Of a stretch of DNA of 64,000 nucleotides, positions 1-64,000 are shown piece by piece. This DNA comes from an uncultured Eubacteriales bacterium. GTDB taxonomy: Bacteria; Acidobacteriota; Aminicenantia; Aminicenantales; Saccharicenantaceae. The stretch covers positions 18,665 through 82,664 of the forward strand of contig CAZNPB010000001.1 in assembly GCA_964574895.1 (NCBI GenBank), read 5' to 3'. Within the stretch, counting starts at the first letter, position 1; each line of letters starts with the position of its first letter. A program made the position numbers and the translations under genes. The notes under the pieces are model-generated. The model was not told the origin of the DNA. It saw only the letters and a program-made list of their open reading frames with translations, and made no database searches.

Positions 1-75
1 CGCGGGAAGGAGAGGCGACCGTCTGGCCCGCTCCGGCCGTTACCTTTATACCGTATTGCGCGAATTTTTCATATA
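1..75 (-). repeat. Truncated, diverged duplicate of the 3' end of the sigma-54 regulator gene (direct-repeat partner of 1456..1530)
   Basis: Hand alignment with offset +1455 gives 68 of 75 positions identical. The minus-strand translation IYEKFAQYGIKVTAGAGQTVASPSR matches LYKKLEQYGIKVTAGAGETVASPSR of the intact gene. The copy runs off the left window edge. Confidence 0.8.
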
Positions 76-178
76 TAAGGATAGGAAATTCTCTTATTCG
101 CCCGGCGTCAGATCGCCGGCCTCGAACCCGGGATCGGACCTTCCCTCCGCAGCAAACTGGATCGGCTTTCTGCTTCGG

Positions 179-1261
179 CTAATCGGTGATCTGCTCCGCT
201 ATCTTGGCAGCCAGATCATCCAGGCTGACAGTTCCGGTATTGCTCAGTATTATGATGTTTGATCCGTTCTCGAGTATATGGAATAGCATCGACTGCGCTC
301 CCATGATGTTGCCGGGTCTTTTGACGATCGTATACATCCTGTTCTTGATATCGTAATCGGTATAAACCCAGACACCCAATCCGTACTCTCCGGGGCCGGA
401 GGTGAACATCATCTTCATGGCCGCCTTCGAAATGAGCTTCCCGCCGAACAGAGCCTCCGAAAACTTGTCGACATCGTCGGCTGTCGAGTACATTCCTCCG
501 GCGGCATACCAGTTACCCCAGTAAACGGGAAAGTCGTTTGAAAGCATCTTCAGATCGTCCCTGTAGAAATAGGTGTCCGCAAGCTTATCGACGATCTTTT
601 CCTGTGTCATCATACCGGTCGAGGTCATCTTCAGGGGCTCAAGGATGTTCTCTTTAAGAGCTTCTTCGAACGCTTTCCCCGTCCGTTTTTCGACTATTTT
701 CCCCAGAATAATGAAATCGGCATTGTTGTAATCGAACCTGGTTCCCGGCTTATCGACCAACGGATATGACGAGTATGGCGATAGCAGCTCATCCGGAGTG
801 TGCGGAAGCTGATATTGCGGCATGCCCGTCCGCAATACGGTCTCGAGTGTCACTCCATCGTCCATGTTTCGCAGGCCCGATGTCATATTCATCAATTGTT
901 TGACCGTCACCTGGCCGGCCGCAGGCCCTTGGTATTCAGGCAGATAGGCGCCGAAGGGCTGTTCAGGATCAATGAGCCCTCGATCGGCCAATTGAAGTAT
1001 GAGAACGGCCGTGAAGGCCTTTGTTATCGAGGCGATTTTATATCTGGTTTCCGGAGTGTTGGGTATCTTGAACTGGAAATTGGCGTACCCGTAGCTCTTC
1101 CTGAGAATGATCCTGGAATCTTTTCTTATAAGTATCGTCCCATTGAAATTGTCGCTTTTCGCGAACGAATCGAGGTCATCCTCTATTGTCTGGGATCGGG
1201 AACAAGAAGGCGTCCGGAACAGGGCCAGAACGAGCAGTAGAATGAGTCCCGTCTTTTTCAT
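179..1261 (-). CDS. Serine hydrolase, beta-lactamase / penicillin-binding (class C-like) family, secreted
   Basis: From ORF 179..1303. It has the SxxK motif ASITKAF and a YxN-like YNN. I set the start at the internal Met (MKKTGLILLLVLALF), which gives a signal peptide. The region is ~50% GC against ~70% in the flanks. Confidence 0.8.
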   Translation of the reverse strand: MKKTGLILLLVLALFRTPSCSRSQTIEDDLDSFAKSDNFNGTILIRKDSRIILRKSYGYANFQFKIPNTPETRYKIASITKAFTAVLILQLADRGLIDPEQPFGAYLPEYQGPAAGQVTVKQLMNMTSGLRNMDDGVTLETVLRTGMPQYQLPHTPDELLSPYSSYPLVDKPGTRFDYNNADFIILGKIVEKRTGKAFEEALKENILEPLKMTSTGMMTQEKIVDKLADTYFYRDDLKMLSNDFPVYWGNWYAAGGMYSTADDVDKFSEALFGGKLISKAAMKMMFTSGPGEYGLGVWVYTDYDIKNRMYTIVKRPGNIMGAQSMLFHILENGSNIIILSNTGTVSLDDLAAKIAEQITD

Positions 1262-1405
1262 TGGCTTTCCAGATCTGCGCGACGTTATATCTGGTCGCGC
1301 CAAAAGACGTTAATTTCTCCGCTGAATGAAAGAAAATCAGGTCCCTCGTCAGGGCGCCCGTTGGCCTTGCTCCGGACGGGGCTCGTGACGAGCCCGGAGT
1401 CGCTG

Positions 1406-2860
1406 TCAGCGACCATCCTGCCCTTCGGAGTCCGGACTTTCATCCTCTCCCCCCTCGCGGGAAGGAGAGGCGACCGTCTCGCCCGCTCCGGCCGTTACCT
1501 TGATCCCGTATTGCTCGAGTTTTTTATAGAGGTTCGACCGCGGCGTGTCGATCTCCCGGGCCGTCTGGGAGATGTTCCAGTTGTTGGCCCGGAGCTTGGC
1601 CAGGAGGAAATCCCGCTCGGCCAGGTCGCGGAACTCGCGCAGCGTCTTGACCCCGGCCGCTTCGGGCAGGGCCGCCTCGGCTTTCTGCCGGAAGGCCTCG
1701 GGCAGGTCCGCGGTCTCGATGGCGTCCTTGTCGGTCATGATCATGAGCCGCTCGACGATGTTCCGCAGTTCGCGGACGTTGCCCTTCCAGGGATAGGCCG
1801 TCATGGCCGCCACGGCCTCCGGCGAGAACTTGCGCGGCCGGAAGTTGTTCTCCTCGGCGAAGGCCCGGGAGAAGTACTCGACCAGCAGGGGGATGTCCTC
1901 CTTGCGCTCCCGCAGGGCCGGCGAATAGAGCGGCACGACGTTCAGGCGGAAGTACAGGTCCTCCCGGAACCGACCTTCCTGGATCTCTTTGCGCAGGTCC
2001 TTGTTGGTCGCGGCGATGACCCGGACGTCGACCTTGGAGATCCGGCTCGAGCCGACCTTCTGGACCTCCCCCTCTTCGAGGACGCGGAGGACCTTGGATT
2101 GGGTCCGCAGGCTCATGTCGCCGATCTCGTCGAGGAAGATGGTGCCCCCGTCGGCCTGCTCGAATTTGCCCGTCTTCTTCTCCGTGGCCCCGGTGAAAGC
2201 GCCCTTTTCGTGGCCGAACAGCTCCGATTCGATGAGCTCCTCGGGGATGGCGGCGCAGTTGACCTGGACGAACGGCTCCCGGACCCGCAGGCTGTGGGCG
2301 TGGATGGACCGGGCCACGAGCTCCTTGCCCGTGCCGCTCTCGCCGTGGATCAGCACCGTGGCGTTGGTCGGGGCGATCATGAGGATCTCCTTCCAGAGGT
2401 TCTGGACGAGGGGGTGGCGGCCGACGATCTCGTAGCGCTTCTCGGCTTTCTTCTTGAGGTCTTGGTTCTCCCGGTCCAGGCTGGTCTGCCGGAGCGCGTT
2501 GCGGATGCTGATGAGGACCCGGTCGCGATGGAGGGGCTTCTCCAGGAAATCGAAGGCCCCCAGCTTGGTCGCCTCGACCGCCGTCTGGATCGTGCCCTGG
2601 CCCGAGATCATGATGACCTCGGGGACGAAGGGCCGCTCCCGCAGCTCGGCCAGGACCTCGAGGCCGCTCTTGCCGGGCATCTTGATGTCCAGCAGGACCA
2701 GGTCGATCCCGACCGTCTCCCGGAGCATCTCCAGGCCGTCCTCGCCCGTCGCCGCCTCGAAGAACTCGTAGCCCTCGTATTCGAGGATCATCCTCAAGGA
2801 CTTGCGGATGCCCTCCTCGTCGTCGATGACCAGGATACGGGCCTTGCGCTCGGGTTTCAT
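1406..2860 (-). CDS. Sigma-54-dependent Fis-family response regulator (NtrC/AtoC type)
   Basis: N-terminal receiver domain (ILVIDDE ... LVLLDIKMPG). AAA+ sigma-54 activator core (GESGTGKE Walker A, GAFTGA loop in EKGAFTGA). C-terminal Fis-type HTH (ISQTAREIDTPRSNLYKKL). Confidence 0.95.
   Translation of the reverse strand: MKPERKARILVIDDEEGIRKSLRMILEYEGYEFFEAATGEDGLEMLRETVGIDLVLLDIKMPGKSGLEVLAELRERPFVPEVIMISGQGTIQTAVEATKLGAFDFLEKPLHRDRVLISIRNALRQTSLDRENQDLKKKAEKRYEIVGRHPLVQNLWKEILMIAPTNATVLIHGESGTGKELVARSIHAHSLRVREPFVQVNCAAIPEELIESELFGHEKGAFTGATEKKTGKFEQADGGTIFLDEIGDMSLRTQSKVLRVLEEGEVQKVGSSRISKVDVRVIAATNKDLRKEIQEGRFREDLYFRLNVVPLYSPALRERKEDIPLLVEYFSRAFAEENNFRPRKFSPEAVAAMTAYPWKGNVRELRNIVERLMIMTDKDAIETADLPEAFRQKAEAALPEAAGVKTLREFRDLAERDFLLAKLRANNWNISQTAREIDTPRSNLYKKLEQYGIKVTAGAGETVASPSREGGEDESPDSEGQDGR
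1456..1530 (-). repeat. Direct-repeat partner of 1..75, lying inside the intact regulator gene's 3' end
   Basis: See the 1..75 feature; ~91% identity over 75 nt. Confidence 0.8.
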
Positions 2861-2882
2861 CGGTCGCTCGCCTCCGACCCGG

Positions 2883-2893
2883 ATTTTAGCACA
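2883..2893 (-). promoter_or_regulatory. Candidate extended -10 promoter (TGTGCTAAAAT) for the regulator gene
   Basis: The minus strand reads tgtgctaaaat, 22 nt upstream of the ATG at 2860. A GGAGG RBS lies between. Member of the recurrent motif. Confidence 0.45.
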
Positions 2894-2904
2894 CCCGTCC
2901 CCCT

Positions 2905-2915
2905 TGTGGTAGACT
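2905..2915 (+). promoter_or_regulatory. Candidate extended -10 promoter (TGTGGTAGACT) for the M16 peptidase operon
   Basis: TGnTAGACT lies ~29 nt upstream of the GTG start at 2944, in the divergent intergenic region. Confidence 0.35.
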
Positions 2916-2943
2916 GGGGCCGGGAGAGCCCCGGGGATCGGCC

Positions 2944-4305
2944 GTGTCCGGAAAACGTTGGCGAGCGCGGGTCGCGGGGGCGGCCCTGGCCGCCGGTCTC
3001 GGCTTGTGGGCCGGGACCGCCGCGGCCGGAGGACCGGAGCGGTCCTTCACCCTCGACAACGGCCTGCGGGTCTTCCTCTACGAAAAGCGCGACGTCCCCC
3101 TCCTCCACCTCGCGGCCGGCTTCGACGTCGGCTCCAAGGACGAGACGGACGCGACGAGCGGCTTCGTCCACCTCCTCGAGCACGCCCTCCTGTTCCGGAG
3201 CGGAGCGGCGGACCGGGGAGCGGACATGCGCCGCCACGGGGCCTATTTCAACGGTCATACGAGCCAGGACCTGTCGGTCTTCGAGATCTCGCTGCCGTCG
3301 TCCGAGGCCGGCTACGCTTTGGGCGCCCTGAAGGACCTGGTGTTCGGGCTGGATCTCGGGCCGGCGGACCTCGAGCGCGAGAGGGAGATCATCCTCGAAG
3401 AGATAGGCCAGATGGACGACGACCCGGAGCGCCGGTCCGTCGACCTGGTGCTCCAGGCCCTGTTCCCCGGGCATCCCTACGGCCGGCCCGTTTACGGGCG
3501 CCCGGACGTCATCGCCGCGGCCACGCCCGAAGGGCTCTCGGCCTTCCACCGGCGGTATTTCGCCGCCGCCAACGGGGCCCTGGCCGTGGTGGGCGATTTC
3601 GAGACGGCCGACATGGAGCGCCGGGTCCGGGAGGTCTTCGGCCCGCTGCCCGAGGCCGCGTCCGCTCCGGCCGGCTTCCCGATGGCCGGGCCGCTCAAGA
3701 AGGCCTCATCCGAGCGCCTCGAGCGGGACGTCCGCGGCGGCTATCTGACCGTCGGTTTCGCCGCTCCGGACTACAACCATCCCGATCAGTACGCCATGAG
3801 CGTCCTCGTCGAGGCCCTCGGCCGGGGCGTCAATCCCCTGCTGGGCGGGTATCTGCGGAGCCTGCGCGACTCCGTCCAGGCCGTGTCCATGGCCTATCTC
3901 CCGCTCCGGTACGGCGGCGCGGCCTTGGTCACGGTCAGGGCCGATCCCAAGGACCTGCCGGCCGTCGAGCGGGCCGCGGTCGTGTTCCTGAAGCGCGCCG
4001 GCGGCCAGTCCTATTCGAAAAAGGACTTCATCGACCCGGAAGCCGAGATGGCCGCTTTCGATTACCTGGAAATGGCCAAGAACCAGCTTCGCTTCGCGGC
4101 CGGACGGGCCGAGGAATCCGGTCTGCAGCTGGCCGGGGCCCTGGTCCGCTACCTGCTCCTCAACACCCGCGACCAGCCCGGACCCTACCTTGACGCCATC
4201 GCCAGGATCGACTCGGGCGACTTGCGCAAAGCCTCGGGCCGCTACCTCGGCCGGGGCGAGTCCGCCGCGGTCTCGATCGTCCCGCTCCCGGAGGCCCGGA
4301 AGTGA
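2944..4305 (+). CDS. M16 (pitrilysin) family zinc peptidase, secreted, catalytic subunit
   Basis: Inverted zinc motif HxxEH (FVHLLEHALLF) near the N-terminus. N-terminal signal peptide. GTG start. Confidence 0.9.
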   Translation: MSGKRWRARVAGAALAAGLGLWAGTAAAGGPERSFTLDNGLRVFLYEKRDVPLLHLAAGFDVGSKDETDATSGFVHLLEHALLFRSGAADRGADMRRHGAYFNGHTSQDLSVFEISLPSSEAGYALGALKDLVFGLDLGPADLEREREIILEEIGQMDDDPERRSVDLVLQALFPGHPYGRPVYGRPDVIAAATPEGLSAFHRRYFAAANGALAVVGDFETADMERRVREVFGPLPEAASAPAGFPMAGPLKKASSERLERDVRGGYLTVGFAAPDYNHPDQYAMSVLVEALGRGVNPLLGGYLRSLRDSVQAVSMAYLPLRYGGAALVTVRADPKDLPAVERAAVVFLKRAGGQSYSKKDFIDPEAEMAAFDYLEMAKNQLRFAAGRAEESGLQLAGALVRYLLLNTRDQPGPYLDAIARIDSGDLRKASGRYLGRGESAAVSIVPLPEARK

Positions 4306-5645
4306 GGCGGCTCCGCCGGTCCTTCCTTCCCGCGGCCGGGCTGCTGGCCGTTCTCCTGTCCCCCGCCGCTTTGGGCCTCGGAGCGGAGAGCGCCCCGGCC
4401 TGGCCCTGGAAGAACGCGCCGGAGACGCTCTCGCTGGCCGGCGGGGTCCCCTGTATCTACCAGAAGGACGCCTCCTCGGCCACGACGGTCGTCGGCTTGT
4501 TCATCGGCGGCGGCCGGGCGGCGGTCCCGGCCGGCCTGGATGGGCTGGCCGCCCTGTCGACGCGCCTTCTCCTGGAGATCACCGACGAAGGCCGGGCCCG
4601 GGAGCTGATGTCGCAGGCCACCCGCTTGAGCTTCGCCGGCTTGGAAGACCACTCCCTCGTCCTGATCGAATGCCTGACCGTCAACCTCGAGGCGGCCCTG
4701 AAGGCGGCGGCGAAGATCGTTCTCGATCCCCTGATCTCCGGCCTGCGGGTCGGGCGGATCCGGGAGCTCATGGAGATCAACGGCCGGGCCGACGACGATG
4801 ACGCCGTGGCGGCCGGCCGGCAGGCCATCTTCCGCGGCCTCTTCGGCGACGCGGGCTACGGGACCTCTCCCTTCGGGACCGAACGGACCCTCGGGGCCAT
4901 CGACCGCAAAACCGTCCTGGCTTTCGTCCGGCGCCACGTCGTCCGGCCGAACGTCTTCATCTGCGTCCAGTCGGACCTCGGCCGGGACGCCGTGCGGCGC
5001 CTGCTCGAGAGCTCGTTCAAGGCCTTCCCCGAAGGGACGGCGGCGGACCTGCCCCCGCAAGGACCGGCCCTGCCGCCGGACCGGGACATCGCCCTGGTCC
5101 GGGACACCCGGCAAGCCTATGTCGGCCGGGGATTCGGTCTGCCCCGCGCCGGGCTGCGGGACATGGCCATGGGCATCCTGCTCGAAACGCTGCTCGGCCA
5201 GGGTCCCGGTTCCCGGCTCTGGCGATTGAGGGCCGACGAAGGGCTGGCCTACGGCGTCGACGCCGAGCTGACCTGGACAAGATCGGCCGGGGTGCTGATC
5301 GCCCGCTTGGAGGCCGGACGCGAGAAGCGGGCCCGGGCGGAAGAGGCCCTCGATAGGGTTCTCGCGGAGCTCGGCCGGGACGGGCCCGGATCCGGGGAGC
5401 TCGAAGCGGCCAAGGTCATGGCCCGGACCCGCTTCCTCCGGGAAACGGAGGCCAAGGCCCCGCGCCTGCGCCTGCTCGGCCTCTACGCGATCCTCGGCCT
5501 GGGGGTCGAGGCCGTCCCCGAACTCACCGCCGCGATCGGCGCCGTGTCCCGGGAGGAGATGACGGCGTATATTCGCGCCGCCCTCGATCCGGCCCGGGCG
5601 CTGCGGGTCACGGTCGGTCCGGTCCCGCCGCCGGAGGCGCGTTGA
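4302..5645 (+). CDS. M16 family peptidase-like protein (no HxxEH; probable non-catalytic partner)
   Basis: 4-nt overlap with the upstream M16 gene. Signal peptide. Length and composition are M16-like, but the zinc motif is absent. Confidence 0.8.
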   Translation: MRRLRRSFLPAAGLLAVLLSPAALGLGAESAPAWPWKNAPETLSLAGGVPCIYQKDASSATTVVGLFIGGGRAAVPAGLDGLAALSTRLLLEITDEGRARELMSQATRLSFAGLEDHSLVLIECLTVNLEAALKAAAKIVLDPLISGLRVGRIRELMEINGRADDDDAVAAGRQAIFRGLFGDAGYGTSPFGTERTLGAIDRKTVLAFVRRHVVRPNVFICVQSDLGRDAVRRLLESSFKAFPEGTAADLPPQGPALPPDRDIALVRDTRQAYVGRGFGLPRAGLRDMAMGILLETLLGQGPGSRLWRLRADEGLAYGVDAELTWTRSAGVLIARLEAGREKRARAEEALDRVLAELGRDGPGSGELEAAKVMARTRFLRETEAKAPRLRLLGLYAILGLGVEAVPELTAAIGAVSREEMTAYIRAALDPARALRVTVGPVPPPEAR

Positions 5646-5648
5646 GGG

Positions 5649-6278
5649 TCAGCGCAGCTCCGTGCTGACGATCGTGATGCGGTCCGGGTAGGTGATCGGG
5701 CCGAGCGGGGTCGAGACCGTCGGCTGGGCGTCCAGGGCCAGCCGGGCGGGCGTCCGGTTCCGGCCCCCGATCGCCAGGGCCAGGCCGAGCAGGTCCTCGT
5801 AGCGCTGGTCCCCGAAAAATTCGAGAAGGTCGAGCGACAGCCGCAGCGGGACGACCGTCTCCTCGCCCGTTCCGGGGATCTCAAAGGGCCTGTCGATATT
5901 GCCGGTCACGGTCGGCCGGCCGTCGATGAGCAAACGGCACTCGAGCCCGGTCAGGGTGCTCGCCGACCGCCGCGACCCGCCCGTCCCGTCGTTGGGATTG
6001 ACGGCCACGACGTCGACCACGAACTCGACCGGGAGCTTCCTGGACCGATAGGCCTGCAGGGCCTGGAGCCCCTCGGCGACACTGAGATCGCCGATCCCGG
6101 CCTTCCCGCCCAGATCGACGCCCAGCAGTTTGAAGTCTCGGACGCCGCTCAACTTGAACTGGAGCTTCTTGAGCGAAGCGAGGACCGAGGCCATGTCCGT
6201 CAGCGCGGCGCAGGACGTCAGGACGAGGACGCCCGCCAGCGCGACGACGGCGGCCGCCTTCCGGCTTTCTCTGGTCAT
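5649..6278 (-). CDS. Lipoprotein with LEA_2 / water-stress-hypersensitive-response-like domain
   Basis: Lipobox VLVLTSC. The sequence resembles LEA14-type beta-sandwich proteins by eye. AGGAGG RBS upstream. Confidence 0.6.
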   Translation of the reverse strand: MTRESRKAAAVVALAGVLVLTSCAALTDMASVLASLKKLQFKLSGVRDFKLLGVDLGGKAGIGDLSVAEGLQALQAYRSRKLPVEFVVDVVAVNPNDGTGGSRRSASTLTGLECRLLIDGRPTVTGNIDRPFEIPGTGEETVVPLRLSLDLLEFFGDQRYEDLLGLALAIGGRNRTPARLALDAQPTVSTPLGPITYPDRITIVSTELR

Positions 6279-6309
6279 GGCAATCCTCCTGGTCCGGGTC
6301 TTCGAAACG

Positions 6310-10619
<4,310 letters not shown>

Positions 10620-10620
<1 letters not shown>

Positions 10621-10931
10621 CAGCCCAGCCCCGGGATCTTCAGGCCGGCCCCCAGGCCGCCGAGCTTCTGGGCCAGGGCCTCGTCGACCTTGGCCGCCGC
10701 GTCGTTGAAGGCGGCCACGACGAGGTCCTGGAGCATCTCCACCTCGTCGCGGTTGACGACCTCCGGATCGATGCGCAGGGTCTGCAGGGCCTTGTGGCCG
10801 TCGAGGACGACGGAGACCATGCCGCCGCCGCTCGAGCCCTCGACCCGCAGGACGGCCAGCTCCTTCTGGAGCCGATCCTGCATCTCCTGGGCCGAGCGGA
10901 GCATCTTCTGGAGGTCCATGACGTTCTTCAT
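10620..10931 (-). CDS. ybaB: Nucleoid-associated protein YbaB/EbfC
   Basis: 103 aa with the typical MQxxLxxxQ...GGGMVxVxxxG pattern. Overlaps the dnaX stop by 4 nt and the recR start by 1 nt. Confidence 0.9.
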
Positions 10932-12628
10932 GCGCCCTTCTTCTCCGCCGGGCCGCGGCCCCGGGGCCCGGCTTCGCGCCCGGCGGGAACGGGATCGGCC
11001 GAGAGGACCTGGGCCTTGAACGTGTTCATGAAGAACTGCACGGCCGGGTCCTTCATGGCCGACTCGAGCTCGCGCCCGGGCCGCAGCGGGCCGCCGCCCG
11101 TGGCGCTCTCCTCGGCGAAGCGGACCTTGGTCTCGCGGCCCAGAACGTCGGAGGCCGCCCTCTCGACGGCCCGCAGGTCCTTCTCCTGGAGGCTGGTGAC
11201 GAAGAAGCCCCGCCCGCTGGCGAACGAGACCTCGATGGCGTTGTCCTTGAGCATGACCGAGGAGAATTCCGCCAGCATCGCGGCCAGGGGGGCCCGGTCT
11301 GCGGCCAGCTTCTCGAGGACGCGGCCGAAGACCTCCTTCGGCGAGGGCCCGGCGGCTTTGGCCGGCGGGGCCGCGGGCGCCGGGGCGGCCGGACGGGGCG
11401 GCGCCGGGGGGGAGATCGGGGCCGGCGCGACGGGGCGCTCCGGGCCGGAAGGCCGGGCGGCCGCCGGCCGGGCCGGGGATTCCCTGAGGGACTCGACGTC
11501 CCGCAGAAGGTCCCGCAGGGGGACGATCTTGCGGAAGTGGCAGAGCTTGACGAAGAAGGTCTCGAAGTAGATCCGGGGCGTGGTCGAGAACTTGAGGCCC
11601 GGCTCAGCCTGCTGCAGGGCCAGCAGGTAGCGGAGCAGGTCCTCGGGGCCGGCCTTGGCCGCCTCGGCCCGCAGGGCCGCCAAGCCCTCGGGGCCGACGG
11701 CCAGGAAGTCCTCCGGCTTGGCGACCGAGCGCACCAGGAGCAGGGCCCGGAAGTGCTCGATGAGCTTGCCGAAGACGACCCGCAGGTCGTGGCCGGCCGC
11801 GACGATCCCGTCGACCAGGGCGAAGATCTCGCCCGGCTTCTCGTCCAGGACGGCCGAGGAGAAGCGCAGCAGCAGGTCCTGGCCGATCGTGCCCAGGATG
11901 GTCCGCAGGTCGTCGTCGCCGATGTTCTCTCCGCTGAAGGCCACCGCCTGGTCGAGCAGGCTCTGGGCGTCGCGCATGCTACCGTCGGCCGATTCGGCGA
12001 TGAGGGCCAGCCCGGCCGGGGTAATGGTGATGCCTTCCCTCCTGGCGATCTCCATGAGGTGGTTGATGATGTCCTTATGGGAGATCTTGCGGAACTCGAA
12101 GTGCTGGCAGCGCGAGACGATGGTCGGCGGGACCTTGTTGAACTCGGTCGTGGCGAAGATGAAAACGGTGTTGGGCGGCGGCTCCTCGAGCGTCTTCAGC
12201 AAGGCGTTGAAGGCGTGGGTCGAGAGCATGTGGACTTCGTCGATGATCAGGACCTTGGTCCGGGTGTAGGCCGGCTTGTACTTGACCATCTCCCGGATGG
12301 GCTCGATGTCGTCGACCTGGCGGTTCGAGGCGCCGTCGATCTCGATGACGTCGATGGCGCTGGCCTCATGGATGGCCTTGCAGAATTGGCAGGGGTGGTC
12401 CCGGTCCGGGCACGGGTGCGGGGTCGGGCCCTCGGCGCAATTCAGGGCCTTGGCCAGGATGCGGGCCACGGTCGTCTTGCCCGTGCCGCGGACGCCCGAG
12501 AAAAGGTAGGCCTGGGCGATGCGGCCCGAGCCGATGGCGTTCTGGATGGTCCGGACGACGGACGACTGCCCGACGACCTCCTCGAACTTCCAGGGGCGGT
12601 ATTTCCGCGCGAATATCTCGTAAGACAT
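10928..12628 (-). CDS. dnaX: DNA polymerase III subunit gamma/tau
   Basis: I set the start at MSYEIFARKYRPWKFEEVVGQ inside the longer ORF 10928..13411. Walker A GVRGTGKTT, zinc module CxxCxxC, and a Pro/Ala-rich tau linker. Confidence 0.92.
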   Translation of the reverse strand: MSYEIFARKYRPWKFEEVVGQSSVVRTIQNAIGSGRIAQAYLFSGVRGTGKTTVARILAKALNCAEGPTPHPCPDRDHPCQFCKAIHEASAIDVIEIDGASNRQVDDIEPIREMVKYKPAYTRTKVLIIDEVHMLSTHAFNALLKTLEEPPPNTVFIFATTEFNKVPPTIVSRCQHFEFRKISHKDIINHLMEIARREGITITPAGLALIAESADGSMRDAQSLLDQAVAFSGENIGDDDLRTILGTIGQDLLLRFSSAVLDEKPGEIFALVDGIVAAGHDLRVVFGKLIEHFRALLLVRSVAKPEDFLAVGPEGLAALRAEAAKAGPEDLLRYLLALQQAEPGLKFSTTPRIYFETFFVKLCHFRKIVPLRDLLRDVESLRESPARPAAARPSGPERPVAPAPISPPAPPRPAAPAPAAPPAKAAGPSPKEVFGRVLEKLAADRAPLAAMLAEFSSVMLKDNAIEVSFASGRGFFVTSLQEKDLRAVERAASDVLGRETKVRFAEESATGGGPLRPGRELESAMKDPAVQFFMNTFKAQVLSADPVPAGREAGPRGRGPAEKKGA

Positions 12629-12693
12629 AGGGTTTCGGCCGTCGGGGGACGGGACAGGGGAACCTGCCGTTCTCCCGAAAAAAAGTAAGGTCA

Positions 12694-12704
12694 ATCTTAG
12701 CACA
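12694..12704 (-). promoter_or_regulatory. Candidate extended -10 promoter (TGTGCTAAGAT) for dnaX
   Basis: The minus strand reads tgtgctaagat, ~65 nt upstream of the dnaX ATG. Confidence 0.4.
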
Positions 12705-12727
12705 AAACGGGGGCTCGCGCCAATAAA

Positions 12728-13606
12728 ATGGAATATAATGGCGCCGTGCCGACGCGTACCCGCAGCCTCGCCGCGATCCATCTGGCCGTCTTCCTTTTCG
12801 GGTTCCCGGGCCTGTTCGGCAAGTGGCTCGTCCTGCCGGCGGTCGTCATCGTCTTCGGGCGGGTCGTTTTCGCCTGCCTGGCCCTGGCCGCGGCCATGGC
12901 CCTCCGGCGCGTGCCCTTCCGGATCGCCCCGCGCCGCGACCTGGCCCTGATGGCCCTTTGCGGCTTGGTGCTGGCCGTCCACTGGACGATGTTCTTCCGG
13001 TCCGTCCAGGTCTCGTCCGTGGCCGTCGGGCTCCTGGCCTATTCGAGCTTTCCCGTTTTCACGGCCTTTCTGGAACCCTTGATGAGGCGCGAACGCTGGG
13101 AGCCCGAAAGCCTGTTCTACGCGCTCCTCTGCGTCGCCGGCATCGCCTTGATCGTGCCCCGCTTCGACGTGACGGATGCCGTCGCCCGGGGCGTTCTTTG
13201 GGGACTGGGAGCGGGCTTGACCTTCTCCGTCCTCTCGATCCTGGACCGCGGCCTGGTCTCCCGGCATCCCGGCTCGCGGGTGGCCTTCGCCCAGGACCTG
13301 GCGGCCGCCCTGGTCCTCGTCCCGGCCGTCCTGCGAGCCGGCCTCCCCCACTCGGGCCGGGACTGGGCCCTGATTGCCGTTCTGGGGATCGTTTGCACCG
13401 CGGCCGCCCACACCCTGTTCATCAACGGCCTGAAGGGGGTCGGGACCAGGACGGCGAGCATCCTGAGCTCGCTCGAGCCGGTCTACGGGATCGTCCTGGC
13501 CCTGGTCTTTCTCGGCGAACGCCCCTCCCCCAGGACGTTGGCGGGAGGGGCGATCGTCCTGGCCGCGGCCCTGGCCGCGACGGCCCGGGCCCGGCGGCCG
13601 GCTTAG
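12728..13606 (+). CDS. EamA/DMT-family transporter
   Basis: About 10 hydrophobic segments and two EamA-like halves. The true start may instead be the GTG at 12746, 7 nt after a TATAAT at 12733..12738 (leaderless). Confidence 0.8.
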   Translation: MEYNGAVPTRTRSLAAIHLAVFLFGFPGLFGKWLVLPAVVIVFGRVVFACLALAAAMALRRVPFRIAPRRDLALMALCGLVLAVHWTMFFRSVQVSSVAVGLLAYSSFPVFTAFLEPLMRRERWEPESLFYALLCVAGIALIVPRFDVTDAVARGVLWGLGAGLTFSVLSILDRGLVSRHPGSRVAFAQDLAAALVLVPAVLRAGLPHSGRDWALIAVLGIVCTAAAHTLFINGLKGVGTRTASILSSLEPVYGIVLALVFLGERPSPRTLAGGAIVLAAALAATARARRPA

Positions 13607-14805
13607 GTCTTTTTCTCGGGCTCGGTCGCCGTCTTGCGCTTGATGGGCGGCTTTTTAGCCTTCGCCTCTTCGGTCTTCTGCCGTTTCTCGAGCTCGGCCT
13701 TCTCCTGAGCGTGACGCTTCTTCAGCTCGGCGACCCGGCTCTTGGCCTGCTCTTCGACCTTCCTCTTCTCGACGGGGTTGCGGACCTGGGTCTTTTCTTC
13801 CTCCGCCTTGCTCTCGATCGCCTTGAGCTCGGCTTCCTGGCTCTCCTTGAGGAGCTGTTTCTCGGTCAGCTGCTCCTCGCGCAGGACCTCGTCCTCCCGC
13901 CGCGGGGTCCGCCGGTAGACGCGGCCTTGGGTCTGGCCGCCGATCTCCTTCTCGGCCTGGTTCTCGTCCAGGACCTGTTTGGGTTTGGCCGCTTCGTTGC
14001 GGCGGATGACCGGCTTGGATACGACCAGGTCCTGGCCCTCCTCCCGGGCCAGACCCGGCCGGGTGGAGTCCTTGAGCATATAGCGCTCGACGGGGCGATC
14101 GGTCTGGCGGCGGACCAGATCGACGTCGACGCCGTGGTTGAAGATCCGGCGGTCGCGCTCGTCGATATTGACGTCGAAGCGGGTCATGTCGATGATAGTC
14201 AGATTCCGCTCGGCCGGCAGGACCCGGCGGTCGATCGTCCGGTCGAGGAAATCGCGTCCCCGGACGAAATTCCAGGAATGGCCCGGAATGTCCCATTGCC
14301 GGCGCCCGAAGCCCCGGCCCGGGACGAAATCGGCGCCGGGAGGCAGGGGCGCCCAGCCGATATGGGTGTCGCCCCAGCGCCAAGCCACCCAGGCCGGGCC
14401 CCAAACGACGTCGGGCACCCAGAACCAGCCCATGCGCCGGTCCCAGCCCCAGCGGCCGTAGTGGAAGGCGATCCAGCCCCAACGCTCGATCGAGACCCAC
14501 GTCCAGCCGCAATCGGTCCAGGCCCAATGGCCGCGGGTGTAAGGCCGCCAGTTGTAGCCGACGTGGTTGGGGATCCAGACGTACCCATAGGGCCGCAACG
14601 AGACCCACAGCCCGTAGGGCTGGAGCTCGTCGTAGAAATAGGCGCTGTCGAGGTCGTCGTAACGCCCGTAATTGTCATCGTACGTGTCGTTGTCGTAGCC
14701 GCCGGAGTAGCGCCCCGATTCGTCGTAGGGCGCGTAGCGGATGCAGGACGAGCCGGCCGCGGCCAGGAACACGGCCAAGAGCAGGAAGCCGAGCGTCTTT
14801 TTCAT
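13603..14805 (-). CDS. Secreted/lipoprotein with a Trp-rich WxxGxW-type repeat region and a Lys/Glu-rich C-terminal tail
   Basis: Signal peptide with Cys (LAAAGSSC). The central ~120 aa are packed with W/G/Y repeats (GYNWRPYTRGHWAWTDCGWTWVSIERWGWIAFHYGRWGWDRRMGWFWVP...). The last ~130 aa are highly charged and coiled-coil-like. GGAGG RBS. Confidence 0.75.
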   Translation of the reverse strand: MKKTLGFLLLAVFLAAAGSSCIRYAPYDESGRYSGGYDNDTYDDNYGRYDDLDSAYFYDELQPYGLWVSLRPYGYVWIPNHVGYNWRPYTRGHWAWTDCGWTWVSIERWGWIAFHYGRWGWDRRMGWFWVPDVVWGPAWVAWRWGDTHIGWAPLPPGADFVPGRGFGRRQWDIPGHSWNFVRGRDFLDRTIDRRVLPAERNLTIIDMTRFDVNIDERDRRIFNHGVDVDLVRRQTDRPVERYMLKDSTRPGLAREEGQDLVVSKPVIRRNEAAKPKQVLDENQAEKEIGGQTQGRVYRRTPRREDEVLREEQLTEKQLLKESQEAELKAIESKAEEEKTQVRNPVEKRKVEEQAKSRVAELKKRHAQEKAELEKRQKTEEAKAKKPPIKRKTATEPEKKT

Positions 14806-14827
14806 GTTTCGCCTCCATGGCCATAAG

Positions 14828-14845
14828 TTGCAAGCTTCATGCCAA
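14828..14845 (-). promoter_or_regulatory. Sigma-54 (-24/-12) promoter
   Basis: The minus strand reads TTGGCATGAAGCTTGCAA, i.e. TGGCAT-N5-TTGCA against the consensus TGGCAC-N5-TTGCW. The GC element is ~25 nt upstream of the ATG at 14805, with GGAGG in the short leader. Confidence 0.65.
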
Positions 14846-14927
14846 GCAACCTTTTAGTCGCGCCAGGGAGCGTCGGGGCGGATTCCGTCCTCGATAACGG
14901 ACACCTGTCGGGGCCGCGGAGGACCGG

Positions 14928-16133
14928 TCAGGCCAGTTTCTTGAAGACGGTTTTGACGCGCTTGAGGGCCCAGTTGAGGTCCTTGTCCCGGATGATGAGG
15001 GGCGGCGCGAAGCGGATGACGTTCTCGTGGGTCTCCTTGCAGAGCAGCCCTTCCTTCATCATCTCCTCGCAGAAGCGGCGGGCGCCGCCCGCGGCCGGAT
15101 GGAGCTCGAGGCCGATGAGCAGGCCGCGGCCGCGGACCTGCTTGATGTGGCGGCTGCGGACCTTGCGCAACTTGTCCATGAACGCGGCGCCCCGCTCGGC
15201 GGCGTTCTCGACGAGCTTCTCGTCCCGGATGACGCGCAGGCTCTCCCGGGCCACGGCGCAGGCCAGGGGGTTGCCGCCGAAGGTCGAGCCGTGCTGGCCG
15301 GGCTGGAAGACGCCCAGAACTTCGCGGTCGGCCAGGACGGCCGAGACCGGGTAGCAGCCGCCGCCGAGGGACTTGCCGATGACGACCATGTCCGGGCGGA
15401 CGTTCTCGTGTTCGCAGGCGAACAGCTTGCCGGTCCGGCCGAGGCCGGTCTGGATCTCGTCCGCGATGAACAGGACGTTGTGCTTCCGGCAGATCTCCGC
15501 GGCCTGGCGCAGGTAGCCGTCGGGCGGCAGGAGGATGCCGGCTTCGGCCTGGATGGGCTCGACCAGGAAGGCGGCCGTGTTCGGGGTGATGGCCCGCTCC
15601 AGGGCCTCGGCGTCGCCGAACGGGACGATCGGGAATCCCGGGGTGAAGGGGCCGAAGTCCTTGCGGTAGTCCGGCTCGGTCGAGAAGCTGATGACCGTGG
15701 TCGTGCGGCCGTGGAAATTGTTGGTGCAGGCGATGATCTCCGCCTGGTCCTGGGGGACGCCCTTCTTCATGTAGGCCCACTTGCGGGCGGCTTTGACGGC
15801 CGTTTCGACGGCCTCGGCGCCCGAGTTCATGGGCAGGACCATGTTGTAGCCGGTCAGGTCGCAGAGCTCCTTGGCCAGCAGGGGCCACTGGTCGTTGCGG
15901 AAGGCCCGCGAGGTCAGGGTCAGCTTGCGGGCCTGCTCGATGAGGGCCTTGACGATGCGGGGGTGGCGATGGCCCTGGTTGACGGCGGAATAGGCGCTCA
16001 GGAAATCGAGGTACTTGCGGCCTTCGACGTCGTACATCCAGATGCCCTGGGCCTTGGTGACGACGACATCGAGGGGGTGATAATTGTGGGCGCCGTAGAG
16101 ATCTTCGATCTGAATGAGGTCCTGGCTGTCCAT
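14928..16133 (-). CDS. rocD: Ornithine--oxo-acid aminotransferase
   Basis: I set the start at MDSQDLIQIEDLYGAHNYHPL. Class-III aminotransferase with the typical OAT N-terminus (YGAHNYHPL, SAYSAVNQGHRHP) and the PLP lysine region. Confidence 0.9.
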   Translation of the reverse strand: MDSQDLIQIEDLYGAHNYHPLDVVVTKAQGIWMYDVEGRKYLDFLSAYSAVNQGHRHPRIVKALIEQARKLTLTSRAFRNDQWPLLAKELCDLTGYNMVLPMNSGAEAVETAVKAARKWAYMKKGVPQDQAEIIACTNNFHGRTTTVISFSTEPDYRKDFGPFTPGFPIVPFGDAEALERAITPNTAAFLVEPIQAEAGILLPPDGYLRQAAEICRKHNVLFIADEIQTGLGRTGKLFACEHENVRPDMVVIGKSLGGGCYPVSAVLADREVLGVFQPGQHGSTFGGNPLACAVARESLRVIRDEKLVENAAERGAAFMDKLRKVRSRHIKQVRGRGLLIGLELHPAAGGARRFCEEMMKEGLLCKETHENVIRFAPPLIIRDKDLNWALKRVKTVFKKLA

Positions 16134-16162
16134 GTTCCGGCTCCTTCGCGCTGGCGTTCGAA

Positions 16163-16254
<92 letters not shown>

Positions 16255-16290
16255 GTCGGGATCGGCGACGATCGCCCGTCCTAGGGGGGA

Positions 16291-16319
16291 ACCTTATCAG
16301 AAAACGGCCCTCCGGTCAA
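16291..16319 (-). promoter_or_regulatory. Candidate promoter TTGACC-17-TAAGGT upstream of tRNA-Ser(GGA)
   Basis: On the minus strand, ttgacc is at 16319..16314 and taaggt at 16296..16291, ~36 nt upstream of the tRNA 5' end. Confidence 0.35.
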
Positions 16320-16332
16320 CGCGCCGGCCCGG

Positions 16333-17367
16333 TCAAAAGGCCGGGCGGAAGATGTTGATGAGGTCCTTCAGCAGGGCCGCGGCGGCGCCGCGGGGATTGG
16401 ACCGGCCGCCGGTCAGGGTCACCGAGCCCATGGAATCGGTCAGGAAGGTGATGCCCTTCTCCGTGCCGTTGACGTGGGCCAGCGGGCTCGAGGCCTCGAT
16501 GAGCGAAGGCCGGACGTCGAGGCTCCAGCGCCCGCCTTGGCGTCCCGGGGCGGCCGTGGCCAGCAGTTTGACGGCCCGGCCCTCGCGGCCGGCCGCGCGG
16601 ACGAAGTCGGCGTCCAGCCCGGCGATGCCCTCGACATGGACGTCCTTCAGGACATAGGCGCTGTCCAGGCAGGCGTTGGTGATCAGCAGGATCTTGCAGG
16701 CCGAGTCCCAGCCCCCGACGTCGTGCTCCGGATCGGGTTCGGCGATGCCCCGGTCCTGGGCCTCCTTGAGCGCCAGGCCGTAGTCGAGGCCCTCGGCCAT
16801 CCGCGTCAGGATGAAGTTCGAGGTCCCGTTGAGGATGCCCTGAATGCCCTCGATCCGGGCCCCGGCCAGCGAGACGATGCCGACGTCGAGCGTGGGCAGG
16901 GCGGCGGCGGTCGCCCCGCTGAACTTGAGCGAGACGCGGTTCTCGGCGGCCAGCTCCTTGAGAGCGGGCAGGCCGACGACCAGGGCGCCCTTGCTGGCCG
17001 CCACGGCGTGCCAGCCGGCCTGGAAAGCGGCCGAGAGATAGGACAGGCCGGGCTCGCCCGTCCGGAGATCGGAGAGGGTGCATTCGACCAGCGCCCCGCC
17101 CGGGGCCTGCCGGGCGAGGATCTCGGCCGCGGCCAGGCCCGGCCGCCAGCACGGATTGCCGTCCGTCCAGGTCTCGCCGGCCCGGGAGATCCGGCGGACG
17201 TCGAGCGGGCCGCCGTCGTGGAAGCAGCCCTCGGCCCGGGCCACGGCCAGGATGTCGAAGGCCAGGCCGTAGCGGCGCTCGAGGTCTTCCCTCTTCTCGC
17301 GCAGGAGCGAGACGAAGGCCCGGCCGACGTGGCCGAAGCCCGTGATGACGAGGGGGATGGATCTCAT
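16333..17367 (-). CDS. hom: Homoserine dehydrogenase (no ACT domain)
   Basis: N-terminal Rossmann GFGHVGRAF and the catalytic-domain motif LNGTSNFILTRM...AQDRGIAEPDPEHDVGGWD. thrC is nearby. Confidence 0.85.
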   Translation of the reverse strand: MRSIPLVITGFGHVGRAFVSLLREKREDLERRYGLAFDILAVARAEGCFHDGGPLDVRRISRAGETWTDGNPCWRPGLAAAEILARQAPGGALVECTLSDLRTGEPGLSYLSAAFQAGWHAVAASKGALVVGLPALKELAAENRVSLKFSGATAAALPTLDVGIVSLAGARIEGIQGILNGTSNFILTRMAEGLDYGLALKEAQDRGIAEPDPEHDVGGWDSACKILLITNACLDSAYVLKDVHVEGIAGLDADFVRAAGREGRAVKLLATAAPGRQGGRWSLDVRPSLIEASSPLAHVNGTEKGITFLTDSMGSVTLTGGRSNPRGAAAALLKDLINIFRPAF

Positions 17368-17381
17368 GGGCGGGACATCAT

Positions 17382-17473
17382 TGGCGGAGAGGGCGGGATT
17401 CGAACCCGCGATCCCAATCGCTCGAGATAACGGTTTTCGAGACCGTCGCCTTCAACCACTCGGCCACCTCTCC
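17382..17473 (-). tRNA. tRNA-Ser (anticodon CGA)
   Basis: The minus strand reads GGAGAGGTGGCCGAGTGGTTGAAGGCGACGGTCTCGAAAACCGT...GGTTCGAATCCCGCCCTCTCCGCCA. Anticodon loop CTCGAAA, long variable arm, encoded CCA. Confidence 0.9.
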
Positions 17474-17504
17474 GCATACTCGGGACCCGACGAGAAGTTC
17501 GAGG

Positions 17505-17533
17505 ATTATAGCCGAAATCCCGGCCCTTGGCTA
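17505..17533 (-). promoter_or_regulatory. Candidate promoter TAGCCA-17-TATAAT upstream of tRNA-Ser(CGA)/hom
   Basis: Perfect TATAAT (minus strand, 17510..17505), ~31 nt upstream of the tRNA 5' end. Confidence 0.45.
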
Positions 17534-17543
17534 GCCCGCCGGC

Positions 17544-18017
<474 letters not shown>

Positions 18018-18090
18018 CTAACCCGGATGGCCGCCCCGGCGCAAACGCCGCCGCCCCCGGTCCCGTCTAGCCGCCGCCCCGGTTTCGGTC

Positions 18091-18096
18091 TATAAT
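18091..18096 (+). promoter_or_regulatory. Candidate -10 (TATAAT) for thrC
   Basis: Perfect TATAAT 30 nt upstream of the ATG. AAGGAG RBS at 18113..18118. Confidence 0.4.
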
Positions 18097-18125
18097 CCCG
18101 GCCATCCGACCCAAGGAGACCGAAT

Positions 18126-19343
18126 ATGGACCGGTTCGAATGCCTGGCCTGCGGCCCTCTCGACGACCGCGATCCGTACTCCCCGTTCTGCCCGTCGTGC
18201 GGCGATCCGGTGTTCGTGACCGCCGGCGTCCGCCCCGGCGGCCGGAGGTTCCATGAGGACAAGGCCCTGGCACTGGAGAGGTTCGCGGACTTTCTGCCGT
18301 TCGAGCGGATCGACGCGGACCTGAGCCTGGGAGAGGGCTCGACGCCGCTGGTCCGTCTCGGCCGCCTTGGCCGCGGTCTCGGCCTGGCCGGCCTGTGGGC
18401 CAAGAACGAGGCCCAGAACCCGACCGGCAGCTTCAAGGACCGGGGCACGGCCGTGGCCGTCCAGAAAGCCGTCGCCCTCGGCATGGGCCGCTTCGGCACG
18501 GTTTCGACCGGGAACATGGCCGCGTCGACGGCCGCCTATGGCGCCCGGGCCGGCCTGCGAACGGTCGTTCTGCTCAAGGAAGGGACTTCGGCGGCCAGTC
18601 TCCTCGGCGCCGGCATCTACGGCCCCGGCCTGGTGGCCGTGAACGGCGATTACGGGGCCGTCTTCGAGGCCAGTCTTTCGATCGGCCGCCGCTTGGGCCT
18701 CCCGTTCATGAATTCCATCGACCCGTACCGTCTGGAGGGCTACAAGCTGACGGCCTTCGAGATCTTCCTGCAGCTCGGCCGGCGGGCCCCCCGCACGGTC
18801 GTCGCGCCCTTGAGCTCGGGCGGCCATCTGCTGGGGCTCATGCGCGGCTTCGCCGACCTCGAGCGCGAAGGCCTGATCCGGGGCTATCCCCGGATCGTCG
18901 GCGTGCAGGCCGCGCCCTGCGCCCCGCTCGTCCGGGCCTTCGAACGCGGCCTGGCCCGCTGGGAGCCGATCGAAGCCGGCGTGACGATCGCCCACGCCAT
19001 CGCCAACCCGACCCCGCCCGGCGGAAACGCGGTGCTCCGCCTGATCCGGGAGCGCGGCGGCCTGCTCGTGGCCGTGTCCGACGCCGAAATGCTCGAGGCC
19101 CAGCGCGAGCTGGCCGCGACCGCGGGGCTGTTCTGCCAGCCCGAATCGGCCACCACCCTGGCGGCCCTGAAGGCGCTGGCCGCCGACGGCCGGCTGCGGA
19201 CGGGAGACGGCGACACGGTCGTCGTGCTGACGGGAAGCGGGTTGAAGACCCTTCATCTCCTCGATCCGGACCGGATCGCGGTCCGGCGCCTGGGCCTCGA
19301 CGGGCTCGAGGACGGGCTGGCCCGCCTGGTCCGGGCGGCCTAA
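18126..19343 (+). CDS. thrC: Threonine synthase (with N-terminal zinc-ribbon)
   Basis: PLP lysine motif NPTGSFKDRG. N-terminal CxxC...CxxC (FECLACG...FCPSCG). Fold-type II PLP enzyme. Confidence 0.9.
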   Translation: MDRFECLACGPLDDRDPYSPFCPSCGDPVFVTAGVRPGGRRFHEDKALALERFADFLPFERIDADLSLGEGSTPLVRLGRLGRGLGLAGLWAKNEAQNPTGSFKDRGTAVAVQKAVALGMGRFGTVSTGNMAASTAAYGARAGLRTVVLLKEGTSAASLLGAGIYGPGLVAVNGDYGAVFEASLSIGRRLGLPFMNSIDPYRLEGYKLTAFEIFLQLGRRAPRTVVAPLSSGGHLLGLMRGFADLEREGLIRGYPRIVGVQAAPCAPLVRAFERGLARWEPIEAGVTIAHAIANPTPPGGNAVLRLIRERGGLLVAVSDAEMLEAQRELAATAGLFCQPESATTLAALKALAADGRLRTGDGDTVVVLTGSGLKTLHLLDPDRIAVRRLGLDGLEDGLARLVRAA

Positions 19344-20416
19344 GGCTTCTTGACGAGGAGGTCGAAGAGCCTCTCCCGGTTCGGGAACAAGGCCGGGGTC
19401 CCGCCGGTGTGCAGGAAGAGGACCTTGTCGGTGGGCTTGAAGAACCCCGTCTTGATCAGATCCCGCAGGCCGGCCATGGCCTTGGCCGTGTACACGGGAT
19501 CGAGGACGATGCCCTCCGTTTGGAAGACCAGCCGGATGATCTCGGCGACCGTCTTGTCGACGACGCCGTAACCCTCGCCGAGGTATTCGTCGAAGACGAT
19601 GACGTCGTCGGCCATGAGGCCGAGGCCGAGACCGAGGGCTTCGTCGGCGGCCCGGCCGATCTCCAGGACGTCGTCCGAGAACGGCCCTTTCGGGTCCGAG
19701 ACGCTGATGCCGATGACCCGGCAGCCCGGATCCATGGCCCTGGCCCCGACGACGAGGCCGGCCTGGGTGCCGCCGGATCCCGTGGCATGGACGACGTAAT
19801 CGGGCTCCGCGCCCAGGCCCCGGGTCTGCTCGAGAAGCTCGGCGAAAGCCGCGACATAGCTGATGGCCCCGAGGGGCTTGTCCATATCGCCGCGGACGAG
19901 CGACCCGCCGACGGGCACGAGATAAGGCCGGTGGCCTTCGGCCCGGACTTCGCGGCCGGCTTCGTCGAGGACGTCCATGGCCTGCGTCGACTTGATGAGC
20001 TTGCCTTTTTCGGCTTCGAGGATGCGCAGGTCGGCGTCCAGGATGACCTCGAGAAGGACGTTGCCGTCGGCCGCGGCTTTGGCTTCGGCGGGCTTGAAGA
20101 GCATCAGGATGGGCTTGATGCCGAAGGTCCGGGCGGCCGCGGCCGTCTGCATGCACCAGTTGGATTGGAGGCTGCCCCAGGTGATGACGACATCGGCCTT
20201 CTTGACCAGCATGTCGCTGATGATGAACTCGAGCTTGCGCGACTTGTTGCCGCCGAAGGCCAGGCCCGTCAGGTCGTCGCGCTTGACGTAGATCTCGGGC
20301 CCGCCCAGGCGCGCCGAGAGCCGCTCCAGCTTGCGTACCGGCGTCGGCCGGCTGATGAGCTCGACGCGGGGGAACCGTTCGATCCGTTCCAGAACGTCGG
20401 GGACCTTGTACGTCAT
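19340..20416 (-). CDS. PLP-dependent ACC deaminase / D-cysteine desulfhydrase family enzyme
   Basis: Family motif FGGNKSRKLEF and SGGTQAG. The convergent 3' end overlaps thrC by 4 nt. Confidence 0.85.
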   Translation of the reverse strand: MTYKVPDVLERIERFPRVELISRPTPVRKLERLSARLGGPEIYVKRDDLTGLAFGGNKSRKLEFIISDMLVKKADVVITWGSLQSNWCMQTAAAARTFGIKPILMLFKPAEAKAAADGNVLLEVILDADLRILEAEKGKLIKSTQAMDVLDEAGREVRAEGHRPYLVPVGGSLVRGDMDKPLGAISYVAAFAELLEQTRGLGAEPDYVVHATGSGGTQAGLVVGARAMDPGCRVIGISVSDPKGPFSDDVLEIGRAADEALGLGLGLMADDVIVFDEYLGEGYGVVDKTVAEIIRLVFQTEGIVLDPVYTAKAMAGLRDLIKTGFFKPTDKVLFLHTGGTPALFPNRERLFDLLVKKP

Positions 20417-20456
20417 GGCCGTCCTCCCGTCGCTAGCGTATCAGAACGCCCGGGCG

Positions 20457-20492
20457 AAAAAAAGGGCTCTTCCCCCGATCCCGGGAGTGCCC
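20457..20492 (-). terminator. Possible rho-independent terminator formed by the end of element copy 2 plus T7
   Basis: The minus strand reads GGGCACTCCCGGGATCGGGGGAAGAGCCC followed by TTTTTTT. The stem is imperfect (GGGC/GCCC plus CTCCC/GGGGG). It would insulate the BNR gene transcript from the downstream gene. Confidence 0.4.
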
Positions 20493-20530
20493 CCTCTCTT
20501 TGGCTATGCTCAGGGCAGGCCCGGAGCGAC
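20464..20530 (-). repeat. Copy 2 of the ~67-nt conserved intergenic element (partner 6356..6422)
   Basis: The reverse complement aligns with 6356..6422 (see that feature). Confidence 0.75.
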
Positions 20531-20698
20531 CACGTCGGCGCGTAGGTCAGAATCACGACCGAGCACTCGAGGTCGGGATTCTGAGATGTATCTTAGAAAT
20601 GCGCTTTCCTCCGATATTTCCCAGAAGCAGGACTCCGAGTCGCTCCGTCCTGCTTCTGATGGTCGCTCCGTTCCTCCGCTCCTGCCGGCCCCGGCCCG

Positions 20699-23482
20699 TC
20701 AATAACGGGGGTCGGCGACGACGGTCCCGGTGGTCGACAGGGACCTGCCGTCGACCGTCAGGACGATCCTGTACTTGCCGGGCGGCATCGGGAACGAGGC
20801 GAAGCCCGTGTCGCCCATGGCCCCGCCATAACCGGCTTCGCGGGCCCGGCGGGCGCGGTCCTGGGCGGCCTTCTTCTCGTCGGCCGTCCGCTCGCGCCTC
20901 CCGGTCATGTTCCAGTACACGGTGTTCAGGCCGATCTCCGAGGTGGCCGCGATCTCGTTGACGAGCAGGCTGCCGGCGAAGACCTCGATCTTGAGGCCCT
21001 GCTTGGGCTTGGCCTTCAGCAGGTAGGACACGGCCATCCCGGCCGGCTGGCTCGGTCCGGCGAAATTGGCGCTGCCCGAGACGCGGCGGTCCCGGCCGAT
21101 CCAGCGGATCTTGGGACCCGCCGGGAACAGGAAGGCGTCCTGGGCCAGCGCCTGGGGCGTCAGGGCCTCGAGAGGCCGGATAGCGGCGATGTAGGCGCCG
21201 CGGCCGTGGGTGGCGATGATGAGGTCGGATTCCCGGGGCTGGATCTTGAGGTCGAGGACGGGCTGGGTCGGCATCCCGGCGCCCATCTTGAGCCAGTTCC
21301 GGCCGGCGTCGATCGAGACGTAGACGCCGAAGTCCGTGCCGGCGAACAGAAGGGCGGGGTTCCGGGGGTCCTCGAGGACGACGTTGACCGGACCCTCGGC
21401 GAGCCCGCCGGCCAGGGACGTCCAGGTCGCGCCGTAGTCGGAGGTCTTATAGAGGAAGGGGCGGAAATCGTCGTTCCGCAGGCCAGTGAAGGCCACGTAG
21501 GCCGTGGCCGGGTCGGTCGGCGAAGCGGCCACCCGGCTGACCCAATATTCGGGCCGGCCGGGGATGCGGTCGTTGAGCTTGGTCCAGGCCTTGCCGTTGT
21601 CCCGGGTCATCCAGACGTTGCCGTCGTCGGTCCCGGCCCAGAGCAGCCCCGGCACGGCCGGCGATTCGTCGAAGGTCGTGATGGTGCAGTATTGGATGTT
21701 GCCGTCGCCGCCTTTGCCCCCGACCGGCCGCTTGGCCGGATCGTTCGTCGTCAGGTCGGGGCTGATCTCGGTCCAGGTCTCGCCCCGGTTGGCGGACATG
21801 ACGACGATGTTGCCGCAATGGTAGACCGTCTCGTGGGCGTGGGCCGAGACGAGGATGGGCGCGCACCAGTTCCAGCGCGTCTCCGGTTTCTGGCGCTGGT
21901 AGGCGATGCTCTTGGCCTCGCCGGTCACGAGGTCGATCCGCGTCAGCGGCCCGAACTGGGACTCGTTGTAGAGGGTCCGGTTGGTGACCCGGTCGAAGAC
22001 GTTGTACATGCCGTCGCCGCCGTCCAGATCGAACCAGTCCTCCAGCCGAATGGCGGGCGCCGCGCCGCCCCCTTCGCCGTACCCTCCCCCGCTCCCGACC
22101 CGGGTGCTGGGGCCCATGAGATTGCCGTTGTCCTGCAGGCCGCCGGCGACGCGGTACGGATACGACATGTCGTAATCGATGGCGTAGAACTGGGCCAGGG
22201 GCAGGTTGTCGGGGTGGTACCAGTTCTTGCCGCCGTCCCAGGTCACGCCCAGGCCGTGATCGTAGCCGAGCAGCATGTGCCGGCTGTCGGCCGGATCGAT
22301 CCACAGGGCGTGGTTGTCGCCGCCGAAGCGGAATGGGCTCGCCCAGGACTTGCCGGCGTCCTTGCTGGCCAGGACGCCGACGCTCAGGATGTAGACCGTG
22401 TCGGCGTCGTTGGGGTCGACGACGATCTGGCCGTAGTAGTAGCCGGGATTGCCGCCGATCGACCTCTTCTCGGGGCTGACCTTGGCCCAGGTGGCCCCGG
22501 CGTCGGCCGAACGGTAGATCTCGCCGTCGATCATCCCCTCGCTGGACTTCCCGGCCAGGACCTCCTGGAACCGCTCCTCGGGGGACATCCCGGGCTTATT
22601 GGCGTTCTCGATCTCGGCGTAGACGATCTTCGGGTCCTGCGGGGACACGGCCAGGCCGATGCGCCCGAGGACGCCCGAGGGCAGGCCGTTCGTCAGCCGG
22701 GTCCAGGTGCGGCCGCCGTCGACGGTCTTGTGGACGCCCGAGCCCGGGCCGCCGACGCCCCACATCCAGGGCCGGCGGAAGCGGTCGTAGGTCGCCGCGT
22801 AAAGCGTCTCCGGGTCGCCGGGATCCATGACCAGGTCGACCGCTCCGACGTCCCGGCCGTCCACGGAAACGGCCAGGACCCGGGTCCAGGTCTTGCCGCC
22901 GTCGGCGGTCTTGTAAACCCCCCGGTCGGGATTCCCGGAGTAAAGATGGCCGAGAGCGGCCACATAGGCGACGTCGGGGTCCTTGGGATGGACGACGATG
23001 CGGCCGATGTGGTGGGACTCCGGCAGGCCGACGTTCGTCCAGGTCTTCCCGGCGTCGACCGATCTGTAGACGCCGTCGCCCCAATAGGTCGAGCGCGAGT
23101 TGTTGGCCTCGCCCGAGCCGAGGTAGAGGATGTCGGGGTTCGACGGGGCCACGGCGATGTCGCCGATCGAAAAGACCTTTTCGTGCTCGAACAGCGGCTC
23201 GAAGGTCTGGCCGTTGTTCTCGGTCTTCCACAGGCCGCCGGAGGCCGAGGCCGCGTAGAACGTGTTCGGCCGCCCGGCCGGAACGGCGAAATCGACGAAC
23301 CGCCCGCTCTGCCGGGTCGGACCGATGGCCCGGGCCCCGAGGCCTTTCAGGACCAAGGCCGGATCGAGACCGGCCGGGGCCTTGGCCGGGACGGCGCCCG
23401 GGGCGGCGGGGCCCGGAGCGGCGGCGGCAACGGCCGCGATCGACATCAGGACGAGCAGGGGGAGCAGGCGCTGACGGTTCAT
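20699..23482 (-). CDS. Secreted BNR/Asp-box repeat protein (sortilin/VPS10- or GH74-like double beta-propeller)
   Basis: Signal peptide. About 10 Asp-box motifs SxDxGxTW (SVDAGKTWT, TADGGKTWT, TVDGGRTWT, SKDAGKSWA, TRDNGKAWT, TSDYGATWT, SIDAGRNWL ...). Confidence 0.85.
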   Translation of the reverse strand: MNRQRLLPLLVLMSIAAVAAAAPGPAAPGAVPAKAPAGLDPALVLKGLGARAIGPTRQSGRFVDFAVPAGRPNTFYAASASGGLWKTENNGQTFEPLFEHEKVFSIGDIAVAPSNPDILYLGSGEANNSRSTYWGDGVYRSVDAGKTWTNVGLPESHHIGRIVVHPKDPDVAYVAALGHLYSGNPDRGVYKTADGGKTWTRVLAVSVDGRDVGAVDLVMDPGDPETLYAATYDRFRRPWMWGVGGPGSGVHKTVDGGRTWTRLTNGLPSGVLGRIGLAVSPQDPKIVYAEIENANKPGMSPEERFQEVLAGKSSEGMIDGEIYRSADAGATWAKVSPEKRSIGGNPGYYYGQIVVDPNDADTVYILSVGVLASKDAGKSWASPFRFGGDNHALWIDPADSRHMLLGYDHGLGVTWDGGKNWYHPDNLPLAQFYAIDYDMSYPYRVAGGLQDNGNLMGPSTRVGSGGGYGEGGGAAPAIRLEDWFDLDGGDGMYNVFDRVTNRTLYNESQFGPLTRIDLVTGEAKSIAYQRQKPETRWNWCAPILVSAHAHETVYHCGNIVVMSANRGETWTEISPDLTTNDPAKRPVGGKGGDGNIQYCTITTFDESPAVPGLLWAGTDDGNVWMTRDNGKAWTKLNDRIPGRPEYWVSRVAASPTDPATAYVAFTGLRNDDFRPFLYKTSDYGATWTSLAGGLAEGPVNVVLEDPRNPALLFAGTDFGVYVSIDAGRNWLKMGAGMPTQPVLDLKIQPRESDLIIATHGRGAYIAAIRPLEALTPQALAQDAFLFPAGPKIRWIGRDRRVSGSANFAGPSQPAGMAVSYLLKAKPKQGLKIEVFAGSLLVNEIAATSEIGLNTVYWNMTGRRERTADEKKAAQDRARRAREAGYGGAMGDTGFASFPMPPGKYRIVLTVDGRSLSTTGTVVADPRY

Positions 23483-23500
23483 CGGAGCCTCCTTAGGAGA

Positions 23501-24622
23501 TCAATTCTCGGTCATCCGGTAGACGACCCCGCGGGCCGCCAGGTCGGCCAGGACCGCCCGGAAGACGCCTTCGTCGGCGCCCAGGACCTCGGGCGGCAGG
23601 ACGCCCGCCGGCCCGATCCGGCCGGCCAGCATCAGGCGGGCCGCGGCCGCGGCCGGAAAGCCGGTCGTCCGGGCCATCGACGAAAAGCCGGACTTGCGGT
23701 CGCGGCGGTCGAACAGGTCGTATTGGATGCGCCGGGGGCGGCCCTCGGCCAGGCCCTCGACGACGATGCGCATGACCGTGAACTCGTCGTCCTTTTCGTG
23801 GAGGTGCCAGTGTTTGAACAGGATGGCCGAGGTGACATCCAGAGGCCTGACCTTGCAGCCCCGGACGTCGATCTCCTTGTCGCCGAAGAAGCCGCTGTCG
23901 CGCAGGGCCCGGATGTGCTCGACGTGGCCCGGATAACGGAGAGTCTTCTCGATCATGTTCGGGACCTTGATCGTCGTCAGCAGGGAGCGCAGGCCGTCGG
24001 AGTTGAAGGCCTCGAGGGTGCCGATCTCCGGGAAATCCATGTGTTCGACGTCCGACAGGGCCGGTCTGACGACGAGGTGGCCGTTCTCGATATAGCGGGC
24101 CGGCCGGGTGTACTCTTCGATGACGTCGGCCGGCGAGAAGGGCGCCTTGTATTCGAAGGGGAACTCGCGGCGGAAGGGCAGGCCGCCGACGTAGCAGGCG
24201 AAGCGCTCCACCGACATGCGCGCGGCGTGGTACCCCAGGATCATGTTGTCCATGCCCGGGGCGACGCCGCAGTCGACCACGGCCGTGACCCCGGCCGCCC
24301 GGGCGGCGCCGTCCAGGGCCAGGGCGTCCTCCGGGAAGAACGAGATGTCGACGGCGTTCTTGCCGGCGGCGATGATCTCGCGCAGAGTGGCGAAGCCCAT
24401 GGAGCCCGGCACGGCCCCGACGACGAGGTCGGCGGCGGCGATGGCGGAGCGGACCGCGGCCGGCGACGACAGGTCGGCCTGGGCGGTCCGGACGGCCGTG
24501 CCCTCGAGCTTGGCCAGGTTGTGGCGGCTGACGTCGACGGACGTGACTTCGAATTCGGAGGCCAGGTCGAGGGCCATGACGCGGCCGACCATACCCGCCC
24601 CGAGTACGACGATCTTCTTCAT
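23501..24622 (-). CDS. Saccharopine dehydrogenase-family NAD(P)-binding oxidoreductase
   Basis: N-terminal Rossmann MKKIVVLGAGMVGRV. Length and C-terminal domain are typical of the Sacchrp_dh family. The substrate cannot be determined. Confidence 0.75.
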   Translation of the reverse strand: MKKIVVLGAGMVGRVMALDLASEFEVTSVDVSRHNLAKLEGTAVRTAQADLSSPAAVRSAIAAADLVVGAVPGSMGFATLREIIAAGKNAVDISFFPEDALALDGAARAAGVTAVVDCGVAPGMDNMILGYHAARMSVERFACYVGGLPFRREFPFEYKAPFSPADVIEEYTRPARYIENGHLVVRPALSDVEHMDFPEIGTLEAFNSDGLRSLLTTIKVPNMIEKTLRYPGHVEHIRALRDSGFFGDKEIDVRGCKVRPLDVTSAILFKHWHLHEKDDEFTVMRIVVEGLAEGRPRRIQYDLFDRRDRKSGFSSMARTTGFPAAAAARLMLAGRIGPAGVLPPEVLGADEGVFRAVLADLAARGVVYRMTEN

Positions 24623-24658
24623 GATCTCCTCACGAATGTCCTGCGGCTCGGAACAGGA

Positions 24659-24687
24659 GTTATAACCCAGGCCGGGCCGACTTTCAA
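24659..24687 (-). promoter_or_regulatory. Candidate promoter TTGAAA-17-TATAAC for the saccharopine-DH-family gene
   Basis: On the minus strand, ttgaaa is at 24687..24682 and tataac at 24664..24659. The leader carries a GAGGAG RBS. Confidence 0.4.
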
Positions 24688-24688
24688 C

Positions 24689-25828
24689 TCAGGCGAAGCT
24701 TTCGGCTTCGACGACCTCGGCCAGGATGGCCACGTTCCCGGGCGGCGTCGCCGGGGCGATCGAACAGGCCGTGCTCAAAATGTACCGTCCGCAGGGGCCC
24801 CCGATCGCCAGCCGACGCCGGGCGTCGGCCCGGACCGCGTCGGGTCCGGCCGCCAGCAGGACGTGGACCGGATCGATGTTGCCCTTGATGAAGATCCGGC
24901 CGCCGACGCGCCGCACGGCGTCCCCGAGGTCGACCCGGCCGAGCGGCGGCGGGTCCAGGCATTCGATCCCGGACGCCCCCGAGCCGGCCATCAGCTCGAG
25001 CCGGTCGTGAACGTCGCCGCAGGTGTGGAGGTACGCCCGGGCGCCGCGGGACTCGACGGTCCGGGCGACCCGGCTTTCGTACGGCAGGACGAAGCGCCGG
25101 TAGAAGGCGGTCGAGCAGAATCCCGCCCCGGCGAAGGGCGACGAGATCTTGACCGCGTCGGCGCCGGCCGCGACCAGGCCCTCGGCCAGGACGGCGATCC
25201 CGGAGGTGAAGCGGTCGAGCACGGCCGCCGCCCGGCCGGGGTCGTCGACGAAGCCGAGCATGGCCGCTTCGAAGCCGAAGAGATCGAGGACGTAGTCGAG
25301 GGGCGAGGTCACTTCGCCGTGAATGGAGACGTCCCGGCCGGCCGCCCGGACGGTCCGCTCGACCGATCCGAACAGCCGCTCCGGGTCGAGCTCGAAGCGC
25401 AGTCCCTGCGATACGGGGATATAGGCCGGCCGGTCCGGGAGGGAAGACGGGTCGAAGCCGTCGAACTCCGGCCGGGCCGGGGGCCGGGCCGGACGGGCCA
25501 GGGGCAGGTCGTCGGCCGGGAAAAAGGCCTCGTCCCCGTTCTTCCAGCGCACCCGTTCCCCCCGGGGGCCCCTGGTGACGGACAGGATGGCGGTTTCCCA
25601 ATCGGGAGAATGGCCATGCAGGCTGACGAGGATCCCGTCGAAGCGGTAGCGCGCCCGAAGGGCCAACAGGCCGGCCACATAGTCGTCCGCCGAGAGCCAG
25701 AAGCGCGAGGGCGAGACGCCCAGCTGCCGCACCATGTGGCCGACGCTCATCTGGCACATGACCGGCACGCGGTCGGGGCGGCACGCCGCGCCGGACATGG
25801 CCGCGGCCATCCTCTCCTTAGGCGTCAC
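24689..25828 (-). CDS. Uroporphyrinogen decarboxylase (URO-D) family protein (MtaA/CmuA-like fold)
   Basis: Overall similarity by eye to URO-D-family TIM barrels. There is no tetrapyrrole or corrinoid context. Confidence 0.6.
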   Translation of the reverse strand: MTPKERMAAAMSGAACRPDRVPVMCQMSVGHMVRQLGVSPSRFWLSADDYVAGLLALRARYRFDGILVSLHGHSPDWETAILSVTRGPRGERVRWKNGDEAFFPADDLPLARPARPPARPEFDGFDPSSLPDRPAYIPVSQGLRFELDPERLFGSVERTVRAAGRDVSIHGEVTSPLDYVLDLFGFEAAMLGFVDDPGRAAAVLDRFTSGIAVLAEGLVAAGADAVKISSPFAGAGFCSTAFYRRFVLPYESRVARTVESRGARAYLHTCGDVHDRLELMAGSGASGIECLDPPPLGRVDLGDAVRRVGGRIFIKGNIDPVHVLLAAGPDAVRADARRRLAIGGPCGRYILSTACSIAPATPPGNVAILAEVVEAESFA

Positions 25829-25891
25829 GCCGGATCTCCTTTCCGCCGGACCGCCGCCGGGGGTCGGGCCGGGCCGCCCCCCTCCCCCGCC

Positions 25892-26290
25892 CTACTTCAG
25901 CTCGGAAGTGCAGTGCGGGCAGCGGACGGCCTTGATCGGGACGGCCGTGGCGCAGAAGGGGCAGTCCTTCGTCGTCGGCGCGGCGGCCGGGGCCTCGGCC
26001 TTCTTCTGGAGCCGGTTCATGGCCCGGATGATCAGGAACAGGCAGAAGGCGACGATGAGGAAGGTGATGATGGTGTTGACGAATTTGCCGTAGTTCAGGG
26101 TCACCGAATCCGACAAGGCCACCGACAGCTTGGAAAAATCGACCTTGCCGAGTAGCAGGCCGATCGGCGGCATCAGCACGTCGGCGACGAGCGAGGAGAC
26201 GATGGCGCCGAAGGCGCCGCCCAGGATGATGCCCACGGCCATGTCGAGGACGGAGCCGCGCATGGCGAATTCCTTGAATTCTTTGAACAT
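25892..26290 (-). CDS. mscL: Large-conductance mechanosensitive channel with C-terminal zinc-ribbon extension
   Basis: Canonical N-terminus [45 protein letters not shown]-terminal [23 protein letters not shown]. Confidence 0.9.
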
Positions 26291-26346
26291 CCGGACCTCC
26301 TTTTACGGTACTCCCGCTTCCTTATAACGGAAGGACCGGGGCCGAG

Positions 26347-28374
26347 TCAATCCAAAACGGTCGGGAAGACGGAGATCCGCAGCCGGGCGCAGCCCATGGG
26401 GATGAGATCGACCTCTTCGACCGGGCCCGCGCCGGCGACGGGGCTGGCCGGGATCCGGCCGACCATCCGCCCGTCTTCGCGCCACGACGGGACGCGACGG
26501 GCCCGGGCTTTCAGGACGATCGGCGCCGACTCGGGCGAGAACGGCTGGAACGGGAGCGAGGTCCGGGCGGCGACGCGGAGGCCCGGACCGGCCGCCTTGT
26601 CCCCGAGGACCAGGCCGTAGTTCCACGGCGACGCCGGCAGGAGCTCCAGGGCCGGCCATTCCTCGGTGCCGCCGTATCGCGACCAGGTCTCCCCGATCCG
26701 CAGGGCGTACCAGAGGGGGCCGCGGCGGACCGACACGGCCCCGCGGAGGGTCGGCCAGGCCACGATCTCGATCGGCGCGGCGAACTCGATCAGCACCTGG
26801 TCCCCGTGGCGCCAGGTCCGGCGCAGGGCGGCGTAGCCGCCGCCGGCGAACTCCCGGCCGACCGGCCGGCCGTTGACCGAGATGCGCACCGATCCGGCCC
26901 AGCCCGGCAGGCGGAGGTAGAGCGGGAACGCGACCGGGCGCTCGCAGGCGAGCGACAACCGGATCTGGTCCTCGAAGGGATAGGCGCAGTCCTCGGAGAT
27001 CTCGACTTCGGCCCCCTCGGCCACCTTGGCCCGGACGGCCGACGGGGCGTAGAGGACCGCCGCCAGGCCGTTGTCGGCCGTGGCCATCCAGAGGTGCTCG
27101 GCGAAATAGGGCCAGCCGAAGGCGACGTTGTGCTGGCAGCAGCGGTAGCTCCAGGGATCGTACGAGACGAGCGTCCCCGTGTTCTGGAAATCGTGATCGC
27201 CGCTGCGGTCGCAGGAGACGAGGTTGGCCGCGGTAAGGTAATGGAGACCCTTGAGGTCCGCCGTCATGGACGCGGGCAGGGAGTTGAAGGCCACCTCCTC
27301 GGCCCGGTCGGCCCAGACGGGGTCGCCCGAGATCCGGAGCAGGGACTCGCAGCTGGCCATGAACTCGACCATGGTGCAGGTCTCGGCGCCCTGGCGCGGG
27401 TCGTCGAAGCCGGGCCGGATATTCTCGTCCGCGCCGAACAGGCCGCCGGGCTGGCGGCCGTAGGCGGAGAGGACCTGGCGGTAATTGCGCTCGACCGTCT
27501 CGAGCAGGCGCCGGTCGCCGCTCTGTTGATAGAAGACGGCCGGATAACGGAACCCCATGGCGATGTTGACCCCGTGATAGAACGAGCTCTCGACCCAGTC
27601 CTTGTCCCGGGCCGGGCTCAAGATCGGCGCGGCCCAATCCGCCGTCCGGGCGTTCAGGCGCTTGGCCAGATCGAGGAGGAAGCTCTCCCCCGTCCGGTTG
27701 TAGAGCCAATAGACGCTCTCCAGGTTCTCCCCGCCGCGCAGCTTCTGCCAGCTGCCCGGCAGAAGGGTCTGGACCGGCAGATGGAACTCGTACTGGAAAT
27801 AGCGGCTCATCAGGGACAGGACCCGGCGGTCCCCGGTGGATTCGTAATAGCTCTGAAGCGAGGCCAGCATGACCATGTTCGGCCACAGGTCGTTGGCCCC
27901 GCGGTTGTCGGCCGGGCCGAAATAGCCGTCCCGGGCTTGGGACTTGAAGGCCTGCTGCAGCCAGCGCTCGGTCTCCCGGACCATGGCCGCGTCCTTGAGG
28001 AGGTAGCCGAGGTCGCCATAGCCCTTGAGCCAATAGGGCATCTCTTCCCAACCCTGCCCCTTGAGGGTCATCCAACCGCTGTCGTCCCCGAGGAAGCGGC
28101 TGATCTCGGCCAGCCGGCCGGTGAAGCCGTCCCGCATGAGCTCGAGCTGGGCCATGAGCCAGCCCCGCGGCTCGACGGCGCCGATGGGCAGCTTGACCAG
28201 CGGGCTGACGGTCAGGGGCGGCCGGTTCGAGGGATAATGGGCGTTCGGCGACGAGGCCGGCGGCGCGGCGACGGCGACGGCCTCCGGGGGGACGAGCGTC
28301 TCCGGCGTCGAGCCGACCCGGGCCTGGAGCAGCACGAGCGCCAGGAAGAGCGCCGGAATGACGAGGTGCTTCAT
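26347..28374 (-). CDS. Glycoside hydrolase family 127-like (DUF1680, beta-L-arabinofuranosidase type), secreted
   Basis: Signal peptide. The E-x-C (AETCTMVEF) and CC (SYRCCQHN) motifs resemble the HypBA1 Cys/Zn site. Confidence 0.65.
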   Translation of the reverse strand: MKHLVIPALFLALVLLQARVGSTPETLVPPEAVAVAAPPASSPNAHYPSNRPPLTVSPLVKLPIGAVEPRGWLMAQLELMRDGFTGRLAEISRFLGDDSGWMTLKGQGWEEMPYWLKGYGDLGYLLKDAAMVRETERWLQQAFKSQARDGYFGPADNRGANDLWPNMVMLASLQSYYESTGDRRVLSLMSRYFQYEFHLPVQTLLPGSWQKLRGGENLESVYWLYNRTGESFLLDLAKRLNARTADWAAPILSPARDKDWVESSFYHGVNIAMGFRYPAVFYQQSGDRRLLETVERNYRQVLSAYGRQPGGLFGADENIRPGFDDPRQGAETCTMVEFMASCESLLRISGDPVWADRAEEVAFNSLPASMTADLKGLHYLTAANLVSCDRSGDHDFQNTGTLVSYDPWSYRCCQHNVAFGWPYFAEHLWMATADNGLAAVLYAPSAVRAKVAEGAEVEISEDCAYPFEDQIRLSLACERPVAFPLYLRLPGWAGSVRISVNGRPVGREFAGGGYAALRRTWRHGDQVLIEFAAPIEIVAWPTLRGAVSVRRGPLWYALRIGETWSRYGGTEEWPALELLPASPWNYGLVLGDKAAGPGLRVAARTSLPFQPFSPESAPIVLKARARRVPSWREDGRMVGRIPASPVAGAGPVEEVDLIPMGCARLRISVFPTVLD

Positions 28375-28413
28375 GGAGGCCCTCCGCGACCCGGGTTGCG
28401 CCCGGCGTCCGGG

Positions 28414-29496
28414 CTAACGGCGCTGGGCCTTGATCGTTTCGTGGGTCGTCCGCTCGTAAATATAGGGTTTCGCCGCGTCGTAGTCAATTTTGCCCTCGCG
28501 GCAGAGCTTGATCAGCGCCTGGTCCATGGTCTGCATGCCCTCGGCCGCCGAGGTCTGGATGGTCTGGTAGATGGCCTCGACCTTGCCGGCCCGGATGTTG
28601 TTGCGGACGGCGGCGTTGGCGGACATCAGCTCGCAGACGGCCACGCGGCCCGAGCCGTCCCGGCGCGGCAGGAGGACCTGGGAGACGACCCCCAGAAGGG
28701 TCGAGGCCAGCTGGGTCCGGACCTGGGGCTGCTGGTCCGTCGGGAAGACGTCGACGATGCGGCTGACGGTCTGGGCGGCGCTGGCCGTGTGCAGCGTGCC
28801 GAAGACGAGGTGGCCCGTCTCGGCCGAGGTGATGGCGATGCCGATCGTCTCGTAATCCCGCATCTCCCCGACCAGGATGACGTCGGGGTCCTGGCGCAGG
28901 GCGTATTTCAGGGCGTTGCGAAAGGACAGGGTATCCCCCGTCGCGCCGACCTCGCGCTGGGTGACATAGGACATCTTGGAATTGTGGATGTACTCGATCG
29001 GGTCCTCGATCGTCAGGATGTGGTCGCGGCGGGTCCGGTTGATGGTGTCGACCAGGGCGGCCAGGGTCGTGGATTTGCCGGAGCCCGTCGGCCCGGTGAC
29101 CAGGACCAGGCCCTTCTTGGCCTTGGTGAATTCGGTCGCCGCCGCGGGCAATCCGAGCTCCTCCAGGCTGGGGATGCGGTCGGCCAGGGCCCGCACGGCC
29201 GCCGCGACGCTGCCCCGGCTGAGGTGGATGTTGACGCGGAAACGGCCGACGCCCGCGATGCCGTAGCCGAAATCGAGCTCGTTGCGGCTGGCGGGGTCGT
29301 TGAGGAACATGTTCTGCTGGTGGGTCGTCAGCGCCGCGAAGAGGAACTCGCGGAGGCTGTCCGGCGTGAACCGCTCCAGGTCGTCCTGGGCCACCAGCTC
29401 GCCGTGGACGCGCAGCGCGGGCTGCTGGCCGGCGATGAGGTGGAGGTCGGAGGCCTTGCGCTCGACCATGCGCTTGAGAAGGTCGTTGAAGGTCAT
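28414..29496 (-). CDS. pilT: Type IV pilus retraction ATPase PilT
   Basis: Walker A GPTGSGKSTTLAA, Asp/His boxes, and the PilT-typical AIRNLIRE-like AVRNNIRAGK. 360 aa. No other pilus genes are nearby. Confidence 0.9.
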   Translation of the reverse strand: MTFNDLLKRMVERKASDLHLIAGQQPALRVHGELVAQDDLERFTPDSLREFLFAALTTHQQNMFLNDPASRNELDFGYGIAGVGRFRVNIHLSRGSVAAAVRALADRIPSLEELGLPAAATEFTKAKKGLVLVTGPTGSGKSTTLAALVDTINRTRRDHILTIEDPIEYIHNSKMSYVTQREVGATGDTLSFRNALKYALRQDPDVILVGEMRDYETIGIAITSAETGHLVFGTLHTASAAQTVSRIVDVFPTDQQPQVRTQLASTLLGVVSQVLLPRRDGSGRVAVCELMSANAAVRNNIRAGKVEAIYQTIQTSAAEGMQTMDQALIKLCREGKIDYDAAKPYIYERTTHETIKAQRR

Positions 29497-29609
29497 GGCT
29501 CCTGCCTTTCCCGAAGAGGGGGAGCATATCCGGGGCGGCGGCTCAGGCGCAACACCGCCCGGGATGAAATCCTCTTCACCCTTCGGGAGGAGGGGCCGCG
29601 GCCCGGGGC

Positions 29610-31463
29610 CTACCAGGCGATGCCGTAATCCTCGCCGTAGTTGCTGCTGCCGCCCCAGAACGTGCCGTGGGCCCGGTCGAAGAAGATGGCGTTGATCGGT
29701 CCCGAGGTCTGCTTCTTGACCGTCAGGATGTAGCCCATGGCCCGGAGCTTGTCCCTCACCTCGGGCGGCACCCGCTCGTTGATCTCCAGCTTGCCGGGGT
29801 AAGCCATATGACGCCCGAACGAGTCGTGCATCTGGAAGCTGTTGACGTTGGGGGCCTCGCAGGCCTGCTGGACGGTCATCCCGAACTCGACGACGTCGAG
29901 GAAGAACTGGAGCAGGTTCTGGTCCTGGGTGTCTCCGCCCTGGACGGCGAAGGACAGAAAAGGCCGGCCGTCTTTCAAGGCCAGTCCCGGGGTCAGCGTG
30001 GCCCGCGGCCTCTGGCCGGGGCGGACGACGTTGAAGGGGTTCTGGCGTTCCTCGAGGACGAAGCTCTGGGCCCGCTGGCTCAGGCCGACGCCGGTCCGGC
30101 CGGCCAGGACGCAGGGGATCCAGCCGCCGCTCGGCGTCACCGAGACCACCCAGCCCGCCTTGTCGGCCGCCTGGATGGAGGTCGTGCCGGAACGGAAGGA
30201 GGCCTCGACTTCGGCCGCCTGGGCCTCGTCGAGCGCCGCCGCGTCGCCCCGGCCCCAGTCGAGCCAGCCGTCGAGCAGAGAGCGATAGGGATTGGACCGG
30301 CCCTCGAAGGGAAAGGGATCGCCCGGCTTGACGTCGGGATCGTTCCGGTCGGGCCGGATAAGCTTGGCCCGGGCCCGGGCATAATCCTTCGAGAGCAGGC
30401 CGGCGATCGGCTCCGCGGGCGGAACGTAAGGGTCGCCGTAGTAGAAGTCGCGATCGGCGAAGGCCAGGTTCATGACCTGGTAAAGCGTGTGAATGTAGGC
30501 GGCGCTGTTGAGCCCCAGGGCCCGCAGGTCGATCGGTTCGAGCATGTTCAGGGCCTGGAGCATGACCGGGCCTTGGACCCAGGTCGTCAGCTTGAAGACA
30601 TCGATGCCTTTATAAGAGGTCGAGACCGGCTCCTCGAGCCGGACCTTCCAGGCCGCCAGGTCCTCCATCGTCATCAACCCGCCCTGCTCGCCCGTGCCGC
30701 GGACGAGCTCGCGGGCGATATCGCCCTTATAAAAACGGTCGTAGGCGGCGTAAATGGCCTCCCGCCGCGACCGGCCGGCGGCCAGCGCCAGGCGCTCGGC
30801 TTCGACGAGCTTGGCCAGCGTCGCGGCCAGATCGGGCTGGCGGAAGATCTCGCCCGGGTAGGGCGCCTCGCGGTCCTGGCCGGCGTGAGGCAACAGGACG
30901 GCCCGCGAATAGGGCCACTCCTTGATGCGGCCCTTGTCCTTCTCGATCCGGTCCGCCGTTTCCCGGTCGATGGGGTATCCTTCGGCCATCCGCTGGGCCG
31001 GGGCCAGGACCTCGGCCAGGCTCATGGTCCCGTACTCGGCCAGCATGGTCAGGAGCCCGCCCGGCGTGCCGGGCGTCACCGCGGCCAGGGGACCGTATTC
31101 GGGAGGATAAGCCAGGCCCCGGTCTTTGAAGAACCGCGGCGTGGCCCCGGTCGGAGCGACGCCCAAGGCGTTGACGCCGATGACCTTCCCCGTCCCGGGA
31201 TGATAGATGAGGGCCTGGGTCTCCCCGCCCCAGCTCAGGACGTCGTACATGGTGCAGACGGCGCCGAGCATGGCGCAGGCCGCGTCGACGGCGTTGCCGC
31301 CTTTGGCGAAGATCAGGGCCCCGGCCGTGGCGCCCAGCGGCTTGCCCGTGATGGCCACCCATTCTTTGCCGTGCAGGACCGGCTTCTCGGTCCGTTGGCC
31401 GTAGGCCTCCCCCGCCGAGAGGCCCAGAGCCAGGACGAGAACGGCCATGACGATCGCTTTCAT
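29610..31463 (-). CDS. ggt: Gamma-glutamyltransferase family Ntn-hydrolase, secreted
   Basis: Signal peptide. GGT-like large and small subunit regions, with a nucleophile-Thr region (SGTTSIQAAD). Confidence 0.8.
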   Translation of the reverse strand: MKAIVMAVLVLALGLSAGEAYGQRTEKPVLHGKEWVAITGKPLGATAGALIFAKGGNAVDAACAMLGAVCTMYDVLSWGGETQALIYHPGTGKVIGVNALGVAPTGATPRFFKDRGLAYPPEYGPLAAVTPGTPGGLLTMLAEYGTMSLAEVLAPAQRMAEGYPIDRETADRIEKDKGRIKEWPYSRAVLLPHAGQDREAPYPGEIFRQPDLAATLAKLVEAERLALAAGRSRREAIYAAYDRFYKGDIARELVRGTGEQGGLMTMEDLAAWKVRLEEPVSTSYKGIDVFKLTTWVQGPVMLQALNMLEPIDLRALGLNSAAYIHTLYQVMNLAFADRDFYYGDPYVPPAEPIAGLLSKDYARARAKLIRPDRNDPDVKPGDPFPFEGRSNPYRSLLDGWLDWGRGDAAALDEAQAAEVEASFRSGTTSIQAADKAGWVVSVTPSGGWIPCVLAGRTGVGLSQRAQSFVLEERQNPFNVVRPGQRPRATLTPGLALKDGRPFLSFAVQGGDTQDQNLLQFFLDVVEFGMTVQQACEAPNVNSFQMHDSFGRHMAYPGKLEINERVPPEVRDKLRAMGYILTVKKQTSGPINAIFFDRAHGTFWGGSSNYGEDYGIAW

Positions 31464-31496
31464 CGACGCCTCCTTGCGCGTTCGGGCGAGGCCCTG

Positions 31497-32420
31497 TCAG
31501 GGGTCGCGCCGGTCGAGATCGTAGCTGAAGCCGAGGGCCACGCCCCGGCCGCCGCAGGCCAGCGTCGGCACCAGCCTCGGCCGCCGGTCGTGGCCGCGGA
31601 CGACCAGCCGGGCGACCAGGTGGCCGACCACGGCGCCGGCGACGACGTCCGAAAGCCAATGCTTGTCCAAAGCCATTCGCGACAGGCCCACGGCCGCGGC
31701 GGCGCCGTAGGCCGCGATCCCCACCCAGGGCGAGCGGGAGCGCAGGGAGACCACCGTGGCCAGGGCGAAGGCGGACGCGGTGTGACCGGACGGGAACGAT
31801 TCGTAGAAATCGCTGCGGCCCGACTCGAAGCGCTTGAAGAAGGCCCCCGGGCCGGCCCAGTGATCGAGCCCGTCGGCCGCGGACGGCCGTTGCCGGCCGG
31901 ACACGCCCTTCAGGACCGCGTCGACGAGGAAGGTCTGGAGCACGGCGCTGGCCGCCAGGTACCCGGTGTCCCGGACCCGGGCGTCCTTGAAGAGGAGGCC
32001 GGCTCCGAACAAAGCCCCGGCCGCGGCGAAGCCGCCCAGGCCGCCGATCTCGGTGACCACGGGCGCGACGTCGCCGACCCAGGGATACCGGCCGGACCAG
32101 GAATGAACGGCGTCGCGGCTGGACCCGTCCGTGGCGATCAGGACGCCGGTGACCGCGCCCAGGACGAACAGGGGCGCCACGTCCTTGGCCCGCAGGCGGG
32201 CCGGCGCCGACCAGATCCGGCCGGCGTCGCGCAGGAACTCCCGCCCGGCCTCCCGAGGCGTCAAGCGGTCCGCCGCTTCCTCGCGGGAACGGGCGCCGGG
32301 CCCGGCGGCCCGGTCCGGGCCCGCCGCCGCGCCGACGGCGGGCGGGACGACGGCCAGCCAAACGGACAGCGCGACGAGGGCCCGACGGGGCCTGACGGGA
32401 CGGATCTCGAGGCCTGGCAT
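31497..32420 (-). CDS. PAP2-superfamily membrane phosphatase
   Basis: This is the C-terminal 307 codons of ORF 31497..34814. It has the PAP2 motifs KxxxxxxRP (KGVSGRQRP), PSGH (FPSGHTAS) and SRxxxxxHxxxD (SRMALDKHWLSD). The ATG at 32420 sits 7 nt after a TATAAT. Confidence 0.85.
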   Translation of the reverse strand: MPGLEIRPVRPRRALVALSVWLAVVPPAVGAAAGPDRAAGPGARSREEAADRLTPREAGREFLRDAGRIWSAPARLRAKDVAPLFVLGAVTGVLIATDGSSRDAVHSWSGRYPWVGDVAPVVTEIGGLGGFAAAGALFGAGLLFKDARVRDTGYLAASAVLQTFLVDAVLKGVSGRQRPSAADGLDHWAGPGAFFKRFESGRSDFYESFPSGHTASAFALATVVSLRSRSPWVGIAAYGAAAAVGLSRMALDKHWLSDVVAGAVVGHLVARLVVRGHDRRPRLVPTLACGGRGVALGFSYDLDRRDP

Positions 32421-32427
32421 CGACGCG

Positions 32428-32433
32428 ATTATA
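32428..32433 (-). promoter_or_regulatory. -10 TATAAT placed for a leaderless PAP2 transcript
   Basis: The minus strand reads ggtgTATAATcgcgtcgATG. There are only 7 nt between the hexamer and the start codon, and no RBS. Confidence 0.45.
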
Positions 32434-32468
32434 CACCATCCCGCTCCGTTCCCGCGCCCGATCCCCTG

Positions 32469-32477
32469 TGCTATAAT
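32469..32477 (+). promoter_or_regulatory. Extended -10 promoter (TGCTATAAT) for the dehydrogenase operon
   Basis: ctgTGCTATAAT lies 52 nt upstream of the ATG at 32529. GAGGAGGG RBS at 32511..32518. Confidence 0.55.
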
Positions 32478-32528
32478 ACGCGCCTTTAGCCGGCCTCCCG
32501 ACGAAGAGACGAGGAGGGAGAAGCGCCC

Positions 32529-34643
32529 ATGTACCGCATCGATCGACATCCGATCCTTCCCATTCCCTCCCGGCCCCGGATCTCCTTCACTTGGAAGGGA
32601 CAGCCCCTGGAGGCCGTCGAAGGGGAGACCATTTCGTCGGCCCTGTTCGCCGCCGGCATCCGCTTGTTCGGCCACCACGCCAAGGACGGCGCCGCCCAGG
32701 GCATCTTCTGCGCCAACGGCCAGTGCGCCCAGTGCCTGGTCCTGGCCGACGGCGTTCCCGTCAAGTCGTGCATGGAGCTCGTCCGGCCGGGCCTTCGCGT
32801 CGAACCCGCCGAGGGGCTGCCCGAGCTGCCCCGCGTCGAGGCCGCGGGCCCCGTCCTGGCGGGCGCCCGGCCGATCGAGACCGTCCGCGTGCCGGTCCTG
32901 ATCATCGGCGGCGGGCCGGCCGGCCTGTCGGCCGCGATCGAGCTCGGCCGCCGGGGCGTCGAGACCCTGCTCATCGACGACAAGCACCGGCTCGGCGGCA
33001 AGCTGGTCCTCCAGACCCACCGTTTCTTCGGCTCCATCGAAGCCGTCTATGCGGGCACCCGGGGCATCGATATCGCGACCCGTCTGGAGAGCGAGGCCCG
33101 GGCCTTCCCCTGCGTCAAGGTCTGGCTCCAGAGCGCGGCCCTGGCCGTTTTCAGCGACCGCAAGGTCGGCGTCCTGGCCGGCGGCGACCGCTACGTCCTG
33201 GTCGAGCCGGACATCCTCCTCGTCACCTCGGGGGCCCGGGAAAAGAACCTGGCTTTCCCCGGCAACACCCTGCCCGGCGTTTACGGGGCCGGCGCCTTTC
33301 AGACGCTGGTCAACCGCGACCTGGTCAAGCCGACCGAGCGGCTGTTCATCGTCGGCGGCGGCAACGTCGGGCTCATCGCCGGCTACCACGCCCTGCAGGC
33401 CGGCATCGCCGTCGTCGGGCTGGTCGAAGTGCTGCCCGAATGCGGCGGCTACAAGGTCCATCGCGACAAGCTGGCCCGGCTGGGCGTGCCCGTCTACACC
33501 TCGCATACGGTCGTCAGCGCCAACGGCGCGGAGTCCGTCGAGTCGGTCACCATCGCCCGCGTGGACAGGGCCTTCAAGCCCGTCCCGGGGACGGAGCGGT
33601 CCTTCGCCTGCGACACCCTGCTCATCGCCGTCGGCCTGGACCCGGTCAACGAATTCTACGAGAAGGCCCGCGAGTTCGGCCTGCCCGCCTTCGCCGCCGG
33701 AGACGCCGAGGAGATCGCCGAGGCCTCGGCGGCCATCTTCTCCGGCAAGATCCGCGGCCTCGAAGTGGCCCGGGCCCTGGGCCGCGACGTCGGCGAGATC
33801 TCGCCCGACTGGTACCGGACGGCCGACATCCTGAAGTCGAAGCCGGGCGCGACGGTCCACGAGCGCACGCCGGTCGAGGAGAGCGGCGTTTTCCCGGTCA
33901 TCCACTGCAACCAGGAGATCCCCTGCGACCCCTGCACGGCCGTCTGCCCCAACGACCTCATCGACATGGACGAGACGGACATCCGCCGCCTGCCGAGCTT
34001 CGTCGGCGCCAAGGACGGCCGGGGCTGCACGGGCTGCGAGAAGTGCGTGGCCATCTGTCCCGGGCTGGCCATCACCCTGGTCGACTACCGCAAGGACGCC
34101 GGGTTCCCGACCGTGGCCATCCCCTTCGAGTTCCCCAAGGACCGCCTCGGGCCGGGCGACCGCGTCGTCGTCGAGGACACCGAGGGCCGGCCGCTCGGCG
34201 AGGTCGAAGTGGCCGCGGTCAAGGCCCTCAAGATCAACGACCGCACGGTCATCGTCAAGGTCCGGGCCCCCCGGGCCTACGCCAAGGCGATCGCCGGGCT
34301 GCGCCTCCAGCCGGCCGAGACCGCCGAGCCCCTGGCCCGCTATGTCGAGCGCACGGCCGACGACGTCATCATCTGCCGCTGCGAGCGGGTGACGGCCGGC
34401 GAGATCCGCCGGCTCATCCGCGAGGGCGTCCGGGACATCAGCGAGATCAAGGCCGTCACCCGGGCCAGCATGGGCTCCTGCGGGGCCAAGACCTGCACCC
34501 CGCTCATCCACCGGCTGTTCCGCGAGGAGGCCGTGCCCGACGCCGAGGTCGTCGACCAGCCCAAGCGTCCCCTGTTCCTGGAGGTCCCGTTGGGGACCTT
34601 CGCCGGCCTGGGCGGAAAGGACAACGGCCATGATAACGCCTAG
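32529..34643 (+). CDS. Multi-domain oxidoreductase alpha subunit: N-terminal 2Fe-2S domain + FAD/NAD(P) pyridine-nucleotide-disulfide-oxidoreductase fold + 2x[4Fe-4S] ferredoxin + BFD-like [2Fe-2S]
   Basis: Sarcosine-oxidase-alpha/HcnA-like N-terminus (ISSALFAAG...CANGQCAQC). GxGxxG motifs IIGGGPAGLSAA and IVGGGNVGL. Cys clusters CNQEIPCDPCTAVCP and CTGCEKCVAICP. BFD-like CRCERVTAGEI...CGAKTC. Confidence 0.8.
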   Translation: MYRIDRHPILPIPSRPRISFTWKGQPLEAVEGETISSALFAAGIRLFGHHAKDGAAQGIFCANGQCAQCLVLADGVPVKSCMELVRPGLRVEPAEGLPELPRVEAAGPVLAGARPIETVRVPVLIIGGGPAGLSAAIELGRRGVETLLIDDKHRLGGKLVLQTHRFFGSIEAVYAGTRGIDIATRLESEARAFPCVKVWLQSAALAVFSDRKVGVLAGGDRYVLVEPDILLVTSGAREKNLAFPGNTLPGVYGAGAFQTLVNRDLVKPTERLFIVGGGNVGLIAGYHALQAGIAVVGLVEVLPECGGYKVHRDKLARLGVPVYTSHTVVSANGAESVESVTIARVDRAFKPVPGTERSFACDTLLIAVGLDPVNEFYEKAREFGLPAFAAGDAEEIAEASAAIFSGKIRGLEVARALGRDVGEISPDWYRTADILKSKPGATVHERTPVEESGVFPVIHCNQEIPCDPCTAVCPNDLIDMDETDIRRLPSFVGAKDGRGCTGCEKCVAICPGLAITLVDYRKDAGFPTVAIPFEFPKDRLGPGDRVVVEDTEGRPLGEVEVAAVKALKINDRTVIVKVRAPRAYAKAIAGLRLQPAETAEPLARYVERTADDVIICRCERVTAGEIRRLIREGVRDISEIKAVTRASMGSCGAKTCTPLIHRLFREEAVPDAEVVDQPKRPLFLEVPLGTFAGLGGKDNGHDNA

Positions 34644-35790
34644 GAGCTTCGACGTCGTCGTCATCGGCGCCGGCAGCGTCGGCGCGCCCGCGGCCCTGTC
34701 GCTGGCCGAAGCCGGGCTCAAGGTCCTGGCCCTCGACCGGGCCCCCAGCGTGGGCCAGGGCTCCAACAAGCGGGCCATCGGCGGCCTGCGGGCCACCCAC
34801 TCGGACCCGGCCAAGATCCGCCTCTGCCTGCGCTCGCTCGAGATCTTCGCGACCTGGCGGGACCGTTACGGCGACGACATCGAATGGTACAAGGGCGGCT
34901 ACAGCTACGTGGCCTACCGGCCGGAGGAAGAGCGGACGCTCAAGGACCTCCTGGTCGTCCAGAAGGCCTCCGGCCTGAACATCGATTGGCTCGACGCGCC
35001 CGCCCTCCTCGGGGTCATCCCCGACCTCAACCGGGACGGCCTCATCGGCGGCACGTTCTCCCCCGACGACGGCAACGCCTCCCCGCTCCTGGCCGTCCAC
35101 GCCTTCTACGCCCGGGCCAGGGCGCTGGGGGCCGAGTTCCGCTTCAACGAGGTCGTCACCGGGCTTCTCACGGCCGGCGGCCGCGTCTCCGGCGTCCGCA
35201 CGGACAAGGGCGAATACGCCGCCCCCATCGTCATCAACGCGGCCGGGCCCTGGGGCGCGGAGGTGGCGGCCATGGCCGGCCTGGACGTCCCCGTCCGTCC
35301 GGATTCACACGAAGGCGCCGTGACCGAAGCCGTGGCCCGGTTCCTGGGGCCCATGGTCGTCGATATCCGCCCCGTGGCCGGCTCGGCCAATTACTATTTC
35401 TACCAGCACGCCACCGGCCAGGTGATCTTCTGCATCACCCCCAGCCCCAGCCTTTGGGGCACGGACCTCCGCGAGACGAGCTCGTTCCTGCCGATGGTCG
35501 CCAGCCGCATGGTCGACCTCATGCCGCGCCTCAAGAACCTCCGCGTCCGGCGGACCTGGCGGGGCCTCTACCCGATGACCCCCGACGGCTTTCCCATCGT
35601 CGGCTGGGCCCGCGAGCTCGAGGGCTATCTGCTGGCCGTCGGGATGTGCGGCCAGGGCTTCATGCTCGGGCCCGGCCTGGGCGAGCTCGTCAGCCGGATG
35701 GTCCGGGGCGCGGAGACCGGCGACGACCGCGAGACGCTCGCCTACTTGAGCCCCTACCGGGAGTTCAAGGGCCAGGAGAAGCTGAAGTAG
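34630..35790 (+). CDS. FAD-dependent oxidoreductase beta subunit (DAO family; sarcosine oxidase beta / proline dehydrogenase beta / HcnC / OoxB-like)
   Basis: N-terminal dinucleotide fold FDVVVIGAGSVGAPAAL. Overlaps the alpha gene by 14 nt. Confidence 0.8.
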   Translation: MITPRSFDVVVIGAGSVGAPAALSLAEAGLKVLALDRAPSVGQGSNKRAIGGLRATHSDPAKIRLCLRSLEIFATWRDRYGDDIEWYKGGYSYVAYRPEEERTLKDLLVVQKASGLNIDWLDAPALLGVIPDLNRDGLIGGTFSPDDGNASPLLAVHAFYARARALGAEFRFNEVVTGLLTAGGRVSGVRTDKGEYAAPIVINAAGPWGAEVAAMAGLDVPVRPDSHEGAVTEAVARFLGPMVVDIRPVAGSANYYFYQHATGQVIFCITPSPSLWGTDLRETSSFLPMVASRMVDLMPRLKNLRVRRTWRGLYPMTPDGFPIVGWARELEGYLLAVGMCGQGFMLGPGLGELVSRMVRGAETGDDRETLAYLSPYREFKGQEKLK

Positions 35791-36433
35791 GCCGGCGGCC
35801 TTTCCGCTTCCGGGCCAGCCAGACGGCCAGTCGGAGCAGGATGGCCGCGGCGGCGAAGAGGGCCACCGGCAGGCTCAAGGAAGGCAGGAAGGGCCGGAAC
35901 GTCCGGAAGTATCTTCCCCAGCTCGGCGCCTTGAGCCCCGCGGTGTGGGCCAGGCCCAGGGCCAACCCCGCGTATCCCGCATAACGCAGAAAGGCCCTCC
36001 AGGTTCGGGGTCCCAGCCGCCCCCGGGCCCCGTCGTTCGAGGCCAGGGCCATGAGGGCGAAGAGGACGAGCGCCAGGAGGCCCAGGAATTCGGCGTGTCG
36101 GGTCCCGGGCCCGCTCTCGGATCGCAGCCCCAGGACCGGCAGGAGAACATGTTCGACCGCGCCGTGAGCCAGCCCGACCCAGAACCCCGCCAGGCCCACG
36201 TTCTTCCGGTAGGCCAGCCCCTTGGCGCCGCCGCGGGAAAAATACGAAAAGCCGGTCAAAGCCATGGACAGGGCGATCATGAACAGGGAGGCGGTGCCGA
36301 GCGATTTGTTGACGATGGTCGCGTCGAAGCGCCAGATCCCGTCTTTCAGGGATTGGCGGACGAAGAAGTAGCCGCTGCTGAACGCCACCGCGGCCAGGGC
36401 CGCGGTCCAGGAGCGAAAACGAATCCCGCTCAT
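35765..36433 (-). CDS. Integral membrane protein (about 6 TM, conserved His in TM segments; possibly ferric-reductase/MsrQ-like)
   Basis: Its start overlaps the upstream gene's stop by 4 nt. Hydrophobic segments carry GLAHGAVEH and GLAHTAG. The functional assignment is weak. Confidence 0.55.
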   Translation of the reverse strand: MSGIRFRSWTAALAAVAFSSGYFFVRQSLKDGIWRFDATIVNKSLGTASLFMIALSMALTGFSYFSRGGAKGLAYRKNVGLAGFWVGLAHGAVEHVLLPVLGLRSESGPGTRHAEFLGLLALVLFALMALASNDGARGRLGPRTWRAFLRYAGYAGLALGLAHTAGLKAPSWGRYFRTFRPFLPSLSLPVALFAAAAILLRLAVWLARKRKGRRPTSASPGP

Positions 36434-37086
36434 CCGAAAACGAGCTCGCCGAAGAACTCGGGACGGTGGAAATCGGGCCTCGGCGTCCCGACCGGGCTCC
36501 AGGCCCCGTAGTGCGGCAGAGGGGTGTCATCGCCGCATTTGTAGAAGTTGGCGGCGGCCCGCCGGCCCGCGGCGATCCCTTCCCCGTAGAGCTTCCGGAA
36601 AAGCTCGAGGGGGATGTTGTACCAGACGGTCCAGTTGTCGGCGACTCCCGCCCAGACCTCCGAACCGGCGTGGACGGAGGAGCCGGCCAGGTCCTCCGGC
36701 CAGAGCGGCAGGCGATGATCGCGGTCGGGGCCAAAGGCGGCCAGGAGCGTGCCGCGGGCGTTCATCTCGAAATTGATATAGCCCAGCTTCTTCTCCGGGA
36801 AGGCGTCGACGAAGAACTCGACGCAGCTGTCCTTGTAGACGGGATCCTGGAACTTCGTGTAGCGCGGCGGGGCCGGCTTCTCCGCGACGCGGAACTTGAC
36901 ATAGAGGAACCGGTCGGACCAGCACACTTGCGCTTCGACCCGGGGCCGGTAGCCGTTCGTCAACCAGAGGTAGTGGTCTACCGCCAGCGAAGGGAGGTCG
37001 TCCCAAGGCTCAGGCCCCGACTCCTCGTAACCGAAATCCTCGACCCGTCTGACCGTGTAGGCGGGCCGCCCGGCCGGGTCCGTCAC
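36430..37086 (-). CDS. Carbohydrate-binding family 9-like (DOMON-like) protein, no signal peptide
   Basis: Sequence pattern typical of CBM9-like proteins (DSCVEFFVD...YINFEMNARGT). Translationally coupled on both sides (4-nt overlaps). Confidence 0.65.
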   Translation of the reverse strand: MTDPAGRPAYTVRRVEDFGYEESGPEPWDDLPSLAVDHYLWLTNGYRPRVEAQVCWSDRFLYVKFRVAEKPAPPRYTKFQDPVYKDSCVEFFVDAFPEKKLGYINFEMNARGTLLAAFGPDRDHRLPLWPEDLAGSSVHAGSEVWAGVADNWTVWYNIPLELFRKLYGEGIAAGRRAAANFYKCGDDTPLPHYGAWSPVGTPRPDFHRPEFFGELVFG

Positions 37087-39194
37087 TTGGCGGCTCCGCC
37101 GCAGGCCCGGACGAGCTTGCCGACGGCTTTGAGGACGACCAGCTCGGCGTGGGCGGCCGGCTTGGCCGCCTCGGCGAGGGTCTTATCGCCGGCTTCGACC
37201 CAGGCCGCCGGCTGCCCCTCCCCTTTCGACAGATGGCCGAGCGCTTCGAGCCCCAGGCCGCAGGCCTCGGCCAGCCCGAGCGACAGCGGCTCGATCTCGC
37301 GCAGCGCGGGCGACGCGGCCAGAAGCGCCAGGACCGAGGCATGGTTATCGCGCCAGGCCGTCAGGGCCGCCCGGATCTCTTCGGCCGCCGCGGGATCGCG
37401 TCCGGTCAGATAGCGGTCGACCGTCCCTTCGAACCGGACGGCCGGGAGCGATTCGGGGAAGCAGGCGTCGACGAAGCGGGTGAAGGGCGACAGGCTGGTG
37501 TACTCGGCCTGTCCGTGCCGGTCGTAGCCCTGGAGCGGCTCGACGGCCTCGGCCAGGACCCGGAGCGGCCCGACGGGCCGTCCGGCCGTCAGGCGGCGCA
37601 GCAGCATGTCCTGGTTCTTGATATGGAGAAGCCCGAGTTCCTCGAGGGCCAGCGAAACGATCGGCAGGCGCCGGTACATGTCGTCGACGTCCCGGACGGT
37701 CGCCGGCGACCAGAACCTCTCGGCGATGGCGGCGGTCCGGGGCCAGATCCGCGAATCGACGGTCTCCGACGTCACCAGCTCGGCCCACATGGTCGCCTCG
37801 CCGCCCAGGATGAGGGCCTTCTGCCGCTCGTCGAGCGGCGAGTCCGGCGGCAGCGGGTCGTTGAGGTAATGGAAAGAGGCCGGCTGGCAAAGGTCGATGT
37901 AATAGCCGTTGGACAACAAGCCCCGGTAGCCTCGCTGGGCCGCTTCGATGAGCGACTTGGGGCCCCGCCAGGACTGGATGACGATGTCGGTCGGCATGCC
38001 GGGCTGGAGGATCTCGTCCCAGCCGACCATCTTCTTGCCGTGCTTGGTCACGAGGGCCAGCAGCCGCCGGTTGAAATAGGCCTGCAGGGCCGCGTTGTCG
38101 GCCAGGCCGCGCTTTTTCTTGAAGGCCTGGATGGCCGGATTGGCGTCCCACTGGCGGCCCTCGACCTCGTCGCCGCCGATGTGGAGATAGGGATCGGGGA
38201 AGAGCCCGGCCATTTCCCTGAAGAAGGCGTCGAAGAAGGGGTAGATCCTCTCGTTGGTCGGATCGAAGGTCGGGCCGAAGACGCCGAAGTGGCGCTCGAT
38301 CGCGTACGGGCCCGGCGCGCTGGCGAACTCGGGATAGGACACGAACCAGCTGGTCGAATGGCCGGGCAGGTCGAACTCGGGCATGACCCGGATGCCGCGA
38401 TCCCCGGCGTAGGCGACCAGGTCCCGGATCTGGTCCTGGGTGAAGAACAGGCCGTCCGAACCGAGCTCGTGGAGCCGGGGGAAGACCTTCGACTCCACCC
38501 GGAAGCCCTGGTCCTCCGTCAGGTGCAGATGAAGAACGTTCAGCTTGACCGCGGCCATGGCATCCAGGTTGCGCTTGATGACCTCGACCGGATGGAAATG
38601 GCGGCCGACGTCGATCATCAGCCCCCGCCAGGTGAACCGGGGCTTGTCCTTGACCGTGACGCAGGGGATGTAATAGCCCTTGTCGTCGGCGCTCAGGAGC
38701 TGGAGCAGGGTCTCGAAGCCCCGCAGGACGCCGAGGTCGGTCGGCGCCTCCAGCCGGACGCCCGCGGGCTCGACGGCGAGCTCGTAGGATTCGTCCTCGC
38801 CCGGCAGGAGCCGGCCCGGGCGCCCGAAGGCGTAGGCGACGCCGCGGTCCGCCGGGGCGGGCTGGGCCAGAAGGTAATCCTGCTTGATGAACAGGCCGGT
38901 CCGGCCGGCCAGGCGGCTCATGAACCGGGCGGCGGCTTTGTAGGCCCGGTCCGCGGGCGCGCCCTTGGCCAAGCCGGGGCCGGAGCGCCCGATGGTCAGC
39001 GTCTCGTCGACGCGGAAACGGCCGTCGCGGACGGCCACGCTTTCGGGCACGGGCAGGAGGTCGATCCAGGCGGAATGCGCCCCGGTCCCGGAGGCGGACC
39101 CCGTGGACGAGGGCGGGGCGGCCCCGAGTCCGGCGGAACTGGCGGTCAGGATAAGGCCGAGGGCGGCCAGGATGATCGCGGAGCGTCGGGTCAT
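37083..39194 (-). CDS. Beta-N-acetylhexosaminidase, GH20, secreted
   Basis: Signal peptide. GH20 catalytic motif HIGGDEV. The N-terminal GH20b-like domain has RGLMIDVGRHF. Confidence 0.9.
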   Translation of the reverse strand: MTRRSAIILAALGLILTASSAGLGAAPPSSTGSASGTGAHSAWIDLLPVPESVAVRDGRFRVDETLTIGRSGPGLAKGAPADRAYKAAARFMSRLAGRTGLFIKQDYLLAQPAPADRGVAYAFGRPGRLLPGEDESYELAVEPAGVRLEAPTDLGVLRGFETLLQLLSADDKGYYIPCVTVKDKPRFTWRGLMIDVGRHFHPVEVIKRNLDAMAAVKLNVLHLHLTEDQGFRVESKVFPRLHELGSDGLFFTQDQIRDLVAYAGDRGIRVMPEFDLPGHSTSWFVSYPEFASAPGPYAIERHFGVFGPTFDPTNERIYPFFDAFFREMAGLFPDPYLHIGGDEVEGRQWDANPAIQAFKKKRGLADNAALQAYFNRRLLALVTKHGKKMVGWDEILQPGMPTDIVIQSWRGPKSLIEAAQRGYRGLLSNGYYIDLCQPASFHYLNDPLPPDSPLDERQKALILGGEATMWAELVTSETVDSRIWPRTAAIAERFWSPATVRDVDDMYRRLPIVSLALEELGLLHIKNQDMLLRRLTAGRPVGPLRVLAEAVEPLQGYDRHGQAEYTSLSPFTRFVDACFPESLPAVRFEGTVDRYLTGRDPAAAEEIRAALTAWRDNHASVLALLAASPALREIEPLSLGLAEACGLGLEALGHLSKGEGQPAAWVEAGDKTLAEAAKPAAHAELVVLKAVGKLVRACGGAAK

Positions 39195-39227
39195 GGATCC
39201 TCCTCTCTGTGCGGGCTTCGAAGCCCT

Positions 39228-39236
39228 TTTATAGCA
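39228..39236 (-). promoter_or_regulatory. Extended -10 promoter (TGCTATAAA) for the GH20 operon
   Basis: The minus strand reads cacTGTGCTATAAAA, 33 nt upstream of the ATG at 39194. The leader holds a gggcttcgaagccc palindrome and a GAGGAGG RBS. Confidence 0.5.
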
Positions 39237-39272
39237 CAGTGAGGAGGCGCGGCAAAGACCCGGCGCCCGTTT

Positions 39273-39539
39273 TCAGTCCGGGTTCTTCTCGACGACGATG
39301 GTCATGTTGGAGGCCAGGGCGGCGATGCCGCCGACGGCCGCCAGGATGGGCGCCGCAATGGCCCCGACGACCCCGATCGTCAGCGGGATCTCCATGAACG
39401 TTTTGCCGTGCTCGTCCTTGAAGATGAGGCGCCGGACGTTGCCTTCGTGGATGATCTCCTTGACCTTGGCCAGGACCTCGTTGCCGCTGACGCGGAACTC
39501 CTCGAACTTGGCTTTGGCGTCTTTTTTCTCTTCGGTCAT
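39273..39539 (-). CDS. DUF4342 domain protein (88 aa, C-terminal hydrophobic segment)
   Basis: The pattern FRVSGNEVLAKVKEIIHEGNVRRLIFKDEHGKTFMEIPLTIGVVGA is typical of DUF4342. A GGAGG RBS lies 6 nt before this ATG. Confidence 0.8.
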   Translation of the reverse strand: MTEEKKDAKAKFEEFRVSGNEVLAKVKEIIHEGNVRRLIFKDEHGKTFMEIPLTIGVVGAIAAPILAAVGGIAALASNMTIVVEKNPD

Positions 39540-39561
39540 GGGCCACCTCCCTTTCTTCATT

Positions 39562-39570
39562 ATTATAGCA
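39562..39570 (-). promoter_or_regulatory. Extended -10 promoter (TGCTATAAT) for the DUF4342 gene
   Basis: The minus strand reads gcgTGCTATAAT, 22 nt upstream of the ATG at 39539. Confidence 0.5.
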
Positions 39571-39619
39571 CGCGCCTCGCTCGGCCGGCCGGCGTCGCGG
39601 GACCTCGAACAGGGATACG

Positions 39620-40150
39620 TCAAAAGCCGGGGAAGAGTTCCTTCAGGATAGCCAGCGATTCCGGGAAGAGCCCGGCCGGGCCGGTCTCTTCCCAGGCCGC
39701 CGACGAGAAGCGCCAGCCGGACCGCGGTTCCGGCCGCAGCTCGAACCGGAACCGGTAATAGGCCCCGGCGTAGCGGAGGAGCCGGCGCAGGGTCTCGGCC
39801 GCTCCGTGGGACAGGGAAACCTCGCACTCGACCGGCACCCGGCCGTCCGGCCCCGCGGGATCGATGCGGACGCCCAGGAGATGGACGACGACGCCCCGGT
39901 AGCGCCCGAAATAGCCCCCGACGAGCTCCCGCGTCGAGGCGGCGTCGCGGCCTTCGAAGTCCGCGTAGTCCGGCGCGCACAGGGCCATCAGGCCGGCAGC
40001 GTCCCGACGGTTGGCCCGGCCGACCGCCTCTTCGAGGAGGCCGCGGATGCGCTCCTCGTCTCGGCCCGGGCCGCCGCCGCAGGCCGGCAGCGACAAAACG
40101 GCGGCGACGAGCGCCCAGGCCGCGGCCCGGAGACCCGCCGGCCTCCTCAT
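39620..40150 (-). CDS. Lipoprotein, NTF2/SnoaL-like (DUF4440-like) fold
   Basis: Lipobox LSLPACGG. NTF2-like opening helix IRGLLEEAVGRANRRDAAGLMALCAPDY. The ATG overlaps the DUF2207 stop by 4 nt. Confidence 0.65.
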   Translation of the reverse strand: MRRPAGLRAAAWALVAAVLSLPACGGGPGRDEERIRGLLEEAVGRANRRDAAGLMALCAPDYADFEGRDAASTRELVGGYFGRYRGVVVHLLGVRIDPAGPDGRVPVECEVSLSHGAAETLRRLLRYAGAYYRFRFELRPEPRSGWRFSSAAWEETGPAGLFPESLAILKELFPGF

Positions 40151-42024
40151 CCGGCCCCTCCGCCGCCGCCCCCGCCTCCTCCCCCGCCGCCGCCGCTGAA
40201 ACCGCCCCCGCCCCCCGAGGAATAGTGGGCGGCCGAGGTGCTGGCCTGGCTGATCGAGGTGGCGGCGTGTTGGATGGTCGAGACCATGTGATCGATGCCG
40301 CCGACGTCGAGGCCCCCCGTCCGGCCCATTCCCGCGTACCAGACGGGAGCGACGGCCCGCTCGTCCTTCAGGATGAGGGGCAGCATCTTCAGGATCTTCT
40401 TGGCGTTGCCGAAGAGGATGCCGAAGACGAGGTAGTGCTCCCAGAGCTTGTAGGCTTCGGGCGGGATCTCCTTGAAGTCGGAGAAATCGTCGAGGAAGCG
40501 GTCCAGGCCCTTCCAAGCCTCGTTCTCCCGGGCCCAAGCCATGGTCCGCCGCTTGAGCGTCGGGATGAGGGCCAGGGACAGGATCAGCAGGACGGGGCTC
40601 AAGGTCAGGCAGGCCGCCGGCACCGTGAACAGATAGAACCGGTTGCGGGCTTTCAGGCTCTCCGGCTCGAGGAAGCCGAGAGGCTTGCAGTCGTCCCGGA
40701 CCGCCTTGGTCCAGCCCCGGTACCACGACTGGAATTTCTGGGGATGCTTCTTCAGATCCGCTTCGAAGGCGGCGATGGTGATCGAGGCCCCGGGCGCGGC
40801 GCCGACGCTCCCGGCCTCGTAGACGAAATCGAGGAGCGACTTTTCGAAGGGCCGCAAGCCTGTCTCGGGGCGCTTCGGGTCCTTCTTGACGGTCAGGACG
40901 GTCTCGACGATCTCCTTGGAGCCGAAGAGCGTCTTCCGGGACGCGTTCCGGTCTTCGATCTCCAGAACGCGCCGGCGGGCCAGGTCGAACAGCGTGGCGG
41001 TGAACGCCGTCGTGGTCACGGTCCGGCCTTCCCGCATCAGGGATTGGACGATGGCCGGGGGCCGGTCGGCGGGCAGGTCGCGGACGTAGTCGGGCAGACC
41101 CGGAAAACGGTAGTCCCGGCCGACGGACGACCAGGTCCGATAGAACAGCAGCAGCCAGAGGAGCGGCCCGGCGATCTGCCAGACGCCCCAAACCCCGACC
41201 AGCTTGAGCAGCCGGCGGCGGGTCGCGGCCCCGCGCTCGGCCCGGGCCGCCTCGTCGGCCTGGGCCCGCCGGACCCGGGCGATGGTGTCCTGAACGAAGC
41301 CGTCCTCTTCGGCCTTGATGGCCGCCAGGCTCGAGGCGTCCGACGGGACCCCGGCGACCGCTCCCGAGGGCCACACCACCCGGACCTCGAAATACTGGCC
41401 GGCGGCCAGATCGGGGGCCGAAAAGCGGGCCGTGCGCGCGTCGACCACTTCCGCCCAGCCGGCCAGAGGGCCGTGGCCCCAGACGCGCAGATCGTCTTTG
41501 GAGGCCAGCGGTTCCGGCAGGACGACCGTGGCCTGGACGTTCCGGGCCGGCTTCTCCCAGCCGTCGCCGACGACCTTCCAGTAGAGCTCCGTGACGTCGG
41601 GATAGCGGGTCAGCCCGTCGGCGACGAGGTAGTGGATATGAAAGGTCCGCCGCTCGTCCCGGGCCCGGTACGACCAGCGGGCCGTGAGCCGGCCGGCGTC
41701 GAGGCTGATCTCGGTGGCCAGGGGCCGGTCCTGCTCGTCGGTCACCGCCACGTTCGAGATCGTGACCTCCCGGCTGGCGCCCGGCCCGTCCAGCCGCAGG
41801 GGGATGGCCACGAAGGCCCAGCTGAAGCGGCCCCGGAACTCGAAGGTCCGGTACTCGTCCACGGTGAACGTGCCGTCCTTTTGAACGGCGACCTCGACCC
41901 GGACCTCCGGAAAGAAGTAGTTCTTGTCGGCCGCCCGGGCCGCGGCGGGGCTGAAGAGCGAGAGCGCGGCCCAGAGACCGAGTCCGGCGGCCAGGGATCG
42001 GGAGAGCGGCGATCGTCCGTTCAT
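40147..42024 (-). CDS. DUF2207 domain membrane protein with poly-Gly tail
   Basis: I set the start at MNGRSPLSRSLAAGLGLWAAL (signal peptide). It has an N-terminal DUF2207 beta-rich domain, internal TM segments and the C-terminal SSGGGGGFSGGGGGGGGGGGGGAG. The AAGGAGG RBS overlaps the fucosidase stop. Confidence 0.8.
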   Translation of the reverse strand: MNGRSPLSRSLAAGLGLWAALSLFSPAAARAADKNYFFPEVRVEVAVQKDGTFTVDEYRTFEFRGRFSWAFVAIPLRLDGPGASREVTISNVAVTDEQDRPLATEISLDAGRLTARWSYRARDERRTFHIHYLVADGLTRYPDVTELYWKVVGDGWEKPARNVQATVVLPEPLASKDDLRVWGHGPLAGWAEVVDARTARFSAPDLAAGQYFEVRVVWPSGAVAGVPSDASSLAAIKAEEDGFVQDTIARVRRAQADEAARAERGAATRRRLLKLVGVWGVWQIAGPLLWLLLFYRTWSSVGRDYRFPGLPDYVRDLPADRPPAIVQSLMREGRTVTTTAFTATLFDLARRRVLEIEDRNASRKTLFGSKEIVETVLTVKKDPKRPETGLRPFEKSLLDFVYEAGSVGAAPGASITIAAFEADLKKHPQKFQSWYRGWTKAVRDDCKPLGFLEPESLKARNRFYLFTVPAACLTLSPVLLILSLALIPTLKRRTMAWARENEAWKGLDRFLDDFSDFKEIPPEAYKLWEHYLVFGILFGNAKKILKMLPLILKDERAVAPVWYAGMGRTGGLDVGGIDHMVSTIQHAATSISQASTSAAHYSSGGGGGFSGGGGGGGGGGGGGAG

Positions 42025-42035
42025 GGGTCCCTCCT

Positions 42036-43313
42036 TCAGCGCCCTTTCAGGAACAGCTCGATGACCGGGATCTCGACTGCGGGCCGGGGCACGGGCAGGC
42101 GCAGGGTCAGGACGTCGTCGGGCGCCCGGTCCCTCGTCCCGGGCATGAAGCCCGTCGCCCCGCCGTCGCCGACGAAGGGGATCTCCGAGGCGTCGTGGAG
42201 GAGTTGGGCGTACTCGACCCGCCCGGCCAAGCCGTCCAGGGCCAAGACGCCGGCGGGCCACTCCAGGATATGGGCGTACAGGCGTCCGGTCCTGTCGTTA
42301 TAGGTCAGCAGGACGCCCGGCGGCTTGGGGAACTCGGGAGGCGCCTGGCCGCAGCCGTGGACGGCCCGGCCGTGGAGGGCCATCCACTCCCCGATCCCCC
42401 GCAGGCGCTCCATGGCCCGGCCGTCGAAGAGGCCCCGGCCCGTCGGGCCGACGTTCAGGAGGAAGTTCCCGCCCTTGCCGACGGTCTCGATCAGCAGGAC
42501 CAGGAGCTGGCGGACCGATTTCCAGGTCGATTCGTCGCGATCGTAGCCCCAGGATCCGGAGAAGGTCTGGCAGGTCTCCCAGGGAACGGGCCGTCCGTCT
42601 TGGCGCAAGCCCTCCCGGGGCATGAATTGCTCGGGCGTCCGGTAGTCCCAGCCGCCCGGCACGTCGAGGAGATCGAGACGGTCGTTGACCAGGATGCCCG
42701 GCTGCAGCTCGCGGATCATGGCCAGGAGGCTCTCGGACCGCCAGTCCCGGCGGCCCTTGCCGCCGGGGCCGGGGAACGAATAATCGAGGAACAGGGTGTC
42801 GATCCGGCCGTAGCCGGTCAACAGCTCGCGGAGCTGCCCGGCCAGATAGTCGGCATAGCAGCCCATGTCCCGGTCCCGGGCCCGTTCGACGAAGGCGGCC
42901 TCGTCCCGCATCGGGTGGAACGCGTCGATCGTATAGTCGGGGTGGTGCCAGTCGAGCAGGGAATGATAGAAGCCGACCCGCAGGCCCTCTTCGCGCAGGG
43001 CGTCGACGAGCGGCCGGACGAGGTCCCGGCCGGCCGGCGTCCGCGGGGCCTTGAAGTCGGTCAGCCGGGAGTCCCAGAGGCAAAATCCGTCGTGGTGCTT
43101 GGTCGTCACGACGACGTATTTCATTCCGGTCCGCCGGGCCGTCCGGGCCCAGTCGCGCGGATCGTAGAGGTCGGGGTCGAAGCGGGCGAAGTAGCGGGCG
43201 TAATCCTCGTCGCTCTGTCGTTCGCGGCTGCGGACCCATTCGTGCCGGGCCGGCAGCGCGTACAGGCCCCAATGGATGAACATGCCGAAGCGGGCCTCGG
43301 TCCACCATTCCAT
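42036..43313 (-). CDS. Alpha-L-fucosidase, GH29
   Basis: ARFGMFIHWGLYA and the nucleophile region VVVTTKHHDGFCLWDS. No signal peptide. Confidence 0.9.
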   Translation of the reverse strand: MEWWTEARFGMFIHWGLYALPARHEWVRSRERQSDEDYARYFARFDPDLYDPRDWARTARRTGMKYVVVTTKHHDGFCLWDSRLTDFKAPRTPAGRDLVRPLVDALREEGLRVGFYHSLLDWHHPDYTIDAFHPMRDEAAFVERARDRDMGCYADYLAGQLRELLTGYGRIDTLFLDYSFPGPGGKGRRDWRSESLLAMIRELQPGILVNDRLDLLDVPGGWDYRTPEQFMPREGLRQDGRPVPWETCQTFSGSWGYDRDESTWKSVRQLLVLLIETVGKGGNFLLNVGPTGRGLFDGRAMERLRGIGEWMALHGRAVHGCGQAPPEFPKPPGVLLTYNDRTGRLYAHILEWPAGVLALDGLAGRVEYAQLLHDASEIPFVGDGGATGFMPGTRDRAPDDVLTLRLPVPRPAVEIPVIELFLKGR

Positions 43314-43344
43314 CGGGGAGCTCCTTTCGGCCGGACGTCACCCT

Positions 43345-43373
43345 TTTGTAGCCCAGGTCATCGGGAAAAGCAA
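43345..43373 (-). promoter_or_regulatory. Candidate promoter TTGCTT-17-TACAAA for the GH29-DUF2207 operon
   Basis: On the minus strand, ttgctt is at 43373..43368 and tacaaa at 43350..43345. AAGGAG RBS before the ATG at 43313. Confidence 0.35.
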
Positions 43374-43395
43374 GCCGGCCGGGGCCGGGCCGCGA

Positions 43396-43758
43396 TCAGG
43401 CGGCCCGGCCGCCGCGGCCGCCGAAGATGTGGTCCATCAGGGCGATTTCGGTCTCGGGGTCGAGGCCCGAGAAGCGGAGCCCGGCCTCGAAGACCTCGTC
43501 GTCATAGAGGCCCCGGACCCAGCGGACCTCGGCCACGGCCCGGACGCGCCGGCGCGATCGGCCCAGGGTCAGGTCGAGCCGGACGCGTTCGCCGGGCTCG
43601 AGCCGGGCCCCGGTCATGATGCGCAACCCGCCCATCGAGATGTCGCGGGTCAAGGAAGGAAAAGAGCCGGCGACGCCCGGCCGCACTTCGCCGGTCATCC
43701 GCGAGACCACGACCTTGTTCTCTTCGACGAGGCGGAGGTCGCGGCGGCGGTCTTTCAT
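43396..43758 (-). CDS. PilZ domain protein
   Basis: I set the start at MKDRRRDLRLV. RxxxR (RRRDLR) and D/NxSxxG (DISMGG) c-di-GMP-binding motifs. 120 aa. Confidence 0.8.
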   Translation of the reverse strand: MKDRRRDLRLVEENKVVVSRMTGEVRPGVAGSFPSLTRDISMGGLRIMTGARLEPGERVRLDLTLGRSRRRVRAVAEVRWVRGLYDDEVFEAGLRFSGLDPETEIALMDHIFGGRGGRAA

Positions 43759-43874
43759 GAGGCCGCTCGTTCGGAGGCCCTCTTCCCTTGGTCGTTCAAC
43801 GCCCTCTCCCGGAAAGCGGTCGGGGCCGCATTTTTCCGTTAATTTAGTCGGTCCGGGGCCGGCGATGATGGACT

Positions 43875-43904
43875 TTGACTTTGGCCCCCGGCGGGACGTA
43901 GGAT
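43875..43904 (+). promoter_or_regulatory. Candidate promoter TTGACT-18-TAGGAT for the acyl-CoA ligase gene
   Basis: Hexamers at 43875..43880 and 43899..43904. GAAGGAGG RBS before the ATG at 43934. Confidence 0.4.
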
Positions 43905-43933
43905 GGGCCTTCGATCTCCCGAAGGAGGCGGCC

Positions 43934-45856
43934 ATGTCCGAACGGACCCTGCCCGGACTCTTCGAGGACAGCGTCCGGGCCTATCCCGCTAACGTCCTGA
44001 TCTGGGAAAAGCGCGGCGGGTCAGGCTACGAGCCGACGACCTATGCGGAGATGCGGGACCTGGTCCACGCGCTGGCCGCCGGGCTCCTGGCCCTCGGCCT
44101 CGGCCCGGGCGACCGGGCCGCCCTGATCTCCGAAGGGCGCCGGGACTGGGTCGCGGCCGAGCTCGGCATCCTGACCGTCGGGGCCATCGACGTGCCCGTC
44201 TCGATCAAGGTCGAGGAGCTCGCCGACCTCAAGTTCCGGCTGGCCCATTCGGGCTGCCGGCTGGCCGTCGTCTCGAGGTCCCAGCTCGAAAAGCTCCGCC
44301 GGGTCCGGACCGACCTGCCCGACCTCGTCACCACCGTCGTTCTGGACGCCGTCGAGGGGCTCGGGCCGGACGAGATCGCCCTCGGGGACGTGCTGGCCCG
44401 GGGCCGTGACCTCCTGGCCGCCGACCCGTCGGCCGTCGAGGCCGCGTTGGCCCGGCTCCGCGAGGGCGATCCGGCCAATATCTGCTACACCTCCGGGACG
44501 ACGGCCGACCCCAAGGGCATCATCCTGACCCACCGGAATTATACGGCCAACATCGAGCAGTCCCGGGCCCTGGTCGACTGCCCCGAGCGCTACGTCTCCC
44601 TGCTCATCCTGCCCTGGGACCACAGCTTCTGCCACACCTGCGGCATCTACACCATGATCAAGAGCGGCGCGGCCCTGGCCGCCGTGGAGACCGGCCGGAC
44701 CGGTCTGGAGACCCTCCGCAACATCCCCGGCAACATCCGGGAGATCCGGCCCCATTTCCTCCTGAGCGTCCCGTCCCTGGCCAAGAGCTTCCGCAAGAAC
44801 ATCGAGAAGGGCGTCCGGGACAAGGGCCCGCGGGTCGAGGCCCTGTTCCGCAAAGCCCTGGCCCTGGCCATCGACTACAACGCCGAGGGCTGGAACAAGG
44901 GCCGGGGGTTGAAGAAGCTGAAGAAGCCGCTGGTCGCCTTTTACGACCGCCTGCTGTTCCGCAAGATCCGCGCCAACTTCGGCGGCCGGCTCGAGTTCTT
45001 CGTCGGCGGCGGGGCCCTGCTCGACATCGATACGCAGCGGTTCTTCTACGCCCTCGGCCTGCCGATGTTCCAGGGCTACGGCTTGAGCGAGGCCTCCCCC
45101 GTCATCGCCTCCAACAGCCCGAAGGCCCACAAGCTCGGCTCCTCGGGCCGGGTCGCCCCGACGATCGAGCTGCGCATCTGCGACGACGGCGGCCGGGAGC
45201 TCGCCCCCGGCCGGACCGGCGAGATCGTCGTCCGCGGCGAGAACGTCATGGCCGGCTACTGGAAGAACGACAAGGCCAGCCGCGAGGCCCTGCGGGACGG
45301 CTGGCTCTACACGGGCGACCTCGGCTACGTCGATCCGGACGGCTTCCTCTACGTCCTCGGCCGGATGAAGAGCCTGCTCATCGCCGGCGACGGCGAGAAG
45401 TACAGCCCGGAGACGATCGAGGAGGCCCTGACCGAGGCCTCGCCGTACGTCGACCAGGTCATGCTCTACAACGATCAGTCGCCCTGCACCGTGGCCCTGC
45501 TGGTGCCCAATAAGGAGGCCGTCCTCCGCGCCCTCCGCGACCGGGGCCTGACCCCCCAATCCGCCGCGGGCCAGACGGCCGCCCTGCGCCTGATCCAGGC
45601 GGAGATCGACGCCTACCGCGAAGGCGGCCGGCACGCCGGCCAGTTCCCGGCCCGCTGGCTGCCGGCGGCGGTGGCCGTCCTCGGCGAGGGCTTCACCGAG
45701 CAGAACCACCTGCTCAACTCGACCATGAAGATGGTCCGGGGCAAGATCGTCGAGGCCTACGCCGCGCGCCTCGGGCACCTCTTCACGCCCGAGGCCAAGG
45801 ACATCGACAACGCTCAGAACCGGAGGATCGTCTCCCGGCTCGGCGACGCGGTCTGA
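43934..45856 (+). CDS. AMP-dependent synthetase/ligase (long-chain-fatty-acid--CoA ligase type)
   Basis: I set the start at MSERTLPGLFED inside ORF 43616..45856. AMP-binding motif YTSGTTADPKGI plus GYGLSE and YTGDLGYVDPDGFLYVLGRMK. Confidence 0.9.
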   Translation: MSERTLPGLFEDSVRAYPANVLIWEKRGGSGYEPTTYAEMRDLVHALAAGLLALGLGPGDRAALISEGRRDWVAAELGILTVGAIDVPVSIKVEELADLKFRLAHSGCRLAVVSRSQLEKLRRVRTDLPDLVTTVVLDAVEGLGPDEIALGDVLARGRDLLAADPSAVEAALARLREGDPANICYTSGTTADPKGIILTHRNYTANIEQSRALVDCPERYVSLLILPWDHSFCHTCGIYTMIKSGAALAAVETGRTGLETLRNIPGNIREIRPHFLLSVPSLAKSFRKNIEKGVRDKGPRVEALFRKALALAIDYNAEGWNKGRGLKKLKKPLVAFYDRLLFRKIRANFGGRLEFFVGGGALLDIDTQRFFYALGLPMFQGYGLSEASPVIASNSPKAHKLGSSGRVAPTIELRICDDGGRELAPGRTGEIVVRGENVMAGYWKNDKASREALRDGWLYTGDLGYVDPDGFLYVLGRMKSLLIAGDGEKYSPETIEEALTEASPYVDQVMLYNDQSPCTVALLVPNKEAVLRALRDRGLTPQSAAGQTAALRLIQAEIDAYREGGRHAGQFPARWLPAAVAVLGEGFTEQNHLLNSTMKMVRGKIVEAYAARLGHLFTPEAKDIDNAQNRRIVSRLGDAV

Positions 45857-45860
45857 CAAA

Positions 45861-45888
45861 TTGACAACCCGCGGCGACTTGGGATATT
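45861..45888 (+). promoter_or_regulatory. Candidate promoter TTGACA-16-GATATT (TGg-extended)
   Basis: Perfect -35 at 45861..45866. AAGGAG RBS at 45918..45923 before the ATG at 45933. Confidence 0.45.
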
Positions 45889-45932
45889 TAGGAGTCCGTT
45901 ACCCCAAAATACGCGACAAGGAGCTCTCCGCC

Positions 45933-47189
45933 ATGGCTAAAAGACCTGCCACCCTCGGGGTCGGCATCATCGGGGGCGGCTTCATCGCCCGCTTCCACAT
46001 CCGTTCCTGGATCGGCGTCCGCGACGCCGACATCCTGGGCGTGTTCGATCCGGACGCCCGGCGGGCCCGGGAGGCCTGCGCGCTGGCCCGGTCGCTGGGC
46101 GTCGGAGAGGCCGAGCCCTTCGCCTCCATCACCGCGATGGCCGCCGACCCGCGCATCGGGGCCCTCTGGATCTGCGCCCCCAACTTCACGCGGGGCGAGG
46201 TCATGGAAGAGATCGCCCAGGCCGTGCTCAAAGGCCGGGCCGAGCTGGCCGGCGTGGCCTGCGAGAAGCCCCTCGGACGCAACGCCCGGGAGGCCCGGCG
46301 GATGCGCGAGCTGGCCCGCAAGGCCGGGCTGCTCGACGGCTACCTCGAGAACCAGGTCTTCTCCCCGGCCGTCGTCCGCGGCCGCGAGATCGTCTGGGCC
46401 CGCGGCGCGGCCCTGTCCGGGCCGCCCTACCTGGCCCGGGCCTCCGAGGAGCACAGCGGCCCGCACATGCCCTGGTTCTGGGAAGGCACCCTGCAGGGCG
46501 GCGGCGTCCTCAACGACATGATGTGCCATTCGGTCGAGGAAGCCCGCTTCATGCTCACCCCGCCCGGCGCGCCCCGCGACGTCCTGACCCCCGTCAGCGT
46601 CTCGGCCTACACCAACTGCCTCAAGTGGCAGGAGCCCAAGTACGCCGCCATCCTGCGCAAGAACAGCGGCGGCAAGACCGATTACCTGAAGCGTCCCTCC
46701 GAGGACTACGCCCGGTCCCTGGTCGAGTACAAGGACCGCGCGGGCAAGACGCTGGTCGTCGAGACGACCACCAGCTGGTGCTACGTCGGCGCCGGCCTGC
46801 GCTTGAGCATGGAGCTGCTCGGCCCCGAGTACGCCATGCAGGTCAACACGCTCGACACGGGCCTCAAGGTCTTCTTCAGCCGCGAGGTCCGCGGCAAAGC
46901 CGGCGAGGACCTGGTCGAGAAACAGAACGCCGAGATCGGGCTCATGCCCGTCGTGGCCGACGAGGCCGGCGAATACGGCTACACGGCCGAGAACCGGCAC
47001 ATGGTGCGGTCCTTCCTGGCCGGGAAGCGGCCCGAGGAGAACTTCGACGACGGCGTGGCCGTGGCCGAGCTGCTCATGGCCGCGTACCGCAGCGCCGAGC
47101 TCGGCCGGACCGTGCCCTTCCCGTTCAAGGGCCTGGAGAGCTACGTGCCGCCCGTCGCCCTGGGAAAGTGGAACCCGAAGTCCCGGTAA
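45933..47189 (+). CDS. Gfo/Idh/MocA-family NAD(P)-dependent oxidoreductase
   Basis: The start at MAKRPATLGVGIIGGGFIARFH gives the Rossmann fold at the N-terminus. The conserved EKP motif is in ACEKPLGRN. Confidence 0.85.
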   Translation: MAKRPATLGVGIIGGGFIARFHIRSWIGVRDADILGVFDPDARRAREACALARSLGVGEAEPFASITAMAADPRIGALWICAPNFTRGEVMEEIAQAVLKGRAELAGVACEKPLGRNAREARRMRELARKAGLLDGYLENQVFSPAVVRGREIVWARGAALSGPPYLARASEEHSGPHMPWFWEGTLQGGGVLNDMMCHSVEEARFMLTPPGAPRDVLTPVSVSAYTNCLKWQEPKYAAILRKNSGGKTDYLKRPSEDYARSLVEYKDRAGKTLVVETTTSWCYVGAGLRLSMELLGPEYAMQVNTLDTGLKVFFSREVRGKAGEDLVEKQNAEIGLMPVVADEAGEYGYTAENRHMVRSFLAGKRPEENFDDGVAVAELLMAAYRSAELGRTVPFPFKGLESYVPPVALGKWNPKSR

Positions 47190-47205
47190 GATCCGAGGAG
47201 GACCC

Positions 47206-48675
47206 ATGAAGCGCGCCCTTTGCACCCTCGCCCTGGCGATCCTCGTCGCCGCCGCGGCCGGACAGGCCTGCGGCGCCCCGGCCCAGATCCGCCACATCTC
47301 GCCCGAGCTCCAGAAGGCCGTCGCGGCCGCCGACTACGCCGGCGTCCGCATCAAGCCCTTCCCCTTCGCCTCCGAGGCCTGGACCTTCCGCAAGTTCACG
47401 TTCGTCGAGACCCTGGCCAAGCTCAAAGCCCTCGGCGTCGGCGCCCTGGAGGCCTTCCCCGGCCAGGCCCTGGCGGCCGAGCGGCCCGGGGCCGCCTTCG
47501 ACGAGAACATGACCGACGAACAGGCCGACTTCGCCAAAAAGGCCCTGGCCGAGTCCGGCGTCACGCTCTACGGCTACGGCGTCTGCGACCTCGGCACGAC
47601 CGAAGCCAGCATGCGCAAGGTCTTCGATTTCGCCCGCAAGATGGGCATCCGCGTCCTCGTCTGCGAGCCGGCCGACGACGATTTCACCCTGCTCGAGAAG
47701 TTGGTCCGGGAATACGACGTCAAGATCGCCATCCACAACCACCCCGCCCCGGCCAAGTACAACCTGCCCGAGACCGTCTTCGCGCACGTCGACGGCAAGG
47801 ACCCGCGCATCGGGGCCTGCGCCGACAGCGGCCATTGGATGCGCGGCCTGAACGATCCCCGGGAGGCCTTCAAGCTGCTGGCCGGGCGCATCCTCGACGT
47901 CCACCTCAAGGACCGCAGCGGCTTCGGGACGGCCAAGGGCGTCGACGACGTGCCCTGGGGCTCCGGCCAGGGCGCCATCCGGGACCTCCTGGCCGAGCTG
48001 ACCCTCCAGGACTACGACGGCTATCTGACCATGGAGTACGAGAACGAATCCGAGGTCGGCGACCCGATGCCCGCCTTCCGCAAGTCCATCGCCTACGTCA
48101 AGAGCGTCACCTATTACGACGGCTTCACCCAGATCCTGCGGCGCGGCGGCGGCGGCTACGAGAAGTACGGCTGGAACCATTACGGCCCCGGCTACTTCGA
48201 GTGCGATCCCCGGACCGGCGTCCTCAAGGGCCAGGGCGGCATGGGGCTGCTCTGGTACGGCCGCAAGCTCAAGGACTTCGTCCTCGAGTGCGAGTTCAAG
48301 TGCTCGACGCCGACCACGAACTCGGGCATCTTCCTGCGCGTCCCCGAGGTCCCGGTGAGCGACGACTACATCTATCACGCCCTCGAGGTCCAGATCGACG
48401 ACGCCTCGACCGGCATCCATCACACGGGCGCCGCCTACGACATCGAAGCCCCCCGGGTCCTGGCCTCGGCCCCGACCGGATCCTGGAACCACATGCGCAT
48501 CGAGTTCAAGGGCCAGCACCTGAAGATCGATCTCAACGGCCGGACGGTCCTCGACTGGCAGGCCCGCCCCGGCGGCAAGGTCAAGGACCTCTCGCCCGAG
48601 GGCTATATCGGCCTCCAGAACCACGACAGCCAGTCGCCGCCCTACTTCCGCAACGTCTTTCTCAAGGAACTGTGA
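47206..48675 (+). CDS. Secreted fusion: xylose-isomerase-like TIM barrel (sugar phosphate isomerase/epimerase family) + DUF1080 (3-keto-disaccharide-hydrolase-like) domain
   Basis: Signal peptide. The TIM-barrel half has IAIHNHP and LTMEYENE. The C-terminal half has NSGIFLRV...EVQIDD...GLQNHDSQSPPYFRNVFLKEL, typical of DUF1080. Confidence 0.75.
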   Translation: MKRALCTLALAILVAAAAGQACGAPAQIRHISPELQKAVAAADYAGVRIKPFPFASEAWTFRKFTFVETLAKLKALGVGALEAFPGQALAAERPGAAFDENMTDEQADFAKKALAESGVTLYGYGVCDLGTTEASMRKVFDFARKMGIRVLVCEPADDDFTLLEKLVREYDVKIAIHNHPAPAKYNLPETVFAHVDGKDPRIGACADSGHWMRGLNDPREAFKLLAGRILDVHLKDRSGFGTAKGVDDVPWGSGQGAIRDLLAELTLQDYDGYLTMEYENESEVGDPMPAFRKSIAYVKSVTYYDGFTQILRRGGGGYEKYGWNHYGPGYFECDPRTGVLKGQGGMGLLWYGRKLKDFVLECEFKCSTPTTNSGIFLRVPEVPVSDDYIYHALEVQIDDASTGIHHTGAAYDIEAPRVLASAPTGSWNHMRIEFKGQHLKIDLNGRTVLDWQARPGGKVKDLSPEGYIGLQNHDSQSPPYFRNVFLKEL

Positions 48676-48722
48676 CCGCCGGGAACGACCCCGGGAACCG
48701 AGAGACCCAAGGAGGATCGCCG

Positions 48723-50054
48723 ATGACCGCCGCCAAAAGCCCTCGCAATCGACTGTTCGTCATGATGGTCCTGGAGTTCTTCATCTGGGGCGCCTGGCTG
48801 CCCCTCATTTACGGCTACCTGCCCAGCCTGGGATTCGATCCCGTCGAGCAGGCCTGGATCCTGAACGCCTTCCCCATCGCCGCCATCATCGGCATGTTCT
48901 TCAGCAACCAGTTCGCCGACCGCCATTTCGCGGCCGAGAGATTTCTCGGCTTCAGCCACCTCGTCGGCGGCCTGGCCATGCTCGGATTGGGCGCCACCCG
49001 CGCCTTTTGGCCCTTCCTGATCCTCATGTGGGTCCATTGCCTGTTCTACGTCCCGACCAACTCCATCGCCAACTCGATCGCCTTCGCCAACATGAAAGAC
49101 TCCAAGAAGGAGTTCGGCATCGTGCGCATGGGCGGCACCCTGGGCTGGATCCTGGCCGCCTGGCCGTTCACCTTCATCCTCGTCGACTGGGCCCGGGTCA
49201 AGGCCGCCGCGCCGAAGGGCGCCGTCGCCTGGCTGGGCACGGTCCTGGGCTCCGGGCTGACCGGCCCGGCGCTGAAACAGGCCACCCGCTGGACCTTCGT
49301 CGTGGCCGGCATCGCTTCGCTCCTCCTGGCCGCCTTCAGCCTGCTCCTCCCCCACACGCCGCCGAAGAAGAAGACCGCCGGGGCCGGGGACGCCACCGAG
49401 CGCTTCGCCTGGCTCGAGGCCGTCAAGCTGCTCAAGCGGCCCTTCGTCCTGATCCTCTGGCTGATCGCCTTCATCGACGCCTTCGTCCACAACCTCTATT
49501 TCAACTGGACGGGGACCTTCCTCGGCACGGCCCGGACGGCCGGCGGCGTCGGCATCGCCGGCAACTGGATCATGCCGGTCATGAGCCTGGGCCAGGTCTC
49601 GGAGCTTCTGACCATGCTGGTCCTGGGCGTGGTGCTGAAGAAGCTGGGCTGGCGGTTCACGATGCTCATCGGCATCCTGGGCCACGCCGCCCGGTTCGCG
49701 GTCTACGCCTTCTTCCCCTCGCAGCCCTGGATGATCGTGGCCATCCAGGTCCTGCACGGCATCTGCTACGCCTTCTTCTTCGCCACCGTCTACATCTTCG
49801 TCGACTGCTATTTCCCGAAAGACGTCCGCTCCAGCGCCCAGGGCCTGTTCAACGTCATGATCCTGGGATTGGGCGTCCTGGCCGCCAACACCCTCGGCCC
49901 GTGGCTGCTCCAGTCCGTCTTCACCAGCGCCGGGGTGACCGACTTCCGGTCGATGTTCCTGCTGCCCTGCCTGACGGCGCTCGGCGCGGCGGTCCTGCTG
50001 GCCGTGGCCTTCCGTCCGCCGGCCCTGGATGCGCCCGCGGCCGAGACGCCGTAG
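48723..50054 (+). CDS. MFS transporter, nucleoside:H+ symporter (NHS)-like family
   Basis: I set the start at MTAAKSPRNRLFVMMVLEFFIWGAW inside ORF 47220..50054. About 12 TM segments. AAGGAGG RBS. Confidence 0.8.
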   Translation: MTAAKSPRNRLFVMMVLEFFIWGAWLPLIYGYLPSLGFDPVEQAWILNAFPIAAIIGMFFSNQFADRHFAAERFLGFSHLVGGLAMLGLGATRAFWPFLILMWVHCLFYVPTNSIANSIAFANMKDSKKEFGIVRMGGTLGWILAAWPFTFILVDWARVKAAAPKGAVAWLGTVLGSGLTGPALKQATRWTFVVAGIASLLLAAFSLLLPHTPPKKKTAGAGDATERFAWLEAVKLLKRPFVLILWLIAFIDAFVHNLYFNWTGTFLGTARTAGGVGIAGNWIMPVMSLGQVSELLTMLVLGVVLKKLGWRFTMLIGILGHAARFAVYAFFPSQPWMIVAIQVLHGICYAFFFATVYIFVDCYFPKDVRSSAQGLFNVMILGLGVLAANTLGPWLLQSVFTSAGVTDFRSMFLLPCLTALGAAVLLAVAFRPPALDAPAAETP

Positions 50055-50177
50055 ACGCGGACCGGCCGGAACAGGAGGCGGGCCGCCCTTCCGGTACGGG
50101 GCGGCCCCGGGCGCCGGTCAGAAGGAGACGGCCCGGGACTCTCCCTTCGGAGACGTCCCGGACCGGCCGCTCCGTTC

Positions 50178-53100
50178 TTAGAAGCCCGGGCTGATGCTCA
50201 ACTGGAGGTGCCAGCCGCGCACCGGCCGGTCGATTGGGTAGACGTAATTCAGGCCCAGGATGAGATAGCCGAAAAGGTTCGTTCGCAGGCCGACGCCGTA
50301 ACTGCGCAGGGGCTTGCGCTGGCCGTCCCCGATGAACCAGGGCCGGACCAGGTTGGGGTCGGGCTGGCCCTCGGCGTCGTAACCGCCCCACCAGTTGCTG
50401 GGCTGGGAGGCGTAGGCGAGGCCCCAATCGTAGAAGGCGAAGGCCTCGAGGGGCCAGGCGCCGTAGAAGCCCTTGCCCAGGCCCAGCAGGCCCAGGAGGG
50501 GGAAGCGCAGCTCGAAGTTGGCCATGAGCATCCGGCTGCCGTAGAGCCGGCTGAAATCGAAGTTCTTGGTCGGGTCGTTCTGGTATTCGGTCAGCTCGGC
50601 CGTGGAGATCGAATCGTAGCCGCGGATGAGGTCCCAGTACCCGATGTAGAGCGGATAGAAGCGGGTGTCCTCGGCGTCCCGGCCGTAGCGGCCGTAGTGC
50701 ATGGCCCGGAAGGCCAGGGTGAAGGGCTTGACGGGCATCAGGTACTTTCGGAAATCCAGGACCGCGGTCGTGAAGGAGACCTTGCCCACGGCCGGGGAGA
50801 CCTGGATGCCCAGGTTCTGGCCGAGGATGGGGCTGGTCGCCCCGAAGATCCCGGTGTCGTAAAAATACCCGGCCGTGGCGTAGCCGTATCCCAGGCTCGA
50901 CGGCATGTCGTCGGGATGGGTCTTGCGGTAATCGATGAGGTAGCCGGCCAGGTCGTAGATCCGCTCGTAGACGGAGTGCTGGAAGTCCTCCAGCCGGAAG
51001 CCGCCGCTCAGCTGGAACCGGCTGACCTGGCTCAAGGGATAGGAGCCGAAGATCGAGGCGTCGTAGTTGATCAGGCGATAGACGTCCTCGACCTCGTGGT
51101 AGAAGCCGTCCTCGCCGATGCCGAAATAATAATAGGAATACGGATAGACGATGCGCTGGGCCGCCGCGCCCCAGTTGAGCCGGTTGCGGTTGTTGAGGTA
51201 GGCCACGACGCCCGACGTGTCCGCCACCCGGGAGCCGGTGAAGGCGGTCGTGACGACCGTGTGGTACCCCAGCATGTCGCTCCAATAGGCGGCCACGCCG
51301 CCCGCTCCGTAGGTCCCGTAGCGGTCGACGCCGATGGCCACGCTCGGCGGCATGACGTAGTCCAGGGACAGCTTGGGCTTGTAGGGCACGACGGCGAAAG
51401 CGGTGTCCTTGGGCAGGCCGAAGAGCGGGTTCTTGAGCAGGCCCAGCAGCGAGCCCTCCGGCTCGTTGCGCGGCGGCAGGACCGCGGGATTGCGGTCGAA
51501 CTGGGCCAGGAAGGCCTGGCCGGCGAGGACGGCCGGGTCGTCGATGGCGTAGACCGTGTAATAGCCGTCCTGGTAGCCGGAGAAGACGAGGCGCCCCGTG
51601 GCCAGGGCCAGCGAGATGGACGGGCTCAACTCGGTGATGCCGGCCACCCCGGTGTAGAGGTTGGTGACCTGGGTGATCTTGGCCGAGGCGACGTCGATCC
51701 GGTAGATGTCCGTCTTGCCGCTCTGGTCCGAGAGGAAGTAGAGGGCCTGCGAATCGGCGGTCCACTGGGGATTGATATTCTTGCCCGCGGGGAAGGCCAG
51801 GAGCTTCTGGACGCGGCCCGTCTCAACGTCGAGCAGGGCCAGCTCGTACTTGCCGAAATCGACCCACTCGACGTTGCTGGAGAACCTCTCGGTGACGAAG
51901 GCGATGGTCCGGCCGTCGGGGGACCAGACCGGCTGGAGGTCGCCGAAGACGTCCCGGGTCATCTGCTTGAGGACGTTGTCCTGAAGGTCGTAGATGAAGA
52001 TGTCGGAAAGGCCGCCGGCCAGCCCCGTGAAGGCGACATAGCGGCCGTCGGGCGACCAGGCCGGGCTCAGGATCTCGGCCAGCTCGTTGAAGGGCACTTC
52101 CCGCTCGATCTTGTCCTTCTTCATGTCGATGATCGTCAGGACCGGGCGGCCCTTGGCCACCCCGGCGAAGACGAACCTGCCGCCCTGGGCGTCCCAGGCG
52201 CCGGAGGACTTGATGAACTGGATGCTCTCGAAATGGGGGTCGACGGCCGTCGAGACGATCTTGCGCCGGACCTTGCCGGTGTCGGCGTCGGCCAGGAACA
52301 AGTCGACCGAGAAGAGGTCGCGGCTCGACAGGAAGACGATGGACTTGCCGTCGGGGCTGATGGACGGGGCGATGTTGTAGGGATTCGTCTCGCTGCCCTT
52401 GAACAGGGGCCGGCCGGCCTTGTCCGGGGCCTGGGTCTTGTCGGCCAGGGGGCCGTAGGCGGCCTGGAGGGACTTGTGCCAGTCGTCCGAGAGCTGCTTG
52501 AGCTTGAGGCCGAGGACGCTCTCGAGGATGACCTCGTAGTCGCCGGCGCGGCCGACCGACTTCATCATCTTGCCGACGACCTCGTCGCCCCAGCGCCCGG
52601 TGATGTAGGCCCAGACGGCCTGGCCCCAACGGTAGGGGAAGTACTTGTAGGAGTTGTCCAGCTTCTTGAGCTGCGGCAGCTCTTTGCGGCGGACGGCGTC
52701 GCGCATCCACATCGAGGTGTTGGGGTCGACGGGGCCGATGGACAGGTACTCGGCCATGCCCTCGATGAACCAGAGGGGGATGCGCAGGGCGGCGTCGTTG
52801 CCGCGGGCCTGGTCCGAATGGCCGATGGCCATGATGTCGTATTGGAAGGCGTGGACGAGCTCGTGCCCGATGACGTGGTCGGTCTCGGCCATGGTGGCCC
52901 CGTAAGGCAGGACGACGCGGCGCTTGAACGACTCGGTGACGCCGCCGGTCCCCTCCCCCATGATCTCGGGGATGACCGTCGTCTGCTGGAACTCGGGGCC
53001 GCTGGCGTAGAGCACCAGGGGCTGGCGGCCCTTGAGCTCGTGATTGAACATGCGGGACAGGCGCGCGTACCAGCGTTCGGCCATGAGGCCGGCCGTTTTG

Positions 53101-53291
53101 ACCGTCTCCTGGTCCTGGAGATAGAAGTAGATGTCGAAATGGCGCGTCTTCATGATCTTGAAGTCGAACTTGTTGTACTGGACCTTGTTCTTGCCGTACC
53201 ACTGGGCCCGCAAGCCCGGCGCGCCGGCGCCGGCCAGGACGCCGGCCAGGGCCAGGGCGGTCAGGATCTTCGCCAACGGGGATTTCCGCAT
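50178..53291 (-). CDS. Outer-membrane fusion protein: HExxH metalloprotease-like domain + PD40/TolB-type beta-propeller repeats + Omp85/BamA-type C-terminal beta-barrel
   Basis: I set the start at MRKSPLAKILTALALAG (signal peptide). It has HExxH (VIGHELVHAF) and PD40 repeats (ISPDGKSIVFLSSRD, WSPDGRYVAFTG, WSPDGRTIAFVTER, SDQSGKTDIYRI). The Omp85-like end reads ANFELRFPL...FYDWG...SYGVGLR...LQLSISPGF, with a terminal Phe. Confidence 0.8.
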   Translation of the reverse strand: MRKSPLAKILTALALAGVLAGAGAPGLRAQWYGKNKVQYNKFDFKIMKTRHFDIYFYLQDQETVKTAGLMAERWYARLSRMFNHELKGRQPLVLYASGPEFQQTTVIPEIMGEGTGGVTESFKRRVVLPYGATMAETDHVIGHELVHAFQYDIMAIGHSDQARGNDAALRIPLWFIEGMAEYLSIGPVDPNTSMWMRDAVRRKELPQLKKLDNSYKYFPYRWGQAVWAYITGRWGDEVVGKMMKSVGRAGDYEVILESVLGLKLKQLSDDWHKSLQAAYGPLADKTQAPDKAGRPLFKGSETNPYNIAPSISPDGKSIVFLSSRDLFSVDLFLADADTGKVRRKIVSTAVDPHFESIQFIKSSGAWDAQGGRFVFAGVAKGRPVLTIIDMKKDKIEREVPFNELAEILSPAWSPDGRYVAFTGLAGGLSDIFIYDLQDNVLKQMTRDVFGDLQPVWSPDGRTIAFVTERFSSNVEWVDFGKYELALLDVETGRVQKLLAFPAGKNINPQWTADSQALYFLSDQSGKTDIYRIDVASAKITQVTNLYTGVAGITELSPSISLALATGRLVFSGYQDGYYTVYAIDDPAVLAGQAFLAQFDRNPAVLPPRNEPEGSLLGLLKNPLFGLPKDTAFAVVPYKPKLSLDYVMPPSVAIGVDRYGTYGAGGVAAYWSDMLGYHTVVTTAFTGSRVADTSGVVAYLNNRNRLNWGAAAQRIVYPYSYYYFGIGEDGFYHEVEDVYRLINYDASIFGSYPLSQVSRFQLSGGFRLEDFQHSVYERIYDLAGYLIDYRKTHPDDMPSSLGYGYATAGYFYDTGIFGATSPILGQNLGIQVSPAVGKVSFTTAVLDFRKYLMPVKPFTLAFRAMHYGRYGRDAEDTRFYPLYIGYWDLIRGYDSISTAELTEYQNDPTKNFDFSRLYGSRMLMANFELRFPLLGLLGLGKGFYGAWPLEAFAFYDWGLAYASQPSNWWGGYDAEGQPDPNLVRPWFIGDGQRKPLRSYGVGLRTNLFGYLILGLNYVYPIDRPVRGWHLQLSISPGF

Positions 53292-53412
53292 CGGGGCTCT
53301 CCTTCGATCGTCTTGTTCCGAGGGCTGACGGGTTGCTTGGAGGTCGCCCTCCCGGTCGGGAGGTCTGAGTGCGCGCATAGGTCGAAACTCCTTTCGACCC
53401 CTTTCCGCCGAT

Positions 53413-53421
53413 ATCTTAGCA
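53413..53421 (-). promoter_or_regulatory. Extended -10 promoter (TGCTAAGAT) with a ~115-nt structured leader for the fusion OMP gene
   Basis: The minus strand reads atatTGCTAAGAT. The leader contains hairpins at 53380..53399 (ggtcgaaa/tttcgacc) and 53348..53363 (cctccc/gggagg). Confidence 0.45.
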
Positions 53422-53511
53422 ATATCGTAGTCTTTTGTCCATAAGCTCCAACGCCGCCGGGGCTGGCGGCGTTGCGCGGCCGGAGGGCCGGACGGCCGGT
53501 CCTCATTTCGA

Positions 53512-53541
53512 TTGACCCGGCCGCCGGAATTCCTGTAAGAT
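53512..53541 (+). promoter_or_regulatory. Candidate promoter TTGACC-18-TAAGAT (TGt-extended) for the permease-peptidase locus
   Basis: Hexamers at 53512..53517 and 53536..53541. The ATG at 53553 is only 11 nt downstream and no RBS is evident, so the transcript would be near-leaderless. Confidence 0.45.
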
Positions 53542-53552
53542 GCGGGTCGGAC

Positions 53553-54860
53553 ATGACGACGCAGATCCTGGTGATATTGGCGGTCATGGTCGCCGCCTAC
53601 GCCGCGGCCAAAGCGGCCAAGCTGTCGGTCGAGATCGGCATGTTCGCCGCGGCCGCGGCCGGCGGGCTGGCCGGGGCGGTCGTCAAGACCCCGCCTTTGG
53701 GCGAGCTGGGCCGCCACCTCGTCGAGGGCTCGATCACCTACCTCGACGTCATGCTGGTCTTCTTCACGGCCACCTTCTTCATGGCCCTGGTCGACGATTC
53801 GGGCGGCGTCGTCTACGCCGTCCGGGCCACCCTGCGGATTTTCGGCCGGCAGCGGGTCCTAGCCCTCCTGGCCCTGATGGTCATCGTCCTCATCCCCGGC
53901 GCGCTGACGGGGGCGGGCAGCGTCTCGCTCCTGGTCGTCGGCGCCCCGGTGGCCATGGCCCTGGGGCGGATGGGCGTCCCGCCGAAGCGGGTGGCGGCCA
54001 TCCTGTTCATCGTGGCCGGACTGAGCGCGGCCGCGCCGCCGGTCAATATCTGGGCCATGATCCTCTGCGCCGGCACGGCCATCCCCTATGTCGGCTTCGA
54101 ATTCACCCTGGGCATCCCCGTGCTCCTCCTCGGCGCCTTCACCGTGCTCGTCCTGGGCCTGAAAAGGGACCCGGCGGCCGGGACCGGCCCGGTCGAGCTG
54201 CCCGAACCGCCGGCCGGCATGACCTGGTGGCGGGTCCTCGTCCCCTTCCTTGTCTTTTTCGGCTTGGTCGCGGCCTATCGCGTCTGGCCGTTCGCGACGC
54301 CCATCTTCGGCCTGGCCCTGGAATTCGCCCTGGCCGCCTTGGCCGCCGTCCTTGTCAGCCCGAAGCGCATCGCCGTCCTGGGCTTGGCCGGCAAGACCGT
54401 CAAGCGCCTGCTGCCGCTGCTGGCCACCACGGCCGTCGTCGGCATGCTCCAGCAGATCATGACCGCCACCGGCGTCCGCGGACTGATCTCGTTCGCCGTC
54501 ATCTCGACGCCGCTCGTTCTTCTGTTCATCCTGCTGCCGGTCATCATCCCCTATTCCGAAGGGGTTCTGACCTACGGCGCCGCAGCCATCATCGGCATCC
54601 CGCTCATCTGGTTCCTGGATTCGATCGGTTTCCACGCCACCGTCGTCATCGCCGGATTGAGCCTGCTCTGGCCTCTCGGCGACGGCCTGCCGCCGACGGC
54701 CCTGATCGGCCGCCTGAGCGTCATGGTCTCGGGATATCAGGGGCCCTATAAGGCCTTCCTGAAGGCCACCTGGCTGCCCTGGCTGGTCATCACGGCCGCG
54801 GCCATGGCCATGATCCTGTTCAGCGCCAAGCTGGCCTTTCTGGTCAAGTGGAGCATGTAG
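53553..54860 (+). CDS. Polytopic permease (ion-transporter superfamily, DctM/GntP/CitMHS-like; family not resolved)
   Basis: I set the start at MTTQILVILAVMVAAYAAA. About 12 hydrophobic segments, with Gly/Ala/Pro-rich re-entrant-like segments. Confidence 0.7.
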   Translation: MTTQILVILAVMVAAYAAAKAAKLSVEIGMFAAAAAGGLAGAVVKTPPLGELGRHLVEGSITYLDVMLVFFTATFFMALVDDSGGVVYAVRATLRIFGRQRVLALLALMVIVLIPGALTGAGSVSLLVVGAPVAMALGRMGVPPKRVAAILFIVAGLSAAAPPVNIWAMILCAGTAIPYVGFEFTLGIPVLLLGAFTVLVLGLKRDPAAGTGPVELPEPPAGMTWWRVLVPFLVFFGLVAAYRVWPFATPIFGLALEFALAALAAVLVSPKRIAVLGLAGKTVKRLLPLLATTAVVGMLQQIMTATGVRGLISFAVISTPLVLLFILLPVIIPYSEGVLTYGAAAIIGIPLIWFLDSIGFHATVVIAGLSLLWPLGDGLPPTALIGRLSVMVSGYQGPYKAFLKATWLPWLVITAAAMAMILFSAKLAFLVKWSM

Positions 54861-54875
54861 GAGCGAGCCCAGACC

Positions 54876-55028
54876 ATGATCATCATGATCTCCTACTACC
54901 TGATCACGGCCGTCCTCCTCGGCCTGGCCGTCTGGAACTTCGTCCGGGAGAAGGACAAGCGCCAGGACCTCGTCCTCTACGCCCTGGTGATCATCCCGCT
55001 CCTGCTTCGGCTCTTGAGGTGGAAATGA
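54876..55028 (+). CDS. 50-aa two-TM micro-membrane protein
   Basis: My own translation is MIIMISYYLITAVLLGLAVWNFVREKDKRQDLVLYALVIIPLLLRLLRWK; it is not in the ORF track. AGGAG lies 12 nt upstream. Its TGA overlaps the next gene's ATG (ATGA). Confidence 0.55.
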   Translation: MIIMISYYLITAVLLGLAVWNFVREKDKRQDLVLYALVIIPLLLRLLRWK

Positions 55029-56203
55029 CCCCGTCCGTCAAGGGCCGGGACGCCGCCCTCAAATCGGCCCTCGCCGCCGCCGTCGTCGGCCTGGTCCTCT
55101 GGGGCGGGTTGCCCCTCCTGCGCCACCGGCGCTTCGACGTCCCGGTCGTCAAGGGGCCCGGCGTCACCCGGGTCCTGCGCTTGAGCGAGTTCTCGCCCGG
55201 CCTCAAGGGCACCCGCGCCGATACCTTCATCTACGTCCTCGAGGGCCGGGAGCCGGGCGGCAAGGCCCTGCTCATGGGCGACACCCACTCGAACGAGCCG
55301 GAGGGCATGCTGACGGCCCTCCTGTTCATCGAGAACGCCGTCGTCGACAAGGGCACGCTCTACGTCATCCCCTTCTTCAACAACAGCGGCAGCCGCAACA
55401 CGCGGGCCGGCGACGGGTATCCCTTGTACTTCGACATCGCCACGGACTGGGGCCGGCAGCGGTTCCGTTACGGCAACCGCGACGCCTCGCCCCTGGACCA
55501 GTGGCCCGACCCGGACGTCTATATCCACTACCCCGAGCGCCAGCTGCTGTCCTATATCGACGTCCGCAACACCAACCGGACCTGGCCGGGCCGGGCCCGC
55601 GGACCGCTCATGGAGCGGGTGACCTTCGGGGCCATGGAGCTGATGCGCCGCGAGGCGATCGACGTGGCCGTCGACATCCACGGCGCCGAAACGATGTTCC
55701 CGGTGACCAACTGCATCGTCGCGCCGGAGAAGTCGGTCAAGATCGCCACGCTGGCCTCGCTGACGGTCAAGGCCGTCGAGGGCTTCGAGAACCACGTCGA
55801 GGCCTCGCCCTCCGGCTTCCGGGGCCTGTCCCACCGCGAGATCGGCGATCACGGCCCGTCGCTGCCCTTCCTGCTCGAAGCCCCCATCCCCTTCCTCGAC
55901 CAGCCCACGGGTCCCAAAACGGTCAAGCTTCTGCTCGACGGCCGGGATCCGTTCCTGTTGAGCCTGTCGAAGAAGAAAAAGCTGTTCGTCCCCTACGACG
56001 AGAGCGGCTGGCCGCTGGAAAAGCGGGTCGGGCAGAACCTGTCCGTGACCCTCGAGATCTTCCGCCAATTCTCGAAAAAGACCCCGTCCCGGCCCCTGGC
56101 CGTCCGGGGCGTGCCCCGCTACGCCGACGTGGTCGAGGCCGGGGTCGGGCATTACCTGGCCGACCCCGCCAAGGCTCCGGCCGGCGGCGTGGTCATGAAT
56201 TGA
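55025..56203 (+). CDS. Membrane-anchored zinc hydrolase of the succinylglutamate desuccinylase/aspartoacylase (AstE/AspA, M14-like) family
   Basis: I set the start at MTPSVKGRDAAL inside ORF 54848..56203. N-terminal TM anchor. Zn ligand motifs HxxE (GDTHSNEPEG) and a distal His (VDIHGAE). Confidence 0.7.
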   Translation: MTPSVKGRDAALKSALAAAVVGLVLWGGLPLLRHRRFDVPVVKGPGVTRVLRLSEFSPGLKGTRADTFIYVLEGREPGGKALLMGDTHSNEPEGMLTALLFIENAVVDKGTLYVIPFFNNSGSRNTRAGDGYPLYFDIATDWGRQRFRYGNRDASPLDQWPDPDVYIHYPERQLLSYIDVRNTNRTWPGRARGPLMERVTFGAMELMRREAIDVAVDIHGAETMFPVTNCIVAPEKSVKIATLASLTVKAVEGFENHVEASPSGFRGLSHREIGDHGPSLPFLLEAPIPFLDQPTGPKTVKLLLDGRDPFLLSLSKKKKLFVPYDESGWPLEKRVGQNLSVTLEIFRQFSKKTPSRPLAVRGVPRYADVVEAGVGHYLADPAKAPAGGVVMN

Positions 56204-56241
56204 TCGGGCCGGCCCCGCGCGCCGCCCGGGAGGTATCCGCG

Positions 56242-57960
56242 ATGTTCATCAAGCGAACGATCCCCGCTCTCTTGGCCGTGGCGGCCGTCCTGCTGCTGGC
56301 CGGCGGCGTCACCCTGGACCGGGCGGCCGCGCCGGACGCCGGCGACCCGGCCTCCGAGGCCTGCACCGTCATCATGGTCGGCAAGGACGCCTCGACGGAC
56401 GGTTCCGTCATGAGCACCCACGCCGCCGACTGCGGCGTCTGCGATTTCGTCTGGCGGCACGTCCCGGCCGCGGACCACAAGCCGGCGGAGAAGCGGCGGC
56501 TCTACAACATCGACCAGATCCGGACCTGGCCGCCCGCCGAGGGCGGCAAGTGGGCGGCGGTGCTGAAGGACCCGACCGCGGTCGAGATCCCCCAGCCGGC
56601 CCACACCTACGCCTACCACCACTCCATCTTCGGCTACATGAACGACCAGCAGCTGGCCATCGGCGAGTCCACGATCGGCAACGTCCGCAAGATCGGCAAC
56701 CCGACGCCGACCCCGGCCACCAACATCACCATGCTGACGCTCCTGGCCATGGAGCGCTGCCGGACCGCCCGCGAGGCCATCCGGTTCATGGGCGAGCTGG
56801 CCGAGAAGTACGGCTACGGCTACCACGACGGCGGCGAGATGCTGGCCGTCTCCGATCCGCGGGAGATCTGGGTCTTCGAGATCATGCCCGTGGGGCCCCT
56901 CTGGACCCCCGACGGCGGCAAGCCCGGGGCCGTCTGGGCGGCCCAGCGCGTCCCCGACGACCATGTCGCCGTGTGCACCAACGAGTCCATCATCGGCGAG
57001 CTCGACCTGGGGGATCCCGACTTCTTCATGGCCTCCGCCCACGTCGAGTCCTACGCCGTCGAAGCCGGGCTCTACGAGCCCAAGGCCGGAAAGCCCTTCA
57101 GCTGGAAGCGGGCCTATTCGCCGGCCGAGGGCAGCGCCGTCAGCACGGCCGGGCGCCGCTCGCGGACCTGGCGCTTCTTCGACCTGGTCGCCCCGTCCCG
57201 GAAGTTCAAGCCCGAGACGCCCAACATGGACTTCCCCTTCTCGGTCAAGCCCGACCGCAAGCTCTCGGCCCAGGACGTCATGGCCCTGACCCGGGACAAA
57301 TCCGAGGGCTCGATCTTCGATCCCGTCCGCGGCCTGCGCGGCGGCCCGTTCAAGAACCCGAACTATTACAAGGGGACGCGGCTCATCAGCGTCTCCAACG
57401 TCGAGTACACGACCCTGACGCAGTGCCGCTCCTGGCTGCCGGCCCCGGTCGGCGGCCTGGTCTGGGTGGCCCTGGGCGCCCAGGACACGTCCTGCTACGT
57501 CCCGTTCTACGCCGGGGCCACGGACGTCCCGGCCGCCTTCACCGTCGGCGACCATTTCGTCCTCGACCGGCGCTCGGCCCGCTGGGCCTTCGACTACGTC
57601 GACTTCCACGTCCAGGTGGCCTACAACGCGGCCATCGAGGACGTCAGGTCGGCCCGGAAGACCTGGGAGGACGGGGCCTTCGCCAAGGTGGCCGAGGTCG
57701 ACACCCGGGCCGCCGAGCTCTACAAGCGCAGCCCCAAAGAGGCCCTCAAGTACGTCACCGGCTTCACCCTCAACAACGCCCAGAGCGTCGTCGACGCCTG
57801 GTGGAAGCTCGGCGACGACCTATGGGTCAAGTACAACCATCTGGCCCTCTACGACGCCGGGAAGCGGCGCAGCGGCCGCATCCCGACGGCCAACCCCGAC
57901 TGGTGGAACAAAGCCGTGCGGGCCCTCGACGTCTTGAGCGAGCCCGACGTCAAGAAATAA
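56242..57960 (+). CDS. Secreted C69-family (Ntn-hydrolase) dipeptidase, copy 1
   Basis: I set the start at MFIKRTIPALLAVAAVLLLAG (signal peptide). Nucleophile Cys context EACTVIMVGKDASTDGS. GGAGG RBS. Confidence 0.85.
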   Translation: MFIKRTIPALLAVAAVLLLAGGVTLDRAAAPDAGDPASEACTVIMVGKDASTDGSVMSTHAADCGVCDFVWRHVPAADHKPAEKRRLYNIDQIRTWPPAEGGKWAAVLKDPTAVEIPQPAHTYAYHHSIFGYMNDQQLAIGESTIGNVRKIGNPTPTPATNITMLTLLAMERCRTAREAIRFMGELAEKYGYGYHDGGEMLAVSDPREIWVFEIMPVGPLWTPDGGKPGAVWAAQRVPDDHVAVCTNESIIGELDLGDPDFFMASAHVESYAVEAGLYEPKAGKPFSWKRAYSPAEGSAVSTAGRRSRTWRFFDLVAPSRKFKPETPNMDFPFSVKPDRKLSAQDVMALTRDKSEGSIFDPVRGLRGGPFKNPNYYKGTRLISVSNVEYTTLTQCRSWLPAPVGGLVWVALGAQDTSCYVPFYAGATDVPAAFTVGDHFVLDRRSARWAFDYVDFHVQVAYNAAIEDVRSARKTWEDGAFAKVAEVDTRAAELYKRSPKEALKYVTGFTLNNAQSVVDAWWKLGDDLWVKYNHLALYDAGKRRSGRIPTANPDWWNKAVRALDVLSEPDVKK

Positions 57961-57987
57961 GGTCCCCCCGAGAGAAAGGAGCGAGCG

Positions 57988-59718
57988 ATGAAGATGAAGC
58001 ATCTGGGCGCCTTGGGCCTGGCCCTGGTTCTGGCCTTCGCGCTGACCGGCCATTCCGCCCCGGCGCAGGAGCCGGCCTCGGCCGACACCGGCTTCGCGGC
58101 CGTCCACGGCGAGGGCTGCACGGTCATCATCGTCGGCAAGGACGCCTCGACGGACGGCTCCGTCATGACCACCCACACCTGCGACTGCGGCGCCTGCGAC
58201 TGGACCTTCCGCCGGGTCGCCGCGGCCGACCACAAGCCCGGCTCGACGCGGAAGATCTATCACGTCTCCCAGTACCGGACCTGGCCGCCCTCCGAAGGCC
58301 TCAAGTGGGACCTCATCAAGAAGGATTACGCCGGGATCGAGATCCCCGAGCCGCCGCACACCTACGGCTACATCCACGGCAGCTTCGGCTACATGAACGA
58401 CAAGCAGGTGGCCATCGGCGAATCGACGATCGGCTGCCAGCGCAAGATGGAGAACCCGACGCCCGCGGCCAAGCTCGACCTGACCATGCTGACGCTCCTG
58501 GGGATGGAGCGCGCCGGCACGGCCCGCGAGGCCGTCCAGATCATGGGCGGCCTGGCCGAGAAATACGGCTACGGCTTCCACGACGACGGCGAGATGCTGG
58601 CCGTGGCCGATCCGAAAGAGGTCTGGATCTTCGAGATCATGCCCGTCGGCCCGCTGTGGACCCCGGAGAGCGGCAAGCCGGGCGCGGTCTGGTGCGCCCA
58701 GCGCGTGCCCGACGACGAGGTCAGCGTCTGCCCGAACGAGAGCCGCATCGGCGAGATCGACCTGGCCAACAAGGACTTCTTCATGGCCTCGCCCAACGCC
58801 GTCTCCCTGGCCGTCGACCTGGGCTATTACGACCCCAAGAGCGGCAAGCCCTTCAACTGGAAGCGGGCCTATTCGCCCGTCGAAGGCAGCGCGGTCAGCA
58901 CCAACGGCGGCATCCAGCGGCTGTGGCGCTTCTTCGACCTGGCCGCCCCGTCCAAGAAATTCAAGCCCGAGACCCCGAACATGGACCTGCCCTTCTCGGT
59001 CAAGCCGGACAAGAAGATGTCGGTCCAGGACGTCATGGACATGACCCGCGACCGCAGCGCCGGCACGCCGTGGGACCCGCTCAAGGGCATTCGGGGCGGA
59101 CCGTTCAAGAATCCCAACTACTTCAACCGCCGCGCCCCGCGGGTGATCGACGACGGCCGGGCCGAGTACACGACCGTCACCCAGTGCCGGGCCCAGCTGC
59201 CCGACCCCATCGGCGGCCTGGTCTGGATCTCCTTCGGCTCCCAGGACACGGCCTGCTACATGCCCTTCTACGCCGGCGTGACGGAGCTGCCGAAGTCGTT
59301 CTCCGTCGGCGACCACTGGACCTTCAGCCGGGATTCCGCCCGCTGGGCTTTCGACTACACCGACTTCCATGTCCAGGTCGCCTTCTCCGAGGCCATCAAG
59401 GACGTCCAGGCGGCCCAGGCCAAGTACGAGCGCGATCTGGTGGCCCGGATCGGCGAGATCGACCAGCAGGCCCTGGCCCTGTACAAGAAGAAACCCGCGG
59501 ATGCGGCCAGGTTCCTGACCGGCTTCTCGCTCAACAACGCCCAGACGGTCGTCAACGCCTGGTGGAAGCTCGGCGACGACCTGCTCGTCAAGTACAACCG
59601 GCTCTACCTCTACGACACGGAGAAGCGGAGCTACGACCGCGGCAAGCCGGCCCTGCCGGAATGGTGGAAGAAAGCCGTCCGGGCCATGGACATCCTGATG
59701 GAGCCGGACAAGAAGTAA
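57988..59718 (+). CDS. Secreted C69-family (Ntn-hydrolase) dipeptidase, copy 2
   Basis: Signal peptide. GCTVIIVGKDASTDGS. Collinear with copy 1 at roughly 60-65% identity by eye. Confidence 0.85.
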   Translation: MKMKHLGALGLALVLAFALTGHSAPAQEPASADTGFAAVHGEGCTVIIVGKDASTDGSVMTTHTCDCGACDWTFRRVAAADHKPGSTRKIYHVSQYRTWPPSEGLKWDLIKKDYAGIEIPEPPHTYGYIHGSFGYMNDKQVAIGESTIGCQRKMENPTPAAKLDLTMLTLLGMERAGTAREAVQIMGGLAEKYGYGFHDDGEMLAVADPKEVWIFEIMPVGPLWTPESGKPGAVWCAQRVPDDEVSVCPNESRIGEIDLANKDFFMASPNAVSLAVDLGYYDPKSGKPFNWKRAYSPVEGSAVSTNGGIQRLWRFFDLAAPSKKFKPETPNMDLPFSVKPDKKMSVQDVMDMTRDRSAGTPWDPLKGIRGGPFKNPNYFNRRAPRVIDDGRAEYTTVTQCRAQLPDPIGGLVWISFGSQDTACYMPFYAGVTELPKSFSVGDHWTFSRDSARWAFDYTDFHVQVAFSEAIKDVQAAQAKYERDLVARIGEIDQQALALYKKKPADAARFLTGFSLNNAQTVVNAWWKLGDDLLVKYNRLYLYDTEKRSYDRGKPALPEWWKKAVRAMDILMEPDKK

Positions 59719-59741
59719 CGCGGAAGACAAGGAGACCCGCA

Positions 59742-60392
59742 ATGAGCAAGCGCATCCTCATCGGCCTGGCCGCCGCGGCGGTCCTGGCCGTATCCCTCCC
59801 GGCGGCGGGCCAGGTCCCGGCCAAGGTCGGCCTGCCCATCCTGACGACCTCGGCCGGCCAGAGCACCGACGTCACGACCCTCAACATCGTCCTCGACGAA
59901 GCCGGGCTGTCCTACGATTATTGCGACGTCCCGACGGCCGAGATGGTGGCCGACGGCGTGGGCCTCGGCGGCCGCGAGTCCGGCCCCGGCTTCCATATCG
60001 AGTCGACGACCGACCCGGCCAAGTTCCCGGCCGGCACGCCGTACAAGGCCGTCGTCTTCGCCATCGGGGCCAGCCTCAAGGGCATGGGCGCCTCGGGCCT
60101 GACCCTCGACAGCGAAGAGGCCCGGCTGAAGAAGGTCCTCGAGTACTGCAAGCAGCACAAGATCTTCGTCATGGCCGTCCACATCGGCGGCGAATCCAAG
60201 CGCGGCCCGGCCGGCAGCGACAACGAGCGCATGATCGACGCCGTGGCCCCCTTCGCCGATTACCTCGTCGTGACCAAGGACAGCAACAAGGACGGCCGCT
60301 TCGCCAAGATCGCCCAGTCCAAGAAGATCCCGATGAGCGAGATCGACTACGCCCTGGGCCTCGTGGACATCGTCAAGCAGGTGTTCCAATAG
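59742..60392 (+). CDS. Secreted protein of unknown function (alpha/beta-looking, 216 aa)
   Basis: I set the start at MSKRILIGLAAAAVLAVSLPAAG inside ORF 56550..60392. AAGGAG RBS. I recognise no motif with confidence. Confidence 0.65.
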   Translation: MSKRILIGLAAAAVLAVSLPAAGQVPAKVGLPILTTSAGQSTDVTTLNIVLDEAGLSYDYCDVPTAEMVADGVGLGGRESGPGFHIESTTDPAKFPAGTPYKAVVFAIGASLKGMGASGLTLDSEEARLKKVLEYCKQHKIFVMAVHIGGESKRGPAGSDNERMIDAVAPFADYLVVTKDSNKDGRFAKIAQSKKIPMSEIDYALGLVDIVKQVFQ

Positions 60393-60412
60393 GGCCGGAA
60401 GCGGCCGGCCGG

Positions 60413-61339
60413 CTAACGGATCCTCTTCAGGGCCGCGGCGGCCGTCGGACCGATGCCGACCAGCAGCCGCGGGCCTGACGGCGCGAAAGCGGCGTAGCGG
60501 CCCTTCGGGTCCCGGAAAACGGGGGCGCCGTCCGCCGCGGCCGGCGCCGGAGCGAACCTCTTCGACGCCTCGAGCGCGGCCCGCAGCTCGTCCCAGGCCC
60601 CGGCCCGGACGTCCTCCCGGCCGTAATCCAGGATGATCGAGGACGTTCCGTCCTCGTATTCGGCCGCGACCGCCGACCGGAATCCCAGGCCGCTGGCGGT
60701 GTAAAAGGGATAGACGTTGTTCAGGCCCAGCAGCCCCTTCAGGAATTTGACGCTTTTCGGCTTCAGACCTTGTGACGGCAGGGTCGCGGGCAGGTCCGGA
60801 AGGGCGGCCGTTTCCGCGATCTTCGCGTCGACCGCGCCGGCGAGGGCCTGCAGCCCGGCCAGCGTTTCCGGCGCCTGGTCGAAGCCGGTCAGGGTCGCGA
60901 GATAAGGTCCCTTCCAGAAGTTCAGGTAGTAGTCCTCGAGGTCGCCGCCCCCGCCGAGCGCGACGCTCTTCCCCTTGCCCGACCGCTTGAAGGTGTAGAT
61001 GCCGTAGGCCGCTTCCGGCGTGGCCATCTCGAAGAGCTCGAGCGAGACGGAGGCGCCGGCCGCGGTCCTGTAATCCTGGACGGCGACGCGACGGAAGCCG
61101 TATTCCTGGTAGATCTCGGCCCCGCCGTCGATATAGGCGTAGAGGTCGTCGCCGGCGAACTCCTGGACCTCGCCGTCCCGGCTCCAGCCCGGCACGGCGC
61201 CGTCGGCCGGCAGCAGGTCCCGCAGGGATTCGGGCCCGACGGCCAGGCCCCCCGCCGCCCCGGCCAGACCCAGGAGGCAGGCCAGGGCCAGTCCCGCGGC
61301 CGTCCGTCGCCCGGCGGAAGTCCCCCGACAGGCGGGCAT
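60413..61339 (-). CDS. Secreted protein of unknown function (308 aa)
   Basis: I set the start at MPACRGTSAGRRTAAGLALACLLGLAGA. The ATG overlaps the stop of the upstream DUF362 gene (ATGA). No catalytic motif recognised. Confidence 0.6.
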   Translation of the reverse strand: MPACRGTSAGRRTAAGLALACLLGLAGAAGGLAVGPESLRDLLPADGAVPGWSRDGEVQEFAGDDLYAYIDGGAEIYQEYGFRRVAVQDYRTAAGASVSLELFEMATPEAAYGIYTFKRSGKGKSVALGGGGDLEDYYLNFWKGPYLATLTGFDQAPETLAGLQALAGAVDAKIAETAALPDLPATLPSQGLKPKSVKFLKGLLGLNNVYPFYTASGLGFRSAVAAEYEDGTSSIILDYGREDVRAGAWDELRAALEASKRFAPAPAAADGAPVFRDPKGRYAAFAPSGPRLLVGIGPTAAAALKRIR

Positions 61340-62271
61340 CAGGCCCTGGCCTCGCGGAGGCCCTTGGCCCCGGGATCGATCCGGCCCAGGCCCTGGGCCG
61401 CCGCGCGCTCGATCTGGACGACATCCTGGGGCTTGAGCCCCCAGAGCGAAGCGCAATAGGCGTCCACGGCCACCCGGTCCACGCCGGCCACGACCTTATG
61501 GGGCTTGAGGAGCTCGCCGGGGCCGAAGGGGCCGTTGGTGACGATGAACTCGGTCGCGTCGACGACGTTGAGGGCCGGCTGGACGGCCTTGTTCAGGTCG
61601 ACGATGCACTGGTCGAGGTGGGCGATGTCGCCGGGGTCCGTCTTCCAGTTGGGACGGTGGAAGGTCCGGTTGTTCGCCGGCGAGTTCAGGCCCATGAGGT
61701 TCTTCATGGAGCCGGTGAACTCGTTGCCGGCGTGGTCCTTGGTGATCGGCATGTTGATGAGCGCGTCGTAGTCGTCGAGGGCCGCCAGGACGCGGGCCTC
61801 CGGGAGGGCGAGGCCGCCCGGCACCGGGACCGGCTTGAACAGGGACTCGTCCTTCTCGAAGATCCTCAAGCCGGCGCCTTCGGCCTCGATCACGGCCTTC
61901 AGACCGGTGTCCTCCCATTGCTTGACCGTCTGCCAGCTCAAGGCCTCGACCTTGGCCGCCCCGGCGGCCCGACAGAGCCGGATGACGGCCCGCAGGACCT
62001 CGGGCTTGGTGAACGAGCCCGGATGGCGGCTCTGGACGTTCGGCAGCAGGGCCACTTTGTCTCCCCGGGAAACGAACCTGCCCATGCCGCCCAGGAGATC
62101 GACGGCCCGGGCCGCCGCCTTTCCGAAATCGTCGCCCCGACCCACGCCGACGATCGGCCGGGCCCGGCCCGCGGCGGCCGCCGCCGACCCGAGAGGCGTT
62201 CCCAGCACCAGGGCCAGGCCGGCCCCGGCGCCGGCCTTGACGAATTCGCGTCGTCCGAGCTTACGATCCAT
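61339..62271 (-). CDS. DUF362 domain protein with twin-arginine (Tat) signal
   Basis: I set the start at MDRKLGRREFVKAGAGAGLALVLG (RRxFxK Tat motif) inside ORF 61339..63747. The DUF362-like core has VALLPNV...ITKDHAGNEFTGSMKNLMG...VVDAT. AAGGAGG RBS. Confidence 0.75.
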   Translation of the reverse strand: MDRKLGRREFVKAGAGAGLALVLGTPLGSAAAAAGRARPIVGVGRGDDFGKAAARAVDLLGGMGRFVSRGDKVALLPNVQSRHPGSFTKPEVLRAVIRLCRAAGAAKVEALSWQTVKQWEDTGLKAVIEAEGAGLRIFEKDESLFKPVPVPGGLALPEARVLAALDDYDALINMPITKDHAGNEFTGSMKNLMGLNSPANNRTFHRPNWKTDPGDIAHLDQCIVDLNKAVQPALNVVDATEFIVTNGPFGPGELLKPHKVVAGVDRVAVDAYCASLWGLKPQDVVQIERAAAQGLGRIDPGAKGLREARA

Positions 62272-62304
62272 GGCTTTCCTCCTTGGGCCGCGAGGCCCGC
62301 GGCC

Positions 62305-62334
62305 ATTTTCGCACACCTCCGGCCGGACACGCAA
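62305..62334 (-). promoter_or_regulatory. Candidate promoter TTGCGT-18-(TGC)GAAAAT for the DUF362 operon
   Basis: The minus strand reads ttgcgt...gtgTGCGAAAAT, 33 nt upstream of the ATG at 62271. Confidence 0.4.
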
Positions 62335-62397
62335 CGATTTGGCTTCCCGGCGCCAAGTGTGATAGATAAAAATCATCCGGTCGCGAGGAGAAGTCCC

Positions 62398-64000
62398 ATG
62401 AGCCCCATGCCCTTCCGTCATCCCCGATCTCGGGCCGCCGCCGCGGCCGGCCTGCTGGCCCTCCTGCTCCTGGCCCCGGCCCTCCGGGCCGCGCCCCGGG
62501 CCCGCTACCTGGCCTACGCCCGGGCCTCGGCCGATTGGACCTACGCCCACAAGGCCGAGATCCTGGAGCAATGGCGCAAGACCTTCGATCCCCTCAACGT
62601 CTTCGGCTACCGGGCGCCGGGCGGCCTCCTGGAGATGGCCGTCATCTACGCCTATCTCTACGAGGCCGAGAAGAGGCCGGAGTACGCGGACCGGGCCAAG
62701 GAGATCGTCCTGACCTACGGCGACTACCGTTCCGCCTACCCCGAATCGTCGGTCAAGCTCCGCTCCGACTACGCCGACGGCGTCCCGGCCCTGTCCGACT
62801 TCTTCACCGTCATGCGCTACGTCAGGGCCTTCGACACCCTGCGCCGCCTCGGGCGCCTCTCCCCCGCCGAGGAGAAGATCGCCGCCGATCTCATCGCCGG
62901 CAGCATGCGCTACCTGCTGCGGACGGCCGAGTGGGGCCCGATGAACCGCTCGGCCCTGCGCGCCGAATCCCTGGCCTGGGCCGTCCGGGCCCTGCCGGGC
63001 CATCCCCAGGCGCCGCTCTGGGAGATGCAGCGGCGGGCTCTCGGCGACGACAACTGGGGCCACTGGCAGATCGAGGACGCCACCATCTACAACGGGGTCT
63101 GGCTCTATTCCCTGCTGGGCTACGCCGACGCCGTGGGCCGCATGAAGGACCTCTTCGCCACCCCCGAGATGCTCTACTACGCCCAATACTATTTGAACCT
63201 GATGTGCCCGGCCGGCGTCGTCCCCGATCTCGGCGACGCTCACTGGACCTCGAACTGGACCCATTTCCTGATCTATTTCGAGGCCGCGGCGGCCGCTCTG
63301 AAGAACCCGGGCCTCAAATGGGCGGCCGAGACGATCGCGGCCAAGTTCGTCGATCTTTCCAAGCCGACGAGCGCCGGCCTCGGGGCCATGCTCCTGGACG
63401 CTTACCGCTGGGGGACGGACGCCGTCCGGCCGGCCCCGCCGACGGCCCTGTCCATGGAGGTCCTGGAGGACATCGTCGGCAAGAAGATGGTCTTCCGCGA
63501 CGGCTGGTCGCCGCGGTCGAGCTATCTCCTCCTCAATTACCGCGACGAGGGCGACGGCGGCCTGAACTACCGCGATTACCTCCGCGATACCATCCCGGTC
63601 GAGGAGGAGAAGATGACCCACGGCCACGCCGACGAGAACAGTCTCGTCCTGTTGATGTCCGGCGGGTCGGTCCTGCTCCACGACGGCGGCTACCGCGACT
63701 ACATGCCGTCCGGGCCCTACGGGGCCTATCGCCAGGACTACTTCCACAACCGCCTCTGCGTCCGGCCGGAGAAGATATTCTGGGGCCAGGCCCAGGGCGA
63801 ATTCCGCTACAGCGTCCGCGACGCGGTCGCCGGCCAGTCGCTGCTCGAGTTCATGCGCGACGCCGGCTCCTACCGCCGGGTCCGGACGCAGAAGGTCGAT
63901 TTCCTGACTTTCGACGATTTCGACTACGGCCGGACGCGCGTCATCGACGACGCCTGGGGCTATCAGGCCGACCGGGTCGTGGTCTACGTCAAGGATCCCG
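62398..64000 (+). CDS. Secreted heparinase II/III-like (polysaccharide-lyase fold) protein, 3' end outside the window
   Basis: Absent from the ORF track (no stop within the window). My own translation from the ATG at 62398 stays open to 64000. Signal peptide LLALLLLAPALRAAP. Heparinase II/III-type motif MTHGHADENSLVLL. GAGGAG RBS. Confidence 0.6.
   Translation, partial: MSPMPFRHPRSRAAAAAGLLALLLLAPALRAAPRARYLAYARASADWTYAHKAEILEQWRKTFDPLNVFGYRAPGGLLEMAVIYAYLYEAEKRPEYADRAKEIVLTYGDYRSAYPESSVKLRSDYADGVPALSDFFTVMRYVRAFDTLRRLGRLSPAEEKIAADLIAGSMRYLLRTAEWGPMNRSALRAESLAWAVRALPGHPQAPLWEMQRRALGDDNWGHWQIEDATIYNGVWLYSLLGYADAVGRMKDLFATPEMLYYAQYYLNLMCPAGVVPDLGDAHWTSNWTHFLIYFEAAAAALKNPGLKWAAETIAAKFVDLSKPTSAGLGAMLLDAYRWGTDAVRPAPPTALSMEVLEDIVGKKMVFRDGWSPRSSYLLLNYRDEGDGGLNYRDYLRDTIPVEEEKMTHGHADENSLVLLMSGGSVLLHDGGYRDYMPSGPYGAYRQDYFHNRLCVRPEKIFWGQAQGEFRYSVRDAVAGQSLLEFMRDAGSYRRVRTQKVDFLTFDDFDYGRTRVIDDAWGYQADRVVVYVKDP

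Follow-up and report, generated by a model that had tools for sequence, protein, structure and literature searches.

At the left end of the DNA analysed here, a foreign gene lies between two copies of a 136-bp segment in which the 3' end of a regulator gene overlaps the promoter and the 5' end of rnpB, the RNase P RNA gene. The overlap appears to have been duplicated with a single origin, and the space between the regulator and rnpB would then have become a cargo slot, of which a serine hydrolase gene is the present cargo; we give this overall reading a probability of roughly 0.7. The window, as the whole stretch of 64,000 nucleotides is called below, corresponds to G000:C1:18665-82664, and its left flank was taken from the rest of the same contig. 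The genome, G000, is metagenome-assembled, consists of 110 contigs and has 3% contamination. The relatives to which it was compared are metagenome-assembled as well.

The left copy of the direct repeat spans positions -62..73, of which 1..73 fall inside the window, and the right copy spans 1393..1528. The two are identical at 128 of 136 positions, leaving 8 mismatches. Their parts within the window (1-73 and 1456-1528) agree at 67 of 73 positions; stretched to 75 nucleotides (1..75 and 1456..1530), they agree at 68, the count that a preliminary description of this DNA had also reached. Leftward extension of the contig, which that description had proposed, lengthened the repeat to 136 bp and revealed rnpB. 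The intact gene starts at position 34 and runs leftwards on the minus strand to 343 nt beyond the window (G000:C1:18321-18698). It matches model positions 1-367 of RF00010 with 269.2 bits, compared to a gathering score of 100, as a class A bacterial RNase P RNA. Its CR-I (GAGGAAAGUCCGG) is intact, and it is the sole intact copy in the G000 assembly. The repeat contains the rnpB promoter and the first 96 nt of rnpB. The preliminary description regarded the repeat as the 3' end of the regulator gene. Codons of the regulator are indeed included, but so are the promoter and the 5' end of rnpB: the repeat is the overlap of the two genes. Both copies are therefore attached to a gene, and the statement that only the right copy is so attached fails, because the left copy is the start of the intact rnpB.

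The regulator gene (1406..2860, minus strand) encodes an NtrC/NtrX-type sigma-54-dependent response regulator of 484 aa. It contains the Pfam domains Response_reg, Sigma54_activat, AAA_lid_14 and HTH_8, with PF00072, PF00158 and PF02954 all above cut-off, and nearly all of its homologues are 484-485 aa long. Its final 28 codons and the stop codon come from rnpB-derived sequence. Relatives with an empty site, which the preliminary description recommended looking for, are abundant: of the 42 species genomes of the genus that were compared, most have the overlap of regulator and rnpB in a single copy, and it recurs in this form in other families of the same order. G007 has such an empty site, and there the stop codon of the regulator lies 84 nt inside rnpB. 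The ground state in the Aminicenantes-like lineage would be an NtrX-type regulator gene running into rnpB on the same strand, with the first 84 nt of rnpB supplying the last 28 codons and the stop codon of the regulator, and with the -10 box of rnpB, TATAAA, placed within the Gly-Ile-Lys codons of the regulator.

The TATAAA box occupies 45..50 of the left copy (minus strand, which is the rnpB strand). Its decayed equivalent in the right copy (1500..1505, minus strand) reads GATCAA, the box having been lost via the synonymous changes GGT ATA to GGG ATC. The sequence GGTATAAA is present 8-12 nt upstream of rnpB throughout the order, also in genera without an overlapping regulator. Six of nine right copies have lost TATAAA; every left copy seen and all 13 aligned empty sites retain it. 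A strict sigma-70 scan passed over TATAAA, since it accepts only a T as the sixth base of the second hexamer. Position and conservation suggest that TATAAA is the -10 box of the rnpB promoter.

What remains of rnpB at the right copy falls short of a class A RNase P RNA. It comprises about the first 96 nt (1393..1489, minus strand; RF00010 49.4 bits, below the cut-off of 100) and a 22-nt distal remnant, CCCCGTCCGGAGCAAGGCCAA (1360..1385, minus strand), which matches the real rnpB at 21 of 22 positions and is parted from the 5' fragment by an internal deletion of about 130 nt. Its CR-I is mutated from GAGGAAAG to GATGAAAG. Judged by its sequence, the right-hand fragment is a pseudogene. In the left copy, 35..73 (minus strand) is a relic of the last HTH codons of the regulator and is now rnpB promoter region only. 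The derived columns of the right copy (15, 50, 110 and 113) correspond to the stop/loop, CR-I and the -10 box, and those of the left copy (123, 127 and 133) lie in the former coding part. The two copies have decayed in a complementary fashion. Left and right copies also carry common species-specific variants, which we take as gene conversion; the copies of G020 are 99.2% identical.

This pattern resembles duplication-degeneration-complementation in that each copy has lost a function that the other keeps: the right copy the promoter box and CR-I, the left copy the regulator coding. It differs from it in that the unit is a 136-bp overlap of a protein gene and an RNA gene and not a whole gene. 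Furthermore, the partition is immediate and structural here, and the later decay merely confirms it.

The segment between the repeat copies (74..1340, about 1.27 kb) has a GC content of 50.5%, compared to a genome mean of 68.3% (sd 3.9) over genome windows (z = -4.5), and its tetranucleotide distance is within the top 0.7% of these windows. The flanks on both sides have 66-73% GC. By both measures, proposed earlier as a check, the segment is outside normal genome variation. The gene within it (179..1261, minus strand, the same orientation as the regulator and rnpB) encodes a serine hydrolase of 360 aa that matches PF00144 with 199 bits over profile positions 19-323 of 329, so that the preliminary description was accurate in reporting a beta-lactamase-family gene of about 50% GC in a context of about 70%. 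The full-length domain and the SITK (SxxK) motif of the translation place the protein in PF00144/MEROPS S12. It shares the domain, this motif, a length of about 360 aa and a hydrophobic, signal-like N-terminal segment with the Streptomyces R61 DD-peptidase, the Bacillus alkaline D-peptidase and the PBP-related esterases of the family. Among proteins of solved structure, alkaline D-peptidase, PBP-related proteins and the R61 DD-peptidase come closest, but their E-values are just ~1e-25 to 1e-29; from its sequence, the product is predicted to be a DD-peptidase/D-peptidase-like S12 protein. The suggested search for a donor found the best homologues at 60-66% identity, all in Bacteroidota. GC3 of the gene is 0.63 compared to 0.8-0.95 in native-looking genes. 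The hydrolase cassette is foreign and of Bacteroidota-like origin, because it is a composition outlier and its nearest homologues are those of Bacteroidota. Together with the empty sites, these data bear out the earlier proposal of a foreign cassette at a gene end, with that end duplicated.

Logan contigs of three separate SRA runs contain the island and both of its junctions, copy-specific SNPs included, with 99.9-100% identity across the island and both repeat copies. Since three independent run assemblies recover the locus, the structure is not a chimera. No circular or excised form of the island was seen: two of the three contigs are 1485 bp long, which is the repeat period of 1455 plus 30, but a linear repeat-bounded locus in a k = 31 graph gives this length as well as a circle would.

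The duplication is present in at least nine species (G000, G020, G013, G022, G002, G015, G053, G049 and G016). The locus of G016 lies on two contigs, with the duplication present and no cargo assembled. Elsewhere the cargoes include a kinase, an M20 peptidase, a Cys/Met PLP enzyme, lipoprotein-like ORFs, other PF00144 proteins and a two-component block, and three of them are nested deletion derivatives of a single native-GC gene set. Segment 74..1340 has no DNA similarity to the other occupied cargoes except for the border and the pseudogene remnants. A hydrolase common to several slots was rejected as a candidate; the resemblance to the hydrolase of G022/G015 is at family level only (28%), with no DNA similarity. 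About 45 nt beside the left repeat resemble the inner slot sequence of G020 and not Bacteroidota DNA.

The slot border is marked by a 16-nt motif (77..92; AAGGATAGGAAATTCT, consensus AAGGATAGGAAATTCC). It is found at the identical junction in G020, G013, G022, G002, G015 and G053, hence in seven species with G000, is absent from empty sites and occurs once in the G000 genome. A general repeat of the REP/MITE kind was rejected as its source, the motif being unique in the genome. The junction of the rnpB-pseudogene deletion is common to G000, G020, G002 and G013. The common border motif and the common deletion therefore argue for a slot that arose once, with refilling, exchange and loss following later. 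The left junction of G049 differs and the border motif is absent there, so not every occupied site need share one event. Three repeat copies are present in G020 and also, with other boundaries, in G027, which belongs to a different family.

On the regulator tree, which may differ from the species tree, the occupied species are scattered (7 state changes), and their union in one clade is rejected (p-AU 3e-45). G002 and G053 have cargoes that are 95.5% identical and regulators that are 87.4% identical; for G015 and G053 the values are 92% and 96%, respectively. Cargo has probably been exchanged between species.

The best explanation of the slot begins in one ancestor, in which DNA would have been inserted between the regulator and rnpB along with a duplicate of their shared segment. 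The duplication, now 136 bp, would once have measured at least ~320 bp. It probably arose either through a Campbell-type single crossover with a circular molecule bearing a copy of the overlap or through tandem duplication followed by DNA capture. After the insertion, the right-hand copy would have stayed with the regulator and the left-hand copy, with the promoter, with rnpB, while the spare half of rnpB on the regulator side would have decayed into the pseudogene. The gap would have become a cargo slot that was refilled with unrelated genes, swapped between species through recombination within the flanks and repeats, where conservation is high, and cleanly emptied by recombination from repeat to repeat. 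Since the same duplication is found elsewhere with unrelated cargo, the hydrolase presumably entered a pre-existing slot, or replaced the cargo in one; the single Bacteroidota-like S12-family gene fills it in G000 today.

The locus has much in common with tRNA and tmRNA islands. The foreign DNA adjoins one end of a conserved gene for a structural RNA, this gene stays whole thanks to duplicated target sequence, and a displaced fragment marks the far end: rnpB is intact on the left, its 5' fragment is displaced to the right, and the empty sites are single-copy. Regeneration of the target and displacement of a fragment form the island paradigm of the Islander paper (PMC4383910). Serial reuse of the site (three repeat copies in G020 and G027), variable cargo and empty relatives are further similarities; tandem ssrA islands are known in Dehalococcoides (PMC3146451). 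However, the target here is rnpB and not the 3' end of a tRNA or tmRNA gene. A tRNA or tmRNA target was considered and rejected: no such gene was found in the locus (L001), where the rnpB 5' end and the regulator 3' end serve as the target. No relevant account of integration at rnpB came up in a literature search. Other differences are that the promoter and the 5' end are duplicated and not the 3' end, that the duplication is long, that it also saves an overlapping protein gene, that none of the nine occupied sites encodes an integrase and that much of the cargo consists of ordinary metabolic genes of native GC.

An integron is another point of comparison, as promoter-less single genes of varied origin are found at one site, in one orientation and downstream of a resident promoter region. 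The slot is nevertheless not an integron cassette array: IntI is lacking, there being no tyrosine recombinase on the contig, no attI or attC was identified, and the cassettes are bordered by copies of the rnpB/regulator overlap and not by attC. A transposon or IS insertion was likewise rejected. The duplication is 136 bp and not 2-15 bp, no inverted repeats were found at the island ends, and PF00144 is the only Pfam domain in the cargo gene.

Site-specific integration is an unlikely alternative, although several observations suit it. In this view a recombinase, of the tyrosine type or another, would have acted in trans or would later have been deleted; it would have integrated cassettes with an attP mimicking the regulator 3' end/rnpB 5' end, and the 16-nt motif would belong to the recombination site. 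Every occupied species, or every cargo at the least, would go back to an integration of its own. The junction (…TCGAGTT followed by the motif) is at one position in six species with differing cargo, and the motif, unique in the genome, is kept while the neighboring cargo is unrelated; a site-specific system, too, would leave behind a conserved 16-nt motif at a fixed junction. In G020 there are two copies of the motif, each adjoining a repeat copy, as serial integration predicts, and the site was used again in another family. A regenerated target with a displaced fragment also fits the island paradigm as outlined in the Islander paper. However, the common pseudogene deletion speaks for shared descent of the frame, variants specific to the host lineage are found in the left as well as the right copies, and the nested cargoes of native GC also weigh against such integration. 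The motif is located where the -35/UP element of rnpB would be, and selection for promoter function can therefore explain its conservation. The preliminary description saw no integrase or transposase in the window, and the same is true more widely: no PF00589 or PF00239 recombinase was found in the window region or on the whole 154-kb contig C1, and Pfam detected no recombinase in the cargo ORFs scanned from G000, G020, G013, G022, G002, G015, G053, G049 and G027. None of the nine occupied sites bears a trace of an integrase-type element.

The literal form of the preliminary model, in which the hydrolase cassette integrated once in the G000 lineage and made the duplication on arrival, is very improbable. 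Exactly one foreign gene lies between the repeats, and the composition shifts sharply near the repeat boundaries, as this model would have it. But the same duplication is found elsewhere with unrelated cargo, the border motif in six other species and the pseudogene deletion in three, and the stretch by the left repeat that resembles the G020 slot is not of Bacteroidota type. The left and right copies differ at 8 positions in a pattern that tracks functional decay, which implies long residence. Finally, the possibility that a low-GC piece of another organism was joined in at a repeated k-mer by assembly or binning, suggested by the contig number and contamination of the source genome and by an insert with the composition of another phylum, is effectively refuted by the three SRA runs, by the same architecture in eight other species and by the differences between the copies, which therefore are not one collapsed repeat.

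A reading of the locus from open reading frames only has a blind spot, in that a seemingly orphan 3'-end repeat is the start of an essential RNA gene. Island-finding software centered on tRNA and tmRNA genes misses such candidate targets as rnpB 5' ends and gene overlaps. The order-wide overlap of a protein gene and rnpB on the same strand is an unusual arrangement. The putative -10 box of rnpB would be written in codons and fix an A/T-ending Ile codon (ATA), and the loop of an RNA hairpin provides the stop codon of the regulator. Duplication of this overlap amounts to a natural experiment, in which the overlap was split and each copy lost just the signals of the other gene. Tentatively, the rnpB promoter/5' segment and the 16-nt motif might together act as a platform for cassette capture, a portable recombination anchor derived from an essential, near-invariant RNA gene. 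Such an anchor could be used by host homologous recombination or by a trans-acting recombinase. If this were true, promoter-less single genes from other phyla could be inserted, stacked, swapped and deleted, and both overlapping essential genes would be spared. The slot appears to be a hot spot, free of recombinases or at least with none in sight, at which uncultured Aminicenantes-like bacteria gain, swap and lose genes, one of them from Bacteroidota.

The segment that carries the hydrolase gene (74..1340) has a GC content of 50.5%, compared with 66-73% in both flanks. The assembly under study (G000; other G numbers denote compared genomes, L numbers extracted loci) is of the metagenome type, with 110 contigs, 3.12 Mb and 68.2% GC. 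Among all of its 1.27-kb windows the segment is an outlier, as the preliminary description had suspected, with z = -4.5 in GC and a tetranucleotide distance in the top 0.7%. The direct repeats that bracket it, 1-73 and 1456-1528, are identical at 67 of 73 positions; the 68/75 counted earlier by hand is reproduced when the comparison runs to position 75. The window corresponds to G000:C1:18665-82664. When contig sequence further left is added (negative positions), the repeat grows to 136 bp (-62..73 and 1393..1528), and the two copies differ at 8 positions. A binning or assembly chimera is ruled out because Logan contigs from three separate SRA runs contain the identical hydrolase joined to both copies at 99.9-100% identity, copy-specific SNPs included.

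An Rfam scan of the locus showed that the left copy is the start of the RNase P RNA gene, rnpB. The full-length gene runs from 34 to -343 on the minus strand (RF00010, 269 bits, model 1-367) and is the sole intact rnpB of the assembly. A second, sub-threshold match of 49 bits lies at 1227-1489. The repeat consists of 39 nt upstream of rnpB and its first ~96 nt, the latter covering P1-P3, CR-I and the next hairpin. Read as protein-coding sequence, these 136 bp supply the last HTH codons of the NtrC/NtrX-type sigma-54 response regulator (1406..2860, minus strand; Pfam domains Response_reg, Sigma54_activat and HTH_8), followed by its 28-codon tail and stop codon. The regulator stop TAA lies inside the conserved UAAC loop of a hairpin with the Rfam consensus GccgGgUAACgcCcggc, P8 in E. 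coli numbering. Thus both copies are attached to genes, the left to the start of rnpB and the right to the end of the regulator, and the earlier statement that only the right one is so attached does not hold. Directly downstream of rnpB are an 81-aa hydrophobic ORF without a Pfam match (-380..-625; L001 875-1120, minus strand) and then an MFS transporter. This side of rnpB is variable too, since the distance to the left-flank homologue is about 1 kb in G023, G004 and G024.

Most species of the genus have rnpB and regulator matches that overlap by ~133-137 bp on one contig, that is, the segment is present once. In G007, for example, the regulator ORF ends at 2955 of L005 and rnpB starts at 2872, giving an 84-nt same-strand overlap. 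The overlapped arrangement is also found in other families of the order (G025, G033, G039, G028, G031, G032 and G029), so empty-site relatives of the kind that had been sought do exist. Nearly all regulator homologues are 484-485 aa long, a uniformity expected if the RNA fixes the regulator stop; the named relatives belong to 'Candidatus Aminicenantes'.

The overlap is duplicated in at least 9 of 42 species genomes of the genus (G000, G020, G013, G002, G022, G015, G053, G049 and G016). All occupied genomes checked have an intact rnpB (269-275 bits) next to the left copy and an rnpB fragment (38-64 bits) as the right copy. Insert lengths are 1.3-12.8 kb, and the cargo varies among species: a PF00144 hydrolase in G000, a Ser/Thr kinase with TPR repeats in G020, small lipoprotein-like ORFs in G013 and a 564-aa protein without a Pfam match in G049. 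G053, G015, G022 and G002 carry nested versions of one native-GC gene set, which comprises a PF00144+DUF3471 protein, a second PF00144 protein, a Cys/Met PLP enzyme, an M20 peptidase, an epimerase, a glycosidase and a methyltransferase. The G015 cargo includes that of G022 at 96% identity and that of G002 at 93%. In G053 (L035, G053:C1, ~5300-10000) the PF00144/DUF3471 gene is split into ORFs of 118 and 375 aa and the Cys/Met PLP gene loses its frame after ~120 aa, which suggests that the shared cargo is decaying there.

Several features point to one origin for the frame of the slot. The motif AAGGATAGGAAATTCC lies directly beside the left copy (…TCGAGTT|motif) in seven species; in G000 the junction has ~10 extra nt that still resemble empty-site sequence. 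Empty sites lack the motif, and it has no second occurrence in the G000 genome. Furthermore, the right copies of G000, G020, G002 and G013 run on into an rnpB pseudogene with the same ~100-130-nt internal deletion (junction GGCCTTGCTCCGGATGGGGTTTGTG…|CCCGGAGTCGC). In G020 and G002 this pseudogene extends to rnpB position ~283, so the original duplication was at least ~320 bp. It is truncated further in G022, G015, G016 and G049. In G049 the border motif is missing and the left junction differs slightly; this site may have arisen independently or be a deletion derivative. At the deletion junction in G000, 1378-1394 forms a perfect 7-bp hairpin (GGGCTCG TGA CGAGCCC); the counterparts in G020, G002 and G013 do not pair. 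The first reading of this locus was right in its observation, now extended to 136 bp and to rnpB, and in proposing foreign DNA and empty sites. It missed the RNA gene, and the duplication it attributed to this integration is pre-existing and common to other species with other cargo.

The G000 cargo gene (179..1261, minus strand) encodes 360 aa with a full PF00144 domain and a SITK motif. The closest proteins of solved structure are alkaline D-peptidase, PBP-related proteins and the R61 DD-peptidase (E-values 1e-29 to 1e-25), so it is predicted to be a MEROPS S12-type enzyme, not a demonstrated beta-lactamase. A search for the donor lineage gave top homologues of 60-66% identity, and every one with a named source is from Bacteroidota (Niastella, Niabella, Chitinophaga, Sediminibacterium, Mucilaginibacter and Solitalea). 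The ~15 PF00144 paralogues in G000 are all at most 34% identical to it, and its GC3 is 0.63 compared with 0.8-0.95 in native-looking genes. Because ~45 nt beside the left repeat still resemble the inner slot sequence of G020, the foreign segment is little more than the gene itself, and it entered an existing slot or replaced earlier cargo there. In G053 a 3.6-kb two-component block of 44-50% GC (L035 ~1265-4900) lies just inside the border motif, where the hydrolase lies in G000. Its products are a PAS protein, a PAS histidine kinase and two putative receiver-like proteins. New foreign DNA thus seems to enter next to the motif. Three unrelated PF00144 genes occur among the slot cargoes (G000, G022/G015/G053 and G053), which, with the G000 paralogues, suggests that the family is unusually expanded in this lineage.

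On a maximum likelihood tree of the regulator, calculated without the duplicated part, the occupied species are scattered, which requires 7 state changes; well-supported branches force at least 4 of these. Constraining them to a single clade is rejected (p-AU 3e-45). Clean loss of cargo by repeat-to-repeat recombination, which would restore the empty site, can account for this patchiness. The cargoes of G002 and G053 are 95.5% identical and their regulators 87.4%; for G015 and G053 the values are 91-92.5% and 96.2%. As cargo and flank divergence disagree, locus DNA has been exchanged between species, in one direction or the other. Within a genome the two copies are 91.9-99.2% identical and have species-specific variants in common (GCGATC in G002, GGGAGGG in G020), a pattern that indicates gene conversion between them.

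Across the order, genera without the overlapping regulator (G038, G034 and G026) included, the box GGTATAAA sits 8-12 nt upstream of the rnpB 5' end. In G040 and G027, TTGACA-N17-TATAA(A/G) is found further upstream, ~30-35 nt from the mapped 5' end. The box GGTATAAA was not picked up by a strict sigma-70 scan, so its assignment as a predicted promoter element follows from position and conservation. In empty sites it reads as the codons GGT ATA AAG. The box is intact in all left copies seen and in 13/13 aligned empty sites, and is lost by synonymous Ile changes (ATA to ATC or ATT) in 6 of 9 right copies (G000, G013, G015, G053, G049 and G016), counts that come from related species and are not independent. 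The 8 differences between the G000 copies split by function. Derived states in the right copy affect the stop/loop (TAA to TGA), CR-I (GAGGAAAG to GATGAAAG) and two -10 box positions; those in the left copy affect three former-coding positions and one P1 position, the latter shared with the left copy of G013.

No tyrosine or serine recombinase was found among the slot-cargo ORFs scanned by Pfam or on contig C1, in keeping with the lack of an integrase or transposase noted at first sight. About 18 further islets with GC ≤51.5% occur in G000, outside the window among others at C37:26-28 kb, C16:19-22 kb, C6:9-15 kb, C5:8-9.5 kb, C15:33-37 kb, C19:35-43 kb and C1:107-118 kb, so the hydrolase segment is one of a class. 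Unlike the rnpB slot, at least three islets have tyrosine-recombinase genes or fragments inside or within a few kb (C37:26027-26377, C16:21960-22387 and C6:9295-9417). Cargo may be inserted and exchanged either by homologous recombination on the conserved anchor or by an unseen site-specific system.

The insert of G020 contains a third, decayed repeat end and a second copy of the motif. In another family, L028 (G027:C1) has three copies of the rnpB-5'/regulator-3' segment (1144-1192, 3613-3757 and 5620-5743), with boundaries unlike those of the genus studied here (g1), bracketing a beta-propeller protein and a PAS histidine kinase. The overlap has therefore been split repeatedly, in at least two lineages. 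A search of the open-access literature returned no report of rnpB as such an integration target, an absence of little weight. The tandem ssrA islands of Dehalococcoides offer a parallel (PMC3146451). Unlike those known RNA-gene islands, the slot has rnpB as its target, is without an integrase and duplicates the predicted promoter and 5' end of the RNA gene, in a segment that serves a protein gene and an RNA gene both.

What the first reader, a model, noticed from the sequence alone, without database searches (positions are those of the whole stretch)
53512..60392. Six-gene candidate peptide / N-acyl-amino-acid scavenging locus of unusual composition
Six co-directional genes sit behind one TTGACC-18-TAAGAT promoter. 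They are tightly spaced (15 nt, a 4-nt overlap, then 38, 27 and 23 nt), and five of the six have GGAGG-type RBS.

The genes, in order:
- a ~12-TM permease I cannot place in a defined family
- a 50-aa two-TM micro-protein translationally coupled (ATGA) to the next gene
- a membrane-anchored AstE/AspA-type zinc hydrolase (HxxE...H)
- two paralogous signal-peptide-bearing C69 Ntn-dipeptidases
- a secreted 216-aa protein with no recognisable motif

C69 dipeptidases and AstE/AspA deacylases are each well known. I do not know of a described system that combines an anchored deacylase, periplasmic C69 enzymes and a dedicated permease plus micro-subunit. My inference is an envelope-located pathway. It would deacylate and cleave small (possibly N-blocked or cell-wall-derived) peptides and import the products. 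This is the best candidate in the window for an undescribed functional module.
Basis: partly seen in the sequence, partly recalled or inferred. Interest (0 to 1): 0.7.

Follow-up and report, generated by a model that had tools for sequence, protein, structure and literature searches.

The report
Conserved hydrolase-coupled DctM-type uptake module
The six genes are a real operon in an Aminicenantes bacterium, and four of them form an uncharacterised membrane transport module found in at least six bacterial phyla, always next to a secreted peptide-cleaving enzyme.

Summary
In detail: six co-directional genes, with the stated spacing, ribosome-binding sites and promoter-like site.

**Identities**
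- G1 is a divergent DctM-type (TRAP large-subunit-like) permease.
- G2 is a conserved 50-aa two-helix membrane subunit. One homologue is naturally fused to the permease.
- G3 is a membrane-anchored AstE/AspA/M14-like zinc hydrolase with its catalytic motifs intact.
- G4 and G5 are secreted C69 dipeptidases, 64% identical.
- G6 is DUF6305, a secreted single-domain alpha/beta protein with no close solved structural relative.

**Conservation**
- In 43 of 43 adequately flanked Aminicenantia loci, G1, G2, G3 and DUF6305 co-occur. C69 copy number varies from 0 to 3.
- Permease relatives only 30-37% identical, from other phyla, keep the same four-gene core.
- Outside Aminicenantia the core lies with gamma-glutamyltranspeptidase instead of C69 (29 of 29 adequately flanked loci).
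- About half of those loci also carry poly-gamma-glutamate synthase genes (pgsB, pgsC, TIGR04332).

**Reading (inferred)**
Peptide or amide bonds are hydrolysed outside the cytoplasmic membrane, and the anionic amino-acid product is taken up by the permease complex. The substrate in Aminicenantes is unknown. No paper in the searched library describes this module.

The parts
53512..53541 (+). Promoter-like site TTGACC-18-TAAGAT; the G1 start codon lies 11 nt downstream (very short leader).
   Evidence: A consensus match only; no transcript data.
53553..54860 (+). G1: 435-aa polytopic permease, a divergent DctM-type (ion-transporter superfamily) protein from a small distinct family.
   Evidence: The protein itself has no Pfam or NCBIfam hit. 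Only 300 representatives were found among 1.84 billion proteins. Of 41 relatives, 34 match PF06808 DctM (best 7e-17) and 15 match CitMHS. The family profile hits the TRAP DctMQ structure 9pym at E=0.0016. A simple hydropathy scan flags 16 partly overlapping hydrophobic windows, roughly a dozen distinct segments.
54876..55028 (+). G2: 50-aa two-helix membrane protein, inferred to be a subunit of the permease.
   Evidence: Conserved next to the permease in 43/43 Aminicenantia loci and 16/19 distant loci. The family alignment shows a conserved C-terminal motif IPLxLRxLxxK. P0163 (497 aa) is a natural permease + micro-protein fusion. It is a called gene in public records.
55025..56203 (+). G3: 392-aa zinc hydrolase of the AstE/AspA / M14-like superfamily with one N-terminal membrane helix. 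The catalytic domain is inferred to face outward.
   Evidence: The family profile hits AstE/AspA structures 2qj8 (5e-10), 6twm (6e-8), 3cdx and 3na6, and Csd4 4wcm (4e-4). All 28 members match PF24827 (best 5e-14) and 14 match M99. Invariant residues are H88, E91, N182, N184, R185, D217, H219, E259, H270, R271 and E285. The window protein alone scores 17.1 bits, below the Pfam cut-off of 25.
56242..57960 (+). G4: secreted C69 Ntn dipeptidase (572 aa). A lineage-specific accessory gene.
   Evidence: PF03577 at 1.2e-57. A signal peptide is followed by Cys in the motif CTVIMVGKDAS. C69 copy number is 0-3 across Aminicenantia loci.
57988..59718 (+). G5: secreted C69 Ntn dipeptidase (576 aa), paralogue of G4.
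   Evidence: PF03577 at 1.4e-59. It is 64% identical to G4. It matches the solved dipeptidase 5iau at 3e-16 with the Cys aligned.
59742..60392 (+). G6: secreted 216-aa DUF6305 protein, a single-domain three-layer alpha/beta fold. A core component whose role (receptor or enzyme) is unknown.
   Evidence: PF19823 at 1.6e-39. The AF2 model has pLDDT 89. The best PDB fold matches are SGNH esterases with TM-score only 0.30-0.38. There is no sequence match to any PDB chain. Eighteen columns are invariant across phyla. It is present in 43/43 and 19/19 adequately flanked loci.
50178..53291 (-). Context only: a divergently transcribed 1037-aa tricorn-like / PD40 protease with an HExxH motif, conserved upstream only in closer Aminicenantia relatives.
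   Evidence: A promoter-like site on the minus strand lies at 53441-53413.

Best explanation
The locus encodes an envelope module that couples extracytoplasmic peptide or amide hydrolysis to uptake of the product.

**Core, conserved across at least six phyla**
- a DctM-type secondary permease (G1)
- an obligate ~50-aa two-helix membrane subunit (G2)
- a membrane-anchored zinc amidohydrolase/carboxypeptidase of the AstE/AspA-M14 type (G3), inferred to face outward
- a secreted or lipoprotein DUF6305 protein (G6)

**Variable slot.** A secreted Ntn hydrolase accompanies the core. In the lineages sampled outside Aminicenantia it is gamma-glutamyltranspeptidase. In Aminicenantia it is one to three C69 dipeptidases (G4 and G5 here).

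**Proposed flow**
1. The Ntn hydrolase and the anchored zinc hydrolase release free, probably acidic, amino acids from small peptides or amides at the membrane surface.
2. DUF6305 captures or further processes the product.
3. The G1-G2 permease imports it.

**Shown**
- gene identities
- obligate co-occurrence and co-orientation across phyla
- the swap of Ntn hydrolase family
- a natural fusion of G1 with G2
- intact catalytic motifs in G3, G4 and G5
- export signals

**Inferred**
- physical complex formation
- direction of transport
- the role of DUF6305
- substrate identity: gamma-glutamyl compounds in the relatives, unknown small peptides in Aminicenantes
For: - **Permease family.** Of 41 relatives, 34 match DctM. 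The family profile hits a TRAP DctMQ structure.
- **Aminicenantia conservation.** G2, G3 and DUF6305 are present in 43 of 43 adequately flanked loci and C69 in 41 of 43. The association survives circular permutation of gene order in L035, L066, L069, L074 and L078. It also survives loss of C69 in L080 and L081.
- **Distant relatives.** Permeases 30-37% identical keep DUF6305 and the AstE-like gene in 19 of 19 adequately flanked loci.
- **GGT association.** GGT is within 8 kb in 29 of 29 loci that have at least 3 kb of flank on both sides. It is immediately adjacent in 44 of 54 loci and on the same strand in 54 of 54.
- **Reciprocal look-ups.** Five look-ups anchored on DUF6305 all returned the same neighbours. 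The organisms were Thermovirga, Caproicibacterium, Cetobacterium, Rectinema and an Atribacteria contig.
- **Fusion.** P0163 joins the permease and the micro-protein in one polypeptide.
- **G3 motifs.** HxxE, NLNRxYPG, DxH and later Glu residues are invariant across the family. The profile matches AstE/AspA and Csd4 structures.
- **DUF6305 export.** Homologues carry signal peptides or lipoboxes with low-complexity linkers. One lipoprotein has three tandem DUF6305 domains.
- **C69 nucleophile.** The N-terminal Cys is present in both G4 and G5.
Against: - There is no experimental datum for any member. The papers library has nothing on DUF6305.
- The DUF6305 fold is a single alpha/beta domain with weak SGNH-hydrolase resemblance, not the bilobed fold of known solute receptors. 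It may be an enzyme rather than a receptor.
- G1 itself reaches no Pfam threshold.
- The PDB hit for the permease profile is marginal (E=0.0016).
- Direction of transport is not testable here.
- About half of the distant loci sit beside pgsB/pgsC biosynthetic genes. That could instead indicate a role in making or remodelling poly-gamma-glutamate.
- G3 topology in the window protein is ambiguous, because it has basic residues on both sides of the helix.
Confidence: 0.55

Rival explanations
1. The core module serves poly-gamma-glutamate (PGA) production rather than nutrient uptake. It would export, anchor, trim or recycle the polymer made by PgsB, PgsC and TIGR04332. The Aminicenantes copy would then be a remnant, or a version co-opted for another polymer.
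For: - pgsB (TIGR04012, 385-393 bits against a cut-off of 223), pgsC (TIGR04011) and the 'poly-gamma-glutamate system protein' TIGR04332 lie beside the module in 15-18 of 29 well-flanked distant loci.
- The same genes lie beside it in Caproicibacterium, Cetobacterium, Thermovirga and an Atribacteria contig.
- GGT-family CapD is the PGA-processing enzyme of Bacillus anthracis (own knowledge).
- A glutamate-racemase-like gene occurs in 6 loci.
Against: - About half of the well-flanked distant loci have GGT plus the module but no pgs genes within 8 kb, Rectinema L168 among them.
- None of the 84 loci L001-L084 (nearly all Aminicenantia) has pgsB or pgsC nearby, and neither does the window.
- DctM-family proteins with known function are importers (own knowledge).
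- Biosynthetic and degradative PGA genes are also co-located in Bacillus (own knowledge). Adjacency therefore does not discriminate between the two roles.
Confidence: 0.17
2. DUF6305 is a hydrolase (an esterase or amidase on an SGNH-like scaffold), not a receptor. The locus is then a three- or four-enzyme periplasmic degradation pathway. The permease with its micro-subunit would work without any binding partner.
For: - The best fold matches are SGNH esterases (probability 0.92-0.96).
- Invariant polar residues lie in or just after strands of the AF2 model, as in an active site: T36, Q40, D43, S111, K113, H147, R154 and D184.
- The fold is not that of a known solute-binding protein.
Against: - TM-scores are only 0.30-0.38 and identity 12-15%.
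- The invariant residues are not the Ser/Gly/Asn/His set that defines SGNH hydrolases, as I recall it (the block comparison itself is from memory).
- Tandem triple-domain lipoprotein forms resemble multi-domain receptors more than enzymes.
- There is no sequence match to any characterised enzyme.
Confidence: 0.2
3. The six genes are merely an operon of independent peptide-catabolism genes with no physical or mechanistic coupling.
For: Peptide fermenters often cluster peptidases and transporters. No interaction data exist.
Against: - The four-gene core is kept across at least six phyla at 30-37% permease identity, through rearrangements and duplications.
- A natural permease and micro-protein fusion exists.
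- DUF6305 was found beside this permease in 5 of 5 reciprocal look-ups and was present in all adequately flanked loci.
Confidence: 0.08

Closest known systems
TRAP transporters (DctP-DctQ-DctM, and TAXI-TRAP)
   Same: - A DctM-type large permease.
- A small membrane partner encoded immediately beside it, fused to it in some lineages.
- An exported protein encoded in the same operon.
   Different: - The small partner has 2 helices and ~50 aa. It is not the four-helix DctQ.
- There is no DctP or TAXI solute-binding protein in the operon.
- The exported partner is a single-domain DUF6305, not a bilobed receptor.
- An anchored zinc hydrolase is an obligate fourth component.
- G1 itself does not reach the Pfam DctM threshold.
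Poly-gamma-glutamate loci (capBCADE of Bacillus anthracis; pgsBCAE plus ggt/pgdS of Bacillus subtilis; pgsB-pgsC-TIGR04332 variants)
   Same: Relatives of the module sit with GGT (the CapD family), PgsB, PgsC and TIGR04332, and often with a two-component system.
   Different: - The window has no pgs genes, and no GGT in the operon.
- The four core proteins are not among the Bacillus cap/pgs operon genes listed above (own knowledge).
AstE/AspA/DoeB deacylases and M14/M99 carboxypeptidases (MpaA, Csd4, phage PghP)
   Same: - HxxE...H zinc site.
- NR carboxylate-binding motif.
- Profile-level homology.
- MpaA acts on a gamma-glutamyl bond and PghP degrades poly-gamma-glutamate (own knowledge).
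- PghP is a zinc-dependent metallopeptidase related to carboxypeptidase A (PMC4497714).
   Different: - G3 has an N-terminal membrane anchor, and its catalytic domain is probably outside the cell.
- It forms its own subfamily, always paired with the permease.
- It has no match to the PghP family.
C69 dipeptidases (PepD/PepDA type, PDB 5iau)
   Same: Strong Pfam C69 match and an aligned N-terminal Cys nucleophile.
   Different: - G4 and G5 carry signal peptides.
- They are about 100 aa longer than the solved dipeptidase.
- They score below the NCBIfam equivalog cut-off (172-182 bits against 250).

Membership tests
TRAP-T / DctM (PF06808) | The large permease is homologous to DctM. | tested here: inconclusive
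   G1 alone has no Pfam hit at E<=0.1. Of 41 family relatives, 34 match PF06808 (best 7e-17). The profile hits the DctMQ structure 9pym at E=0.0016. Superfamily membership is well supported; family membership is not.
TRAP-T / DctM (PF06808) | A four-helix DctQ small subunit. | tested here: not met
   The adjacent small protein has 50 aa and two hydrophobic segments. No DctQ hit was found.
TRAP-T / DctM (PF06808) | A DctP or TAXI periplasmic solute-binding protein in the operon. | tested here: not met
   None of the six proteins matches DctP or TAXI. The exported partner is DUF6305, with a single-domain fold.
AstE/AspA (PF24827) zinc deacylases | HxxE...H zinc ligands, the NR substrate-carboxylate motif and a catalytic Glu. 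| tested here: met
   H88, E91, N184, R185, D217, H219 and E285 are invariant in 28 sequences from several phyla. These regions align to solved AstE/AspA proteins.
AstE/AspA (PF24827) zinc deacylases | A score above the curated family threshold. | tested here: not met
   The window protein scores 17.1 bits against a cut-off of 25. All 28 aligned members match at E<=0.1, with a best E-value of 5e-14.
Peptidase C69 | A Pfam C69 domain and an N-terminal nucleophile Cys. | tested here: met
   PF03577 at 1e-57 and 1e-59. The Cys in CTVI(M/I)VGKDAS aligns with 5iau. The NCBIfam equivalog cut-off is not reached.
DUF6305 (PF19823) | A score above the Pfam gathering threshold. | tested here: met
   135.4 bits against a cut-off of 25.
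SGNH hydrolases (considered for DUF6305) | The SGNH fold with the four catalytic blocks (Ser, Gly, Asn, His). | tested here: inconclusive
   Foldseek E~5e-4 but TM-score only 0.30-0.38. The invariant residues are T36, G39, Q40, D43, G109, S111, K113, H147, R154 and D184. I judge by eye that they do not follow the SGNH block pattern; no block-by-block alignment was made.
Poly-gamma-glutamate synthesis locus | pgsB and pgsC adjacent. | tested here: not met
   There is no pgsB or pgsC hit in the window or in any of the 84 loci L001-L084, nearly all Aminicenantia. They are present beside distant relatives only.

The most novel reading that the evidence does not exclude
The four core proteins form a previously unrecognised class of multi-subunit secondary transporter. 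In it, a DctM-type permease uses a two-helix micro-subunit in place of DctQ. It uses a new-fold extracytoplasmic receptor (DUF6305) in place of DctP or TAXI. It also carries its own anchored zinc hydrolase, so that substrate cleavage and capture happen at the mouth of the transporter. Lineages would retarget the system by swapping the Ntn hydrolase that feeds it (GGT or C69).
Probability: 0.3. Interest if true: 0.8.

Novelty: new variant of a known kind. Interest (0 to 1): 0.62.

Why it matters
- **Transport biology.** If the reading is right, it adds a new architecture to the binding-protein or enzyme-assisted secondary transporters.
- **Function for orphans.** It gives a first functional context to DUF6305 and to a widespread ~50-aa membrane protein.
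- **Physiology.** It links a transporter to gamma-glutamyl and poly-gamma-glutamate turnover in anaerobic peptide fermenters such as Fusobacteriota, Synergistota, Spirochaetota, Clostridia and Atribacterota.
- **Aminicenantes.** For this abundant uncultured sediment and subsurface lineage, it identifies a highly conserved envelope route for taking up the products of peptide breakdown.
- **Testability.** Cultured carriers exist (Thermovirga lienii DSM 17291, Caproicibacterium sp. BJN0003; DUF6305 proteins are also named from Cetobacterium and Fusobacterium), so the idea can be tested directly.

Tried and rejected
- **Single-sequence searches.** G1 and G6 found nothing in the PDB. G1 and G2 had no significant hit in Pfam or NCBIfam.
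- **Genome scan, first attempt.** A closer alignment worked but returned only Aminicenantia.
- **Look-up of the window's own permease.** It found no record.
- **DUF6305 structure, first model.** A shallow alignment (at least 82% identity) gave pLDDT 55 and was discarded.
- **DUF6305 as a classical solute-binding protein.** Not supported by the fold.
- **DUF6305 as an SGNH hydrolase.** The fold match is weak and, by eye, the invariant residues do not look like the SGNH blocks.
- **DUF6305 profile against PDB sequences.** Only chance-level hits appeared.
- **G3 as a PghP-type PGA hydrolase.** No Pfam match to that family appeared among the 28 members.
- **Literature.** Searches for DUF6305, TIGR04332, and combinations of GGT, TRAP, deacylase, pgs, Aminicenantes and C69 found no description of the module.
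- **Model coordinates.** They are not exposed, so I could not inspect pocket geometry.

Full report

Yes. Six + strand ORFs lie at these coordinates:
- G1 53553-54860
- G2 54876-55028
- G3 55025-56203
- G4 56242-57960
- G5 57988-59718
- G6 59742-60392

The gaps are 15, -4 (ATGA), 38, 27 and 23 nt. AGGAG- or GGAGG-like sites precede G2 to G6. G1 starts 11 nt after the -10 hexamer.

The promoter-like TTGACC-18-TAAGAT site at 53512-53541 was recovered by the scan: 2 sites in 7.6 kb against 0.4 expected. A second promoter-like site on the minus strand (53441-53413) faces the divergent upstream gene.

All six products, including the 50-aa one, are called genes in public records on a 154-kb NCBI contig. 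The window is about 68% G+C. Its closest relatives are Aminicenantes / Aminicenantia metagenome-assembled genomes.

**2. What each gene is**

*G1 (permease).* It has no Pfam, NCBIfam or PDB sequence hit on its own.
- An exhaustive search of 1.84 billion representative proteins found only 300 relatives, so this is a small, distinct family.
- Of 41 full-length relatives, 34 individually match Pfam DctM (best 7e-17) and 15 match CitMHS.
- The family profile hits the isethionate TRAP DctMQ structure 9pym, marginally (E=0.0016).
- G1 is therefore a divergent DctM-type member of the ion-transporter superfamily.

*G2 (micro-protein).* It belongs to a clearly conserved family of about 47-50 residues. 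The family has two hydrophobic helices, an E-K-rich loop and a C-terminal IPLxLRxLxxK motif. One relative, P0163 (497 aa), is a natural fusion. The permease occupies residues 4-422 (E=1.7e-144) and the micro-protein residues 452-496 (E=5e-9). This argues that G2 is a permease subunit.

*G3 (zinc hydrolase).* Alone it scores only 17 bits on AstE_AspA_cat.
- A 28-sequence profile spanning several phyla hits solved AstE/AspA-family proteins: 2qj8 at 5e-10, DoeB 6twm at 6e-8, 3cdx and 3na6. It also hits the M14-like carboxypeptidase Csd4.
- All 28 members match PF24827, and 14 also match M99.
- The motifs THxNEP, RNLNRxYPG, DxH, ExSP, GLxHRE and LxE are invariant. The enzyme is therefore probably active.
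- Every member has a single N-terminal hydrophobic helix. In most aligned homologues Lys/Arg residues precede it, which suggests an outward-facing catalytic domain. This is an inference, and the window protein itself is ambiguous.

*G4 and G5 (C69 dipeptidases).* They are 64% identical. Both are strong C69 matches (1e-57 and 1e-59). Each has a signal peptide followed by the nucleophile Cys, which aligns with the solved dipeptidase 5iau.

*G6 (DUF6305).* It matches PF19823 at 1.6e-39.
- With a 78-sequence alignment, AlphaFold2 gives a confident model (pLDDT 89, pTM 0.84) of a single three-layer alpha/beta domain.
- The best PDB fold matches are SGNH esterases, but with TM-scores of only 0.30-0.38.
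- A sequence profile finds nothing in the PDB.
- Eighteen columns are invariant across phyla, including T36, G39, Q40, D43, G109, S111, K113, G114, E125, R128, H147, R154 and D184.
- The Aminicenantia proteins carry an insertion of about 28 residues and extra invariant motifs (YDYCD, GFHxE, DNERM).
- Homologues elsewhere have signal peptides or lipoboxes with low-complexity linkers. L150 encodes a lipoprotein with three tandem DUF6305 domains.

**3. Conservation within Aminicenantia**

A scan of species-representative genomes returned 80 loci with permease identity of 67-92%.

Among the 43 loci with enough flank:

| Gene | Loci with it |
|---|---|
| G2 | 43 |
| G3 | 43 |
| DUF6305 | 43 |
| C69 | 41 |

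- C69 copy number ranges from 0 (L080, L081) to 3 (L005).
- Five loci are circularly permuted to C69-C69-DUF6305-G1-G2-G3.
- The upstream tricorn-like protease and the downstream DUF6599 and DUF362 genes are conserved only among closer relatives.

**4. Conservation far beyond Aminicenantia**

A metagenome scan used permease relatives only 30-37% identical to G1 and gave 80 further loci. HMMs built from the Aminicenantia genes find DUF6305 and the AstE-like gene in 19 of 19 adequately flanked loci. They find the micro-protein in 16 of 19. DUF6305 lies either just upstream of the permease or just after the AstE-like gene.

C69 is absent there. Clustering of neighbouring ORFs instead shows gamma-glutamyltranspeptidase as the dominant neighbour (PF01019 at 7e-131; TIGR00066 above its cut-off):
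- It is within 8 kb in 29 of 29 loci with at least 3 kb of flank on both sides.
- It is immediately adjacent in 44 of 54 loci.
- It is on the same strand in 54 of 54 loci.

Other neighbours in those 29 well-flanked loci:

| Neighbour | Loci (of 29) |
|---|---|
| pgsB (TIGR04012, above cut-off) | 15 |
| TIGR04332 'poly-gamma-glutamate system protein' | 18 |
| pgsC (TIGR04011, above cut-off) | 8 |
| histidine kinase and response regulator | 10 each |
| second, lipoprotein-type AstE/AspA protein | 11 |

Five reciprocal look-ups starting from DUF6305 proteins all returned the same neighbourhood:
- Thermovirga lienii DSM 17291 (Synergistota)
- Caproicibacterium sp. BJN0003 (Bacillota)
- a Cetobacterium assembly
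- a contig carrying a DUF6305 protein that NCBI names from Rectinema (Spirochaetota)
- a contig carrying one named from Atribacteria

The phyla of Thermovirga, Caproicibacterium and Rectinema were checked in the taxonomy. With Cetobacterium in Fusobacteriota and Atribacteria in Atribacterota (own knowledge), and with Aminicenantes, that is at least six phyla.

**5. Interpretation**

The unit under selection is a four-gene core (permease, micro-subunit, anchored zinc hydrolase, DUF6305) plus a slot for a secreted Ntn hydrolase. That slot holds GGT in the other lineages sampled and C69 in Aminicenantia.

The simplest mechanism that uses all parts is hydrolysis outside the cytoplasmic membrane coupled to uptake. 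The Ntn hydrolase and the anchored M14-like enzyme would liberate an amino acid. DUF6305 would capture or process it, and the DctM-type permease would import it.

Three clues in the relatives point to glutamate or gamma-glutamyl compounds:
- the GGT, pgs and glutamate-racemase context
- the preference of characterised AstE/AspA enzymes for N-acyl acidic amino acids (own knowledge)
- the dicarboxylate bias of DctM-type carriers (own knowledge)

For the Aminicenantes version the substrate is open, for two reasons. GGT has been replaced by dipeptidases, and its DUF6305 has lineage-specific insertions.

Shown and inferred steps are listed under the best explanation. I put this reading at about 0.55.

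**6. Rivals**
- *PGA biosynthesis or remodelling.* This is favoured by pgs adjacency. It is weakened because about half of the distant loci, and all Aminicenantia loci, lack pgs genes nearby.
- *DUF6305 as an enzyme rather than a receptor.* This is compatible with the weak SGNH-like fold match. By eye the invariant residues do not follow the SGNH blocks.
- *An operon of unrelated genes.* This is hard to reconcile with conservation across phyla, with rearrangements that keep the core together, and with the fusion protein.

**7. Comparison with known systems and novelty**

The module works most like a TRAP transporter, with a large DctM-type permease, a small membrane partner and an exported partner. 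It fails two defining TRAP features, because it has no DctQ and no DctP or TAXI protein.

Its individual enzyme families (AstE/AspA-M14, C69, GGT) are well known. DUF6305 and the micro-protein are uncharacterised.

No paper in the searchable library mentions DUF6305 or this gene combination. The library is incomplete, so this is absence of evidence only.

I classify the finding as a new variant of a known kind, namely a DctM-type secondary transporter operon. There is roughly a 0.3 chance that it is a genuinely new multi-subunit transporter architecture.

**8. Verdict**

Four refinements are needed:
- The C69 genes are lineage-specific accessories.
- The true conserved unit is four genes plus a swappable Ntn hydrolase.
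- The permease and the 216-aa protein can both be placed in families.
- The only substrate clue points to gamma-glutamyl chemistry, not to N-blocked or cell-wall peptides.

Noticed in passing
window 29718-31211 (-): A distant gamma-glutamyltranspeptidase homologue (26% identity to the GGT that accompanies the module in other phyla) lies 22 kb upstream of the operon. It is not part of the operon.
   Followed up: partly
L001 8600-11700 (GCA_041304185.1, a 3.19-Mb contig): One Aminicenantes assembly has a broken copy of the locus. Only residues 1-393 of the tricorn-like protease, intact G1 and G2, and residues 26-73 of G3 remain, followed by an M28 peptidase and a DPP-IV-like gene. The same permease protein (P0042) sits in an intact locus in a second assembly (L002). 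This is either a rearrangement or a misassembly.
   Followed up: partly
L150 1150-2913; L163 8176-9909: DUF6305 occurs as a ~580-aa lipoprotein with three near-identical tandem domains separated by Ala/Gly/Ser-rich linkers, directly upstream of the permease.
   Followed up: partly
P0163 (497 aa, from the representative search): A natural fusion of the permease with the two-helix micro-protein at its C-terminus.
   Followed up: yes
L094 9974-16791; L161 3624-14153: Some contigs carry two copies of the module side by side. L161 has three DUF6305 genes and two permeases. L095, L147 and L148 have an extra AstE-like gene directly upstream of the permease.
   Followed up: no
window 50178-53291 (-) and 53413-53441 (-): A 1037-aa HExxH / PD40 / tricorn-like protease is transcribed divergently from the operon, from a promoter-like TGGACA-17-TAAGAT site. 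It is conserved upstream only in the closer Aminicenantia relatives. It may feed peptides to the module.
   Followed up: partly
window 60413-61339 (-) and 61339-62271 (-): Convergent DUF6599 and DUF362 genes lie downstream. The DUF362 N-terminus looks like a twin-arginine signal, by eye only. Both are conserved only among closer relatives.
   Followed up: no
proteins P0467 and P0482: Some public records name DUF6305 proteins 'glycoside hydrolase family 5 protein' or 'dihydropteroate synthase'. Permease homologues are named 'C4-dicarboxylate ABC transporter' or 'CitMHS family'. Nothing found here supports the GH5, dihydropteroate-synthase or 'ABC transporter' names.
   Followed up: no
L097, L111, L140 (flanks of the module): Several distant loci carry PorV-like genes and genes with type IX secretion C-terminal sorting domains beside the module. 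This suggests carriers in the Bacteroidota/FCB group as well. A glutamate-racemase-like gene recurs in 6 loci.
   Followed up: no
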